DNA of 64,000 nt, taken from Podarcis cretensis. Taxonomy: Eukaryota. Shown here one piece after another: positions 1 through 64,000 of the stretch. Positions within the stretch are counted from its first letter, which is position 1; every line of letters starts with the position of its first letter. A model generated the notes under the pieces. It was given only the letters and a program-made list of their open reading frames with translations. It did not search any database and was not told the DNA's origin. The position numbers and the translations under genes are program-made. The DNA lies in NCBI GenBank assembly GCA_951804945.1, contig OX638151.1:73160001-73224000 (forward strand). Reading direction: 5' to 3'.

Positions 1-559
1 ATTTTAGAGGCTATTCCCACTCCAGCTGCTACAGGTTAGTGTCTCTGAGCCCCTTCAGATAGTGCCCCACAGATGGCATTTTTGAGCAGCTGTAAACTTT
101 TGGATTTCGTGCTCCCCTCCCCTTCTGTACTCCTTCACACAAGGAAAGAAAATGTAAATATTTCCCTCAAGGTTTCTAACAAATAACAGTGTCACGTTTT
201 ATCCAAATAAAAGAAACCATGGTTTGACATCCTGGTTCATTAACTAATTGTGGTTTGGATGTTGCAGTTTCACATATTTGGACAAAACAGGAAACTCTTC
301 AAAATTACAATCAGATGTTCTATAGCCTCCTGAAAGCAGACAGGCACTGCGGCTCATGTACATAATGCTAAAGCCATGATTTGTGTTTTGTCTGGGCCTA
401 TACATCCAGCATTACCTAGAATCTATAGTTTTGCCCTCTGCTAGGAGCAGAAGAGCCTCTGGTGACAATTGTAAGCTTGACATACTGATCAAAATCTGAA
501 TATTAAATAGTTGTGTGCTAAAAAAATGTACCCTGCAATTTTATTCACCAATTAATGAG

Positions 560-792
560 AAAATAAATGTATGAATTACCGTAATTTTTAAAAATACAAT
601 AAAACAACATCCCTCAAATAATTTACAACAAATTGTAGTAACAGGAAAGTATAAAAATTACAGCGGACTGATGCAACATAACCCTTTAAAATGCCTGAGC
701 AAATAAAGAAGCTTTAACCTGGTACGGAAAATACTGCCATGTTGGTGCCAGGCTTACCTTGCTGGGAGAGCATTTTAGAGGTAGGGTGCATC
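560..792 (-). mobile_element. Degraded L2 LINE 3' end
   Basis: aaatgcctgagcaaataaagaagctttaacctgg...gggagagcatttt resembles the reverse complement of the L2 ORF2 terminus, with an AT-rich tail to its left. Confidence 0.45.
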
Positions 793-1499
793 TCTAAGGA
801 AAGTACCTCTTTTTAGAACATACATAACATACCTCCTTGAAGGAAGACATGTGGGGAAAATTATAAAGGAGATAACACCATCCCAATTAAAATGGAGGAA
901 AAGAACTTGTTCAATATAAGCAGAAATTAGGTTGCCAATTTTTTTACCAGGCCAGACCCACATATTAACGATTTGTATGCAATTTGCAGCCTCTGAACTT
1001 CCTCCATTTTGAAACTGTTCAAGGTGGACACCCTTATATTACCATATATTTCCTCACTGCCTTCTTCCTCATGCTTCAAACCTTAGCCCCACACTTTATT
1101 TTCATTTTTATTTGCGCAAAGATGCATTTTTGACACTATTTTGAAATTGGCACACCAGAGAAATATTCAAGCAGCCTTTTTTTCCTGTTCTACTGCCTGG
1201 CGTGTGTATGAATTCAGCCTGTTCCTCCTGCCAGCAGTATTACAAATCATAACTCATGCCGTCAGCCCTTGCCACACTGGAGCACATTTTCTGCTTCATT
1301 CATCACCGTCAGGGTCTTATGAACGAGGATGTGTTCAGGCAGGTCATACAGTAAAGAAACCACTGAAGTGAAGCTGCCTAGAGTCCTGGTTAATAGTTCA
1401 TGATTTCTACAAGAAATTCAATTACGGGGCCAGAAGAGGGCTCAGGCTTTCCCTCAGCAATCTTCGCAGCATCCTGATGTTGTTCTTTTGAGGCACACA

Positions 1500-2135
1500 T
1501 ACAGCCTCAAAGGTCGTCCAGTCCAGTCGACTGTTGATGCCAGAAATCTGCATCTATAGCCTCCCTAATAGGTGGACATCCATTCTCTGCTTTAAAAACT
1601 TTTAAGAAGAGTCCACTGCCATCCAAGTTGAACAGTTAATGCCATCAGGAAGTTCTTCTTAATGTTTAGCTGACAGTATTTTTAAAAAACGTATTAAAAC
1701 TTAATTTAACTTATCGCTTTCCTTGTAACGTGAACCCTTCGGTTTAAGGTGCTCCATCATCTATGTGAAGATGGCTATCACATTGTGTCTTCCCCAGGTG
1801 AAATACACCCAGTTCGTTCATCCTCTTCTCACAGCACCTTGTCCCCAGGCCTTTCACTGTCGTCATCACCTTCTTGTGTTCCAGTAGTTTGCTGACACAC
1901 TTCTTAAACTGTGGTGACCAGAACACCATACTTCCACTGAAGTCTGACCCAAAGAAGAATAGAATAGTACTGTTTCTTTTCATGACCTGGACATGATATG
2001 TCTGTTGTTGCAACACTGCTGATGCATTAAGCCTTTTTAGCTGCTGTATTGTTCTGCTGACAAATAACTTGTAGTCTATTAAACCCTCTGCATCTTTCCT
2101 TCTAAGATTTACTGCTATAAAGCCAGGTGTTCTGT
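1500..2135 (-). mobile_element. Degraded CR1 LINE 3' fragment
   Basis: Minus-strand FWSPQFKKCVSKLLEHKKVMTTVKGLGTRCCEKRMNELGVFHL is a decayed form of the CR1 ORF2 motif FW.PQFKKD.DKLERVQRRAT.M.KGLE...YEERLKELG.FSL. Confidence 0.75.
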
Positions 2136-3459
2136 GAGAAGGACTGACGGCAAGGCTCAACCACACAGCCTGCATTCATTTGAGTACTCATGTGCAAAGT
2201 GTTTTCCTCTCACCATTTTGAGCGGCTTCAGATATACCAGGATGCACAAGTGTTGTGCTTTCTGCTCTCTGTGCTTAAGTGTCCACAACTTAACATTCGC
2301 ATCTGCAACTGATGTGTGTAATGCGACTGGGACATATCAATGAATTTCTCCACACAATAGGCAGGGGTTAGCAACAGCATGGAAAATAGTTAGCATGCCC
2401 TGCGCAACATGTATGAGCCAGCCGTCTTTCCTGGCACAAGCTACAAAAACAAGGAGATTGCTGCCACTACACCATTTTTACTGCTCAATTCACACCAGTC
2501 TTTCCTCATGTGATCATACAAGTATGTGGCACAATTCATTAGAGTGTGAATCCTTTGTGCAATAAAGTTTCCTCTAAATCCAAAATGTGTGTGCGAGTTT
2601 GTTCTTTCTTAACTCCAGGGCACTCCGCAGCACACGTACTGCTTCCATGCCCAGCTGTTTCACACATGTACAACGCTCACTCAGCTGCTTACACAGCATT
2701 AACATATGATACCCTTTTCCCACAGAAAGAAAAGGCTAAGCCAAATCGGTTATATCATCTACCACAAGTTGAACAAAATGAACTAACAGTTATATATCCT
2801 TTCGCTGCATTGATTCCAGTGGGTTTTTTTAACTATCAAAACCTTTGCAAAATATTTAGGATGAACACATTCTCAAACTTGAGCTCTATCCTGAAAAGAA
2901 ACACAGACTGTGTGCCTTATGTTTTGCCAGTCTATGATCTTCTTCATTTCTAAAGGCAATGGAACCATGGAATAGTAACAAGGCCAACAACTGGGAATAG
3001 TTTTCCTCACTTGGCTGCCATATTCTTGCAAACACCGTCTGGAAAACTTTTGGGAGCAATCAGGGAACCAGAAGACAGCTGTCAGCTCACAGTGAGAAGT
3101 CTGCCTTGCATAATATCATTTTTTATTGTTGGAGAAATTGCCTGAGAAATAAACATGCCAGGTTTGCAAAAATTAGAAAGTATTTTTAGGTCTGATATGA
3201 AACTGAAAATGGATCACTTTTTCAGTAGAAGAGATAAGCTTCTCTCTCTCATACTGAAATCAGTGGTGCTACAAAAGTGCATTGCATGGTGATAATAATA
3301 ATCTGCTTAGCATTCTGCAGTATGATCCTCACCTTGTTTACTCAGAAATAAACCCTACCAAGTTCAAATGGGGCTTTCTCCCTGGTAAGCTTGTTTAGGA
3401 TTGAAGCCCTTTTTGCAGAATGCTGTATAAGCTTGGGTTTGCTCTCACAACATAAAAAA

Positions 3460-4062
3460 AAGTAGTATAAACACTGACAACTGGGAAACACAGGCCTGCG
3501 AGCGCTTCAGTTGAAGAACAGCCTTTACCAAAGGTGTCATGGGCTTTGAAGACACTCAAAGAAGAAGAAGAGGAGTTTGGATTTGATATCCCGCTTTATC
3601 ACTACCCGAAGGAGTCTCAAAGTGGCTAACATTCTCCTTTCCCTTCCTCCCCCACAACAAACACTCTGTGAGATGAGTGAGGCTGAGAGACTTCAGAGAA
3701 GTGTGACTAGCCCAAGGTCACCCAGCAGCTGCATGTGGAGGAGCGGAGACACGAACCCGGTTCCCCAGATTATGAGACTACCGCTCTTAACCACTACACC
3801 ACACTGGCTCTCTCAAACTCAGGACACAAGGGAGAAACGTGCTAAGAAGAAGGCAAGCTTGTCAAATCCACACTGTGATCAACTCCCGCCCGGAAACCAA
3901 TGTCCCCACTGTGGAAGGACATGTGAATCCACAGCCTCCACAGTCACTTATGGACTCACTGTTAAAACCATGTTTATGGAAGACAATCTTACTCGGCTAC
4001 GAGTGATTGCCGAAGAAGAAGAAGAAGAAGAAGAAGAAGAAGAAGAAGAAGAAGAAGAAGAA
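3460..4062 (+). mobile_element. RTE-clade LINE 3' end with (GAA)n tail, interrupted by a SINE
   Basis: Reads WETQACERFS*RTAFTKGVMGFED / TQDTREKRAKKKASL...CPHCGRTC, the RTE ORF2 C-terminus with a zinc-finger remnant. 3'UTR ends in ~17 GAA units. Confidence 0.75.
3561..3811 (-). mobile_element. tRNA-derived SINE (Squam3/CORE-like), full length
   Basis: Minus-strand A box TGGTGTAGTGG and B-box-like GGTTCGTGTCT; (CTT)n tail; TSD CTCAAA at 3555-3560 and 3812-3817. Confidence 0.85.
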
Positions 4063-4210
4063 GCTAGGCAAGTCACAATGGCTGCAATCCCTGTACATAT
4101 TTATCTGGGAATGCACCCCATTGATCTAAATGTATTTTATGTTATCATTTTGTGTTTTTATGTTGTGAACTACCCTGTGATCTTCAGATGAAGAGCAGTA
4201 TACAAATTTA

Positions 4211-4211
<1 letters not shown>

Positions 4212-4246
<35 letters not shown>
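4212..4246. repeat. (TAA)n microsatellite, tail of a short retroposon remnant
   Basis: Direct reading. Confidence 0.9.
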
Positions 4247-4247
<1 letters not shown>

Positions 4248-4924
4248 GGATTTACTGTTGAACAGACATGTATAGGATTGTGTTGTATAATTCTGAGGAC
4301 TGAGACTGATATGCAGTAATGTCAATAGCCACATAATGAGCCACACAAAGGTTGATTTTAATCCAAAGGCCAAAGCTAAGTTCTTCCCTCAACCTTCCCT
4401 CAGTGCCTTTGTTTTATTGCCTATGGCAATATAATTATAGGAGAAGCCAGGAAACAAGCCACAAAGTTAGCTCTGAAGGGCCTCCTCCTGATCTCATGCT
4501 TCATGGAAGAGGGTCACTGAATTATTTATGATTTGCAAAGCACCTTTAATTTTCAGCCTTCCACCTGTGCATGTATCTTACCTGTCCAATAATCTCTAAA
4601 TGACTCACTGCTAGATATCCAACATTTCCAACAATGGTGGTACAGTATTAAAAGATACAGCTCCTGAGAACAAGAAATTTAATTTCAAGAAGAATGCCTG
4701 CACTGGGCTTATCAAAATGAAATGTGTTTTAAAAAAATACTGTGAGGTAATACATACACAGAGGACCATCCCTACCATTTGTTATGGCTGCCTCAGGCAG
4801 CAGAGGCTGAGGGAAAGGAAACAATGGTGAGGTGTTAGAGGACAGAGAGGAATGTGCCATGGGGTGGTTTGCCTTGCCCAAAGCTTGCCTGCTGCTCACC
4901 AACACAAGGGAGGACACTGGCCTT

Positions 4925-4925
4925 T

Positions 4926-4967
<42 letters not shown>

Positions 4968-5303
4968 TTTTTATTTATACCCCACCTTCTCCAGCCAAGA
5001 TGGGCTCAGGGTGGCTAACATCAAATATAAAATACATTAAAACACAATTGAACAATTGATTAAAATACAGCTTAAAAATTAGAATCAGGATAAAATTAAA
5101 TGATTGCCCACGAATTACAACCATAGGGGTCAGGAACCTCAAGCATTCATCAGGGCCAGCTATCCATGTTGGTCCCACATGAGCCAATAAAAGGGCCAAA
5201 GAGGTAACTTACAGGGTCCCATAGAGGGGGGTCAAACTGGCCCCGGACCGAAGGCCAGGCGGAACAACTCCATCTTGCAGGCCCTGCAGAAAGATGTCAA
5301 GTA
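4925..5303 (-). mobile_element. L2 LINE 3' end with (TTAC)n tail
   Basis: Shares tcttgcaggccctgc.gaaagatgt.aagt and the terminal stem with the copies at 11898 and 61423. Confidence 0.8.
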
Positions 5304-6099
5304 ATAATAAAGTTGCCAGGCCGGTCAGCTTCTGTATATGAAATTGAGGTGTGAGGCTTGTTTTTTGCCTCAGGCAGTAAAACATCTTGGGCCAGTCCTG
5401 CACGCACAACTATAACCATTTTCTTTTTATTTAAATAATAAATAGCAAAATATTCTTACTAGCAAAAATTAGGCTGAAAATTGTGATGCTTTTCATTTCA
5501 GCTTCCCCACTTCACCAGCAAACAGGAACAAGGTAAGTACTCTTCAAAATGGAGAATGAAGACTCTCCTCACATTTCTAATCACCATTGCTCTTTGCTGA
5601 GGCCCTTCCACTGATTAAAGATGTTTAGTTCGTTAATCATATTCCTTTTAACTGATTTAATCAAAGAGTAAGTACATTTAAAGAGATGTTCAAAATGCTT
5701 CAAATAATAAAACAAAAATGCTCTTCCGTCTCAGGGCCAAAGTTGACAAGAGCAGACCCTGTTGTCTGACAAGCATGACAAGCAGCCAGTCTTCCTTCCA
5801 ACACTGAAGCAGTAGAGGTGGGTGGGATCATCCAAGAAGTTGCTAGGAAGGAGAGGAATGCTTGGCATCTGGGTGGCGAAGGGTTCTGAAATGCCTCAGA
5901 CACACAGGGCCAAATCAGCAGTTCCATACAACCCTCACCCACCTGTCTAGCTTCCAAACAGAAAAAAGCAAGAGGGGAAGAGTTGACACGGCTGTCTCAA
6001 GGCTCTCTATGCATCTTTGTGCAGCAACACTCAACAGTGCACACTCCTGCCATCACTGTCCACCTTCAGGAAGACGTGGATACTATCCGATGTGGGAGA

Positions 6100-6225
6100 A
6101 GCCAAAGTGGTGTCCTTCAGATGTGGTTGGGCTGCAACTCCCATCATTCTTGGCCATTCACTTGTCCACCTGGGCTGATGGGAGTTGGGAATCCAGCAGT
6201 GTCTGAGAGGCACCACGTTGACTGC
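6100..6225. mobile_element. Short palindromic hAT-like MITE (related copies at ~16778-16850 and ~33440-33560)
   Basis: Internal inverted repeat caactcccatca...tgatgggagttg. Confidence 0.55.
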
Positions 6226-6879
6226 ATCTGACCTGATGGAATAGGTGCAGCTTCTTCTGTAGTTCTGCTGCAGAGATGGGGGTGGGGGAAAACACCCCAC
6301 AAGCTTCTGCCAGCACACAGCTTTTCTAGGTTTCCCAGGATTGGCCACATTAAAACCAGGCTGTTGTGCCATGTTCCACTTTAAATTATATACTTTATAT
6401 TGAAAGATGTTTAAGTCTTGTTGCTTGGGGTTTTTTTTTTAATCACACATTTTTACAAACGGCACCTAAAACCAAGCCCACTGATGTACACCTCACTTTT
6501 CAACAATAAAATTAACACCCATCATATCCTAACCTGAAAACTCTCATATTAGCATTTAGAATTGTACAATGTAGTAGCGTATTTGTAGCTAATGTACTAA
6601 TATTTGATTCAGCTGTTCTACCTTCTCCCACTCTGTAACACAAAGTGAAGATCTTCATACTTCTTCTCTGTCAGAAATTAAAGCAGAATCCCCTCTTCTC
6701 CCACTTCCCCGAACAGCTGAAAGAAAAAGAGCTTCGCCTCCTTAGACAATCTCTCGTCAATTTTTAACGTCGTTCTGCTCTCTTATCGATTGCATTTCCC
6801 CCCTTGTCTGCCCTCTGGGCTTTTCAGAAAGAGGCGTCCCACTCTGTTTTTGTGTGATTTGCATAGACTGTTTTACTTC

Positions 6880-7041
6880 CTGGTACAGACGAAGCCTGTT
6901 CAGCAACTTACCTGGCAGAGGAAGGCAGAGGAAAACAGAGAGAGAAAAGGGAGGGGAAGAGAAGAAGTCCTAAGAGAAGAAGGACCCTAGCAAGGCTAGG
7001 GTGGTCCTCTCTGCCTCCCTAGTCATCTTCTGGGGTCTAAG
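6880..7041 (+). other. TRAF3IP2: Probable non-coding first exon / promoter region of TRAF3IP2 (5' boundary uncertain)
   Basis: Consensus donor AAG|gtaagt at 7042, an ETS-like ACTTCCTG at ~6875, a purine-rich leader and a few CpGs. The first coding exon starts with an acceptor, so an upstream exon is required. Confidence 0.5.
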
Positions 7042-8804
7042 GTAAGTTCTCAAAGGTCCTTCCACCCCACTTCCTTATATATTTCTCACTAGCTGCTGAC
7101 CCACTTTCTCTCATGTGGTTCTTCTTCTCTGTCTGGGTGTGCTCTTCTTGGTTGCCAATTCTCTCCAGTAGCAAAGGGTCTGTGCTTAAGAGCTTTGGTG
7201 ACCACTTTGCAGGTAGTTATATCCGATTATCAGTGGGGAAAACAAAAATTTTGAAAACACAGAAAGTTTGCTTCTGTTGTCCTGTACATCTGCAGTACTG
7301 TCGTGGGGAAATGTCAGGCCTTGCTACAGCAGATCCTCACAGGTTGAGAGACCATGGCTGCGATTCTTCTGCTCCTCCGTATATGCAATGCAAAATGAGC
7401 TTACTTAAACATATGGGTGTGAGAAGTGTCGACCTCTGTATGGCTTCCAATTTGTAATGGATTTGGTATTTTCAAAAGGTGTGTTTTTACGGTGCTCACA
7501 AGTGATTGCTACTAGTTAAATGGTTAAGCAAATTAGTAATGTTAGTGGATTTAGTTGTCAGAGATTAATAAATAATACAAGATAACAAATAGAAATACAT
7601 TAATAAACAACACACACTTTTTATGGGAGAGGGACATTGTCACAGACCTATAGCTGAAGAAGGTTGTCGCTAGGGTTCCATGCCTTAGATTGCTAAATGT
7701 TACTATGAAATATGCAGAACTGAGTGCTGTTGAAAGCAGAATAGTGAGATTGATAAATAGTTCTTTTGGACATGCGTCTTTTGTCCTGTACCCTTTTTAA
7801 TTTAAGAAAAATGCTGTGACAAAAGCATATGAAGGCAAGTGTAATTCTCTTATTCCCTCTGCCCCCCCTCTCTCTCTCTCACACACACACACACATATAT
7901 ATATATTCAATAGTCTGCTTCATCTCTTTTCTTCACATGCCTGAATCCTAGCTATGGGCCTGTCTTAAACAGCATGAAACTGAAGGCCTTTGAAGTGGGA
8001 GGAATTTACCTAGTACGCCATTCTTCACTGTGCATTCTTTCTCTTCCTGTCAGAAAAGGTTTAATCAAAAGCAGGCTGGTTTAGCGAGGCCTGTTCTTTG
8101 GAAATCTTGTAGGCCGGCACAAGTCTTTAAGCAGGAAACTACACAGATTTCAAAAAATCTATGTGAAGAATTGTACTAAGCAGTGTGAATTTGGAACTGA
8201 GCATGAGAGTAAGATGTGATCTTTCTTAAATGCTGAATCTTATTATGTTGTGCATTTCAGCCATCAATATGAACTCATCCATGATAAATTATTAGCTAGT
8301 TATTAGCATCTGCTTCTCTTACTACTCATCTACCACATCTTGGAAGCCTGAATGACTGTTATCCATTGGCACAGTCATTTAGTTATCAACATTTCTGTGC
8401 CTCTTTCTTTTAGCTAAGGCGAAACTGCTCCCGTGCTTCTAGTGTTTCCTAGTCCTTCAACCATGTTGACAGGCAAAATGTAAGACCTCCTCTCTGTCTG
8501 GGCCTTTTGCAACTCAGATTTAGAACAGCCTACTCACAAGAGCTTGAGTTTTCTGCCAAATCTCTCACTGAAGACCTCCAGAGCAATTTGCAGAAGGAAT
8601 TTGTGTTGCATAATGTAGTTTTGACGAGGAAGGGAGAGAAAACATAAGAGTTAATAGATCCTAAATTTTGTTAATGCAGGCAATTTTGAGCTAGACTGTT
8701 CAAGAGTGTAAGTCAGTATAATGCAAAAACCTATGTTCCCATGCTTTCAAGTATCTGTGCATATGCACGCCTTGAACAGATGATCAGTGCTATAAGTTTT
8801 CATA

Positions 8805-9026
8805 GCAGTGTGCAGTGTGTAACTATGACCGGGGAGACCCTGGGTCAAATCCCCACTTAGCCATGGAAAGCTCACTGGAGAACTTTGGGCCAGTCATGCT
8901 CTCTCAACTTAGTCTACCTCACAGGGTTGTTGTGAGGATAAAACAGGGAAGGGAAAGGACTGTGTATGCCACCTTGAGCTCCTTGAAGGAAAGGTGAGGT
9001 AGAAATGTCACAATAAATTAAATAAA
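8805..9026 (+). mobile_element. tRNA/CORE-type SINE, older and 5'-truncated
   Basis: B-box-like GGGTCAAATCC, core acctcacagggttgttgtgaggataaa, and (TAAA)n tail. Confidence 0.7.
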
Positions 9027-9148
9027 CCATAGAACCATAGAATTGCAGAGTTAGAAGGGACCACAAGGGTCATCTAGCCCAACCCCTTGCAGTGCAGGAT
9101 ACATTTGCCTAAAGTGTCCTCAAACCCACGACCCTGAGGTTAAGAGTC
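9027..9148 (-). mobile_element. tRNA SINE with CR1-derived tail (Squam2-like), partial
   Basis: CR1-type tail catagaa.catagaattg..gagtt.gaaggg and a B-box remnant. Confidence 0.6.
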
Positions 9149-11382
9149 TTTTTTTTTTTTAACATTGGCACTGCAGCACTATTATTACTTCCCTGCCACG
9201 CTGATATATTCATTGTATATTCAGATGACTTGGGAAGTGGAGGGTTGAAGACCGTATTATAGACAGAGATGAGAACTGTTCAAACCAAGATTGAATTACT
9301 TTTGCCCCAATCCTTTGGAAACAAAAGTCAGAATGAACTTTCCTCAAGCTGAGGATACAGTATTAAAATGTTCTCCTGGGTCTTTTTTATTCTCTTCCAA
9401 CATCTCTGTAGTTACAATAAAATATCATTGTGACCATGAAGCAAAAAAGGAAACAAAAAACATTCATTTTAAAAATAAATTGCAGAGTGACTGTCTAGTT
9501 GCAGTGTCCATTTGATCTCACTTTCTGCTACTAATGGGTGCTTTTTTCTTTCCATGTATTTTTTGGTTTTGCAGTCCTTTGGGAAAGGATGAGATTCAGC
9601 CTGATATTTTAGAGGTTAAAGAAAGAAGAGGGGGGACAGGATTGTTCTCTGACCTAGTCAGCAGATTTCCTATTGTATTTCATTTAGGAGTAGATTTTCA
9701 TCATGCCTGTTTATGTTCCTCCAGAGAGAAATACATTTTTAAGTGATTAATTCTGATGATGTGGAGGTTACTACAGTTTAAGTCCACAGGACTCTAGTTA
9801 TGTACAGGCAGTTTTCAGTGGTTTCTCCTCAGCAGAAACTGAAGAAGTTAAATTGGATTTGTTTCAGTTTTAATATTGAACTTTTCCCTTTATGCAACTG
9901 CAAAATGAGTGAGGCTTGAAGGAACACATCAAATCAACTCTACTGGAACACATTATTATTCTTCCAAACTTGGCAAGAAAAATTAACCATGAATAACATG
10001 TGCTTCCTCAAATTAAACGCACGGATTTTTGGACCAGAGAGCTGCACAGGTCAGAATGGAGAAACAAACACTCACTTGTTAGGATCCTAAGTCCTTTAGG
10101 TTTTCCATCTGTGGGTAATAGCAGCTTTCGGAGGGCACTGGCTTGATTTGGGGCTAAAGTGCAAAGGCAAAGGCTTGCACCCTCCCTCTCCTGCATCACC
10201 TTCCAATCCAAATCTGTCACCAACTCCATACTTGGACATTCTGTGGCAAATTTATGTAACAAAATGCATATCTCTTAACTGTAACTAAAACTTCTAAGGG
10301 GTTTAACAAAGAATATTCTCACCTCTACCTAGTTTTATGTGTTTATTGCCTCCATAAAAGAGATGCAATATGGAATTGGAAATTGCTAATTTAGGTAAGT
10401 CACAAGCTATGAAATTCAGGGTATTTTACCCATACACCCAGAGCCCAAATGGATGCTGTAAAATGAAAACTCAGGAGAGCTAAAGTAGGATGTCCTTAAC
10501 AAGTATTAACTCTTGGTTCTGAAGTGTTGTACCATGGAGGACAGTGTCAAACTAAAAACATTTTGAGTAGCAGGGGGATTTATTAATATTTGTGTATCAG
10601 AGACCCTAAAAAGCATGAAAGGTTCTTTGGGAAGGTGTAATAGCTAGAATGGAACAGGGAAGAGTTGCTATTTTATAAATAAAATCATAGTGAAAAAAGA
10701 CGTGGGATGTGTTGGAGACAGTCACAAACAATATATTGCATAAATGAACCTTTTATTAACCTATTATTACAAGAGCCCACTTTTAAGAAAAAAATAGACC
10801 AGAACACCAGGTTCTAAGGATCCAAACCAACACAGCATCTATGGTACAGAAGACTAGATAGGAATGCTGCCACGAGACTAAGAATCCATATTGAGTGATC
10901 AATGTGATCAAAAGTTTAGCTCTGATCCTCAGCTATGATATTTTTGTCTTCCCCTGCGCAGTTGCATCTGCAGTTGGTACATCTATCGACGGATTTCTTT
11001 AAAAATATTGAAATGGCGTCCCTAACAGGTTAGTATTTTTGCTCCACAACTATGCAGAGTTAATTTAATTCTTCAAAAGCCAGTCAACCAGTGATGATAA
11101 AATGCATCGTAATCTCTTGGCTGTCTAATCACGAATCACATCAGAGATGGGTAAACAGTGTGCTGCTTGCTGTGAAAAATTTTCCTTGAAAGAATGCCAA
11201 ATGCCTTCCAACACTGGCATAAAAACACACATCTCACCTGGAGACAGGGGCAATGGGTTGGGTATGAAACAAAAAGATTGGGGGTGAGGGGCCACTCAAT
11301 GTGGCTTGAGCCCAACTTAATTCTGCTTGCAGGTATCTGAGCATAGAATCATAGAATTGTAGCTGTAAGGGATCATCTAGTC

Positions 11383-11848
11383 CAGGGGTTAGTAAACTTT
11401 TTCAGGAGAGGGCTGGGGGGCCAGACCCATCCTCTCCCAAAAGCACACCCCCCCCCCAGAAGGACCCCCCTCTCCGGAAAGGACGCCACGGCTGCCACCT
11501 CATATTCGGCAGCGTCGTTGTCCTCTGCCTCGGCCAGGGGTCCGCAGGATGCAGAGCCTAAGCCGCTGGCCTGGGCAGTGGAGGCAGCCTCCCCGCCACC
11601 ACTGCTTCCTCCCACTTGGCTCTTGGCCATACGTGGCCGCCTCAGTGGGAAGGAAGGGGCATCATCCAGAGGCACCTGCAGCTTCAGATTGGCTGCAGAA
11701 GCTGCGCCAGCGTCACAGAAGTCAGTCCCTGCGCGGCGAGGCTTCCGTGCCAGGCCAGTTTAGCACAAGGACTGACCGAGCGGGTGGCAAGGTTCGCAGG
11801 CCAGATTAAACCACACCCGGCCACCAGGCCTTAGTTTGCTAACCCCTG
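11383..11848. mobile_element. hAT (Charlie-like) non-autonomous DNA transposon
   Basis: TIRs CAGGGGTTAGTAAACT / AGTTTGCTAACCCCTG match at 15 of 16 positions; 8-bp TSD ATCTAGTC / ATCTAATT; GC-rich interior. Confidence 0.85.
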
Positions 11849-11897
11849 ATCTAATTCAACTCCCTGCAATGCAGGAATATCTAGCTGTCCCATATGG

Positions 11898-12440
11898 TCT
11901 CCTGGTATGCCCCATGGAAGACCTTACGGTCTGCAAATAATAGCATATTGGAGGTCCTGGGCTTCAAGGAGATTAGACTGGCCTCAACGAGGCCAAGGCC
12001 TTTTCAGCTGTGGCCCCAGCCTGGTGGAATGCTCTATCACAAGAGACCAGGGCCCTACAGGATCTGACATCTTTCCGCAGGGCCTGTAAGACGGAGCTGT
12101 TCTGCCAGGCCTTTGGCCAGGATCCAGTCTGACTCCCCCTTTCTCCTTATAAGAACTTGCATGAAAGTGGCCCCCCAACTTTTCTCACAGGCTCATACAA
12201 GATCAGTATAAACAGTTAGGCCTGGTGAGCATTTAAGGTCCACATCCCTAATTTGCAGGTTGCCATCGTATTGGATTTCACTTTGATTCTGATTTGATTT
12301 AGGATGTATTTTAATTGTTTGTTTTTATAGTAATACGTTATATATTTGATGTTAGCCGCTCTGAGCCCGGTTTTGGCCAGGGAGGGCAGGGTATAAATAA
12401 ATTTAGTAGTACTAGTAGTAGTAGTAGTAGTAGTAGTAGT
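11898..12440 (+). mobile_element. L2 LINE 3' end with (TAG)n tail
   Basis: Encodes ...ASTRPRPFSAVAPAWWNALSQETRALQDLTSFRRACKTELFCQAFGQ; possible TSD TATGG. Confidence 0.85.
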
Positions 12441-12600
12441 ATGGGGATTGAACCTGCAACCTTGACATTGTCAGCACCATGTTCTAACCAACTGAGCTAT
12501 CCAAGTTGTTCACAAGATCAAACATCTTTGCTTGTATTTTATGCATAACAAATCAATAGACACCTTATACTGTATTTCTTTTCTATTTTTAGGTGCTGCG

Positions 12601-13348
12601 ATGGGTCGAAGTATACCAGTTGAACATGATGAAACTGGAGATTGGTCGCCATTTCCAGAGCATTCACTGGAAGAGGCTTTGGACCCTTCTGGTGAAAATA
12701 TAGAGAACTTGGTGCCCATAGGATCTTATCCATCTCAAATGGCTTCTCATTCATTGACTAGGCAATCATGTTTCTGCAAGCACCTTAATCGTGTGGATTA
12801 TAATAATGCTGATCTGGAAGCGTCTAACCACAATCACCTGCAACGATGCCAGGATTCTAGAAGGGAGATACCTCCTGGTCCATTCACTGAATCAACAGCT
12901 TCATCAGAACTTCATATTTTATCCATAAACAAAAGGAACCAGCTGCTGAGGTCTAGGCCTTCAGCTGATTCTCCTGACACTGGACACAATTCTAGTGGTC
13001 TGCAACAAAGCTCATCTGACATTTACCAAAATTCATCTGGTGAAAGTCAGGAGAATGCAAATCTAAACCAAACTCAATGTAATAGACCACCAATAGACCT
13101 ACGAACAGAAGATGCAGGATATGATTCTCAGCCTCTGGATCTTATGGGCATCAGGCAGCTAGAACCTCCATTGCCACTTACTTCCGTGTTTAACCTCCAA
13201 GACCTTCCAAGGCCTCTGATGTCCAGAGAGTTACCACAGATGGACCCTCAGCCATATCCTGTGTTCCCACAACTGGCCCATCCTTCCCCACAATCTCAGT
13301 GGCATCCTAGATACTACATTCCTGGGGATTTACATTGCCAGAATCCAT
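12601..13348 (+). CDS. TRAF3IP2: TRAF3IP2 (Act1/CIKS) coding exon 1; exon begins at 12593, ATG at 12601
   Basis: Acceptor ttctatttttag|G at 12592. Translation MGRSIPVEHDE...SPDTGHNS...DAGYDSQPLDLMGIRQLEPPLPLTSV...QDLPRPLMSRE matches the Act1 N-terminus (human MNRSIPVEVDE...[26 protein letters not shown]). Donor T|gtaagt at 13349, phase 1. Confidence 0.95.
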
Positions 13349-14475
13349 GTAAGTTAACTGGTCAGGTATTCAGAATACTTTTTTTCCTAAGTAGCTTAGA
13401 GAATTTTGCACAGTTTTTCCAACTATATTTAATCATAAGAAACGTGTGCTTCTGGCTTCTAGCATTTCTTGCCATCCACTTTTATGTTTGCAGTTCTTAG
13501 CTATACCAGTGGCCTCATAAAGGCTGGGGATTCCATTCAACAAATCAGCTGCGCAGTTCAGATGTTTACACTTCTGAACGAGAAATCTCTGCTAATCTAA
13601 TCCTCACATTTTGTGATCTGGCACTTGCTTTTCTCTACTATAACTTCCTGTCCTGATAATATTATATTTCCCTTTTTCATTCTTTAATCACTTCCATCAT
13701 TTTTCTCCTTCCTTTCTGCCAGAATTTGAAGATTCAATAGTTTTCTCTCCTATTATCAACTTGCTAAAACTAGACTAAGAGTATGCATCAACTCTGTATG
13801 TACCCAAAATTACAAGGCAAATCAGGGTGATTTCTGATTGCACCATTAAATGCCTTCTCCTATGGAGAGATCTCTAACATATCCCCAAAAATCTGTGGTG
13901 GTAGGTGTCTACCCTCCACCACCACTGACCCTTGAAGTAACAAGGGCCTTACTCGGGGTGACATTTCCTCCACCAACCCAGTCCTTCCTGGCAATTAATG
14001 CTAACTTTCCACCCCTCCTTCCCCTGAGCAAATCAGTGGAGACATTTCTTTCCCTCAACACCCCTGCCTTCTCTCAGTTCCCAGGTTCATGCTGTACTTT
14101 AGAAATTGTAATGTCTGTGTTTAGGGGAGGAAACGTGAAAAGTGCCCTGCTCCTGCATTAAAACCCCTATGGGTATCTGCCTACAGTTTATCAGGCTCCA
14201 CACTCTGGAGGGGCTGCAAGTTTCATTCACTTCTGTGAAAAGTTATAGCTGTTTTTAGATTCCCCATTATAGTGAATTTACTCACCTCACTGTTCCTCAT
14301 CTTCCCTGGGGGTCTTATGGCTTTTGTAGCCATCTGCCAGTGTTGTTACCTGACAGATATTTGGATGCCATGTCCTCTTTCATGTCATCCCTGCATTCTG
14401 GCACCCTGATGCTTCCAACTAGAAGCAATCCCACCACGTGCCCATACTGTGCCACGTTCTTGCGCAAAGCTGCAC

Positions 14476-14689
14476 TAGGTTACAGACGCTTCAGGTTACA
14501 GACTCCGCTAACCCTGAAATAGTACCTCGGGTTAAGAGCTTTACTTCAGGATGAGAACAGAAATTGTGTGGCGGCGCGGCAGCAGTGGGAGGCCCCATTA
14601 GCTAAAGTGGTACTTCGGGTTAAGAACAGTTTCAGGTTAAGAATGGACCTCTGGAACGAATTGATTTCTTAACCCGAGGTACCACTGTA
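14476..14689. mobile_element. Tigger/pogo-like MITE, partial
   Basis: Ends ttaacccgaggtaccactg|ta; same family as 38040-38638. Confidence 0.8.
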
Positions 14690-16442
14690 TTCGAAAAGAT
14701 ATAAGTGATAATTAGGAGGATAGCTGAAAATGCACAGGAATCCCCAGGCCTGGGACAGTCTGGTTCATCATGCCTTTCCATGGAAGTGTTCAAAGTTTGA
14801 GCCACTATCACATCAGATTTGATCACCCCACTTTCCATGCTAAGAAGGGAAACCTAGAACATAAAGACAAAAATTACTTGCTAAATGGACCCAGACTACA
14901 CAGCCCCTTCATTTCTCATCCTGTTAAATATATACTAGTTTAACAGTGCTACTTGAACAACACTTTCTTTAAAACATGAGCCATTATGTAATTTGAGACA
15001 TATTGCAAGAGCCTCCGCCCACCCAACAAAAACCCCAAACCAACATACTTGTTCAGAGCTGGAGGCAGTATTTTGCTTACTAACTTCCTATCTTCTACGA
15101 GGCATAAAATGGCTTCCTGACAGCTTTTCACATTTCCAATGATTACTGGGCAATCATCGCTCACAATAGGGTTTTGTACTTAATGTGTTCTAATGTGCAC
15201 CTTCTAGACAGAAACAATCTAGTGTGCTGTGCTCCCAGGCAGCCATCTAGCCAGGGCATCTGCTCTCTCATATTCATAATAGACTCAGCACTGCATTTCA
15301 GCTGCATTCTCTCAATGATAATGCCTTCTGAAATGAATGTTACTTTTGCAAGGGAGTTCCTAGTATTCAAATCACAGGTATGTGATTGCTGGAGGTGAAA
15401 CCAGCTCATATTCCCATGGAAGGAAGGGCAAGATAAATTGCTGGAGCTGGAGCATTCCTAGTTCTTGCATTTCCGTCACGAGTCTTGTAGCTTTTTGAGT
15501 TTATGATCACACCAAAGTGAAGCACTTTGAGACTTTGTTCATTTCAATGAGTTAACATGGCGTCTAAGGCCGTAATCCTCCCCACACTGATCTACAAGTA
15601 AGCCTCATTTATTTATTCGTTTATTTCCAACATTTGTTTCCCACTTTTCTATAACTCATAATCAGACTGGATTATAGTAATCAGTCAAAAAATCAAGTGC
15701 TTCCTTTGCTGTCAATATGCAAAGGGTTGCCCTGTTCCTCTATCCTATCCATTAGTTTGCTGAAAGAGTGCTTAATTTGGCCAGGTGTTTTCTTAAAATC
15801 TAAAACCGTAAGACAACCATGAAAAATACAAAACACAATCTATCTACAACTAACCAATTTTAAGACTATTGATTTCAGTGGGACAGTGAAGCACATACTT
15901 AAATCCCTAGTAGAAATGCTTGACTTTGGCTGAATTGTGCCCAAGGTTTTCAAGGAGAGAAAACTGATTGCACTGTGAACTTAAACAAAAACAACCCTCC
16001 AGTATTGATGCTCATAATTTTATTTCACACCATTTTAGTCTGTTCACAACACTGGCAATTTTCTTAATTGTCAAGATTCTCAATTCCAAATCTGCCATAT
16101 CTTCCAGAGTGAGGCAACATACTGCTAACCTTTTCTGAAAGTAAAAAAGTGGATCATTCCCATTAGGTATACTGTGAACCTATTCCCATCACTCAACTAG
16201 TGAAGCGAACTTTACGGCCTGCCACTACGTCGCGGGCATCACCTTCAGCAAATTGGAAGTTCTGCTTAAAGTGACAGAGACCATTTTCTAGTACACAATT
16301 TCATGCTTAAGCCTATCGATTCTAGTTGGTGCAATGTGCTAAACTTGTAGTTTGATCATATTCATTAACTGTTTTGTTAAATTCTGTTGTTCAAAGGTGA
16401 CTTAACTATGCAGTGGCTCAAATTTTCCTTTTCTACTCTTAG

Positions 16443-16632
16443 ATGGGCAAACACGCTACCAACACTTCGCACATCCACCTCAACCACGGCTTCCTGTTCC
16501 TGGCCCTTGTGTAAGAGCCATCCATCCTGGCCGGCAAATAATCCCAAATTATTCCAGTCCTCCTTCTCCTCAATGTAATGAAGAAAGGCTCCCTGAGAGA
16601 GAGAGCTCTTCTGGAGAATTTAAAAGATTGTA
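16443..16632 (+). CDS. TRAF3IP2: TRAF3IP2 coding exon 2
   Basis: Acceptor ttctactcttag|; reads (Y)GQTRYQHFAHPPQPRLPVPGPCVRAIHPGRQIIPNYSSPPSPQCNEERLPERESSSGEFKRL; donor TA|gtaagt. Phases 1 to 2 fit the neighbouring exons. Confidence 0.88.
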
Positions 16633-17358
16633 GTAAGTTTGTCCTGAGATTCACTGGGAAATTGCAGCAGCAAGAAGCTGGCGGAAGCAAGACAGAGGCT
16701 GTCTTGACTCTGGCAGTGGTGCTATTGGTATGCATAAGGTGTTGTTTTAACTGTGGCAGCTAAAGTAGGTCTAAACAGCCTTCCCCAATCAGGTGCCTTT
16801 CCAACATTTTGGACTACAGCTCCCATAATCCCTGATCACTGACTGTGCTGGACCTGGTATAAAGGCCTGGGTGATTCACAGTACCAGACTGCTTTTATAT
16901 CACACAGAGAGAGTTTTTCAGAATGCCGAGTACGTTTATCTCTTTTTTGCTACATTTATAACCCAGTTTTTGGCCAATACACAGCAGGAACTTTGCAATT
17001 TAAGGTATTAGAACAAGCAAAATTAAAAGCTAAAATAATGAATTCTTTTAGACCTCTGGTGGTCTCTTCAGGGGCTAGTGGCACATGCTCCCTGCCCTGG
17101 GCTTCTTGTGGGGCTTGTGGATCTTTAAGCAGCCTCTGGAAAGATGCTGGAAGGCCTCCTAGAGAGATTGTCTTAGGCTATATGTGATCTCTTCAGGAGC
17201 TGACAGCATGAGATCAGTCATGCATTGAGCCACCTTTTTATTGCTAAAGTGACTTTTTCATAAAAGGAAAATTTTCTCATTAAAAACAGGCCTCGCACAT
17301 GTGCTGTTAGAATCAGCAGCTTTTAACATTTTATAATGACTCTTCATGTTTTTCCTAG

Positions 17359-17555
17359 TGGCCAGTTTCAGAACCAACTACTGCATGGTGGAGCATCATC
17401 CAAGGCTTATGGCGCTCATGAGGACATCTATAGGTGCCCTTCTGATTCCATGGCTCAGCCTAATGGCCCACCATGCCCAGCTGCCATCCCAAGGCCTCCA
17501 AGTAATTTTGCAGTCAGGGGAACACTGAGGACAAGTAATTTGCCAGAAGAGCTGC
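17359..17555 (+). CDS. TRAF3IP2: TRAF3IP2 coding exon 3
   Basis: Acceptor tttttcctag|; ends [26 protein letters not shown] (human [26 protein letters not shown]); donor C|gtaagt. Confidence 0.93.
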
Positions 17556-18411
17556 GTAAGTGTCCCCCCCCCCCCGCGCCATGTTTGGAAAATTGTGTAT
17601 AAAGCCATAGCATTGGTTAGTGAAGAAAGTGGATGGTCCAGTCCTAGCAGAATCATGCATACATAGAACCACACTCTCCTGCTGATCACAGCAACTTCTA
17701 GTGCTGCCTCAGCCTAACAGCAGATAACACCAGGGCATGGCCTTTTAAAATTGGTATCTTCTAGTTGTCCTGGAAGTGGATCCTTTTCACCAGAAGCCCA
17801 GCTATAACCTTAAAGGGCCTGAAACTATTCCAGGTGGAGACTGCCAGGATACAACTCTGCTAGGCCTGAGGTTCTTGCTACTCCCCATGTCCTTGATTTA
17901 ACCACATCCACATTTTGGGGTTCAAAGTAGCATGCAGTTCAAAGTGTAAAGCAGGCACCATGCAATTAATCTGGAGAACAGACAGCTAGAAGGATTAGGA
18001 GGAAGTGACATTTTCATGGCTTATAACAGTCGTATTTATTAACTTTCAATTTTTTAACGTTAGGGTCCAGGAATCATTAGGTGGTTGGAGAAGGAGCATT
18101 TTCCATTGAAAGTGTCATATACTCTGAGGGTTTCTGCTTGTCAGAGCAGGGACATGGGACAAATTAAAGGTATTCTAGAGGTCTCTAATGGAGATGCTTA
18201 GCATGATCACAAGACATTGAGCCAGTTCAGCTCCATTGTACAAACAATAATCAACCCAGTCAGATGGGTGGAGTATAAGTAATAAATTATTATGACTATT
18301 ATCTAAACCAAACAAGATAGAGCTTATTGTCTGCTCTGTGCTAGTATAACAAAGAAAAGGCAAGCGCTTTTTTTCTAGTACTTTGAACAATACTTTGATC
18401 ATCTCTCTTAG

Positions 18412-18500
18412 GTAAAGTCTTCATAACCTACTCTGTGGACACAGCTGAGGAGGTCATGAAATTTGTGAACTTTTTGTTTGTAAATGGATTTCAGACAGCT
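18412..18500 (+). CDS. TRAF3IP2: TRAF3IP2 coding exon 4 (start of SEFIR domain)
   Basis: Reads [30 protein letters not shown]; junctions ctctcttag| and |gtaagt. Confidence 0.96.
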
Positions 18501-19804
18501 GTAAGTACTCTATTCTGGAAGGGTGTTTCCCTTTGCTGGAATTCAATCAAGAATGTATGAAATCGGTTGTCTATATCTTTAAAGCTTCGTCTTCCTTTTT
18601 AATGTTCCTGCCTGCACTGATGAATCTTGTATGCAGGGGCATGTACTCAAACCCTAAATATATGAATAAGGGGGGAAGAGGCTTAAGTGGTGTATTTGAA
18701 ATTCCAACACAAAGTTTATGTAATACACTAAGTGGAGTAAGGTTGTACTGACAATCCTTTGGAACATTGAAACTGTTTCTACATCACCTGTACAACACAA
18801 GCTTATGCAGTTTTGCTTGGAAGCAAGTCACACTGTGTTCAATAGGGCTTCAGGGCAAGTGTGGATAGGGTTGTATTTTCCCTCAAGGTCACTGAAGGAG
18901 TTCAAGGTTAAACAGGGGTCTAAACTTTGCATCACAGCCGAAACCCCAGGCAGTGAACTTTCTTGGAATACAAGAATCCTACACAACAGCACAGGGGACA
19001 AGATGGAATGACCTCACAAACTCTGAATAATGCTTCTTTTTTCTAGAGGGGGAAAGGTGTGATTCTTTGCCACTTTTGACAAACTTGGGTTCAATCTTGC
19101 AGAATACTAGGCAAGATGATATGGAGCCATGGCTCAGTGTTGCTAAAGACCATGGGGGGGAAGGCAGATGGTGGAAATTGAAACAAAGGATTGGATGGAA
19201 TCAGAGGAGGACAGTACAGAGTCAATAATGCAGTAGTACAGAAGAACATTTTTTGAAGCAGGAGGAGGAGCAGGAGGGCCAGAACAAAACCATTAAAATA
19301 CACTGAAAGTGTATACGGTTTTTGCAGAATACACCTGCTGTCAAAGACCCATCTGGAGTCTCAGGTGACAGAAGGGGGAAATAATTAGCTGAGGTCCCTG
19401 GAGATTCCTTGTCAGCTGTGATATTGCTAGCAGAAACTTACCAAGCTGCAGAAATGCCCTGGCTCTTTGTGAATAGAGAGCCTTGTTAGACTATGTACAC
19501 TTGCACTTCAACTTTTGAACTGGGAAACTACACATTGAGGGTAGAACCATATTATGCCTTCAAAGCACATCCAATAAATATTTAAAGAGCATGCTTCCCC
19601 CAAAGCATCCTGGAAACTGTAGTTTAAGGTTGCAGGGAATCGTAGCTTTGTGAAGAATAAACTAAACTTCCCAGGATTCTTTGAGGGAAGTCATATGCCT
19701 TCAATATGCATTTGAGATACTTTGTGAATCTTCTTTGTATTGATGGAAATATTTGCCTCTGCACACAGAGCTGAAGAAATGTTAATATTTTCCCGTTCTT
19801 ATAG

Positions 19805-19873
19805 ATTGATATATTTGAGGACACAGTTCGAGGTATTGACATTATCAAGTGGATGGAACGCTACCTGAGTGAT
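19805..19873 (+). CDS. TRAF3IP2: TRAF3IP2 coding exon 5 (SEFIR)
   Basis: Reads [23 protein letters not shown]; junctions ttatag| and |gtaagt; phase 0-0. Confidence 0.96.
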
Positions 19874-20562
19874 GTAAGTATGGGGGGGGGGAGGTGGTTC
19901 TTGTGCAAGCATTTTCCACAAGCAGCTCAAAGACAGTTTGGGGCATAGGCAGCTCAACGGCAGTCCTTAAGGAATTAGTCCTTAAGACAATACTGGTAAG
20001 AAACCACGGACTGAAACAGAAGCATCTCCTGCCCCCCTTGTGACTTAATTATTCATGTTGTTCCTACCCTTGCCTCCCCACCCATTCTGTCTAATTTAAA
20101 ATGTGAGCCTTCTGAGATAGGAGAACTTGGCTTTCATAGATCTGTAAAATGCCTGTGTTAGCCACATATTTATTTGTTTAGGTTTTTAAATGTTGCATGC
20201 AGAAGCAAAAACATTTGTGTTTTTAGCTTATAAATGCATAACAAAATAAAATAAACACATCAGGCCTTTTCAAGCATTCCAAACAAATGCGTGGGGAAGG
20301 AGGGGGGCTTATGCCAGCCCTGCCCCAACATCCTTGTGGGTGCACTTTCTATGTCCATTGCACACCCCACCCCAATCTTCTCAGGAAACACTTTCTATTT
20401 CCAGATTTCCTCATGATAGGGAGCCCATGCATTTTGGAACCCTGTTTGACATAGAGGCTTTGCATAGAAGATACTGCTAAGTATTTTAGGATCACAAACG
20501 AAAGAGCACAATCCTAAGCATATCTGCTCAGAGGTTAAGTTCTACTGAATTTAGGGAGGCTT

Positions 20563-20894
20563 CTCAGCGCCTAGGACTTGCCGATCGAAAGGTCGGCGGT
20601 TCGAATCCCTGCGGCGGGGTGCGCTCCCGCTGCTCGGTCCCAGCGCCTGCCAACCTAGCAGTTCGAAAGCACCTCCAGGTGCAAGTAGATAAATAGGGAC
20701 CGCTTACCAGCGGGAAGGTAAACGGCGTTTCCGTGTGCGGCTCTGGCTCGCCAGATGCAGCTTTGTCACGCTGGCCACGTGACCCGGAAGTGTCTCCGGA
20801 CAGCGCTGGCCCCTGGCCTCTTGAGTGAGATGGGCGCACAACCCCAGAGTCTGTCAAGACTGGCCCGTACGGGCAGGGGTACCTTTACCTTTTA
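20563..20894 (+). mobile_element. Sauria SINE, 5'-truncated
   Basis: Near-identical to 52322-52692; B box GGTTCGAATCC; (ACCTTT)n tail. Inserted into a short palindromic MITE spanning ~20505-20926. Confidence 0.92.
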
Positions 20895-21429
20895 CTCCTG
20901 GCAAAATGGGGTTTAGGCTTGCAGTCTAAAGCATTTGGGGAAGGAGGACCTACATAAGATTAAAATAACTGTTGACAAGCTGTGTGCATTCCACAACGAC
21001 ATTGTGTTAGTGCTAAGTGTACAGCTGAAGGCAGAATTGTGCCTTTGCTTTAATTATTTAAAAATAAACAAGTTCTTTCCAGGGGCCCCAAATCGTGAAA
21101 ACGGGCTCAAAAATGATTCAGCAAGGTGAATTGGCTGCTCATGGGTGGGTGGGTGGGTGTGTATGTGTGTATGAACAAAATTCAGTTAAAATCCTCATTA
21201 TACCTCTTCAAATGAAAAGTAAAACTTAATCAAGACACAATCTGAAGCTGGTGGGGCACAGCTGCTACGCTAGCTTCCCAGCAGTGAGCCACTACTGCTT
21301 ACCTGGACGGGGAGGTGGCAGAAATGACAGCATGGCGACTCACCTGCCAAGAAGCTGGTGTTGTGTCTCTGTCCCACCTGGCAAACTGCTTCTGGACACA
21401 GCAATTAAAGCAGAGACTGAAAAAGCTCT

Positions 21430-22270
21430 TACGGGTTCTTTTTAAAAATCACCAGTGATGAGGGTGGGCATATTAACTTCCTGTAGAAGGGCATTCTGTA
21501 AATATGGGAACCTCACTGAAAAGGCCATGTCCTTAGTTGCTGTTCATCTTCTTAGTGGACCAGGCAGTAGGGCCTATGGGGCTGATCTTCATGCTCAGGC
21601 AGGCTCATTGTCAGGAGCTGGAGTCTGGTGCAGGTCAGCAATAAAACAATAAAGCACCTGATGTCAGTGAAGTTAACTATTTATTCAAAAAATAAAACAG
21701 CTCAGTCCTAGTGATCCAGGCAACTCTTCCGAGTAGGTCTTGCCTCAACGGGGCATTTGTGAGGACTGAAGGTCCCTGCCTTCCCTCTGCTCTCTAAGGC
21801 TCCTCCCCCGGTTCCTTCCCCAGCAGCCTAAGGCTCCTTCATCTTGTCTCTCATTGCTCTACTGTCTTCATTCCTCTGTGTGTTCTGAGAGAGCAGGAGG
21901 TGGGAAGCTGGTCACAGCAGGAGGGGGAGAGTTCCTGGATTCTTATGCAGCCTGCCTCGTTTCTGTCTCCTGGTCCCCATCCTCTCCAGCCTCTGCTTCC
22001 AGCTGAGTCTGGACTGCCTGCTGCCCCAGCCTCTTCCTGCTCACTAAAGCCTGTTGCCTCTTCAGCTTCCGACACCTCCTCCTCCCAGTGTGCTCCCTCT
22101 TTTTCCTCTGACCACATATTGTTGTCCCACCACCAATCCCCTGCTCTGAGGGGTTCCCTTGCCTTTAGGTCACCCTAAATGGTTTAGAACTTTAAAAGAC
22201 GAAACCAGCACTTTATATTCGGCCTGGAAACAAATAGGCAGGCAGCATAACCAGAAGAGAATAGGTACGA
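21430..22270 (-). mobile_element. Old L2 fragment interrupted by an LTR-like element
   Basis: L2-type segments agggcattc...cactgaaaaggcc and accagcacttt..attcggcctggaaacaaataggcag lie on either side of the insert. Confidence 0.55.
21609..22165 (-). mobile_element. Gypsy-like LTR fragment (5' end truncated)
   Basis: Minus-strand end ...CTCCTGACA with AATAAA upstream of it and a purine-rich acidic-coding-like interior; sharp compositional boundaries. Confidence 0.55.
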
Positions 22271-22737
22271 AACAGAAACAAAAGTAAGGATATTTATTAA
22301 TGCTCACAATTTTATAGAGGTCACAAATCATGGTCTATTTGAGCATAGAATTCAGATTCTCCTGAAATAGGGGACATATTCTACTAGAAAGAGTGATAGA
22401 GTTTCAATTAATAAACAGTAATGGTGCATTGTTTATGCATACATTATTTTTAGATTTATGTTTCTGGAAGATAACCTGGTCAATGCTAAAATGTATTTTT
22501 CCCCCTCTCCATTTTAAAGTATGTTAAAATTTACTAGTGGAGAGAGAGCGCCTGGAAATCTGGTATGAGGAAATACAGTGTGCAGAGATTAGTTTTGCTT
22601 CATTGCCAAAATGCACTGGATTGTCTTATGCTTCCAGAGAACATCAGATCACGTATAATACAAACTGGCAGGTTTCCAAGCTGCTCTGCCCAACCACACT
22701 GCATTTTACAATTTCATAAAAGCGCCTTTCTCCCTGA

Positions 22738-22956
<219 letters not shown>

Positions 22957-23610
22957 TAAGTGCCGCTTTGTTGGTGTTCCCTGTTAGTACTGAGTGTTTT
23001 TTAGAAGCGGTGCTACTTGCGACTGCTCAGAAGTTCTGTTTGAGATAAATGTATATGACTGGCTGCTTGACTTTCTTTATGGCTTTTGCAGCCTGTTTAA
23101 ATCCCTTTATACCCTTTCCCCAAGTCCCTTAATATGAGCTTATCTCATGCCTGCACTTCCTCATACAGATTCACTCCAGAAAGAGATGGGAATCCACAAA
23201 CAACAGTAAATCTGACTGCCTGACCTATGAAAATAAGCATGGGGCAGGCGGGGAAGGAAATTCCCATCTGAGCTAGTGTATTCTCTGTCTCCATGCATTT
23301 GATCTGCTCTCCCTTATGGCCCTCCCATTGCCACAGAAACTCAGCTTGCTCACACCCTCACAAAGTCTCTCTAGAGTTTCTTCTGATCGGATCAAATAAG
23401 CTGCCAACAAAGTTGGTTCCTCTTTCAGCTGGGAGATAAGTACAGTATTAAGTAAAAGAACATCCACCAGTGAATCAGACTTCTTCACGTGACACAAAAA
23501 CATAGAGCCAGACTGTGAAAAAGAAGCACAAGTCTTGTTAGGGAAAGGCATAATTTCTTCAAACATTGTTACAATGAACACTCCTAACAGGAGAAAAAGC
23601 TTCCAGATTT

Positions 23611-23775
23611 AGAATCATAAATTGTAGAGTTGGAAGGATCATCTAGTCCAACTCCCTGCAATGCAGGAATATGTATGTGGCCTGTATGTGCCACAATATG
23701 TATGTGGCCTGTATATGTATTGAACCCGCAACCTTGGCATTATCAGCACCATGCTGTAACCAACTGAGCTGGGCA
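23611..23775 (-). mobile_element. tRNA SINE with CR1 tail (Squam2-like)
   Basis: Minus-strand AGCTCAGTTGG A box and GGTTCAATAC B-box remnant; (ATTCT)-type tail; internal 28-bp duplication. Confidence 0.8.
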
Positions 23776-24329
23776 GAAGTTTCAATAGTGTCTGTGGACT
23801 TTATCCAACATGAGTCCACTTTGATTAGAACCAATGTAATTAATGGGCATTACTAACTCAGGTCCATTAATTTCAGTCTACTGTATAATGCAGCTGGATA
23901 GAACCTAGTGAGTTTCTTTCTTCCAACATTGCTTTGCATCAACATAGGATCATTTTTTATGGGCTGTATATAAATCAATCAATCAACCAACCAACCAAAA
24001 GGCACAGTTCAGCAAAAGCTATGTAAGCCTAAGTCATATTCCACTGCTTTCAGTAGGACTTAGTCGTGATTAGTTATGGCTGGTGATTTAAGATTAACCA
24101 GACTCTTCACTCAGATACCCAACTGGTATTTGCGATATCTAAAATTTGTGGTATCTATGTCTTGGCAGCACACAAGGGACAGCGGGGAGCTCAGATCCTG
24201 AGCTATAAGTCAAGCACCCCTTTCTTTTCTTCATGATACTCGTTTGAAACATGGGAAGTAGCTTGGAGAACCAACTTACAAGCCTAGTGTCACAGGTTTC
24301 ACCAAAGCCTAGGGAACACCTGTGTGTGC

Positions 24330-24527
24330 ACAGCAGGTCCTGAGCATCAGTTGTTACTAATCCAGGTTCATTTCAGACCAGAGATGGACTGTAGGGGGCT
24401 CGGAAATCAAGCTGAATTGAATTAGGACAGCAGGTCCTGAGCATCAGTTGTTACTAATCCAGGTTCATTTCAGACCAGAGATGGACTGTAGGGGGCTCAG
24501 AAATCAAGCTGAATTGAATTAGGACAG
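24330..24527. repeat. 97-bp tandem duplication (2 copies, 1 mismatch)
   Basis: acagcaggtcctgag...gaattgaattagg occurs at 24330-24426 and 24427-24523, followed by ACAG. Confidence 0.95.
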
Positions 24528-25145
24528 GGGGGAATTAAACCCCTAAGCTGGTCAAAAGTCCAGGTTATTTCAGAAATCAAAAGCAATTCTATTCTGTATT
24601 GTTGTCAACAAAACACAAGTTCTGTAGTAAGGAACTGATTTTCTTTTTTATATTCTTTAAATCACACACAGAGAGATTTAGATATCATTTCCTCGTACAC
24701 CTAAACAGCAGATGAGAAAATACAATTCAACATAGTGTTAGGGGTCTTCAGTCAAGAATATGCATCAATGGGTTGCCTGCACACTGCGACACATGTACTT
24801 GCAATGTGAAGGTGAGGGGGAAAGGGGAACGAGACACAGTTCTGCCACCTCCAAATATATGACTGGCATTGTCAAGATTTGAGAATGCTGAGCAGGGCAG
24901 GGCATGTAGTTTTTGATGTGGTGTAAGAAACAGCTGGCACCACCCTAATGCTTCTGAAATTCAGTGCAGAAGGAGAGGCCTACACAAACAGGCTTGCACA
25001 TGTGAAGCATAACCACTGGATTCAGGAAATGTGATACAGCAGACAAGTTGAGTAGGAATGGGCTCCAGCACAAAGAATGGTTGGAGGATAAGAATGCATA
25101 ATTCTTACAATTATATTTGGGCTAATGTTGTTTTTCATATTTTAG

Positions 25146-25235
<90 letters not shown>

Positions 25236-26294
25236 TAATCATGCTATTTTTATTTCTTTTTACAACCCGAGACAAAAACCTTCAAAAGCCTTTTTTGAAT
25301 GTTGAATAAAATCATGTTAGTATTTGAAGTAGGACCTTAGACAAATGCTTCATAACATTTTTAGATAAAGGTCTAGTTTGATTTCAGTAGTATGCTTTTT
25401 ATTCAGTGTGACTGGCACAATTTATCCTGTATTGATGGAATATACCCATTGTTTCTATTTCCCCTCTTTGAACTTATATATGAGGTAGCTTTGAACCCCT
25501 CTGCTCAATATAGTACCAAACACCTGTTTGATGAGCAGCTGTGGAGAGACCTTACATGCAGTTGTGTTCATGCAGCCTGCTGGTCCTGTCAAAGATAGGT
25601 AGCAATCTCACAGCAGCCTTTAGAAAAGGAACAGAGCAAACTGCCTTTGTCCCCATCTTTGTACCATACCGGGAAATCTCACAACCAAGTATCAACTTTT
25701 TCCCAATTTCTTCTTCCCAAATCCCACTGAGATGATCAGGCTGTAGGAATGCTGTTTTCTCCAACCATTTGGATTAGTGGGGATCCACTGCCGGGAGGGG
25801 GGGTCAGCAGTCTCCTCAAGTGTGATTACGTGAGAAGATATCACTTACTACAAGATCCTCTTTCTCCATGGAACTTTCCTTGCCTCCTTGGGGTGCCTTG
25901 GTGAGGACACTTGGAGGGGAGGTTCTGCTATAAATGAATGTGGTGATGTAAAATAATTTCCATTGTCCCTCAGTTTGAAGGCTGGGGAGTGCATTTTGGG
26001 ACTATGTCTACTTTATGTCAGTTAAAGAGCATTAAAACTAAGTGATGGTTAATGCCACAATGTGCTGACAGCAATGTTTCACACAGGTGATTTCTACAAT
26101 GGATTATTCAAATTGCACCATAAGCTGAGAGGGGACCCAAAGCATGACTAATTGCTTGTGTTTTGGCAAAGGCTCTTAAGAAAGGGACGGAGGGGAAGGT
26201 ATATGCCTGTGACTGTGATGCCTTCAGGTTTCTGAAAAGCTGAAATACAGAACGGAATTTAATATAGCTGCCTTCCACCCTCCCTCCCCCACAG

Positions 26295-26441
26295 GAGCAT
26301 GTGCCTACCTGGCTTCAGAACACCCACATCTACAATTGGCCCCAAAATAAAAAGAACATTCTGTTGCGGTTGCTGAGAGAAGAGGAATATGTTGCTCCTC
26401 CGATAGGACCTTTGCCCACTCTCCAGGTTGTGCCTTTATGA
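26295..26441 (+). CDS. TRAF3IP2: TRAF3IP2 terminal coding exon; stop TGA at 26439-26441
   Basis: Reads [48 protein letters not shown], matching the Act1 C-terminus. The spliced CDS totals 1632 nt (543 aa). Confidence 0.97.
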
Positions 26442-26857
26442 ATGTCCATTAAAGTGCATATGAAGCAATTGTTGTATAACTGTTGGCTGGCAGCCAGGGT
26501 TTTCCTGGCTTCCCCTTCTAGGGTGATGAACAGCATGTGCACACAGACACACACACTAGAATTGTCTTGGGTTAATGCAAGCCCATGTGTTTTCTTTTAT
26601 TCTGAATGTTTCCTTCTGCAACTGATCAGGCACGTTGCTTCCCTGGCAATATTTAAACAAACTGCAAATGGAAATAATGTCTCATCGCTTTGTCTTCTAG
26701 CAACTTGCTTTCGAAGTCTGCGGCACAGCCAGTTAGTACAGTGAGTGGCACTGTAATAAGCAAAACAATTGCATTCCTGTTTCCTCTGGGTTCCTTTTAT
26801 TATTGGCCAGCTGTTCTTGCATTGTGCAATGGTCTCCTGCAGTCATTTCATATACAC

Positions 26858-26863
26858 AATAAA
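26858..26863 (+). terminator. Candidate TRAF3IP2 polyadenylation signal AATAAA (another cluster at ~27551-27564)
   Basis: First AATAAA ~420 nt after the stop codon, followed by a T/GT-rich stretch. Confidence 0.5.
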
Positions 26864-26976
26864 ACTCTGGTCTTTCGTATAGATTGCTATCGTTCTCACT
26901 GTAGAGAAAGAGACAAGTGTTTCAACAGTTTAATTGTGGGTAAACACAGACATTAACCCCCCCCCAAGGTTAATGG

Positions 26977-26978
<2 letters not shown>

Positions 26979-27010
<32 letters not shown>
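26979..27010. repeat. (TG)n microsatellite
   Basis: Direct reading; a similar tract lies at 44649-44680. Confidence 0.95.
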
Positions 27011-27013
<3 letters not shown>

Positions 27014-28914
27014 CCTTTTCATACATCATGGAGTTTTCTTTGCTGGTTTGGCGGTGAACCATAGCATAATGATTTTATGCTGGATTCGAGCAGCATAAAC
27101 TGTTAAACGCAGGTGAAGCACCATCTGTGCTCTATTTGAATACCCTACCACTTATTAGGGTAGAGCTGCACATTACACTTGACATGCGGCTACTCCTCCA
27201 AACAGCATCCTCTAATGTCAGTCTCCCCTATTACATGCAGAATTGCTTATCCTGTGACATGACAACTCCATGAACTGCATTTCTTTACCAGTGTCAGCTG
27301 GGGATACTGTATGTAAACCTGAGGGATCTTTATTGAGAAGGCAGCTGTTGACATGGGTGGAGGACAGTTAAAGGCTACATTCCCTGTTCAACAGGTGATG
27401 GAAGCTTACCCAACCCACCGCAAGCCTAATAGAAGCATGAGGTTTTTTTTTTACAGGATTGCAACTGGGATGATAAGGCTTAAAGCTCACCTCCCTGTGT
27501 GTTGTGGTATTGATCAAACTCCGGGTTCCATAACTATTGCTCATTACAAAAATAAATAAATAAACACCACCTATGACTGATTTAGCATTCTGAGTAGTTC
27601 TGCCCTTAGACTGTAACCTGCAACATATTGGGAAGTAAGTTCAACTGAAGCTGACAGAACTTCATTCTGAATAAAGCTGAACATGGAATAGGTTGGAAAA
27701 AGTTTACTGCTGGTTTGACTTAATTAAAACTAGTGTGAAAGGGGAAAGGAGGCCCAATAGTATAGATTATGAAAATGAGTCTCAGAACATGCCAGGAGTT
27801 GAAGAAGAAATATTACCATATATTTGCTGCCCAAATCCATTATGTTTCCATGTAAATAACAACATAACAAATGAGATAAGTGCTCAGTTAATTAATGAGT
27901 ACATTAAGGCTGCCATTCTTACCTAGCAGAAATTATTGATTTGGGGTAATCATGAAGGTAGAAAGTTGCCACAAGAGCATGTTTAGAATGAGAGAATGTG
28001 TCTTCCCCCACCGCCCACCAAGAGTAATTGGATTTATATAGGAGCTAATGCAGTGCAGTTTCCCCTCTCAAAACAGTATTTCAGCTGACGCACACACAAA
28101 CCTCTAACTCCAAATTGAATGCCAATTTCATTGTTCTCTTCAAACCCATAAACACCCATACATTTTATAAAAATGTTAGGGACATAGTGTATTCATACAG
28201 TTAAACGTGTCTTTGGCACCTTAAAAATACAATACAGTGTGTTTATAGGTTTTTGTTTTAAACACTTTTCTGAATAGGATGGGAGCGTTGCAAGTGGGGG
28301 CAACGCAAGTGCAGCTGCATCTCTGCATCAGTCCTTAGATTTCACATGGAGATGCAGCTGACAGGAAACTTCCAAAAAGGTACAAGTATCCTATTAGTCC
28401 CATTATCCATTGTAGTGCTGCACTGTACCTATAGGCATGAACCGAACATTTCATTAGTGTGCACCCAGGGGAATTTTATTTTAAGGTGAATATTTATTGA
28501 ATGCATACTCATAAATGACATTGTTTTTATCCAAGGAAACTAAAGAAACTAAAACGTTTTTAAAAATTAACTAAACTTTATTTTAAAAATGCAAACTTAA
28601 AAAATGAGACACAAAATACCATTTTCCCCCTGTAGATAAACAGGCATATACAAACAGTCCATGTTCATGATTTTTATCATTAACCAGATAAGGAGCTAAC
28701 CTAAACCAGCCAAAACATATGGCGTCTTTCTTTCTGTCCTAAAGAATGAGGATCTCTCACCAGGTGTTATGGACTTAAATTGCTCAATCACATTACTGCA
28801 GTTAACTGACGAAGCAAAGGGCGGGATGAATCCTCCTCCATCTCCTTGCTTGCATGCCACAAAAGCAGCCCCTCACCCCAACAGATTTCTTTCTACAAAA
28901 TGTAGCGAGTGGAG

Positions 28915-29165
28915 CTTGGACAAAGCCACAAGACAGAGATGCAGGCAGAAGGAAAGGGCTGGAATGGATCTGCAGCTTCTGCCTGCATTTGACTCTGGAA
29001 ACGGCAGTGGAGTGATTGGCTCCAGTGGCGGCAGTACAGGAGGAGCCAGTCACCCCACTGCCACTGCCACTTCCAGAGGCAGACACAGGCAGAAGCTGCA
29101 GATCCATTCTAGCCTTGTTATTCTGCCTGTATCTCTCTGTTTTCCTCCTGCTTTTGTCTCTCCTC
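28915..29165. repeat. Long imperfect inverted repeat (~100-bp arms, ~18-nt loop)
   Basis: gaatggatctgcagcttctgcctg pairs with caggcagaagctgcagatccattc, and the flanks continue to pair. Confidence 0.9.
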
Positions 29166-31947
29166 CCTCCACCACTTTCCCACAGGTTATGGCAATTGAC
29201 AGAGCTAGGTTGCTGCTCCATACCCTCTCCTCCTCACTATGATCCCTGTCTTTTTGAAACATTAGGATGTGTCTGGGTGTACCCCGTGTGCATGCCAATG
29301 ACCGTCCCAAGAACTGCCCATTTGCCACTCTGAAGAGCCAAAACAAATGTGAGGTTAAATGCACTTAACATGCCTGTTTTTACTCTTAACAACAGCAACT
29401 GTGCAGGATGGGGTTAGGAGAAATAGGAGGGGGGGTGTTAACCACAGCAGCCCCTCCCCACTTGCTATTGTTCACACCTTGCCTCTCAAGTTGCTGCTAG
29501 CCCAATAAGAGAAGCTTCCATTAGCAAACACACAAAATTACACCCTCGCTTTTAGGTTCTGTTTGGCACCATTTAAACAAGAAAGCCAAAACCTATTACT
29601 ACATGCGCAGCAAGATAAACAAGAGAGCTTTGCCCAAAAGAGTTGTTTAATTGAAAAGGCCTGTTGTTAAAGGCCTAGCATCCCTTATCTCAAGTTACCA
29701 GGGCTGGGGGTGCAGCAGGAATCAGGAATGACTGCTACTAACCTCTGTAAAGTTCAAAGGGAGAAATAGTTTGCAGCTCTGTGACACACAAGCGAGACAG
29801 GCTGCTGAAAGGGAAAGATAATTACTATAATTTATCACTTGTCCACATTAATGAAGCTTGGGTGAATACCTGGATTTTTAAAGAAACAAAGCTGCATATC
29901 CTTGTACAACAAGTTTACCATGGCAACAGGCAGAAACTAGCCTCTTGGAGCTATCCTATCACTGAAGGGACAGAGTAGGTTTGACTTAGACTTGAAAGAA
30001 AACAGTCACGTACTCAAAGAAATGGCAGTGGGCAGGGCTTACTAAAGCAGCTCTGTTTGTGTTCTTTCTGATAATCAGGCAAAGGGTATTTGTTTATTTA
30101 AAGATTGTTCCTTGTCCTAATCAAGAATTGGCCTTGGGTTGTTTTGTTCTGCTGTTTAGAGAGCTGGATCAGAAAAATAGGTAACCCTTACCTTGGGGTC
30201 CCTATAGTGTAGCGCTGCCACTTGTATTTAGATAGAAAAGGAGGGCAATGAGCTTATATTTCAGGCCTTATGTAATCAGGCTTCAGAAATGCTTCTATTT
30301 ATGCCCACAGCTCCAATTCTGTACAATGAATGTAGGATGCTGCTGAATCCTGAAAAGGGTACTTGCCAGTTGCTTTGGCGAGCTTCCCTTTATCTGAAAA
30401 GGAAGAGCGGAAGCAGCAAAGACAAGTTCCTCAGTGTGCTTGTGTCCTAAAAGCCTTTTAATTGATTTCTAGTCCTTCATTGCACTTTTTTTAAAAACGC
30501 ACAAAGCTCATGAATTTCAGCATAGCCACACCTGTTCCATTAAAATAATATTTGTACAGTCAAGCAGCAGCTATACAGCTTAGTTTATCAGCACAGATAA
30601 GGGCCTCCCAGCAGAAGGGAAGCTCATAAAAGGACTGTTGCTCAAAGGTCTAGCTGTTTTTGTTGCTACACCACTCCCACTAATAATAATAATGTGAGTG
30701 GGCTCATGTCTAGGCATGTAAGAAACACATTTTTATCAAGCCCAGCTAACACATGGACACAGTGTCCATGCAATACAACGTACTGTACATGGTACACAGT
30801 ACATTGTACACAGTACAAATGTGAAGGCTTTAGCTGACAGCTAACTGTGCATTGATTTACACTTTATTACTAAAGGTTCTCTGTAGCTTCATTGAGACTA
30901 TGTTCCTTTCCATGCTTCCTCTCTGAGCTTCTGAATAAGGATAGGGGAGAATGAACTTCCTGAATCATTCACTTCCCTACAAAGAAATGCATTGTTTTCT
31001 GACCAAAGAAGCCTATCCATCAGTAAACAGTTTGTGTGGGAGCCTCTGAAGAGTCTTCTAGGAGGAGAGCTTATTCTCCCAGATCTATTTGTCTAATGAA
31101 GTGGATCATGTGATAAATGTGCATAATGAGTTTTCTCAGTTGCCAGTGGAAATCCTAGCAGATAAAACACTAAATCTCACAGGCATCACTGGATGCATAA
31201 CAAGCTGATCACAGAGAGCCAAAGTCATTTGGAGAATGCTTCCTTTTCTCAACCAGAATGAAGATGCACAAAAAAGCTAATGTACTCCAGCTAAATTCTA
31301 AAACCTTGGCCTCACCAAATCCTATCAAGTCTATTACACAACATATACTACAACTTAAGAAAATGAACAAATCACAATTTGCTGTTCACCTGCCAGTTCC
31401 AATGTATGAAAGTATTACTGCCACATAGGAGGTGGGCTTTAGGGGAGCATATCCTCCCCCCACCAAAGTGTTGTGAAAAAACTGTTTTACTCAATAACAT
31501 AATTACTGAATCAAGTATAAAATAAGATACTACAGTTGAACAACACGTAGCTCTGCTTTAAATCACTGACTAAAGCTGAGGAAATAACATTACTGACATT
31601 TAACTCTGGTTCCTGTTATCTCCAATAGCAAGTGATGTGAAAGATTACCTCAGGTCCCCCCCCCAGGTGACCCATTTATTGAGCATTTGTGATTTCCCCC
31701 CAGGGAAATTAGATGACATTTGGCTATTGAAGGAGCATTCATTCTGATTTGTTTGTGAGGTGGTTAGATCACATTGCATCAAAGCAGTGTTATCTCACAC
31801 TTTCTAGTGCATTTCCAATCATTCCTTATCACAAGAAGTATGATCTTTTGAGGAAGCAAGTTTGTTGCACAACTATGATTGAGCAACCTGAATTTGCCAG
31901 TATGTGACAGAATCAGAACTGGAAATAGTAAATTTGGAAGTGCCCTC

Positions 31948-32423
31948 TGTGGCGATCACACAGGGTTCCTGGACGTTTGACAGTCTATTGATACCCGTGC
32001 CACCACTGTGATTGCTTCCCCGCTGCCACCAACCCGTTTCTCCCGGGTACACACAGAGTCCAGACAGTTATTAACATTAAATCAAATAAGCAAGTTTATT
32101 TTATAAGCCTTAACAAGTTTATGGTTTCAGATAATTTTTCTTGTCAGTTTCTTAATCTTAGTTTCTATACCGGCTTATACCTTTCCTAATAACTGCTAAC
32201 TGATTATCCCAACTGTCTATCTGACTCCTGCTATCAGTTTCTCTCACTCTCTCGCAACACAACTCGACCAACCCACAGACTTATCCTCCCTCTTCCTTCT
32301 CCAACTCCCAACTAACTTCCCAACAATTACAACTCTAACTCCTCCCCTTGGGTTCCCACTGGCCAATCACTTCACACTCATTTAACCCTTTTCTTATGAC
32401 CCACCTAGGAGGCAAATGCCACA
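31948..32423 (-). mobile_element. Solo-LTR-like element (TGTGGC...GCCACA)
   Basis: TG...CA termini with a 6-bp inverted repeat; minus-strand TATAA and AATAAA in LTR order; flanked by a 72-bp direct repeat. Confidence 0.7.
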
Positions 32424-32654
32424 CTGATTGAGCAACCTGAATTTGCCAGTATGTGACAGAATCTGACCTGGAAATAGTAAATTTGGAAGTGCCCTCAGAC
32501 ACAAAAGAGTCATTGACAAAGCAGACAATGGGCAAGGATGGACAAATAGTCTGATCTGGTGATAAAATAGCTTGTGTTCCTTTGTTTTAGAAATCCACAT
32601 ATGAAGTTAGAGACCTAGCTGCTTATTATTTCTAGCACTACAATACTTCTCTTA

Positions 32655-32744
32655 GGCTGCCATTCTATGCCTACTCATGTGGGAATAAGCCCTATTAAAC
32701 TCAATGTGGCTTACTCCTGAGTAGTCATGTGCAAGATTGTGCAG
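32655..32744. mobile_element. ~90-bp palindromic MITE-like repeat (relatives at ~3318, 4079, 15833, 20505, 24000, 27610, 42891)
   Basis: Recurrent pattern gc.caatcct...gtaagccc.attga..tcaatgggcttact...aggattg.gc. Confidence 0.55.
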
Positions 32745-35700
32745 TTAATTGTGTTTTTGTTTTGTTTTTTTTGACTGCATATAAGTAACTAACTAGCTGA
32801 GGGCCAGTTTTTGCCCTGGTATGGTTCCAAAGAAGTACAGAATAACATCTGGAATTAATTACACCATGGCTTCGTGAAGTAAGGCTCTACTTCTGCAGAA
32901 GTTATACAATGTTTAATGTTACATTTGGAAAAGCTATACTTTTTTCACTGAGCTGTGGAAAACAATCCTTTCTGTTCTATGCGGGCTAAATAAGGAGTCT
33001 GTTCTAAAAATAGTCACTCATATTGGTCTAGTTATAGCAAGAGTTATAATCGTTTACAGATCTGTGAGGATCAAGTTCAAGTGAGGACATACAAGCAGAG
33101 AGGAACGGATTTGCATTTGGCCTGTTAACTGAGAAGCCATGTTCTTGTTTGCTCATTAGCAGAACTGAAATGATCTTAGCTCTCTGTTTAGTTTGAGATG
33201 CTAGGGTTTCATACTTCAAGAAATTATATTTCATTCTTTAAAGAGATACTTATATAAATATTGTGGAGTCAGTAAGATATGGTTGAGTATAACATTAACT
33301 GTAACATTTTTTAATAAGTATCCATTTTGTTAAATATCAAAAGCACACATAAAAAGGAAATCAGACAATTACAATGATATAGCCTTGCCACAAATACAAA
33401 TCAAAACTAAACAATAAATACATACTACATATTCCAAGAGTGCAGAACATTTGGTCCTCCAGATGCTGCTGAACTAAAACTTCCATCATTCCTGGCCAGC
33501 TGATGCTAATGGGAGTTGTAGCTCAGGAACATCTGGAGGGCAAAGGTTCCACACACCTGATCTAACATGACAAATGAAAAAAGAGATAAATCCATTTTGC
33601 AATCACATATTAATAAACAATTCTGTTTTCTTCTACTGAATTTTAAATGTAGCTCAAAAATGTAATAAATATATTAAAAGGATGATTGTGGTCTGCTATT
33701 TATTCAATCAGAATATATGGAAAGGCACATCAGCATTCTCCGTAGCATTTTAAATGTTACCCTCAAGATAAATATAACATATGCTTACATAGCAAAGATT
33801 AACAGTTAACTGCAGAATAAACAACACAATTTGAGGGATGCTACTGAAACTCACACTAGGCATAATTTTATCATTTACAGCCCTGTATTCAGAGCACTGA
33901 TCTTGCATATTTCCCATTTACTGTAATCAGAAGTCCTACAAGTTGAGTGATTTGAAAAAGTCAGCAGTTATTTTGCAGCAGTACGCTATAAGAAAGGGAT
34001 CCTACTTTCGCTTAAAACATAAGCAAGAGCTAACGAGAAAAGATGCATCTAGGAAAATTAAGATATAAGAAAAACAACCTGATAAAACATATGAGAGAAT
34101 GTGAGAACCATTTTGCAAAAGCTGAAAATGAGCAGTAAATGAAATGTGAATCTGCACTGTGATGCCAATTTCAAGAAAGCCATTGCAGGCTTGAGGCAAA
34201 AGTACTAAGAACAGAAAGATAAGAACTCATCACAATGTCTGCTTAGACTGAGATGATCTGTTCCTGCAGATTCCACAGCACTGTGGGATCATGCAAGGTC
34301 CTCAGCATTCAAAGCAGTGGAAAACACAAGTATCTGTTCAATTATTTAATTCAATAAACAAAATAGAATTTTGTCATGTTTTCACTAGACAAAAACTGAC
34401 CTCATTTATTAAATATTTTACTTGCTGAAACAACTGAAATATTCAAGGTTGACAGCTTTTCCATGCTCAGGGTTGCTGGACATAACACAGATTGTTTAAA
34501 AAAAAATCCTTTCATACATTTTCCACCGGCAAACAGAGCTGCAGCAGAAATTATGTGTTCATTGTCAGGACCTGCAAAACAATCAAGTACTTCATACTAG
34601 GGGGGAAAACTAGCAGTAGCTAAAATTTTGTTTGCCCACAGTTCTTCACTAATTCTGCTATTTCTCTATTCCAAATGTCACTTTCTATGCTGTTGTGACA
34701 TGGAGTTAACAACTATTTATTATGTACTGCATCCCAAGTCACTGAATGCAAACCAATTCCAACTGTTTGACTTACAATGAATGGGGAGTAGCAGAACATA
34801 TTAGCATGCAGGGCCTGGGGGGAAAAATACCGTAGTTCTGCTGCTGCTGCTACCACTAATAGACATTAAATGTACAATCACAAAACTGAACTTAATCAGA
34901 ACCACCAATCAAGCTATAGTTGTTAAAATGTTCACACACACACAATAGAGCCAATTACAGAGCCAGTTATCAAAACAGCAAAATTTTTGTTTGCATTCCT
35001 GGTGGTCTTTTCAAAACTAATGTTATTGCTTTCCATAAGCGCAAACCATAGATAATTAAGCATCAGTCTTACACGACAATCCACAAGACTTAACCATAAC
35101 TAGAAATTCTATTGCTTTGAGTACCATTCACAGACACATGCTTCATTTTCTATGAAGCACACTCTACCAGTACACTCATAGCTACTAATTCAGATGAGCC
35201 TATATAAGAAATGTTAAATAGTTGGTAGAAAAAACTACTTTCATTCTTTGACATGCTTCTATCTTCCTTTAAATGGTCCTGTGATTCCTTGGAAGGAGCC
35301 TCACTAGTATATTTGATGAGAAAGATGAACCCGGACCTGAAAACATTGGAAAGAAATATCATTTTTACTTCTTTGCATTCTATTTTTTAACTTAACTTTT
35401 AAAAATCCATTAAAAGAGTATATATTTCATAAACAAAGTGAAGACAGTAACTTTATATGAAAAAGATTGCTCTATTATATATACATATACACTTTTAAAT
35501 TGTATTTTTAAACAATAAAATCTGATAGAAATTAACAGAACAGGGTCCATCTATCACGTTTGTTTCAAACTTTGCTGACTTTGGCTTATCAGTTACTATT
35601 GAGAAATTAATGCTATCCCTGTCCTCTTCACTTTTTGCAGACAGGGGAAAAATGATTCCTCACAAAATAATGTTCTGTTGATTCCAGCTTCATTATATTT

Positions 35701-38039
35701 AAAAATTTAGCTAGACTGATTTTAACTAAATTAATTTTGTGTAATGGTGTAATTTATTTGCACCATTTTTGCTTTGTGGAGTTATGGTTTGTTTTTAACT
35801 TTTTACCCAAGTTTTTTTAGTGTCATGCTATTTTGTTTTTAACGCTATGTATAACTCAGAAACCCATTTGGGACAGATAGGTGACTAAGAAATGACTCAA
35901 TACATGCATTTAGGCAGAGCTGTTTAATTTTCTTTGGTACCAGTTATTTATTCTAATTTGTAGCTGATTACTGAGGAATGTAAATGTTGCTTAGCAACAG
36001 ATGTCAGAAGTTCTGAAGGGCAAAGGGCAGAAATTCCTCATTTCAACACAAAATCTGACTAGGGCCTTTGGATATTGCATAATATGGTTAAGTATCTTCT
36101 TTTCCCTATGAAATTTCTATTTTAACAGTGGCTAACAAGCTTCAACAATGTTCATAATAAGTGTCTGTGCACACTCTACGAACTTCAGAGGTGTATGTCG
36201 ACAATGATTATTTAAACATTAAAATAATTTGTGTGACAATTTACCAGACAATGTGTTTCAGTTCTAAACAGGATTTGAACATATCTGTTCAAGAAGATAA
36301 ATACAGAAACAGACAACTGGTCTCTTCCTGCACCTCTGCACACTCTCCAAAAGCAGCTCACACTTTTCCCCTCCACACTGTCTGCAAGGTTGCTCACACT
36401 CTCCAACTGCCCCCTCTGAACACTCTCTCAAGCTGAGTGCAGTGGTGGGTAGGATTGCTGGACACCTATTCCCCTTTAAATTTTTTCAGCCAAATGTGTA
36501 AAGTTGGACTTGCATGTGTTAAATGAACATAAGTCACAGGTTATCTGTACTGGACAAAAAAGGAGGGAAAATTCCGCTATATTTTCAGAACTGACCATTA
36601 CTTATCTCTTAGGAAACTGACGTACACAGAGTCAGAACACTGATCCACCTAACTCAGTATCAACTCTTGACCAGGTTTGCACATTGTATCAAACCACAGT
36701 TTAGCATTACATGTGACTTCAGTCATGCACTTTACTATGGTCTGTTAACAAAAAAGCCATGGTTTGATGCTGACTTTAACTATGGTTTAGCATTATGTCT
36801 GAACACAGAGTTTTCTAACCATGGTTTCATGGTTGTTGGTTGGCTTGCCCCACTCATATTGCTCTTCAAGCAACTGGGAAACCAGCCAAGAGCAGCTGAA
36901 AATAATCCATTCTCAGCTCTTCTTGTCACTTTCTCCTAAGCTGATATTACCATTAATTGTACACTTTTTGCTTTCTAACCTCACCATCCAACCTTTGATT
37001 CACAGCTGCGGCAAACACTGCAGATGAATTGATTTAATATTTTGGTGGATTTTTTGCTGTTGAAATACTGAACTTATCTGTGGGTGGGTGGGGGAATAAT
37101 GTTTTGTTGCATGCCTTAGTTAACTTGCAGAGAGCTTCTCAAGAAAAAGTGAAGACAGCAAAGTATGCCTATCAACAAGGTCTGTTCCTGGAATTCCTTC
37201 CCTCCACATTCCTCTTTATAGCAATGGCTTGGAACATTTAGAAAACTTTCATGGAACATTTCCAAAGTCTGCACTGCTTAAGAAGGAACCCTTCTCCCAC
37301 AAGCAGCAATTTGTTTCCCTCTTTTCTTTCCACTATACCACTGAACAATGACTCTTCTTCAGATGGGAAGATTATAACTGGCACAATGTAAGCCAGTATA
37401 CAAGAAACCAGCAGAAATTTAGCAACCATTTTATGCTTACTATTCCCTGAATTTCTACTCTTAGATTCCTGTTAGAGAAATCTGATTTGAGGTTGGCCTA
37501 AGTCCTGAAAAAGAGGCATCCCGCAGAGACACTTACCCATATGTGAAACTCTGTTCAGCTTGGTCACATGTCCTACCAACCCAGCATAACTCATACTTAT
37601 GAGTTACTGTATAAGTATCTGATACATACATACATACATACATACATATCTGATCATATTAACAGTGAATTTTGTGTGTGTGCTTCTTATCTTGGGTGAC
37701 CAGTAGCATAGTCCAATAAATGGGCCTAACTGATGCTACTGCACTGCTGAGAACCCCTACTAGGTTTGGCAGGTCTATTATATCATTGCAAACCGCAAGA
37801 GCCCACAGTTGGCTTATCTATGTGACACACTAATGACCAAAAGGCCACCAACAAAACTAAGCGTGTGGTAAAAGTAGGTAAGTGTGCTTGTCCATCGATT
37901 ACAGTGGCTGACAAAATAGCTCAAGGAAATCAAAAGGGCCATAACTCTTTCAAGCAGAATCATAGCCAGTATGATTAATAGCTATTGATAGACCTGGTCT
38001 CTGTAAATTGTTCTTATCCTCTTTTAAAACCATCAAATA

Positions 38040-38638
38040 CAGTGGTACCTCAAGTTACATATGCTTCAGGTTACATACACTTCAGGTTACAGACTCTGCT
38101 AACCCAGAAATAGTACCTTGGGTTAAGAACTTTGCTTCAGGATGAGAACAGAAATCGTGCTCCGGCAGCGCGGCGGCAGCGGGAGGCCCCATTAGCTAAA
38201 GTGGTGCTTCAGGTTAAGAACAGTTTCAGGTTAAGTACGGACCTCCGGAACGAATTAAGTACAGTGGTGCCCCGCAAGACGAACGCCTCGCAAGACGGAA
38301 AACCCGCTAGACGAAAGGGTTTTCCGTTTTGGAGGCGCTTCGCAAAACGAATTTCCCTATGGGCTTGCTTTGCAAGATGAAAATGTCTTGCAAGTTCTGC
38401 GGGGGGTTTTCCCTTTTTTCCCCCTTTTCCTAAGCTGTTAAGCCGCTTATCAGCTGATACGCTGATAAGTCGCTTAACAGCTGATCGCTAAAAGCCGCTA
38501 AACCGCTAATAGCGCTAATCCGCTAAACTGTCAATGGGCTTGCTTCGCAAGACGAAAAAACCGCTATATGAAGAGCCTCACGGAACGGATTAATTTCGTC
38601 TTGCGAGGCACCACTGTACTTAACCCGAGGTACCACTG
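38040..38638. mobile_element. Tigger/pogo-like MITE containing a nested MITE
   Basis: TA|CAGTGGTACCTC...GAGGTACCACTG|TA. Confidence 0.9.
38262..38616. mobile_element. Nested Tigger/pogo-like MITE
   Basis: TIRs CAGTGGTGCCCCGCAAGACGAA / TTCGTCTTGCGAGGCACCACTG match at 21 of 22 positions; TA TSD. Confidence 0.92.
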
Positions 38639-40180
38639 TAGTGGCTATCCCTACATCTTCCTAAGTTATTTATACATTGTGGGGAAAATACTTTATGTGA
38701 CTTGAATCTCTTTCACTGAAGGACCACAAATATGAAAGGGGACAAGTACACAATCCATGTTCTTTATGTTACCTATGTTATAAGCCTCTATAATGTCCAA
38801 AGCAGTGCAGCAACTTAAGCTTGCAAAGCAGTAAGCTTCAAATTGTGCACAATAGGCTGGACTATTGGTGTCAAATAATTTAGCACTATTATCTTTACTA
38901 GTTAAAGCGTTCGTTTTAATATACTTGCAGCATAACCTAAACTGCAGAAACACATAAGATGTGGTGCATGTATCCTTATAGAAGTGTTGCTTTCCTCTGG
39001 TTAAGCTCGGGTCATTTCTAAGGTCTGTGCTGGAAGGGAAAGTAGACTATAAACACAACCTGACAGATATTGCTGGTTTCCAGACAAACTGATTATTATT
39101 GTGACTGGAGAAACAGAAGGGTTAACATTATTAACTGGCCAAGTGAAGCAACGCTTTCCATTTGTCATTCACTCCTCTGAACACTGAGATATCTGGATGG
39201 AGGGGGGATGATTAATACATTCTATTCCGGCTTTCAGGTTTGAATAATGGCTAGAGTCCCAATGTTTCGTCTCAAAGGAAGGGCGGGGGGGGGGGGGGAA
39301 TCAGAGTATAACAGGTATCAGACATGACGTTCCAGGTATTTCAAGTTTTGACCCACATATACATCCCCAAGCTTGAGTGAGGGGTGTGGGTGTGGGTGTG
39401 TGTGTATAAAACATCGCTACGCGATAGTAAGAGCAAGCCCCTTCTACCGGAGGCCCTTTGCTCAACAGCACCCGGGTTTAGCCTTCATATACTGTATAGG
39501 GGCTCAAGCGAAAGCAGCTCTGAGCTCCTCACCTGCGGCAACGGGCGGGGCAAAGGGAGGAGCACGGCGGTTTCCACTTCCGCAGAGCACGAGAGTAGCC
39601 CCGCCCCGCCCAATCGGGAACACGCGCAGCGGCAACCGCCCTTTTATAAGCAGAGTCCCGCGCTTCATTCATCTTTCTCTCCTCTGCACCGCCCCGCGCG
39701 CGAGAAGCCAAGGGGAGCGCGCGCGCAGAGGAGACGTTAGGGCCCTTCTCTTCGCCCCCCACCCCATTTATGTCTGCGCCTCATAAATGTTACCGGCACC
39801 CGAGATTCCCCTTTCATCACCCCTCTTGTCCTCTGAAGCGCCCCAAAGACTCACCTTTTCCTACAGACAAACGTTTCCGAAATGGCGGCCAAACATGGAC
39901 CCTGATCACGAGCAGCCCCCATCCAAGCCCCGAAGCTGCCCCGCCCATCCGCGATTCGGCATTCCCCAGGCTTCTCTCATTCCCACCCAGGCCAGCGCGG
40001 CCGAAAGCCGAGCCACCGATGCCTCCTCACACTAAGTAGAAACCAAACTCTCGCGCTAAAGCTGGAGGTGGGAGGGGGAAGGAAAGCAACAGCCCGCCCT
40101 TCCTGCGCTTCTCGGTCGGCACCGCCAACACACCCCTTCCGTCACCCAACGGCGGTGGTTGGGTCCGTGACATCATCATC

Positions 40181-40258
40181 ATGGCAACAACAGCTGCAGC
40201 CAAGGAACTACTGCTGAGGAGCTCCAGTGGGGAGGGAGGGCTGCTTCTGACCATGTGA
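40181..40258 (+). other. uORF in the REV3L leader (MATTAAAKELLLRSSSGEGGLLLTM*)
   Basis: ATCATGG strong Kozak context; TGA at 40256-40258; 422 nt upstream of the main ATG. Confidence 0.55.
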
Positions 40259-40602
40259 GGTGTACACAATCGGCTTGGCTGGGGCGAGCTTTGCCCGGGC
40301 TTGCCGCCGCCGCCGCCGCTGTCGCCTGAGGGCTGGAGCGTGCGCGCACACACACGTCGGGCCCCTCCTTCCCTCCCCCCCATGAGTGCTCCGCCCGCTC
40401 GTCCATGCGCACGAGGAAGCGCGCGCGGCGGGCGGGTGAGAGGGAGGGGGCTGCGCTCGAGCTGCGGCGGGGTGGCAGCAGCAGCCGCCGCCGCCGCCGC
40501 CGCCTGAGGAGGCGTAAGTGCGGGGTGGGGGGGCGGTGCACCCCAGCCTCGCGGTGCGCCCAACGGTCGCCCTCAGGGGCGCCTCCCCCCGCAGTGGCGA
40601 AC

Positions 40603-40741
40603 ATGTTCTCAGTGAGGGTCGTGACCGCCGACTACTACATGAGCAGCCCTCTGCCCGGCCTGGACCCCTGCCAGTCCCACTTCAGAGAGGCGCCCGTCAA
40701 GAGGGTGCCCGTCGTGAGAGTCTTCGGAGCCACCCCGGCAG
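40603..40741 (+). CDS. REV3L: REV3L coding exon 1
   Basis: GCGAACATG start; reads MFSVRVVTADYYMSSPLPGLDPCQSHFREAPVKRVPVVRVFGATPAG, the REV3L N-terminus; 139 nt; donor CAG|gtaaga. Confidence 0.97.
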
Positions 40742-43124
40742 GTAAGAGAGAGAGAGAGAACCGCCCAGTCGGGGGTGCAGCAGGTTCCCCCTCCTCCGCC
40801 CCATTGAGAAACCATTCGCGGCTCGGGAATCCTGCGAGCGCAGCAGCCCTTTTCTCGGGGCTGCCTCTCCTTTTTGTGACTGGCTGAGTGACAGGCGCTG
40901 CCTTTCCTCCCTGCGGTGTTGGCGCGCTGCGGCGGGTGCCTCACCTACCTGCCGCCGCCGCCCCCCCTTTGGCCGCTGCGGTTGAGTGAAGTCGCCCATG
41001 GCCGGGGCCCCGCCTGGGGGCGGCGGCGGCGGCGGCAAGCAGCCCCCGCCGCGGTGTGTCTGTATATTATTGTGTTCGCTATGGCACGCAGGCAACGCCG
41101 GGAGAGCGACCGCGCCGCTGACCCCTGACAGTTGCACAGATGGGAGGTGGTCGGAGGGTGGAGGGCGCTCTACTTGCTGCTGGTGTGTCTCGGGTGCACT
41201 GCCAGTGTATCCTGTGCTTGTGCTGCTGGAAGTGGATGGATACGCTCCCCTCCCGCCCCCGTGTATTACAAATATTATAAGCCGTAATGAAACGCAGCTG
41301 TATAAACAGGGCTATTTCATACTAGTGGCAGTACTGAGCAACAACTCATCTTGGGAGGGTTTTTATTGTTGTTGTCTGTTTTAAAGCATAACCTCCCCAG
41401 CTGTAGAATTTCCACCCCACATGTAGGAAGTTCCTGAGCGTGTTCTTATTTCATGAAGGTTTCATTAAGCATCCATAACAGGGACATTTTCAATCCATGT
41501 CCTTTAAATTGTCAGTCTGCAAACTTCATAAATTCGCTGGGTTGGTAAACAAGAGCTGTTGTCTCCACTGCAGGAGTACTATTCTAATCCCTCAGAAAAT
41601 TTCTAAAACTGGTTTTCCTTTCAAAATTCCTTGTTAATATCCATATATTACTACATTCTGTTCTTTTCATTTTTTCTCTACTCTGTCATCTTCCTGCTCC
41701 ACCAGTCAAGCTAACCACTGTTATTGGGTTTTTTAAATAATAATAATAATTTCCCATTACTGTTTTAACAAACTAGTTTTAGTTGATGTTATATAAACCT
41801 TTGGTAGCCATAAAGTGACCTGGACAACTACACAGTTTGTGTTTCAGCTGGGCCACGTATATATTGATGATACCACACAGTGATATTGATTGCATGGTGA
41901 AAGACTGGACTTACACAAGAAAATGACACAATAGTTCAGACTTAGGCCAAATATTGTAATGAATAACAAGGAAGTAGGTTGACAAGATATGCTAGTGTAA
42001 AACATTAATAGCTTTTCTACGATTCTTTGCTTGTGTTTAGTATCCTACATATTATTGGCAGAAGTTAATACGTCACATGTTATTTTCACCTACTTTTTTG
42101 AATTCGTTTTCAGACTAATTATATGAAGGGAGAATATTTGAGTGTTATGTAAACTGGGTAATTGTTTAATTCATAATTCATAAGTATGAAGGAAGCTGTG
42201 GAAGCAGCATGGTTTTTATGCATTAAATGTAGCTTCTTGTTTAGCAAGTGTGGCTCTCTCCTCCCCCCCGCCCTGAGTACTGTGATCAATTATGATGTTT
42301 ACTTTTGGAAATTTTTACACACCCATCCACAGCAGCAGTGAACATCTCTGCATACCCAGTGCAGAGAATGGGGAGGAGAAGCAATATATGTCCTGTGTAA
42401 GCCCAAGAAAAGACATAAAAAACACCCTCCTTTTCTACTGAATTCTCTACAATTCATGGGCAACTTGTGAGATGGAGAGGATATTTTATTTCTTTCCCAC
42501 TGGGCTTTTACAAAAGGGGGGGGGGCAGTACTTCAGTGCCTTCTAGGAATGCCCAGAAAGCACCTTTCTGTTATCCCAGAGTTTTCTGCATATGCCACAG
42601 GGCATGAGAGAAGGGAGGCGGCCACAAGTGAGGGCTGACAACAAGCCAAGATAAAAATTGTCCATCCCTGTATGACAATGGAACATACTATGGCAAAGCC
42701 CCTCCCCCTGCACAATGTAGCATAAAGAGTAATTGAATAAAATTCCCTGATAACATGGTATGCACTTTTAAATGGCCTGTGGAATAAGGTGTTCTTTACT
42801 TCTAAAAAGTTTAAAGATTAGCCTGATACTTCTCCTTGAGAGAGCTACAGAATGGAAAAAGATTTGAGCAGCGCTTCTCAACATCCTTAAAGCTGCCTGC
42901 TATACAATCTTACTTGGGAATAAGCCAAATAATATTCAAAGTGAATTCAGTGGAAGTTACTTTCAGTAAATCTGCATAAGAATGGACTGGAAGTCTCACT
43001 GAAATTGAACAGAATTTTCATATAATGACTGCATATCTGGCAGTACAAAAATTGTCAAGTTACTATTTTGTCATTGTACCATGCCTCAGTATACCTGTAT
43101 TATATAGCTGTGCTATTGTAACCT

Positions 43125-43176
43125 TGTTTTTGGAAGACCATCTTACTCGGCTATGAGTGATCACCAAAGAAGAAGA
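43125..43176 (+). mobile_element. Very short RTE LINE tail
   Basis: tggaagac.atcttactcggcta.gagtgat..cc.aagaagaag matches 3976-4020. Confidence 0.75.
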
Positions 43177-43820
43177 TTTAAAAATCTACAGCTAGTGCAT
43201 TGCTATCAAAGTTTCATGCCTCATCAATTTAGTGTTCCCATGACTTGCATAAGATCCAACATGACAACAGTGACCAGAGTACAGTATTCTTACAAGTGTG
43301 TCCCTCAAATACATCAACCCACAACTTTTTTTTACTAGTCTCTGTTGGCTAGCCTTTGTAAGGCATTGCTGATGGCGGGGGGGGGGGGGGGGGCGCAGCT
43401 CTTCCAATTTACAAAAATTTCCCTGCCTGGTTTTAGGGCAGTGGTCATTTAAAGAACTGCAGTACCAGTTTCTTTATGGAATCCTCTACATAGCAACTAA
43501 TTTTCTGCGGGATGTAGCATGCAACCTCACAGTGAAGCAATCAATATATTGCATAATATAATACTAGAGTGATCATAGCCGGATAAGGGATTTATACATG
43601 AACTACTCAATTTGAATTTTGGTAAATACATTATTTGCATTATTGAATCTTGTGCATTTCATTGGTTGGGGAGCATTTGTATTTTCTCTAGATGGGATAG
43701 AAAATGAGCAGCCAACCATGTGAACAGGCTGGAGATAAGTATTATCATGGTTGCTTCTTAATTTTGTATGCAGACTGACACTGGAAAGTTTCCCTTTGAC
43801 AACTTTATTGCCTTTAACAG

Positions 43821-43944
43821 GAAAATGAGCTAACCTCTAATGGGGAGTAATGAGGAGAATACCAAATAGCTATTGAATGTCCCTACTATGTGTATATTCT
43901 TTGCAAAGGCAAATTCTTCAGCAAGATTTTAGCTCAAAAACAAT
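43821..43944 (+). other. REV3L: Candidate stop-containing (poison) cassette exon in REV3L intron 1; alternative 3' end at 43949
   Basis: Acceptor ctttattgcctttaacag|G and donor AAT|gtaagg. In frame with exon 1 it reads GGA AAA TGA. Size and position resemble the ~128-nt alternative exon described for human REV3L. Confidence 0.6.
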
Positions 43945-44084
43945 GTAAGGTCTAAAATATAAAAGGGCCTTTGGCTGCTGCAAGAAAGACATCAAAGTGG
44001 GCACTAGGTGAAGCTTTCTGGGGAGAATATTTTCAAGCTGAGGCACATCCACTAAAAGGGTTCTTTATCCCACCATACTTCAGA

Positions 44085-44646
44085 TTTTTATTTTATTTTA
44101 TATACGTTGTTAAAAAATATAAATATATTGCTTGATGGTTGAAAACAAAGAAAGCTCAAAGTAGTTTACAAAATATAAAACATTAAAATTATTGCTAAAA
44201 ACAATTACAGTCGTACCTTGGAAGTCAAACGGAATTCGTTCCGGAAGTCTGTTCAACTTCCAAAACATTCAGAAACCAAGGTGCGGCTTCCAATTGGCTG
44301 CAGGAAGCTCCTGCAGCCAATCTGAAGCCGTGTTGGACGTTCGGGTTCCAAAGAACGTTCTCAAGCTGGAACACTCACTTCTGCATTTGTGGTGTTCCGG
44401 AGCCAAAACATTAGACTCGCAAGGCGTTTGGGATCCAAGGTATGACTGTGTAAACAGGTATTTAAAAATATTCAGAAGATGATTAAAATCAACAATAGCT
44501 AAAAATATATAAAACACATATAACTACTTGCTGGCTAGGCATACCTAAACAAAAATGTTTTAAGTAGACAATGAAAAGACTATAGCAAATATAGTTAATA
44601 GGCAGGGCATTCCAACATGTTTGTGCCACCATGCTAAGAGATCGAC

Positions 44647-44684
<38 letters not shown>

Positions 44685-45115
44685 CTGAACGAGTATTATG
44701 TGCCCTGTAACAGTGCCTGTTCTACAGATCAAAGCGACTGTGTGGGCATATATGTGGTAAAGCAATCCTGTAAGTAAACAGCAGGGCTGGGCAATATCTG
44801 GTTTTCAACGTAGTGACATATCACCAGCTAAACATCGTGATATATTCATATATCATGATGTCTGAAATAAGGATGGAACTGTGTAGAAGCAAACGCAGGT
44901 CCTAAGTTGGTAAGGGCTTTATCTACTACAGTAATAGTAAATCCATAAAATTGGCCCACTAGCAAATGAACACCCACATCACAGAACAGAAGAAGGTCTC
45001 ACTCCTGTTAGCAACTGTGCTGCAGCATTCTGCACTAACCGCAGCCCCTAGATTGAACATATGTGAAGCCCCACAAGTGCAGCTCCTAGATTGAGCACAA
45101 GTGCATTGCAGTAAG
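44085..45115 (-). mobile_element. Old L2 fragment with nested MITE, (TG)n and a hAT-like end
   Basis: L2-type segments ggcagggcattcca...gccacc and gctgcagcattctgcactaa. Confidence 0.5.
44208..44448. mobile_element. Tigger-like MITE
   Basis: TA|CAGTCGTACCTTGGA...TCCAAGGTATGACTG. Confidence 0.85.
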
Positions 45116-45116
45116 C

Positions 45117-45245
45117 CAGATGGCTATCATAGTTCCTCTCAGTCTCTTCTTTTACGGGCTAAAGGTACCAAGCTCCTTCAACTGTTCCTCATAAGGCTTG
45201 GTTTCCAGACCCTTGATCATTTTGGTTGTCCTCGTCTGCATACTT
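45117..45245 (-). mobile_element. CR1 ORF2 fragment
   Basis: Minus-strand [40 protein letters not shown]. Confidence 0.8.
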
Positions 45246-48200
45246 CTCTCTGACCTTAAGCTATTCACTATGTCTTAGAGTCTAGACACCTTATAGTGCA
45301 AAGAGCATAAAACTTTTTTATGTCCTGTATAGCACTTCACACATTAGCAACAAACGCCTTCTAGTAGCAGTAGGGTGAGAATGGTAAGGGAGAAGGGTAG
45401 CAAAGGCCTGCTGGTAGCTGCTCTGAGGTACGGAGACAAACAACAATCCTGGTGAAGAGGGAATTTTGTTCCATCGGCTGCTGCCCTCCCTGCACAGCAG
45501 GGTCAATAAAGTAAAGGGACTTATTTTCTTGAAGATCCACTGTATCAGGGGAAGATGGGGATAAGAACTGTACCACATATACCATGACTAATCCAATGTA
45601 ATAGCTAGTAAAGGGGAATACATGTCTTGGATTACTGTATTTTCTTATATGTGGAACTGCCATTGAAAATGGTCTGTAAAATTCAGGTGCCTCCAAACCA
45701 GGCAGTAAGGTTTTTAACAGGGACTGGTTAACATGACCGAATTACATCAGTACATCTTCATTTGCACTGACTTCAACTCTGTTTCCAGGTCCAATTCAAT
45801 CATCATCTGAGGCCCTTTTTCGTGTGCCTCCACAAGAGGTCTGTAGAGCATCAACGTGAGAACAGGCCTTTTCTGCAGTGGCTCCCCGTTTGTGGAATGC
45901 TCTTCCCAGGGAGGCACAGAAATTTTAATAATAATTCAAAGTGCTGATTTAACCTTTAAAGTTCTAAATAGCTATGGCAAGGTGACCTGAATTATCTCCT
46001 CCCATATATACTTAGCCAGATTCTGAAGCACCTTTTCCAGGTGCCCTCACCAAATGATATGCAACTGGTGGTTGCTGGAGAGTGCGCGTTTGGGGCAGTG
46101 GCACTCCAGTTGTTGAATCCCTCTTCAGAAATGCTTGCTTGAAATGCTTTAAAGCCAGTTGAATATATATATATATTGTTTGAAACATGTTTTAATGAAA
46201 AACAAATATATTTGTGTTGGAATTTTCATTGATTTTGGAAAAATCAGGTAAATGCTGAAGTGTTCATTTACGTAGGAGAAAAGATTTTCTTTCCAGGATT
46301 ACTGTGTTATATTGGACACAACAAAATAATGGAAACATGAGCATCAAATACATTGCTGCACCAATTATATGTTTGCATGTGTATGTAAAGCATTTTACAT
46401 GTACATCTAAAAATGTAATGAGTGTTTGCAGCAAATGCATGCTTCCACTGTACATATGATATGGCTGTATACGCCAGGGAGCTGAAGTTGGCCTCAGCTG
46501 GTCTCTCCTCCCACCCTTGTACACATGCTGGTAAACATAAATTTACTGCTGTATAATATTGAAGTAGCCCTTGGTGTTGTTTTTACTGATTTAATACCAT
46601 TTTCATACAATAAGAAAGTAAAAAAGATTAACTAGCTTGTAATGGAAATGTGTATTCCAGTTTCATAATTTATAATAAGAAATAAACAAGTAGAGAAAAG
46701 TAGTTTTAAATTCTTGAGAAAGTGGTACTATAGTCAGTATTTGCTTTATCCTTGTCTTGCATTTTATTATCAGTCATTTGGCCTATGTATAAATCCTATG
46801 TATGGCAAGAAAACACACTAAATTGGTAGAATGATATACTTTGCTTTTACCAAACTGCAGCCACATGCCAAAGGAGTTTTATTTATTTTTTGTTACATTG
46901 CTAACTTGCCTTCACTCGAAGTTTGGGTAGTATATATGAAGTCAATTCCCTCTCTCTGCTGCTCCCTCCCTCCTTGTTTACGCAGTGTGAATGGCCTGAT
47001 TCTTGATTCTGTGGTCAAGATTTTTTCTGAAACTACTTCTCCAAATCTTACACTGAATTTTTATTTGCCTCTTTGTTTCTACAAGCCACTGCACCAAAAA
47101 ATATTGATCCCTCACTCCAGTCATGGTTTTCAGCTATACATATAAAGCTCTGGATTGTAGTGTAGTAGAGAATCAAAACTGTTAACACCTCAGATATTCC
47201 CACCCCCAGCCCTACAGGGAGTACTACTATAATTGCTGTTTACTTAGAAAAAAAAGGATCCCTTGATACCAAGTAGCAGCCACAACAAGGAAATGCTTTA
47301 AAATCTTGTGATTTCGGGTCATTCCTATTTTTTTGCTAACATGTCTTACATGTTTATCTTAATGGTTATAGTTTGATTGATTGGATTCATTCACTGCCTT
47401 TTGTCAATGCAGTGTACAATTTTGGAATTGTTCAGTTTTACAGTTCTCCCACCCACTCACCTGCAGATAAGGTAAAGCAAACAAACAGAAACAACCCCGC
47501 CCCCATCCCATTTTCATTCTCATGGAGCTGATTATATCTGTTGGTCCTGTGGGAGGAAGGAACAGACTCACTGGCACACACACATATGGTAACGTTTTCC
47601 TGCAGTGGGGATGGAATTCTCAGGTGCCTAATAGCAAATTTGGATTTTTCCAAAATCTGTGATAGTGTCGTGGAATTAAACAGGAAAATTGAGTATATGA
47701 GCAATATTTTTTCTATGTATGTATCTATGAGGCCTTTTTGTATATGAAATTCCCTGACCTACTCTGTTGTCATTCTGGACTGGCTAATTTTGTTTTAATT
47801 AGGTTTATGTTTTATTTAATGTTTTAATGCTTCCTAATAAGGAAAATATGGTAATTTTCCTTTGAAATAACATGGCATAAAAATGCATAAACTTATATTC
47901 ATGTATTTTCCCTATACAGTTAAAATATATAGTACTGCCATTGAAAAGTATTGTATATGACTAAGGTCTATTAGTTTCATTGGTCTACTCCAAATAATGC
48001 CACCCATAGCCATACAAAGATGGTTTGCCAAAACAATAAGAGCAGCATCCATATCTCTCCATCTTGTGAATTAACATAGATAAACAGGGACCACATAGCC
48101 AAGAAGCCATGTTTTTGTATTCTTCCTTCACTAGTTTACATTGCTGAATTAATTTTTCATCCAGGGCTAGTTGCTGGTACCAACTTCAAGTAGAAAATGT

Positions 48201-49210
48201 TTCCAGCCTTTGAGTTTTGCACTATTTCCATAAGCGCTGCAAGGAACACTTTGAAGATCAAGTCCTTGCATAATGATTATTTGGTTCCCCTCCCCTGCAA
48301 AAAAAAGTGAGGGCCCAGTCTAATTGAATGGACTGCTACTCTGTTTCCTAGTACAACCTGACAGAGAAAAGGTGCCACTTGAATCTCAGGCCAAAGTTAT
48401 GCCATGTTGAATTCCTACCCAGTCAGGACAATATTTTCCAGACACTTTTTTCATTCCTTAAGCCTTTTAACAAGGGATCGAAGTTTATCACCTATTTGTA
48501 AAATAATCTTAGTTATAATGATAGCAATGTATTGAAAGCTGCTGAATTTCAAAGTCAAGTATGAAATGGATTTTTGCAAGTGCTTCTGCACTAAAAGTGA
48601 TAAATTAATACAAAAGATAACGAGCGTTGCATAATTATTTTTAAACCACTCACCTTATGGAAGCAGTCTAATTGACTTCAGTGCTGAAAATGTCAGTACG
48701 GAGTTCAAAGTGTTAATAGCATATAATCAGCAAAAAGACTGATTGGTAATATGTTTCATATCATTTGTGTTTATACTTTGAAATCCAGGAGCCACTTTAT
48801 GTTTTTGAACCAATGCTTCTATTGCATTTGCAAAGAGGATTTGGGACAGTAGACATCCTTGTTTGGTGCTCTAGGTCTGTTAGGATGAATAAGAAGGATT
48901 GTAAATTTTGCATTGTTAGAAATTTCATAGAAACAAACAGAAATACTATTGTGTAGACTTCAAACTTGATGAAAAACAGGCCACACAGTAAACCTGTTTC
49001 TATGAACTATCCACCTTGTTTAAGGTGTTCATATCTCACATATACTCATGAATCTATGTTTATAGGTTACTTTCAATAGAATTAATTTGATTTTTTATTA
49101 TTTCCCTTAAAAGTTAGTGAATTATATTAATTGTTTTGGCAAATAGGTTTGACAACTTTCTGGAATCTTCCAGTTTTATGATTCTCAAATATTGGTATCT
49201 GGTCCTCTAG

Positions 49211-49400
49211 GTCAGAAGACTTGCCTCCATTTACATGGTATTTTTCCTTACCTGTATGTGCCATATGATGGTTATGGGCAGCTGGCAGAACATTATCTGC
49301 GTCATTTGGCATTCAGCATTGACCGAGCACTGAATGTAGCTTTAGGAAATCCATCCTCTTCTGTTCAGCATGTATTCAAAGTGTCACTAGTATATGGAAT
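49211..49400 (+). CDS. REV3L: REV3L exon 2
   Basis: Reads GQKTCLHLHGIFPYLYVPYDGYG...AFSIDRALNVALGNPSSSVQHVFKVSLVYG; junctions ctctag| and |gtaagt. Confidence 0.97.
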
Positions 49401-49524
49401 GTAAGTATTACTTTATTATCCCTTTTTAATTTGGTGGGTTGTGGGGCGTGAGTTGCTGTTGACAAAATTTAAAGAAACTTATAAGGTATTCAGGTTATAA
49501 AGCACTGTTAGTTAATAAAGGATT

Positions 49525-49733
49525 TAGAATCATAGAATTGTAGAGTTGAAAGGGATCCTGAGAATCATCTAGTCCAAACTCTTTAAATGCAGGACTCTCA
49601 ACTAAAGTATCCATGACAGATGGCCATGAGAATCTACAACCACCTGGGGGAGTATGTTTCACTCTCAAACAAGTCTTATTGTCAGAAAGTTCTTCCCAAT
49701 GTTTAGTAAGAATCTCCCTTCTTGTAACTTGAA
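49525..49733 (-). mobile_element. CR1 LINE 3' end
   Basis: Tail tagaatcatagaattgtagagttg followed by gtcagaaagttcttcc.aatgtttag. Confidence 0.75.
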
Positions 49734-50371
49734 GAAAGGTGTATTAATACTTCTGCAAAGGCTTTGAGTTGACAATACTTGTTAGTATCCTTATACACAG
49801 AAGAGAACAACTTTCCCCCTCCCAGTAAGTCATTTCATTTCCCACTCTCTCACCAGTTTTGTTGCCCTTTTGATGCCATGTAAATTTGATGTCCTGAGTT
49901 TAATTCAACCCCAACTTTTCTTTCTCTGAAGATTTTTTTTTAAAGTGGGCTATAAATTTATTAAACAAAATAATTTAATATATTGACTACTTAGGTTTCC
50001 AGTACACTTGTGCTGTATTCTTTAACATACTATATTTTTGGTAAGCTTTTGTAATATTTCCTGGATAGTTTGAGAACCATATGCAAAAGATTTGTTTTAA
50101 AGCCATCTAGGATTGTGTTAGTAAGCAAAGTCTTACCTTTCAAGTCCTGTGATTCACTCTGGTCCATTTACTACATAGTTTTTGGATGATAAAATGCCCC
50201 TCATGTAGGAGTAGGAAACAGCCATAATTATGATGCACAGAGGATATCCAAATCTGGAGCTTAGTGGAAGGTCTAAAGTGCTGAACTGCCATTTACTACA
50301 ATAGAGTTGTTCAGCATACAGATCATAGGACAAACAGTAACCTTACACCTTACTGAATATTTGTTTTCCAG

Positions 50372-50446
50372 ACCTTTTTATGGTTACCATGAAAAAGAAA
50401 GACAATTTATGAAGATCTACCTTTATAATCCTGCTATGGTGAAAAG
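50372..50446 (+). CDS. REV3L: REV3L exon 3
   Basis: Reads PFYGYHEKERQFMKIYLYNPAMVK; junctions ttccag| and |gtaatg. Confidence 0.96.
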
Positions 50447-50877
50447 GTAATGTAATAAAAATATGATGTGTCTGCTTTAGAAAATAACACTTTCCCTGTT
50501 ACCTTTCAATATTGCACTCTGCCAGCGGCTGCCTTTAAAAACGTTTTAGAAGCTGCTGCTTCTAATTCTACTCTGTGGATCACTGGTGGCTCCTGGATCA
50601 TAGTTTGGGAACTTCTGGCTTAAACAGATGCAAACAGCTTCTTTAAATATCTGCTCCTGCAAATATAACACATGTAAATTGGCTCTTTGGAACATGGTTT
50701 TAGTGCCTAAAAATTTGACTTTTTAGCTATAATTCTGTGCTAGAAAAAGTGTATTTTGTACTTTTGGCTTGTGTTTCAGTATTGATCAGCATTATATTTT
50801 AACCAGCGCTATGTTTAAACCAGCATTATATTTAAATAATATGGTAATGTTTCATTTCTAACTTTTTCCCATTTTAG

Positions 50878-51038
50878 AGTGTGTGAGCTTCTACAAGGTG
50901 GAGCCATAATGAATAAAAACTATCAACCTCATGAAGCTCATATTCCCTACCTCCTCCAGCTCTTTATAGATTACAACTTGTATGGAATGAATCTAATAAA
51001 CCTGGCTGCTGTCAAGTTTAGAAAGGCGAAGAAAAAAG
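50878..51038 (+). CDS. REV3L: REV3L exon 4
   Basis: Reads VCELLQGGAIMNKNYQPHEAHIPYLLQLFIDYNLYGMNLINLAAVKFRKAKKK; junctions ttttag| and |gtatgc. Confidence 0.97.
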
Positions 51039-52321
51039 GTATGCAATTCCAGTTCATAAATATTATTTAGCAGTTTTTGACAAATCTCTGGAATAGACTT
51101 TGTGTGACACAAGATATGATAATGGATTCTGCCTTTCTAATAAATGATGTATTTTCCATTCTATTCTTCACTGTTAGTATACCATGTAATGTGTAGAGAT
51201 GTAGTTTGAATTGAGGAAAGAAACACAGTACTTTCCCACATTTAGAGACAATTTATTCAGCTTGGGGTTCTCTTAGGGTTATTTTTGTGATGATAGGAAG
51301 TTAGCTGGCATATACAGAGCTACATTGGAACTACTGCAGCCTCCTATTTAAGCATTAGCCAGCAGTCATAGATGACAAGTAATTCCATGCAGCTGAATAT
51401 GGTGAAGTGCTTCATTTTTCCTCTGTGCCTAGGATAGACACCAGGTAGGCAGCTAGAGGAGAGACGCCCCCTCCTCCACGCCTAGCATAGAAATGCTCCC
51501 ATATGAGATGTGATGCTCAATCAAGACAACCTCCCCAAACCTATGGAAACACTGGTAGAGACCTATTGGATTAGAGGCTTTAAATAGGCATTATAAATCG
51601 GTTCTAAGTAGTGGTTCCAACTTTAAGATCCTGTTACACTTTTCACAATAAATGACAGACTAGCTGCTATCATTGTTGTTTATTGTATTTTAGATTATGT
51701 TTATTACATGTGAAAAAGAATTAAAATACATTAAAAAGGAATGCAGTGGGATAATTCAGCAGGCTATTAATTCTGTTTTCAGGCTAGTAATTTTCTATGC
51801 TTATTCACAAAGTTGTGCTGTTTAGATTGTACAGCTGCTCTACATTTGTTGTAAGGCTGATAAGACAACAACCATCTCATGCATTAACTGAACACATGAG
51901 GAGGAAGCAGGAACACTCCTGTCAGCCCTACCACAGATGCTGACACATTCTTTGTACATCCTCACCACCCCAGCAGCTGCAGGAACATAGCCAGCAGGCA
52001 AAAAAGCATTTAGTGCATATATATGGGGGAGCCTCTGCTTTAGGGAATCTGTCATAGGCAGTAGCAGACAGTTGGATGTAGTGGCAGTGCTTGCCCAGCA
52101 GCAGAGACCGGGAGAAGCCAGATATTTGGAAAGTTAGTGTTGTGCAATGCACTGGCAGGAGTGCTGTATCAGCTCCACTTCTGAGTTTGCACAGTGGCAA
52201 CTTTCATCTGCCTTGTTTCTCCCACTTTCCAGAAACAAACCAGCAAAAACTGGAAAAATGTGGGGAGTCCCATTTTACTCCCTGGGCCTTCACACCACTG
52301 ATAATGAAACTGTATATGATT

Positions 52322-52692
52322 GGGACGCAGGTGGCGCTGTGGGTTAAAGCCTCAGCGCCTAGGGCTTGCCGATCGAAAGGTCGGCGGTTCGAATCCCTGC
52401 AGCGGGGTGCGCTCCCGCTGCTCGGTCCCAGCGCCTGCCAACCTAGCAGTTCGAAAGCACCTCCGGGTGCAAGTAGATAAATAGGGACCGCTTACCAGCG
52501 GGAAGGTAAACGGCGTTTCCGTGTGCGGCTCTGCCTCTGGCTCTGGCCAGAGCAGCGATGTCACGCTGGCCACGTGACCCGGAAGTGTCTCCGGACAGCG
52601 CTGGCCCCTGGCCTCTTAAGTGAGATGGGCGCACAACCCCAGAGTCTGTCAAGACTGGCCCGTACGGGCAGGGGTACCTTTACCTTTACCTT
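52322..52692 (+). mobile_element. Sauria SINE, full length
   Basis: GGGACGCAGGTGGCGCTGTGG A box, GGTTCGAATCC B box, (ACCTTT)n tail; TSD TATGATT at 52315-52321 and 52693-52699. Confidence 0.95.
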
Positions 52693-53323
52693 TATGATTG
52701 AGGCAATGTGTGTACACAGACATTTCCCCTTTCCCCTGTAGGACCTTGTTAACATTTCTCAAGCTCCTCCTTCCATGAATGTCAATAATTATCTTTGACT
52801 CTCTACCGTGACACTACTTTTCAACACTGGGAGAGCAGGTTTAGCCCTTATTTATTTATTTTTTTAAATTACACCCTGTTTTTCACTATCGAAATCTCAA
52901 AGCATCTTACAACGATAAAAATATACATTTAAAAAATAAATTAAACCTCAGATGCTTAAAACCTCAGAAATATAAACAAAGAAAATTTACCTCAACTGCT
53001 AGATTGCGACCGCTTCAAATTCTCTGACAGAAATGTCTGGCTCAGATTAATTTCTTCCAAAACCATACTTTTTTTATCAGGCAACAGGAAACTCGTACTG
53101 TTGTGAGAGGACAGTTGAGTTATACTAATGGGCATTTGGTTAGGGACCAATCTGTGGAACAGAGTATTGAGAACAAATAAAATATGTGACCCAAGCAAAA
53201 AAAAAGCTAAGGCCCTAGAAGCTCAAACTTTGTTGGAAAGTATTAGTAGGTTCTCTTCTACTTATGCAACGCCCAATGTTCTCTGAATCTGAAAAGGGCA
53301 AACAAGTGGGATTAGAGAGTTTT

Positions 53324-53485
53324 AAGAACATAAGACATATCCTGCTGGATCAGAGCAAAGGCCCATCTATTCCAGCATCTTGTTATCACAGTGGCCAACC
53401 AGATGCCTATGAGAAGCCCACAAGCAGGACCTGAGCATAATAAGTTTCCCCAGCAGCTGGTATTCAAAATCATATACCTACTGAT
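53324..53485 (-). mobile_element. CR1-type 3' tail
   Basis: aagaacataaga...ctgctggatcag...ggcccatcta.tccagcatc. Confidence 0.7.
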
Positions 53486-53687
53486 ACTCTTGTATTTTCT
53501 CAAGCACCCTTTCTTAAACTGATTTTGCATTTATTTTTGTTATAGGATTTTGACTTCATTCACAATGCAAGTGGAATATGAATGTTTTGTTAAAGAAACA
53601 ACAACAAAAATCACTTTCAATATAAAATGTTTAGAGTAATAATAGTTCACAGTACCTGAAAGCTTATCTACTGTTATCTGTTTGTAG

Positions 53688-53784
53688 GTGATGTATTAGA
53701 AGAAAGTGGATCTTATAAATACAGTTTGTCAGGACATTCTGCTACCAGAACCCTTCTTCAATGGGAAAACAATCAAATACCAAG
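53688..53784 (+). CDS. REV3L: REV3L exon 5
   Basis: Reads (G)DVLEESGSYKYSLSGHSATRTLLQWENNQIP; junctions ttgtag| and |gttagc; 97 nt, keeps the frame. Confidence 0.9.
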
Positions 53785-54710
53785 GTTAGCATCTCTGAAT
53801 ATATATCTCTCTAAATAGTCTTGAGACCACTTAGTCAAAAAAATAGTTATGACATAAGCTTTCATGGACTGCATTCCACTTCATCAGAGGCTTGAAGTGT
53901 TACCCTGAGGTACAGAAATATATGCATATTTGGGGAAAATTGTAAACAGTAATGTCAAAAGAAAAGGAAATGCTAAAAGTATAGCTGTTGATAATTATGT
54001 TATTAACAGTGGCCACTGACTAAAAAATAGTTGGAAGTATACATGTCCAGGCACTGGTTAGCTAATTAACAAATTAAATGTGAGAAAAAGAAATATTTGC
54101 CCTGGTTCAGTGTCTACTTGCTATCACTGGTGGATTGATTCAAGACAAAGGTAGCTGGATGGAGGAAGCACAGATAGGCCCAGTTAAGCCATGGTTAAGA
54201 ATATGGTTCTGACCAAACAGGATTTACTAAATACAGTAAGTCTTCAACTTATGCACATTTCACTTGTGTGCATTCAGCTTTACACCAGTGGCAAAAAATA
54301 AATATAAAGTAAGGAGTGGGGTTCTGGGAAACATTAAATTGGCAATCCCACTCACTGCTGAACCCAATGTGTTTTGACTATACACAATTTTGACTTTAGG
54401 CGCAATCCCTGTACGGTAAGAATTCACCTCTACACCACCTTGTTCATTACCCAGTTGAGGAACAACCACCTTTTGAATAAACAATGGACCCAAGGAAACT
54501 ATTTCCAAGTCCATCATCCAGATTTAGGAACCCAGCATTTATTATAGCTATTGCAATAGGACAGAGCTCACTCAGCTCAATGTGCCAGTTGAGAAGGTCT
54601 GCCCCGAGGCACTTCGGAACAGATGTTTATATAGTAGTTCAAACACAGCAAACAAAGAGTCATAAAACATCTTCACATGTGTCAGGAAAGGTTACAGGTC
54701 ATGAAAAGTA

Positions 54711-54940
54711 CCGTATTTTTCGCCCTATAGGACGCACTTTTCCCCCTCCAAAAATGAAGGGGAAATGTGTGTGCGTCCTATGGGGCGGATGCAGGCACCT
54801 TGGCTTCAGCGATAGCAACGCAAAGCCTCCGAAGCCTGCACTCTGGAGGCTTCGCGTTGCTTTCGCTGAAGCCAGGAGAGTCTGCTCTTTGAGGCTGGTG
54901 GTGGGGGATAGCAGTGTGTCTTATAGAGCAAAAAATATGG
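54711..54940. mobile_element. Tc1/mariner-pogo (Tc2-like) MITE
   Basis: TA|CCGTATTTTTCGCCCTATAGGAC...GTCTTATAGAGCAAAAAATATGG|TA. Confidence 0.8.
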
Positions 54941-55132
54941 TAGCTGTATTTATCTCTGCCTACCATCTAACTATGGCATAAATATAATTGCTTTAAAATT
55001 TTTAGACTATTTAAGATAAATTGTGATTTAATATTCAGTTAGTTATTTTTTCTACTAATAGAATTTAAGAGAATATAATTTTAGTGGGATGTACCATATT
55101 TTAATCATCCTTTAATTTTAATATAATTGCAG

Positions 55133-55227
55133 TTCTTTGATACTGGAGGGTGTTGAACCACAGAGTACCTGTGAACTGGAAGTAGATGCAGTGGCTGCTG
55201 ATATTTTAAACAGATTGGATATTGAAG
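55133..55227 (+). CDS. REV3L: REV3L exon 6
   Basis: Reads SLILEGVEPQSTCELEVDAVAADILNRLDIE; junctions ttgcag| and |gtaaac. Confidence 0.96.
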
Positions 55228-55806
55228 GTAAACAATTTTGCTTTGTGTAATCATTTAAGACATTAACAAGTTTGTTTTTTATGCATGCTTAGCACAATCT
55301 TCCCGAGCTGCTCCTCCATATATTTTGGACTGCATATTTTGGACTCTGCCCCAGCCAGAGCAGAAAAGGAAGGCTGGCATAACCCAATGCATCCTAAGTG
55401 GTATTTAAAACCTCTAAGTTACAGTTAACCTGAAGGGATTATATAAACAATTGACACAAGGTGAAGGCAGGAACAGGTGGTGGGGTGCTACGGCGCTACC
55501 CTCCCAACAGTGGCATTGCTGCCACTTACTGGGAAGGTGCAGGGACAGGTACGCTAGCTGAGCCACTCTGGTACTGAAGACAGTGTCCCGCGTTACTCCC
55601 ACAGCATTATGGTAAACAGCAGCAATGCTGCTATTGGGAGGGTAGCAACATAGCACCCCCTCACCACAGTAGTCACTTTGGGAAGGCAATTGTCTGAAAA
55701 TATTGTCAGGTTAATTCTTGCAAATAGCATAGATTGTACAGACAAGTTTACATTTTAGTAAGCTTGACACTCCTGTTGAATTTGCTGTATTTTTTACTTT
55801 TTCCAG

Positions 55807-55911
55807 CCCAGGTTGGTCGGAACCCAGGTTTGCAAGCGATATGGGATGATGAGAAACAACGGCGTAGAGAAAACAATGAGTCCTCTCAAATTAGTCCTCC
55901 TAACTCACAAG
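55807..55911 (+). CDS. REV3L: REV3L exon 7
   Basis: Reads AQVGRNPGLQAIWDDEKQRRRENNESSQISPPNSQ; junctions tttccag| and |gtaaac. Confidence 0.96.
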
Positions 55912-56234
55912 GTAAACAGGTCAAAGTTGTTGTTGCTGTTACATATTTATTTCTCAGTCACAATTCCTGGGCAGGTACTTTTGATGGGTCAGTACTCAAT
56001 TAAGCATTTGCTGCTTGTTGGGTTGTTAATTTTATCACAGCAATCAGAAAGTCAAGAAGCTTTCCCATTCTTCTTCTAATACAATACTGTAGTTAATAAA
56101 ATTAATGGAGACATCATGATAGTAAACTTTACATTCTTTATTTAAGCTGCTGCCTGGTTCGTTGATTAATTTTAAAATGGTTAATCAGTCAGTGCAACAG
56201 TTTTAGGACTACTGACACATGGTCCCATCAGATT

Positions 56235-56700
56235 GCCCCACTTACCAGCCTCACTTGCTGCAGTCTTCAGACCACCTTCAAGGACAGCCCCACACACAAT
56301 GCAGTACAGTAGTCCAGATGAGAAATAACCAGAACATAGACAACTGAGGCCAGGCTACCTGTTCCAGGAATGGCCATAGCTGGCAAACCAGCCTAACCTG
56401 GGCATAAGCTCTCCAAATGACAGAAGCCACTTGAGACTCTTTTTTCAAGGCTTTAGGTGTATTTCCATTCCACTGATCACTCCTTGGACCCATACCATCA
56501 AACCCGTCCTAGATTTTACCAGCTCTTATGGGCAACAATTGAGAGAGCATGTAAGTCAGTCCCAACACTGCAAGCATCCCATTCACATCCTTGGGCTGCA
56601 GCAACTGAAAGTGATCCCACAAGCTATAATTTGATAGTGCTCTAGGTTCCTACAATCAGTTGCGGCATCAAATAGAGGGTGATTACAAATGTTTTTGAGA
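56235..56700 (-). mobile_element. Old L2 ORF2 fragment
   Basis: Minus strand has a decayed L.Q...P.L....L..V.H.LV.S.LDYC.ALY.GLP pattern. Confidence 0.6.
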
Positions 56701-57104
56701 ATGTTTGTGCAAACAGAAGAATTCCTCTGGATTTAGAGTCAGTTTTTTCACACAGTGCTCTTCCTCTAATTTGGAAACAGCCTTCTGTGAGTGGGAGAAA
56801 CTTAATTAGTAGAACAGCAAATTTGGATATAATCAACAGATTATATTCCTTATAATATTTTTATAACTATATAAAAAGCATGGTAAAAAGAAAACAACCT
56901 TTTTAAAATTGGCTCAGAGCTGCTTGAAATTCAGACTATGTTGCTTGCTCTGAGCTTAAAAGTATTAGAAAAAATACATAAAGAGAAGGGTACTAATTGT
57001 TAATAGAATGCCTATGAAGTTTCAGTTTCTTATTTAGGAATTCAGTAGTCTTTTCTTTGTTGCTGTATTAACCATCCTGTATAACCTTTCCCCCTTAATT
57101 AAAG

Positions 57105-57189
57105 ATCGTGGATTTGTAACTGCAACAGAAAGTGAAAAAATCTTTCAGAAGAGGCTTAAAGAAATCCTCAAGCAAAGTGATCTCTCTGT
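57105..57189 (+). CDS. REV3L: REV3L exon 8
   Basis: Reads DRGFVTATESEKIFQKRLKEILKQSDLS; junctions taaag| and |gtaagc. Confidence 0.92.
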
Positions 57190-57273
57190 GTAAGCGTTCA
57201 TTTAGCTGTTACTCTTGTTTTTATTTGTGAGTTGTACAGTCATTTTAAAAGGTTTTTTTAATTTATTAATAAG

Positions 57274-57422
57274 GACATTATCTGGATCACTGGACTACAG
57301 TAATGGATCACAGGAATTCTCTGCAGAGTTGACGCTACATTCTGAGGTACAATCTCCTAAAGTTGTTCCGTGTTCACCAGCAAATATGGTAGAAGTACAC
57401 AGAGATAAAGAACTCAGCAAAG
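57274..57422 (+). CDS. REV3L: REV3L exon 9 (follows an 84-nt intron)
   Basis: Reads TLSGSLDYSNGSQEFSAELTLHSEVQSPKVVPCSPANMVEVHRDKELSK; junctions ataag| and |gttagt. Confidence 0.92.
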
Positions 57423-57899
57423 GTTAGTAGTATTAATACAGTTGGCTTTTAAGTCAAATACAGCTCATGAGTACATCCTAGCTGGAATTACTTTTATGGA
57501 AAAACTGAGCAAAGGAGGAGAAAGAGACATAGAAGAATGCACAAGGAATAATCTTTACCTTTGCATGTCTGTCTACAATATTCTCTGTTCTTTTCTTTCT
57601 GTGTCATAAAACAGCTGAGAAAAGCAAAAGTGAAGAGAGAGAGAGAGAGAGAGAAAGGCACAGAAAAACATTTCTCCGCCTGCATGCTTGCATTTCACTG
57701 TTTCTGAGGGTGTGGTGATGGTGAGAAGTGGCACCAAGGAATAGTTACCTTCTGCATTTGCTTTCCCAATAGTTTTTTTGGGCAGGGGCAGGGGGAGAGA
57801 AACTTTTGAAGAAAAGAGAGGTTTAGTGCACATCCTTGTGCCCCACCCTCTCCCAAAAACTCTATTCTCTTTCCAGAAATTGCTGGGAAGAGGAGATCT

Positions 57900-58038
57900 G
57901 AATTGCACCCCTCTGTTCTCAAGTGCAGGAAGATCTATTTTCAGGTTTCCCATAGGCATCTGGTTGGCCACCATGAAAACACAATGCTGGACTAGATGGG
58001 TCATTGGCGTGATCTAGCAAGGTCTTCTTATGCTCATG
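57900..58038 (+). mobile_element. CR1-type 3' tail, in opposite orientation to 53324
   Basis: cataggcatctggttggccac...atgctggactagatggg...gatc.agca.gg..ttcttatg. Confidence 0.7.
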
Positions 58039-58400
58039 TAATCTTCTGCCACTTCCTCTGAGCAAAATGCCTGGGAAGTGGCAACTTGTGAAAGGAGAAG
58101 GTACCCTTTGGAAATGTATTGATCTGCTGCGAGTTCCATTAAAAACAGTTTTAAATAACCACAACTGAGTTTGCTCAAATTGTATTAAGAAAAGTCTTGC
58201 CACCATGAATTCCTATCTCTTTCAGACTCTGTAAGTTGTATAAACTTATGCATCTCAACTAGCATAAGTCTCTAACTATCTTCTGAAAATCTTGTTCAAC
58301 TAATTTGGATATGTTAATATGTTTAATAGTCTTCAGCGACTACTTTTGTGGGGGAAATGTGTTGGCAGCTCATGTGCAGAGTTTTAAATCTCATTTTTAG

Positions 58401-58526
58401 AGGAGTCCAACAGGAAGTATAAGGAGGAGGAGGCGCTTATTAATGAAGAAGCTATTTTGAACATCATGGAAAATAGTCAGCATTTTCAATCCTCATCTCA
58501 GAGACTGAATAAGACCCCGGTGTTCA
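58401..58526 (+). CDS. REV3L: REV3L exon 10
   Basis: Reads ESNRKYKEEEALINEEAILNIMENSQHFQSSSQRLNKTPVF; junctions tttttag| and |gtaagt. Confidence 0.93.
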
Positions 58527-59004
58527 GTAAGTACAACATAAATATATTCTTTTCCCCCACAATAATAGGTTATTCTTCAGTATGCTTGCAGTTTTATCTC
58601 TAGTGGTCCATGCAGTTTGTCTAAACTGAATTTACTCCAAAAATTAGATTTCTGTAAAGTATTTCTAGTTTAGCTGTTCATCAGTAGTGGTGTTCTGTTA
58701 CTGATTGAAAAGAGGAGCCTTTGGGCCCTAGTGCTCTGTAAAACCACTTCCATTCGGAAGCTTGAAATTAAAATATACACCGCAAAAGTGAGAAATTATC
58801 AAAAGGTAGTAAGATTCTCAAAGGACAATGGCATCAAAAAGAAGATACTGTAAAAAGTTTTGTTTGTCTAATACTTGCTTTTAAAATATTGTGTTCAATC
58901 TGCACATGGAAAATAGAGGTTATTTAAAAGAACATATCACAAAGATAATCTTGAACTTTTAAAGATATAGGCTATGTCTGAATTTGTTTTTGTTTTTCTT
59001 TCAG

Positions 59005-59242
59005 TGGACAGTAGTGCTGATCAAGCCATGATACATCTCTTGGCTGGGTTGGAGGATGATGGATACGCAATTGGAGGACATGGTACATTATCACAACACT
59101 TCTCCTCTGGAAGCTGTAGAAATCCCCAGAACAGTGATGATGAAGAAAATGAACCACAAATTGAAAAGGAAGAAATGGAGCTCAGCTTGCTAATGTCCCA
59201 ACGATGGGACAGCAGTCCGAATGACGTGAATGCAAAGAGAAG
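59005..59242 (+). CDS. REV3L: REV3L exon 11
   Basis: Reads DSSADQAMIHLLAGLEDDGY...QNSDDEENEPQIEKEEMELSLLMSQRWDS; junctions tttcag| and |gtatct. Confidence 0.95.
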
Positions 59243-59564
59243 GTATCTAGTGTTTTTTGAATAATAGCTCCGGAGGAAATGGTACTAACGAACTTAGACT
59301 GAAGTTCTCATACTTAATAAAGAAAATCAATGTGGGTGTCCAGACGCTGGTATACTATGAAGAGAGGTGTTTATTGGACAAGAAATGTGATTGGTGATAT
59401 AATTTCATGTGGCTCAAATGAGCAGGCAGATAAGAAAACCCAAGGGTTACTAGACTGCCAGAGCTTGAATGGAATGAGAGAGATTTGTAAGTGTGTTCTG
59501 CAATGACTGCTCCAGAATTCTACTCCTTACTGTGTATTGCTATATTTGCTCAATGGGTACATTA

Positions 59565-59808
59565 CAGTCATACCTCGGGTTAAATATGCTTCGAGTTGAG
59601 TGCGTTCGAGTTGCGCTCCGCGGCAACCCGGAAATAACGGAGCGTGTTACTTCTGGGTTTCGCCGCTTGCGCATGTGCAGACGCTCAAAATGACATCATG
59701 CGCAAAAGCGGCACGTGCATGTGCATACGTGCCGTCGCTAGATATGTTTACCTCTAGATGCGAACAGGGCTCCGGAACGGATCCCGTTCGTATCTAGAGG
59801 TACCACTG
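59565..59808. mobile_element. Tigger-like MITE
   Basis: TA|CAGTCATACCTC...GAGGTACCACTG|TA. Confidence 0.8.
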
Positions 59809-59870
59809 TATATTAATGTGTGTTAAATACTGTGAGGAGGAAGGAACAGTGCTGCTGTGTCTGTGTAAGT

Positions 59871-60199
59871 TGTTACAGGAAGCCCCACGAGCAAGAAATC
59901 AGGTTTCTCAGCATGCAGAGATAAAACAAAAGCACTGGCAGGGGTGGGGAGGTGTGGACTTGATGAGAAATTACAGCGACGATCGCTGAGAGATGTAGGG
60001 GAAGAAGAGGAATTTTCAGGCCACATATCCTGCTTTCTGAGTGAACAGTTTGGGGGAATAAATAAGAGGATGAGCCCTCTAAAGGAAGGTCCATTGGAGA
60101 AGGGAACACCCATACTTGGTGCAAATAAGAAGGCAACAAGAAACAGATATATTGGAATCAGGGTCTGGAACACAAACTCACAGTAGTATGCTTGTAACA
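59871..60199. mobile_element. Possible old LTR remnant
   Basis: TGTTACA...TGTAACA termini, but no clean TSD. Confidence 0.3.
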
Positions 60200-60661
60200 G
60201 AAGAGTGGTGGAAATTTTAGGGGAAAGTAGGATTTCGGAAGCAGGATAAAATACAAGACCAGGGGGGAGAAGTCCTGTGATGAAAACGGAATCAACAACA
60301 GGCTCATTCAGTATAATCTGATGTAAGATTGTATTGGCACTCTGAAGATCCACTGGTGGGTGGATTTCAACCTCTGTTGAAATTTGAAATATTTTCGTAT
60401 TCTCAAGGGAAGAAACCACTCTATGATTATTCACTTTTGCATCCTGTCAGTTTGAAATACAGTTTAATGACTGTCTTAAAAATATTGTATTAGACCACAT
60501 TCTGTAGTGTAATAAGTTAATGTTCATTTTTAGTAAGCAACATTCAAATTCTTTGTATCCTTCCTTCCCAAGCAAAGTATAATGTATTAACACCATAACC
60601 AGTAAATTCTCAAGTGGCTGACCAAAGGTTTTTATATACCTGAAATAAATTGCACTTCCAG

Positions 60662-60801
60662 GTCATTGGGCAGAAGTAGGAACCAGAGCTCAACTGAAGA
60701 TGATGGCACTTCAGAAGATGATATGGACTGGAGTGAAAACAATTTGCTTCTGGCAAGCCTATCTATACCTCAGTTAGATGGAACTGCAGATGAAAACAGT
60801 G
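60662..60801 (+). CDS. REV3L: REV3L exon 12
   Basis: Reads SLGRSRNQSSTEDDGTSEDDMDWSENNLLLASLSIPQLDGTADENS; junctions ttccag| and |gtaaat. Confidence 0.95.
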
Positions 60802-61422
60802 GTAAATCATAGTTTTGGAATTTCATATACCCATGAGAAAGTAGTTTTCCTTTCTTGATAAAAAATATCTCAGTAGATACCTTTGTACTAAATATTCTGC
60901 AAATATAGTCTATGAATTAGAATTCTCAACATAAATAGGTTGAAATTTTAAAACTGCATTAATTCATCTCTTTAAGTTTTCTAACTTTCAAACTGTGACA
61001 CAAAACTGTAATGTATTTTTTATTTAAAATATTTATTATCTATTCTTCATTGCAACTGCAATTCCAGAGTAGGTTACAAATAAAAACAAATGCAAGACAT
61101 ATAGTAAACTAGATGACTCTCAGGATCCCTTCCAACTCTACAATTTTATTATTATTTTATTCTAACCAGACACTAAACTTTTTTGCAACTAGCCAGGCCC
61201 CTCATGACAGCCATTTTATGGCAACTATATCAGTTTCCAAATGTGCCCTCAAGCCCCATAATGTTGGGAACTCCTGATCTAGGTAAAATAGAATTACAAA
61301 CTTTTCATGTCATTATTTATTTATTTCATATATTTGTATACTACTTAATGCCAAAACAGACTTTAAGCAGTTTATAAAATATAATTGCATTGTTTACATG
61401 GTGAAATTATAGGCTATTTTAT

Positions 61423-61423
61423 A

Positions 61424-61459
<36 letters not shown>

Positions 61460-61858
61460 TATATCCCGCCCTCCCCAGCCAAAGCTGGGCTCAGGGGGGC
61501 TAACAACAATCAAAATAATCCAACGATTCTAAAAACATTTCATTATAAAAATTAATTAAAATCAAATTGATGGCAACCATTAAGCAAAATTCTGTGCAGA
61601 TTGCCAGAGGAGGGGGGTCAGGCTGCGCCCTGACCAAAGGCCTGGTGGAACAGCTCTGTCTTGCAGGCCCTGCGGAAAGATGTGAAGTCCCGCAGGGCCC
61701 TAGTCTCTTGTGACAGAGCGTTCCACCAGATTGGAGCCGCGGCCGAGAAGGCCCTGGCTCTAGTTGAGGCCAGCCTAACCTCTCTGTGGCCTGGAATCTT
61801 CAAGATGTTTTTATTTGCAGACCGTAAGTTCCTCTGTGGGACATACCAGGAGAGGCGG
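61423..61858 (-). mobile_element. Young L2 LINE 3' end with (TAA)n tail
   Basis: Reads RLSWYVPQRNLRSANKNILKIPGHREVRLASTRARAFSAAAPIWWNALSQETRALRDFTSFRRACKTELFHQAFG. Confidence 0.88.
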
Positions 61859-62441
61859 TGAGGAAGTATGTGAACTAAACTGCCTTTGTTTCTGCCAGGA
61901 ATAGAGGGATACATTGTATCAAAGACTAGCAGGCAGCGAAGTGTCAGTTAAACTGTCATTGCAACCTAGTGTTGGCAAGATGCCTATATTTGAAGTGGTT
62001 TCTAGCTTTATATTCAGTATCGCAGGCATCAACAGGGTAGCCAGTTTTAACTGGATCATAGACATGCTTCCTCATCTTATTGGCTCATAATTACAGACCA
62101 ATAAGGGTTGAATTTCACCCAAATTGTAGTGATTGGGTAAGGAGGGATTGTAAAAGGTAGCAAAGCTCTGTGGCAGTCCTGAAAAGAAAGGTACTGTCAA
62201 GTGACAACTGCTAAGTGCAAGTAGAATAGTCAGATGTGGGGATTAAGTGGAAGCTAGCAGTAAGGAGAAAAAAATATTAATCGCCACAATGTAACTGGTG
62301 AGAAAAATACAAGAAGGTAAGTGACTACATGTTGCTATTTTACCTAATACTTAAGTGACTGGCTAATCTTTAAAATAGCTGATCTTAAAAAATAAAAGAT
62401 GAATAGTGAAAATTGCGTGTGTTGTATCTATCCCTTTCTAG

Positions 62442-64000
62442 ACAATCCGTTGAACAATGAGAATTCTCGAACCTCCATAATTGCAACAAGCAAAACATCT
62501 GTAAAGTCTTCGATTTTTCATAAAGATGCTGCTACTCTGGAACCACCTTCTTCTGCTAAGATTACCTTTCAGTGTAAACACACAAGTGCCCTTTCTTCTC
62601 ATATTTTGAACAATGATGACTTAGAAGGGCTTTCTCAGCCAAACAAAGGAGACATAAGACCTGAATTGTCAGTCCATTCTCTTACAAAAGAAAGCACTTA
62701 CAATGTGAAATACCCAACATCCTTCAATAATATTCTCCATTCTGAAAATTCACACACAGAAAGTAATAAAAGTGAAATATTCCCTGCTTCGTGTGAAACA
62801 GTTTATGAAGACATTTCCTCAGTAAGTAGACATTTGCCTCACAGAAAGTACACTGGAATAAGAAAAACTACAAAGGATTTATCTCTGCATATGAACCACC
62901 AAATGGGTGAAAGTTTTTCGGTTCAAAATTCTAACTTTTCAGATTTGGTCCACTCCAAAAATAAAGCATCCTATGAAGCAAATAAAAAAGCCAGCAACAC
63001 AAATACAGATAATCTCTTCCCAGCACTAGAAAACTGTGAAATGGTGTCTTGCTCAGAGGGTAATCGAACTAGTATTTATTCTGCTGAAGGTAGCACTGAT
63101 GGAGATGGCCTTAATAACCTTAAAATTAGATATGAAGAATTTCAGGAGCACAAAGCTGAAAAAACAAATGTTAATCAACAAGCAGCGCATTACATGTTCT
63201 TTCCTAGTGTTGTTCTTTCTAATTGTCTCAGTCAGCCACAAAAATTAAGTCCTGTTACATATAAATTGAAAAAAGGCAAGAAACAATCTAGGTTAAAACT
63301 AAATAAAAAGAAAGTAATTCTTAGCAATCAGCCGTCTACAACTATCAGCGATATTGCTTCCACAAAAGAGAGCTGCTATGTACAAGGTAATGCTAGTAAT
63401 AACATTCCTGATAAAGACAGTTTGTTACCAAATGATATCATTCAAGTTTCTCCTGGTGCTTCAGAAAATAAATTGTCTGTGGATACAAGTAATTGTATTG
63501 ACTGCCATTTTGAAGATGGAGCTGATGGTGCTCGAGAATCTGAGCAGGCGTTTGGGCTATGTGGAAATAAATACACACTCAGAGCTAAACGCAAGATAAA
63601 TTATGAAACCGAAGACAGTGAATCTAGCTTTGGTGTGCATAATTCAAAAATTAGCCTACCTCATTCTTTGGAAAATGATGAAAATATTGATGGGTCAAAA
63701 AAATGTCGAAAACGAAGAAAACTTTCTAAAAAATTACCACCTGTTATTATAAAATATATTATTATAAATAGGTTCAGAGGGAGGAAAAATATGCTTGTTA
63801 AACTAGGAAAAATAGATTCTAGTGAGGAGCAAGTTACACTTACAGAGGAAAAAATGAATCTATATAAAAAACTTGCACCTTTAAAGGACTTTTGGCCAAA
63901 AGTTCCTGATTCACCTGCAACCAAATATCCTATTTATCCATTAATGCCAAAGAAAGGTCACAAAAGAAAAGCAAAATGCAAGTCAACCAAGAAAAAGGTT
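62442..64000 (+). CDS. REV3L: REV3L giant exon 13, partial (runs off the window)
   Basis: Acceptor tttctag|; reads DNPLNNENSRT...IFHKDAATLEPPSSAKITFQCKHTSALSSH...LKIRYEEFQEHK...HYMFFPSVVLSNCL...PPVIIKYIIINRFRGRKNMLVKLGK...LAPLKDFWPKVPDSPATKYPIYP. It is absent from the ORF track, presumably because the frame has no stop inside the window. Confidence 0.97.

What the first reader, a model, noticed from the sequence alone, without database searches (positions are those of the whole stretch)
43821..43949. Candidate poison cassette exon in REV3L intron 1
Seen in sequence: a non-repetitive island in a TE-rich intron, with a good acceptor (ttattgcctttaacag|G) and donor (AAT|gtaagg, 124-nt exon; or AAG|gtctaa, 129 nt). 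Spliced after exon 1 it gives G-K-stop (TGA 43826-43828). It has stops in all three frames and several ATGs that open only short ORFs. Known: human REV3L transcripts can include a ~128-nt stop-containing exon after coding nt 139. Inference: this is the orthologous exon, which would make unproductive splicing an amniote-wide control on Pol zeta dosage.
Basis: partly seen in the sequence, partly recalled or inferred. Interest (0 to 1): 0.7.

Follow-up and report, generated by a model that had tools for sequence, protein, structure and literature searches.

The report
Unproven poison exon in lizard REV3L
A stretch of the first intron of a lizard's REV3L (DNA polymerase zeta) gene has splice-like ends and would add an early stop if spliced in, but it is likely a chance look-alike of the known mammalian poison exon: its signals are ordinary, its exit site likely comes from an old repeat, and the RNA assemblies examined skip it.

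Summary
The coordinates are right: REV3L exon 1 (139 coding nt), AG|GAAAATGA at 43821, donors at 43944/43949, G-K-stop on inclusion. But the signals are ordinary: the pair ranks 24 of 74 AG/GT pairs in this intron, and 77% of random 124-mers there have stops in all frames. 'Non-repetitive' fails at the 3' end: a decayed antisense copy of an abundant repeat begins at the donors and likely supplies them. RNA contigs of 4 of 4 runs join exon 1 straight to exon 2. The mammalian 128-nt exon is real and already listed as a poison exon, but its product ends Glu-stop, not Gly-Lys-stop. In favour: same intron, similar size, three in-frame stops, and the mammal-compatible AATGA three bases inside (post hoc; 4 of 269 control pairs). 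No amniote intron DNA could be aligned, so orthology is untested. Verdict: likely pseudo-exon (0.55); orthologous cassette 0.2. Side result: the Met79 restart behind the mammalian short isoform is absent from reptiles and birds, so any such exon here could only be unproductive. The scan's earlier notes hold nothing on REV3L.

The parts
40603..40741 (+). REV3L first coding exon (139 coding nt, phase-1 donor CAG|gtaaga)
   Evidence: translation and tblastn to vertebrate REV3L; joined to 49211 in contigs of 4 of 4 runs
43821..43944 (+). candidate cassette (124 nt): weak acceptor, middling donor, G-K-stop and three in-frame stops if included; not seen spliced
   Evidence: skipped by the joining contigs
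43826..43828 (+). TGA that would be codon 49 after inclusion; AATGA at 43824-43828 fits the A-[AG]-stop start inferred for the mammalian exon, shifted by 3 nt
43774..43944 (+). alternative reading with a stronger upstream acceptor (171 nt, Asp-stop, a 47-residue product like the mammalian one)
   Evidence: acceptor beats 16 of 29 real ones; pair ranks 4 of 74; translation
43945..44069 (-). decayed copy of an abundant interspersed repeat (likely a LINE 3' end); its end motif overlaps both candidate donors
   Evidence: 76 of 109 columns identical to copy L048 over 43963-44064; profile hit E=0.0018, 9.7 bits vs at most 4.7 in 40 shuffles, envelope 43966-44051; the extension over 43945-43960 rests on inspection of the alignment
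46129..46247 (+). best-scoring AG/GT pair of intron 1 (119 nt, E-M-L-A-stop); its acceptor lies in a decayed plus-strand copy of the same repeat
   Evidence: rank 1 of 74; profile hit 46095-46143, E=0.0064; alignment
49211..49400 (+). REV3L exon 2 (190 nt); Leu at the place of mammalian Met79, no in-frame Met, 8 out-of-frame ATGs

Best explanation
The segment is likely a pseudo-exon: ordinary intron sequence of REV3L intron 1 whose weak AG acceptor and likely repeat-derived GT donor happen to sit 124 nt apart, and which the assembled transcripts skip by joining exon 1 directly to exon 2. Shown: the sites, their rank among the intron's other AG/GT pairs, the adjacent decayed antisense repeat, and the exon 1-exon 2 join in RNA contigs. 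Inferred: that the donor arose by drift in the repeat's end motif, that the repeat entered in the lizard lineage, and that inclusion is absent or negligible. If it were included at a low rate, the message would stop at codon 49 and make no Pol zeta, because the next in-frame Met is residue 123.
For: Pair ranks 24 of 74 in intron 1; acceptor beats 3 of 29 real acceptors. Stops in all frames occur in 77% of random 124-mers. Both donors fall at the end of a decayed repeat copy of a family with 3952 first-look candidates in the genome; mean pairwise score 36.4 against 29 copies vs at most 24.3 in 300 shuffles. One contig in each of 4 of 4 runs (4 studies, 3 coded organisms; depth 5.2-23.6) joins 40741 to 49211 across the segment. 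Mammalian non-productive products end Glu-stop directly after exon 1 (4 of the 14 short proteins found: mouse Q9Z281/AAC98786.1, hominid isoforms 3/6, two unnamed mammal-like ORFs), not Gly-Lys-stop. 0 of 39 listed squamate cluster members start at residue 110 or 123, against 6 of 15 primates starting at Met79.
Against: Same intron and nearly the same size as the mammalian exon (124 vs 128). Donor 43944 is among the 5 best of 483 GTs in the intron. Alternative exons often have weak sites (established knowledge). Contigs drop minor isoforms, and a decayed message would be rare. 3 of 15 listed turtle and 2 of 28 listed bird proteins start at residue 110 or 123, which a sauropsid cassette could cause. 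The runs are of related coded organisms, not shown to be the window's species.
Confidence: 0.55

Rival explanations
1. Orthologue of the mammalian 128-nt cassette: an amniote exon, included at a low rate, whose acceptor has shifted by 3 nt (or lies at 43774), making a non-productive REV3L message that limits Pol zeta dosage.
For: Same intron, 124 vs 128 nt, three in-frame stops as in human; AATGA in frame at +3, 1 of 11 in the intron vs 4 of 269 controls; acceptor 43774 would give Asp-stop, a 47-residue product like the mammalian Glu-stop; exon body single-copy; N-truncated isoforms in some turtles and birds.
Against: First codons differ at the stated acceptor; donors lie in a repeat copy 70% like lizard copies; position 36% into the intron vs 16% in human (weak, since insertions move it); skipped in contigs of 4 of 4 runs; no sauropsid short product ending just after exon 1 other than intron read-through among the proteins.
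Confidence: 0.2
2. A lizard-lineage exon made by exonization: an antisense repeat supplied a donor, and the segment is included at a low rate as a poison exon that works like the mammalian one without being homologous.
For: Donor is among the 5 best GTs of the intron and sits in a repeat end; inclusion would stop translation at codon 49 with no restart before Met123.
Against: Skipped in contigs of 4 of 4 runs; weak acceptor; nothing shows selection on the sites.
Confidence: 0.15
3. Intron 1 has a real cassette, but elsewhere, most plausibly 46129-46247 (119 nt, E-M-L-A-stop).
For: Best pair of 74, both sites at or above the median of real REV3L sites; begins with Glu and has the same length modulo 3 as 128; run X4 alone shows a depth of 0.57 in bin 46076-46436 (not resolved).
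Against: Its acceptor lies in a decayed repeat copy; no stop at codon 48; the joining contigs skip it too and no junction to it is among the 15 joints shown, 37 being hidden.
Confidence: 0.1

Closest known systems
Human and mouse REV3L 128-nt alternative exon between cDNA 139 and 140 (PMC6895278 passage; PMC9882217 supplement row chr6:111,472,012-111,472,139, NMD_in, splice sites kept mouse-human by that paper's filter; mouse 'Rev3l exon 2' reported as circadian and a Sam68 target in PMC3446320)
   Same: Same gene and intron, similar length (124 vs 128), three in-frame stops, early stop within two codons of exon 1, predicted non-productive outcome.
   Different: Mammalian exon is documented in transcripts; this one is not seen in RNA. 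Product ends Glu-stop vs Gly-Lys-stop. Length modulo 3 is 2 vs 1. Mammals have Met79 for a proposed 3052-aa short form; this lizard has Leu79 and Ile110. Donor here likely lies in a repeat. Sequence homology untested.
Intronic pseudo-exons and repeat-derived cryptic exons (exonization of antisense interspersed repeats; established knowledge, recalled)
   Same: Splice-like pair in a long repeat-rich intron, one site supplied by a decayed antisense repeat, skipped in the main transcript.
   Different: Only the donor, not the exon body, is repeat-derived; low-level use has not been excluded.

Membership tests
Orthologue of the mammalian REV3L 128-nt cassette | lies between coding nt 139 and 140 of REV3L | tested here: met
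   between exon 1 end 40741 and exon 2 start 49211
Orthologue of the mammalian REV3L 128-nt cassette | nucleotide homology to the human or mouse exon | not testable with these tools
   no amniote intron DNA among 31 loci; a fish-like locus L002 shows no likeness outside exon 2; papers gave coordinates only
Orthologue of the mammalian REV3L 128-nt cassette | exon starts A-[AG]-stop so that the product is exon 1 + Glu-stop (47 aa) | tested here: not met
   43821 gives Gly-Lys-stop (48 aa); the motif is present 3 nt inside, and acceptor 43774 gives Asp-stop. That the 47-aa records come from the 128-nt exon is my inference.
Orthologue of the mammalian REV3L 128-nt cassette | about 128 nt with three in-frame stops | tested here: met
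   124 nt, three stops; but 47 of 269 control pairs also have exactly three
Poison (PTC-introducing) cassette exon | inclusion creates a premature stop more than 50 nt upstream of a later junction | tested here: met
   TGA 43826-43828, 116 nt before the cassette's own donor; true of about 91% of random segments in a given frame
Poison (PTC-introducing) cassette exon | actually spliced into transcripts | tested here: inconclusive
   contigs of 4 of 4 runs join across it, but contigs drop minor forms; raw reads too shallow at the 5' end
Poison (PTC-introducing) cassette exon | inclusion form stabilised by NMD inhibition | not testable with these tools
   no such data reachable
Poison (PTC-introducing) cassette exon | splice sites and flanks conserved across species | not testable with these tools
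Repeat-derived splice site | site lies within a recognisable repeat copy | tested here: met
   significant match over 43961-44069; donors at 43945-43955 align to the copies' end motif by inspection
Repeat-derived splice site | repeat family identified | tested here: inconclusive
   of 12 upstream frames scanned (12 of 29 copies), one has a sub-threshold endonuclease hit, one an unrelated gene, ten none; the label 'L2-like LINE 3' end' is recalled, from no call

The most novel reading that the evidence does not exclude
Lizard REV3L carries a working poison exon in the same intron as mammals, either inherited from the amniote ancestor or rebuilt with a donor from an antisense repeat. Because reptiles and birds lack Met79 (and this lizard also Met110), the exon could only switch Pol zeta off, showing that dosage control, not the proposed short mitochondrial isoform, is the old function of this splice event.
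Probability: 0.35. Interest if true: 0.45.

Novelty: not a real feature. Interest (0 to 1): 0.17.

Why it matters
Pol zeta is a mutagenic polymerase kept at low levels, and the purpose of the mammalian 128-nt exon is disputed: a non-functional transcript that limits REV3L, or a short isoform from Met79 aimed at mitochondria (PMC6895278, PMC4604079 passages). A reptile orthologue would date the switch to the amniote ancestor and, with Met79 absent, favour dosage control. As it stands the evidence does not show that this lizard segment is an exon, so the gain is small: an extension of a known exon at best, a pseudo-exon most likely.

Tried and rejected
Raw RNA reads (4 of the 5 raw runs listed, 6-13% of each read): depth 0 in bin 43462-43988 in 4 of 4, but the exon 1-exon 2 junction was not listed either, so uninformative. 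No RNA holder was on record in the run search, which was made with the exon 2 region rather than the cassette. No contig cover in bin 43549-43909 in 4 of 4 contig runs (4 of the 14 listed). Metagenome scan for exon 2 relatives: 31 loci, one fish-like, no amniote. tblastn of 245 N-termini and of 115 post-exon-1 tails against intron 1: nothing credible. Short sauropsid proteins ending G-K-G or G-K-R are intron read-through, not cassette products. RNA fold of 43740-43980: no unusual stability, z=+0.91. Rfam: nothing at the segment. Sam68-type U(U/A)AA motifs downstream of the donor: not enriched, 44% of background windows as rich. Bacterial promoter scan: not applicable. Direct own-genome search with the repeat stretch found only itself; the copy is too decayed for that search and needed a profile. 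First full-length profile was not significant (E=0.029, 3.4 bits vs 3.5 in 20 shuffles); the 3'-end profile was. One search used one acceptor misplaced by a base; one search corrects it. Supplements of PMC7726792, PMC8187152 (one file each unreadable) had no REV3L; PMC8091538 had one unrelated event; the PMC12856215 supplement with REV3L junction primers could not be read and might have given exon sequence. Gibbs 1998, Chawla 2009 and Yan 2015 were not held. Ten paper searches listed no paper on this exon in reptiles or birds, judged from listings.

Full report
Setting. The window lies on a 127-Mb contig of a 1.5-Gb genome. Its REV3L exons 1-4 give 188 residues that match 186-187 positions of a protein cluster containing Lacerta agilis REV3L, so this is a lacertid-like lizard (inference). 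Exon 1 codes 139 nt (40603-40741), intron 1 is 8469 nt, exon 2 is 49211-49400.

Observation. To ask whether this is more than chance I mapped the gene's own splice sites from the window and 60 kb beyond it and built matrices from 29 acceptors and 30 donors. The acceptor at 43821 beats 3 of 29 real acceptors (leave-one-out), donor 43944 beats 8 of 30, donor 43949 1 of 30. In intron 1, 32 of 509 AGs and 5 of 483 GTs score as well; the pair ranks 24 of 74 pairs of 50-250 nt and 4 of 11 pairs of 110-146 nt. Stops in all three frames occur in 77% of 5000 random 124-mers of the intron. The matrix is crude (about 30 sites, no dependencies), so ranks are approximate.

The 3' edge is not repeat-free. 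The exon body is single-copy by direct search. A repeat at 45790-45920 has 3952 first-look candidates in the genome, 40 scored. With 29 of those copies, the minus strand of 43963-44064 matches copy L048 at 76 of 109 columns; the mean score of 43900-44080 against the 29 copies is 36.4 against at most 24.3 in 300 shuffles, while the exon body scores 20.6; a profile of the 3' part hits 43986-44031 at E=0.0018, 9.7 bits against at most 4.7 in 40 shuffles. A first, longer profile was not significant. By inspection the alignment runs on to the copies' AGGCCTT motif, which falls on the reverse complement of both donors with the same spacing; this last step is outside the profile envelope and is inferred. 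The strongest pair of the intron, 46129-46247, takes its acceptor from a plus-strand copy of the same family. The family was not named by Pfam; 'LINE 3' end' is a recalled resemblance.

RNA. In contigs of 4 of 4 runs laid (4 of 14 listed; 4 studies; coded organisms A, B, C, close relatives rather than shown to be the same species) one contig joins exon 1 to exon 2 across the whole intron, at depth 18.4, 23.6, 8.6 and 5.2. So skipping is the main form. Contigs drop minor variants, and the raw reads were too shallow at this end of the gene to count anything, so low inclusion is not excluded.

The mammalian exon. A review (PMC6895278, passages seen) describes a 128-bp insertion between cDNA positions 139 and 140 with three in-frame stops, a proposed form 78 residues shorter, and a test in which only the reference isoform made protein; the primary papers were not seen. 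A poison-exon table (PMC9882217, passages and three supplement rows seen) lists chr6:111,472,012-111,472,139, 128 nt, NMD_in, 16% into the intron, selected for splice sites kept between mouse and human. Mouse Rev3l exon 2 is reported as circadian in liver and as a Sam68 target (PMC3446320, one passage and a supplement legend). 'REV3L exon 3' inclusion responds to PRMT5 inhibition in an E2F1-dependent way (PMC12856215, passages); that this is the same exon is my guess. PMC4604079 (passages) argues for a 3052-aa mitochondrial form from a second AUG.

An indirect look at the mammalian sequence. Of 14 proteins of 25-81 residues related to exon 1, four end in Glu directly after exon 1: mouse Q9Z281/AAC98786.1, hominid 'REV3L isoform 3/6' and two unnamed mammal-like ORFs; a muntjac cluster member ends in Val. 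Genomic read-through gives G-K-R or G-K-G instead. I infer these are the cassette's products, so the mammalian exon begins A-[AG]-stop. The candidate begins GAAAATGA, giving G-K-stop: not the same. Yet AATGA lies three bases inside, in frame; among 11 size-matched pairs in intron 1 only the candidate has the motif at offset 0 or +3 and exactly three stops, against 4 of 269 (motif) and 47 of 269 (three stops) control pairs. With 11 tries and a rule chosen afterwards this is modest support. A stronger acceptor 47 nt upstream (43774) would give Asp-stop and shares donor 43944 (171 nt); 28 of 509 AGs in the intron are followed by two bases and a stop.

Restart codons. Among the 120 full-length REV3L proteins listed (of 836 found), 79 have Met at position 79, 37 have Val, Leu or Phe (birds, turtles, alligator, squamates, platypus) and 4 did not match the pattern. 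This lizard has Leu79 and Ile110; the first in-frame Met after exon 1 is residue 123, behind 8 out-of-frame ATGs in exon 2. Cluster listings show 6 of 15 primate proteins starting at Met79, 3 of 15 turtle and 2 of 28 bird proteins starting at 110 or 123, and 0 of 39 squamate ones; only up to 15 members per cluster are listed and the cause of truncation is not visible.

Verdict. Most likely (0.55) a pseudo-exon with a repeat-derived donor that is skipped. Rivals: orthologous low-inclusion cassette (0.2), lizard-lineage exonization working the same way (0.15), a real cassette elsewhere in the intron (0.1). In either poison reading the mechanism would be inclusion, stop at codon 49, no useful restart, less Pol zeta; every step past the sequence is inferred. 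The known mammalian exon is the closest system; membership fails on the first codons, is met on position, size and stop count, and is untested on homology and use. Ten paper searches listed nothing on this exon outside mammals, and four look-ups in the scan's earlier notes held nothing on REV3L. Unread supplements and papers not held may contain the exon's sequence or its conservation.

Noticed in passing
window 49211-50446: Neither mammalian Met79 nor the widely kept Met110 is present (Leu79, Ile110); Met79 appears limited to therian mammals among the proteins listed, so the proposed short mitochondrial REV3L form cannot be general to amniotes.
   Followed up: yes
window 40181-40602: Four upstream ATGs: a 25-codon ORF at 40181 whose start resembles a stretch of a rattlesnake gene model (P0262), a 41-codon out-of-frame ORF at 40382, and an in-frame 66-codon extension from 40405 used in two related gene models (P0161, P0162); donor-like sites at 40254, 40435, 40513. 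RNA contigs begin at 40527 and 40560, so these are not shown to be in the mRNA.
   Followed up: partly
   Followed up: no
window 42114: Strong acceptor followed by Asp-stop, 16% into the intron like the human exon, but with no good donor 100-160 nt downstream.
   Followed up: partly
P0194 (Dermochelys coriacea isoform X1): A 21-residue in-frame insertion between exons 1 and 2; no match in the lizard intron.
   Followed up: partly
PMC9882217 supplement: Two further REV3L poison exons are listed in human (chr6:111,320,589-111,321,049 and 111,330,185-111,330,311); not looked for in the lizard.
   Followed up: no
window 46358-46427: Weak Rfam mir-1277 match, 27 bits against a gathering score of 81, E=0.12; likely chance.
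   Followed up: no
window 52322-52694: Repeat in intron 4 that draws most of the RNA reads laid on the region, from copies elsewhere.
   Followed up: no
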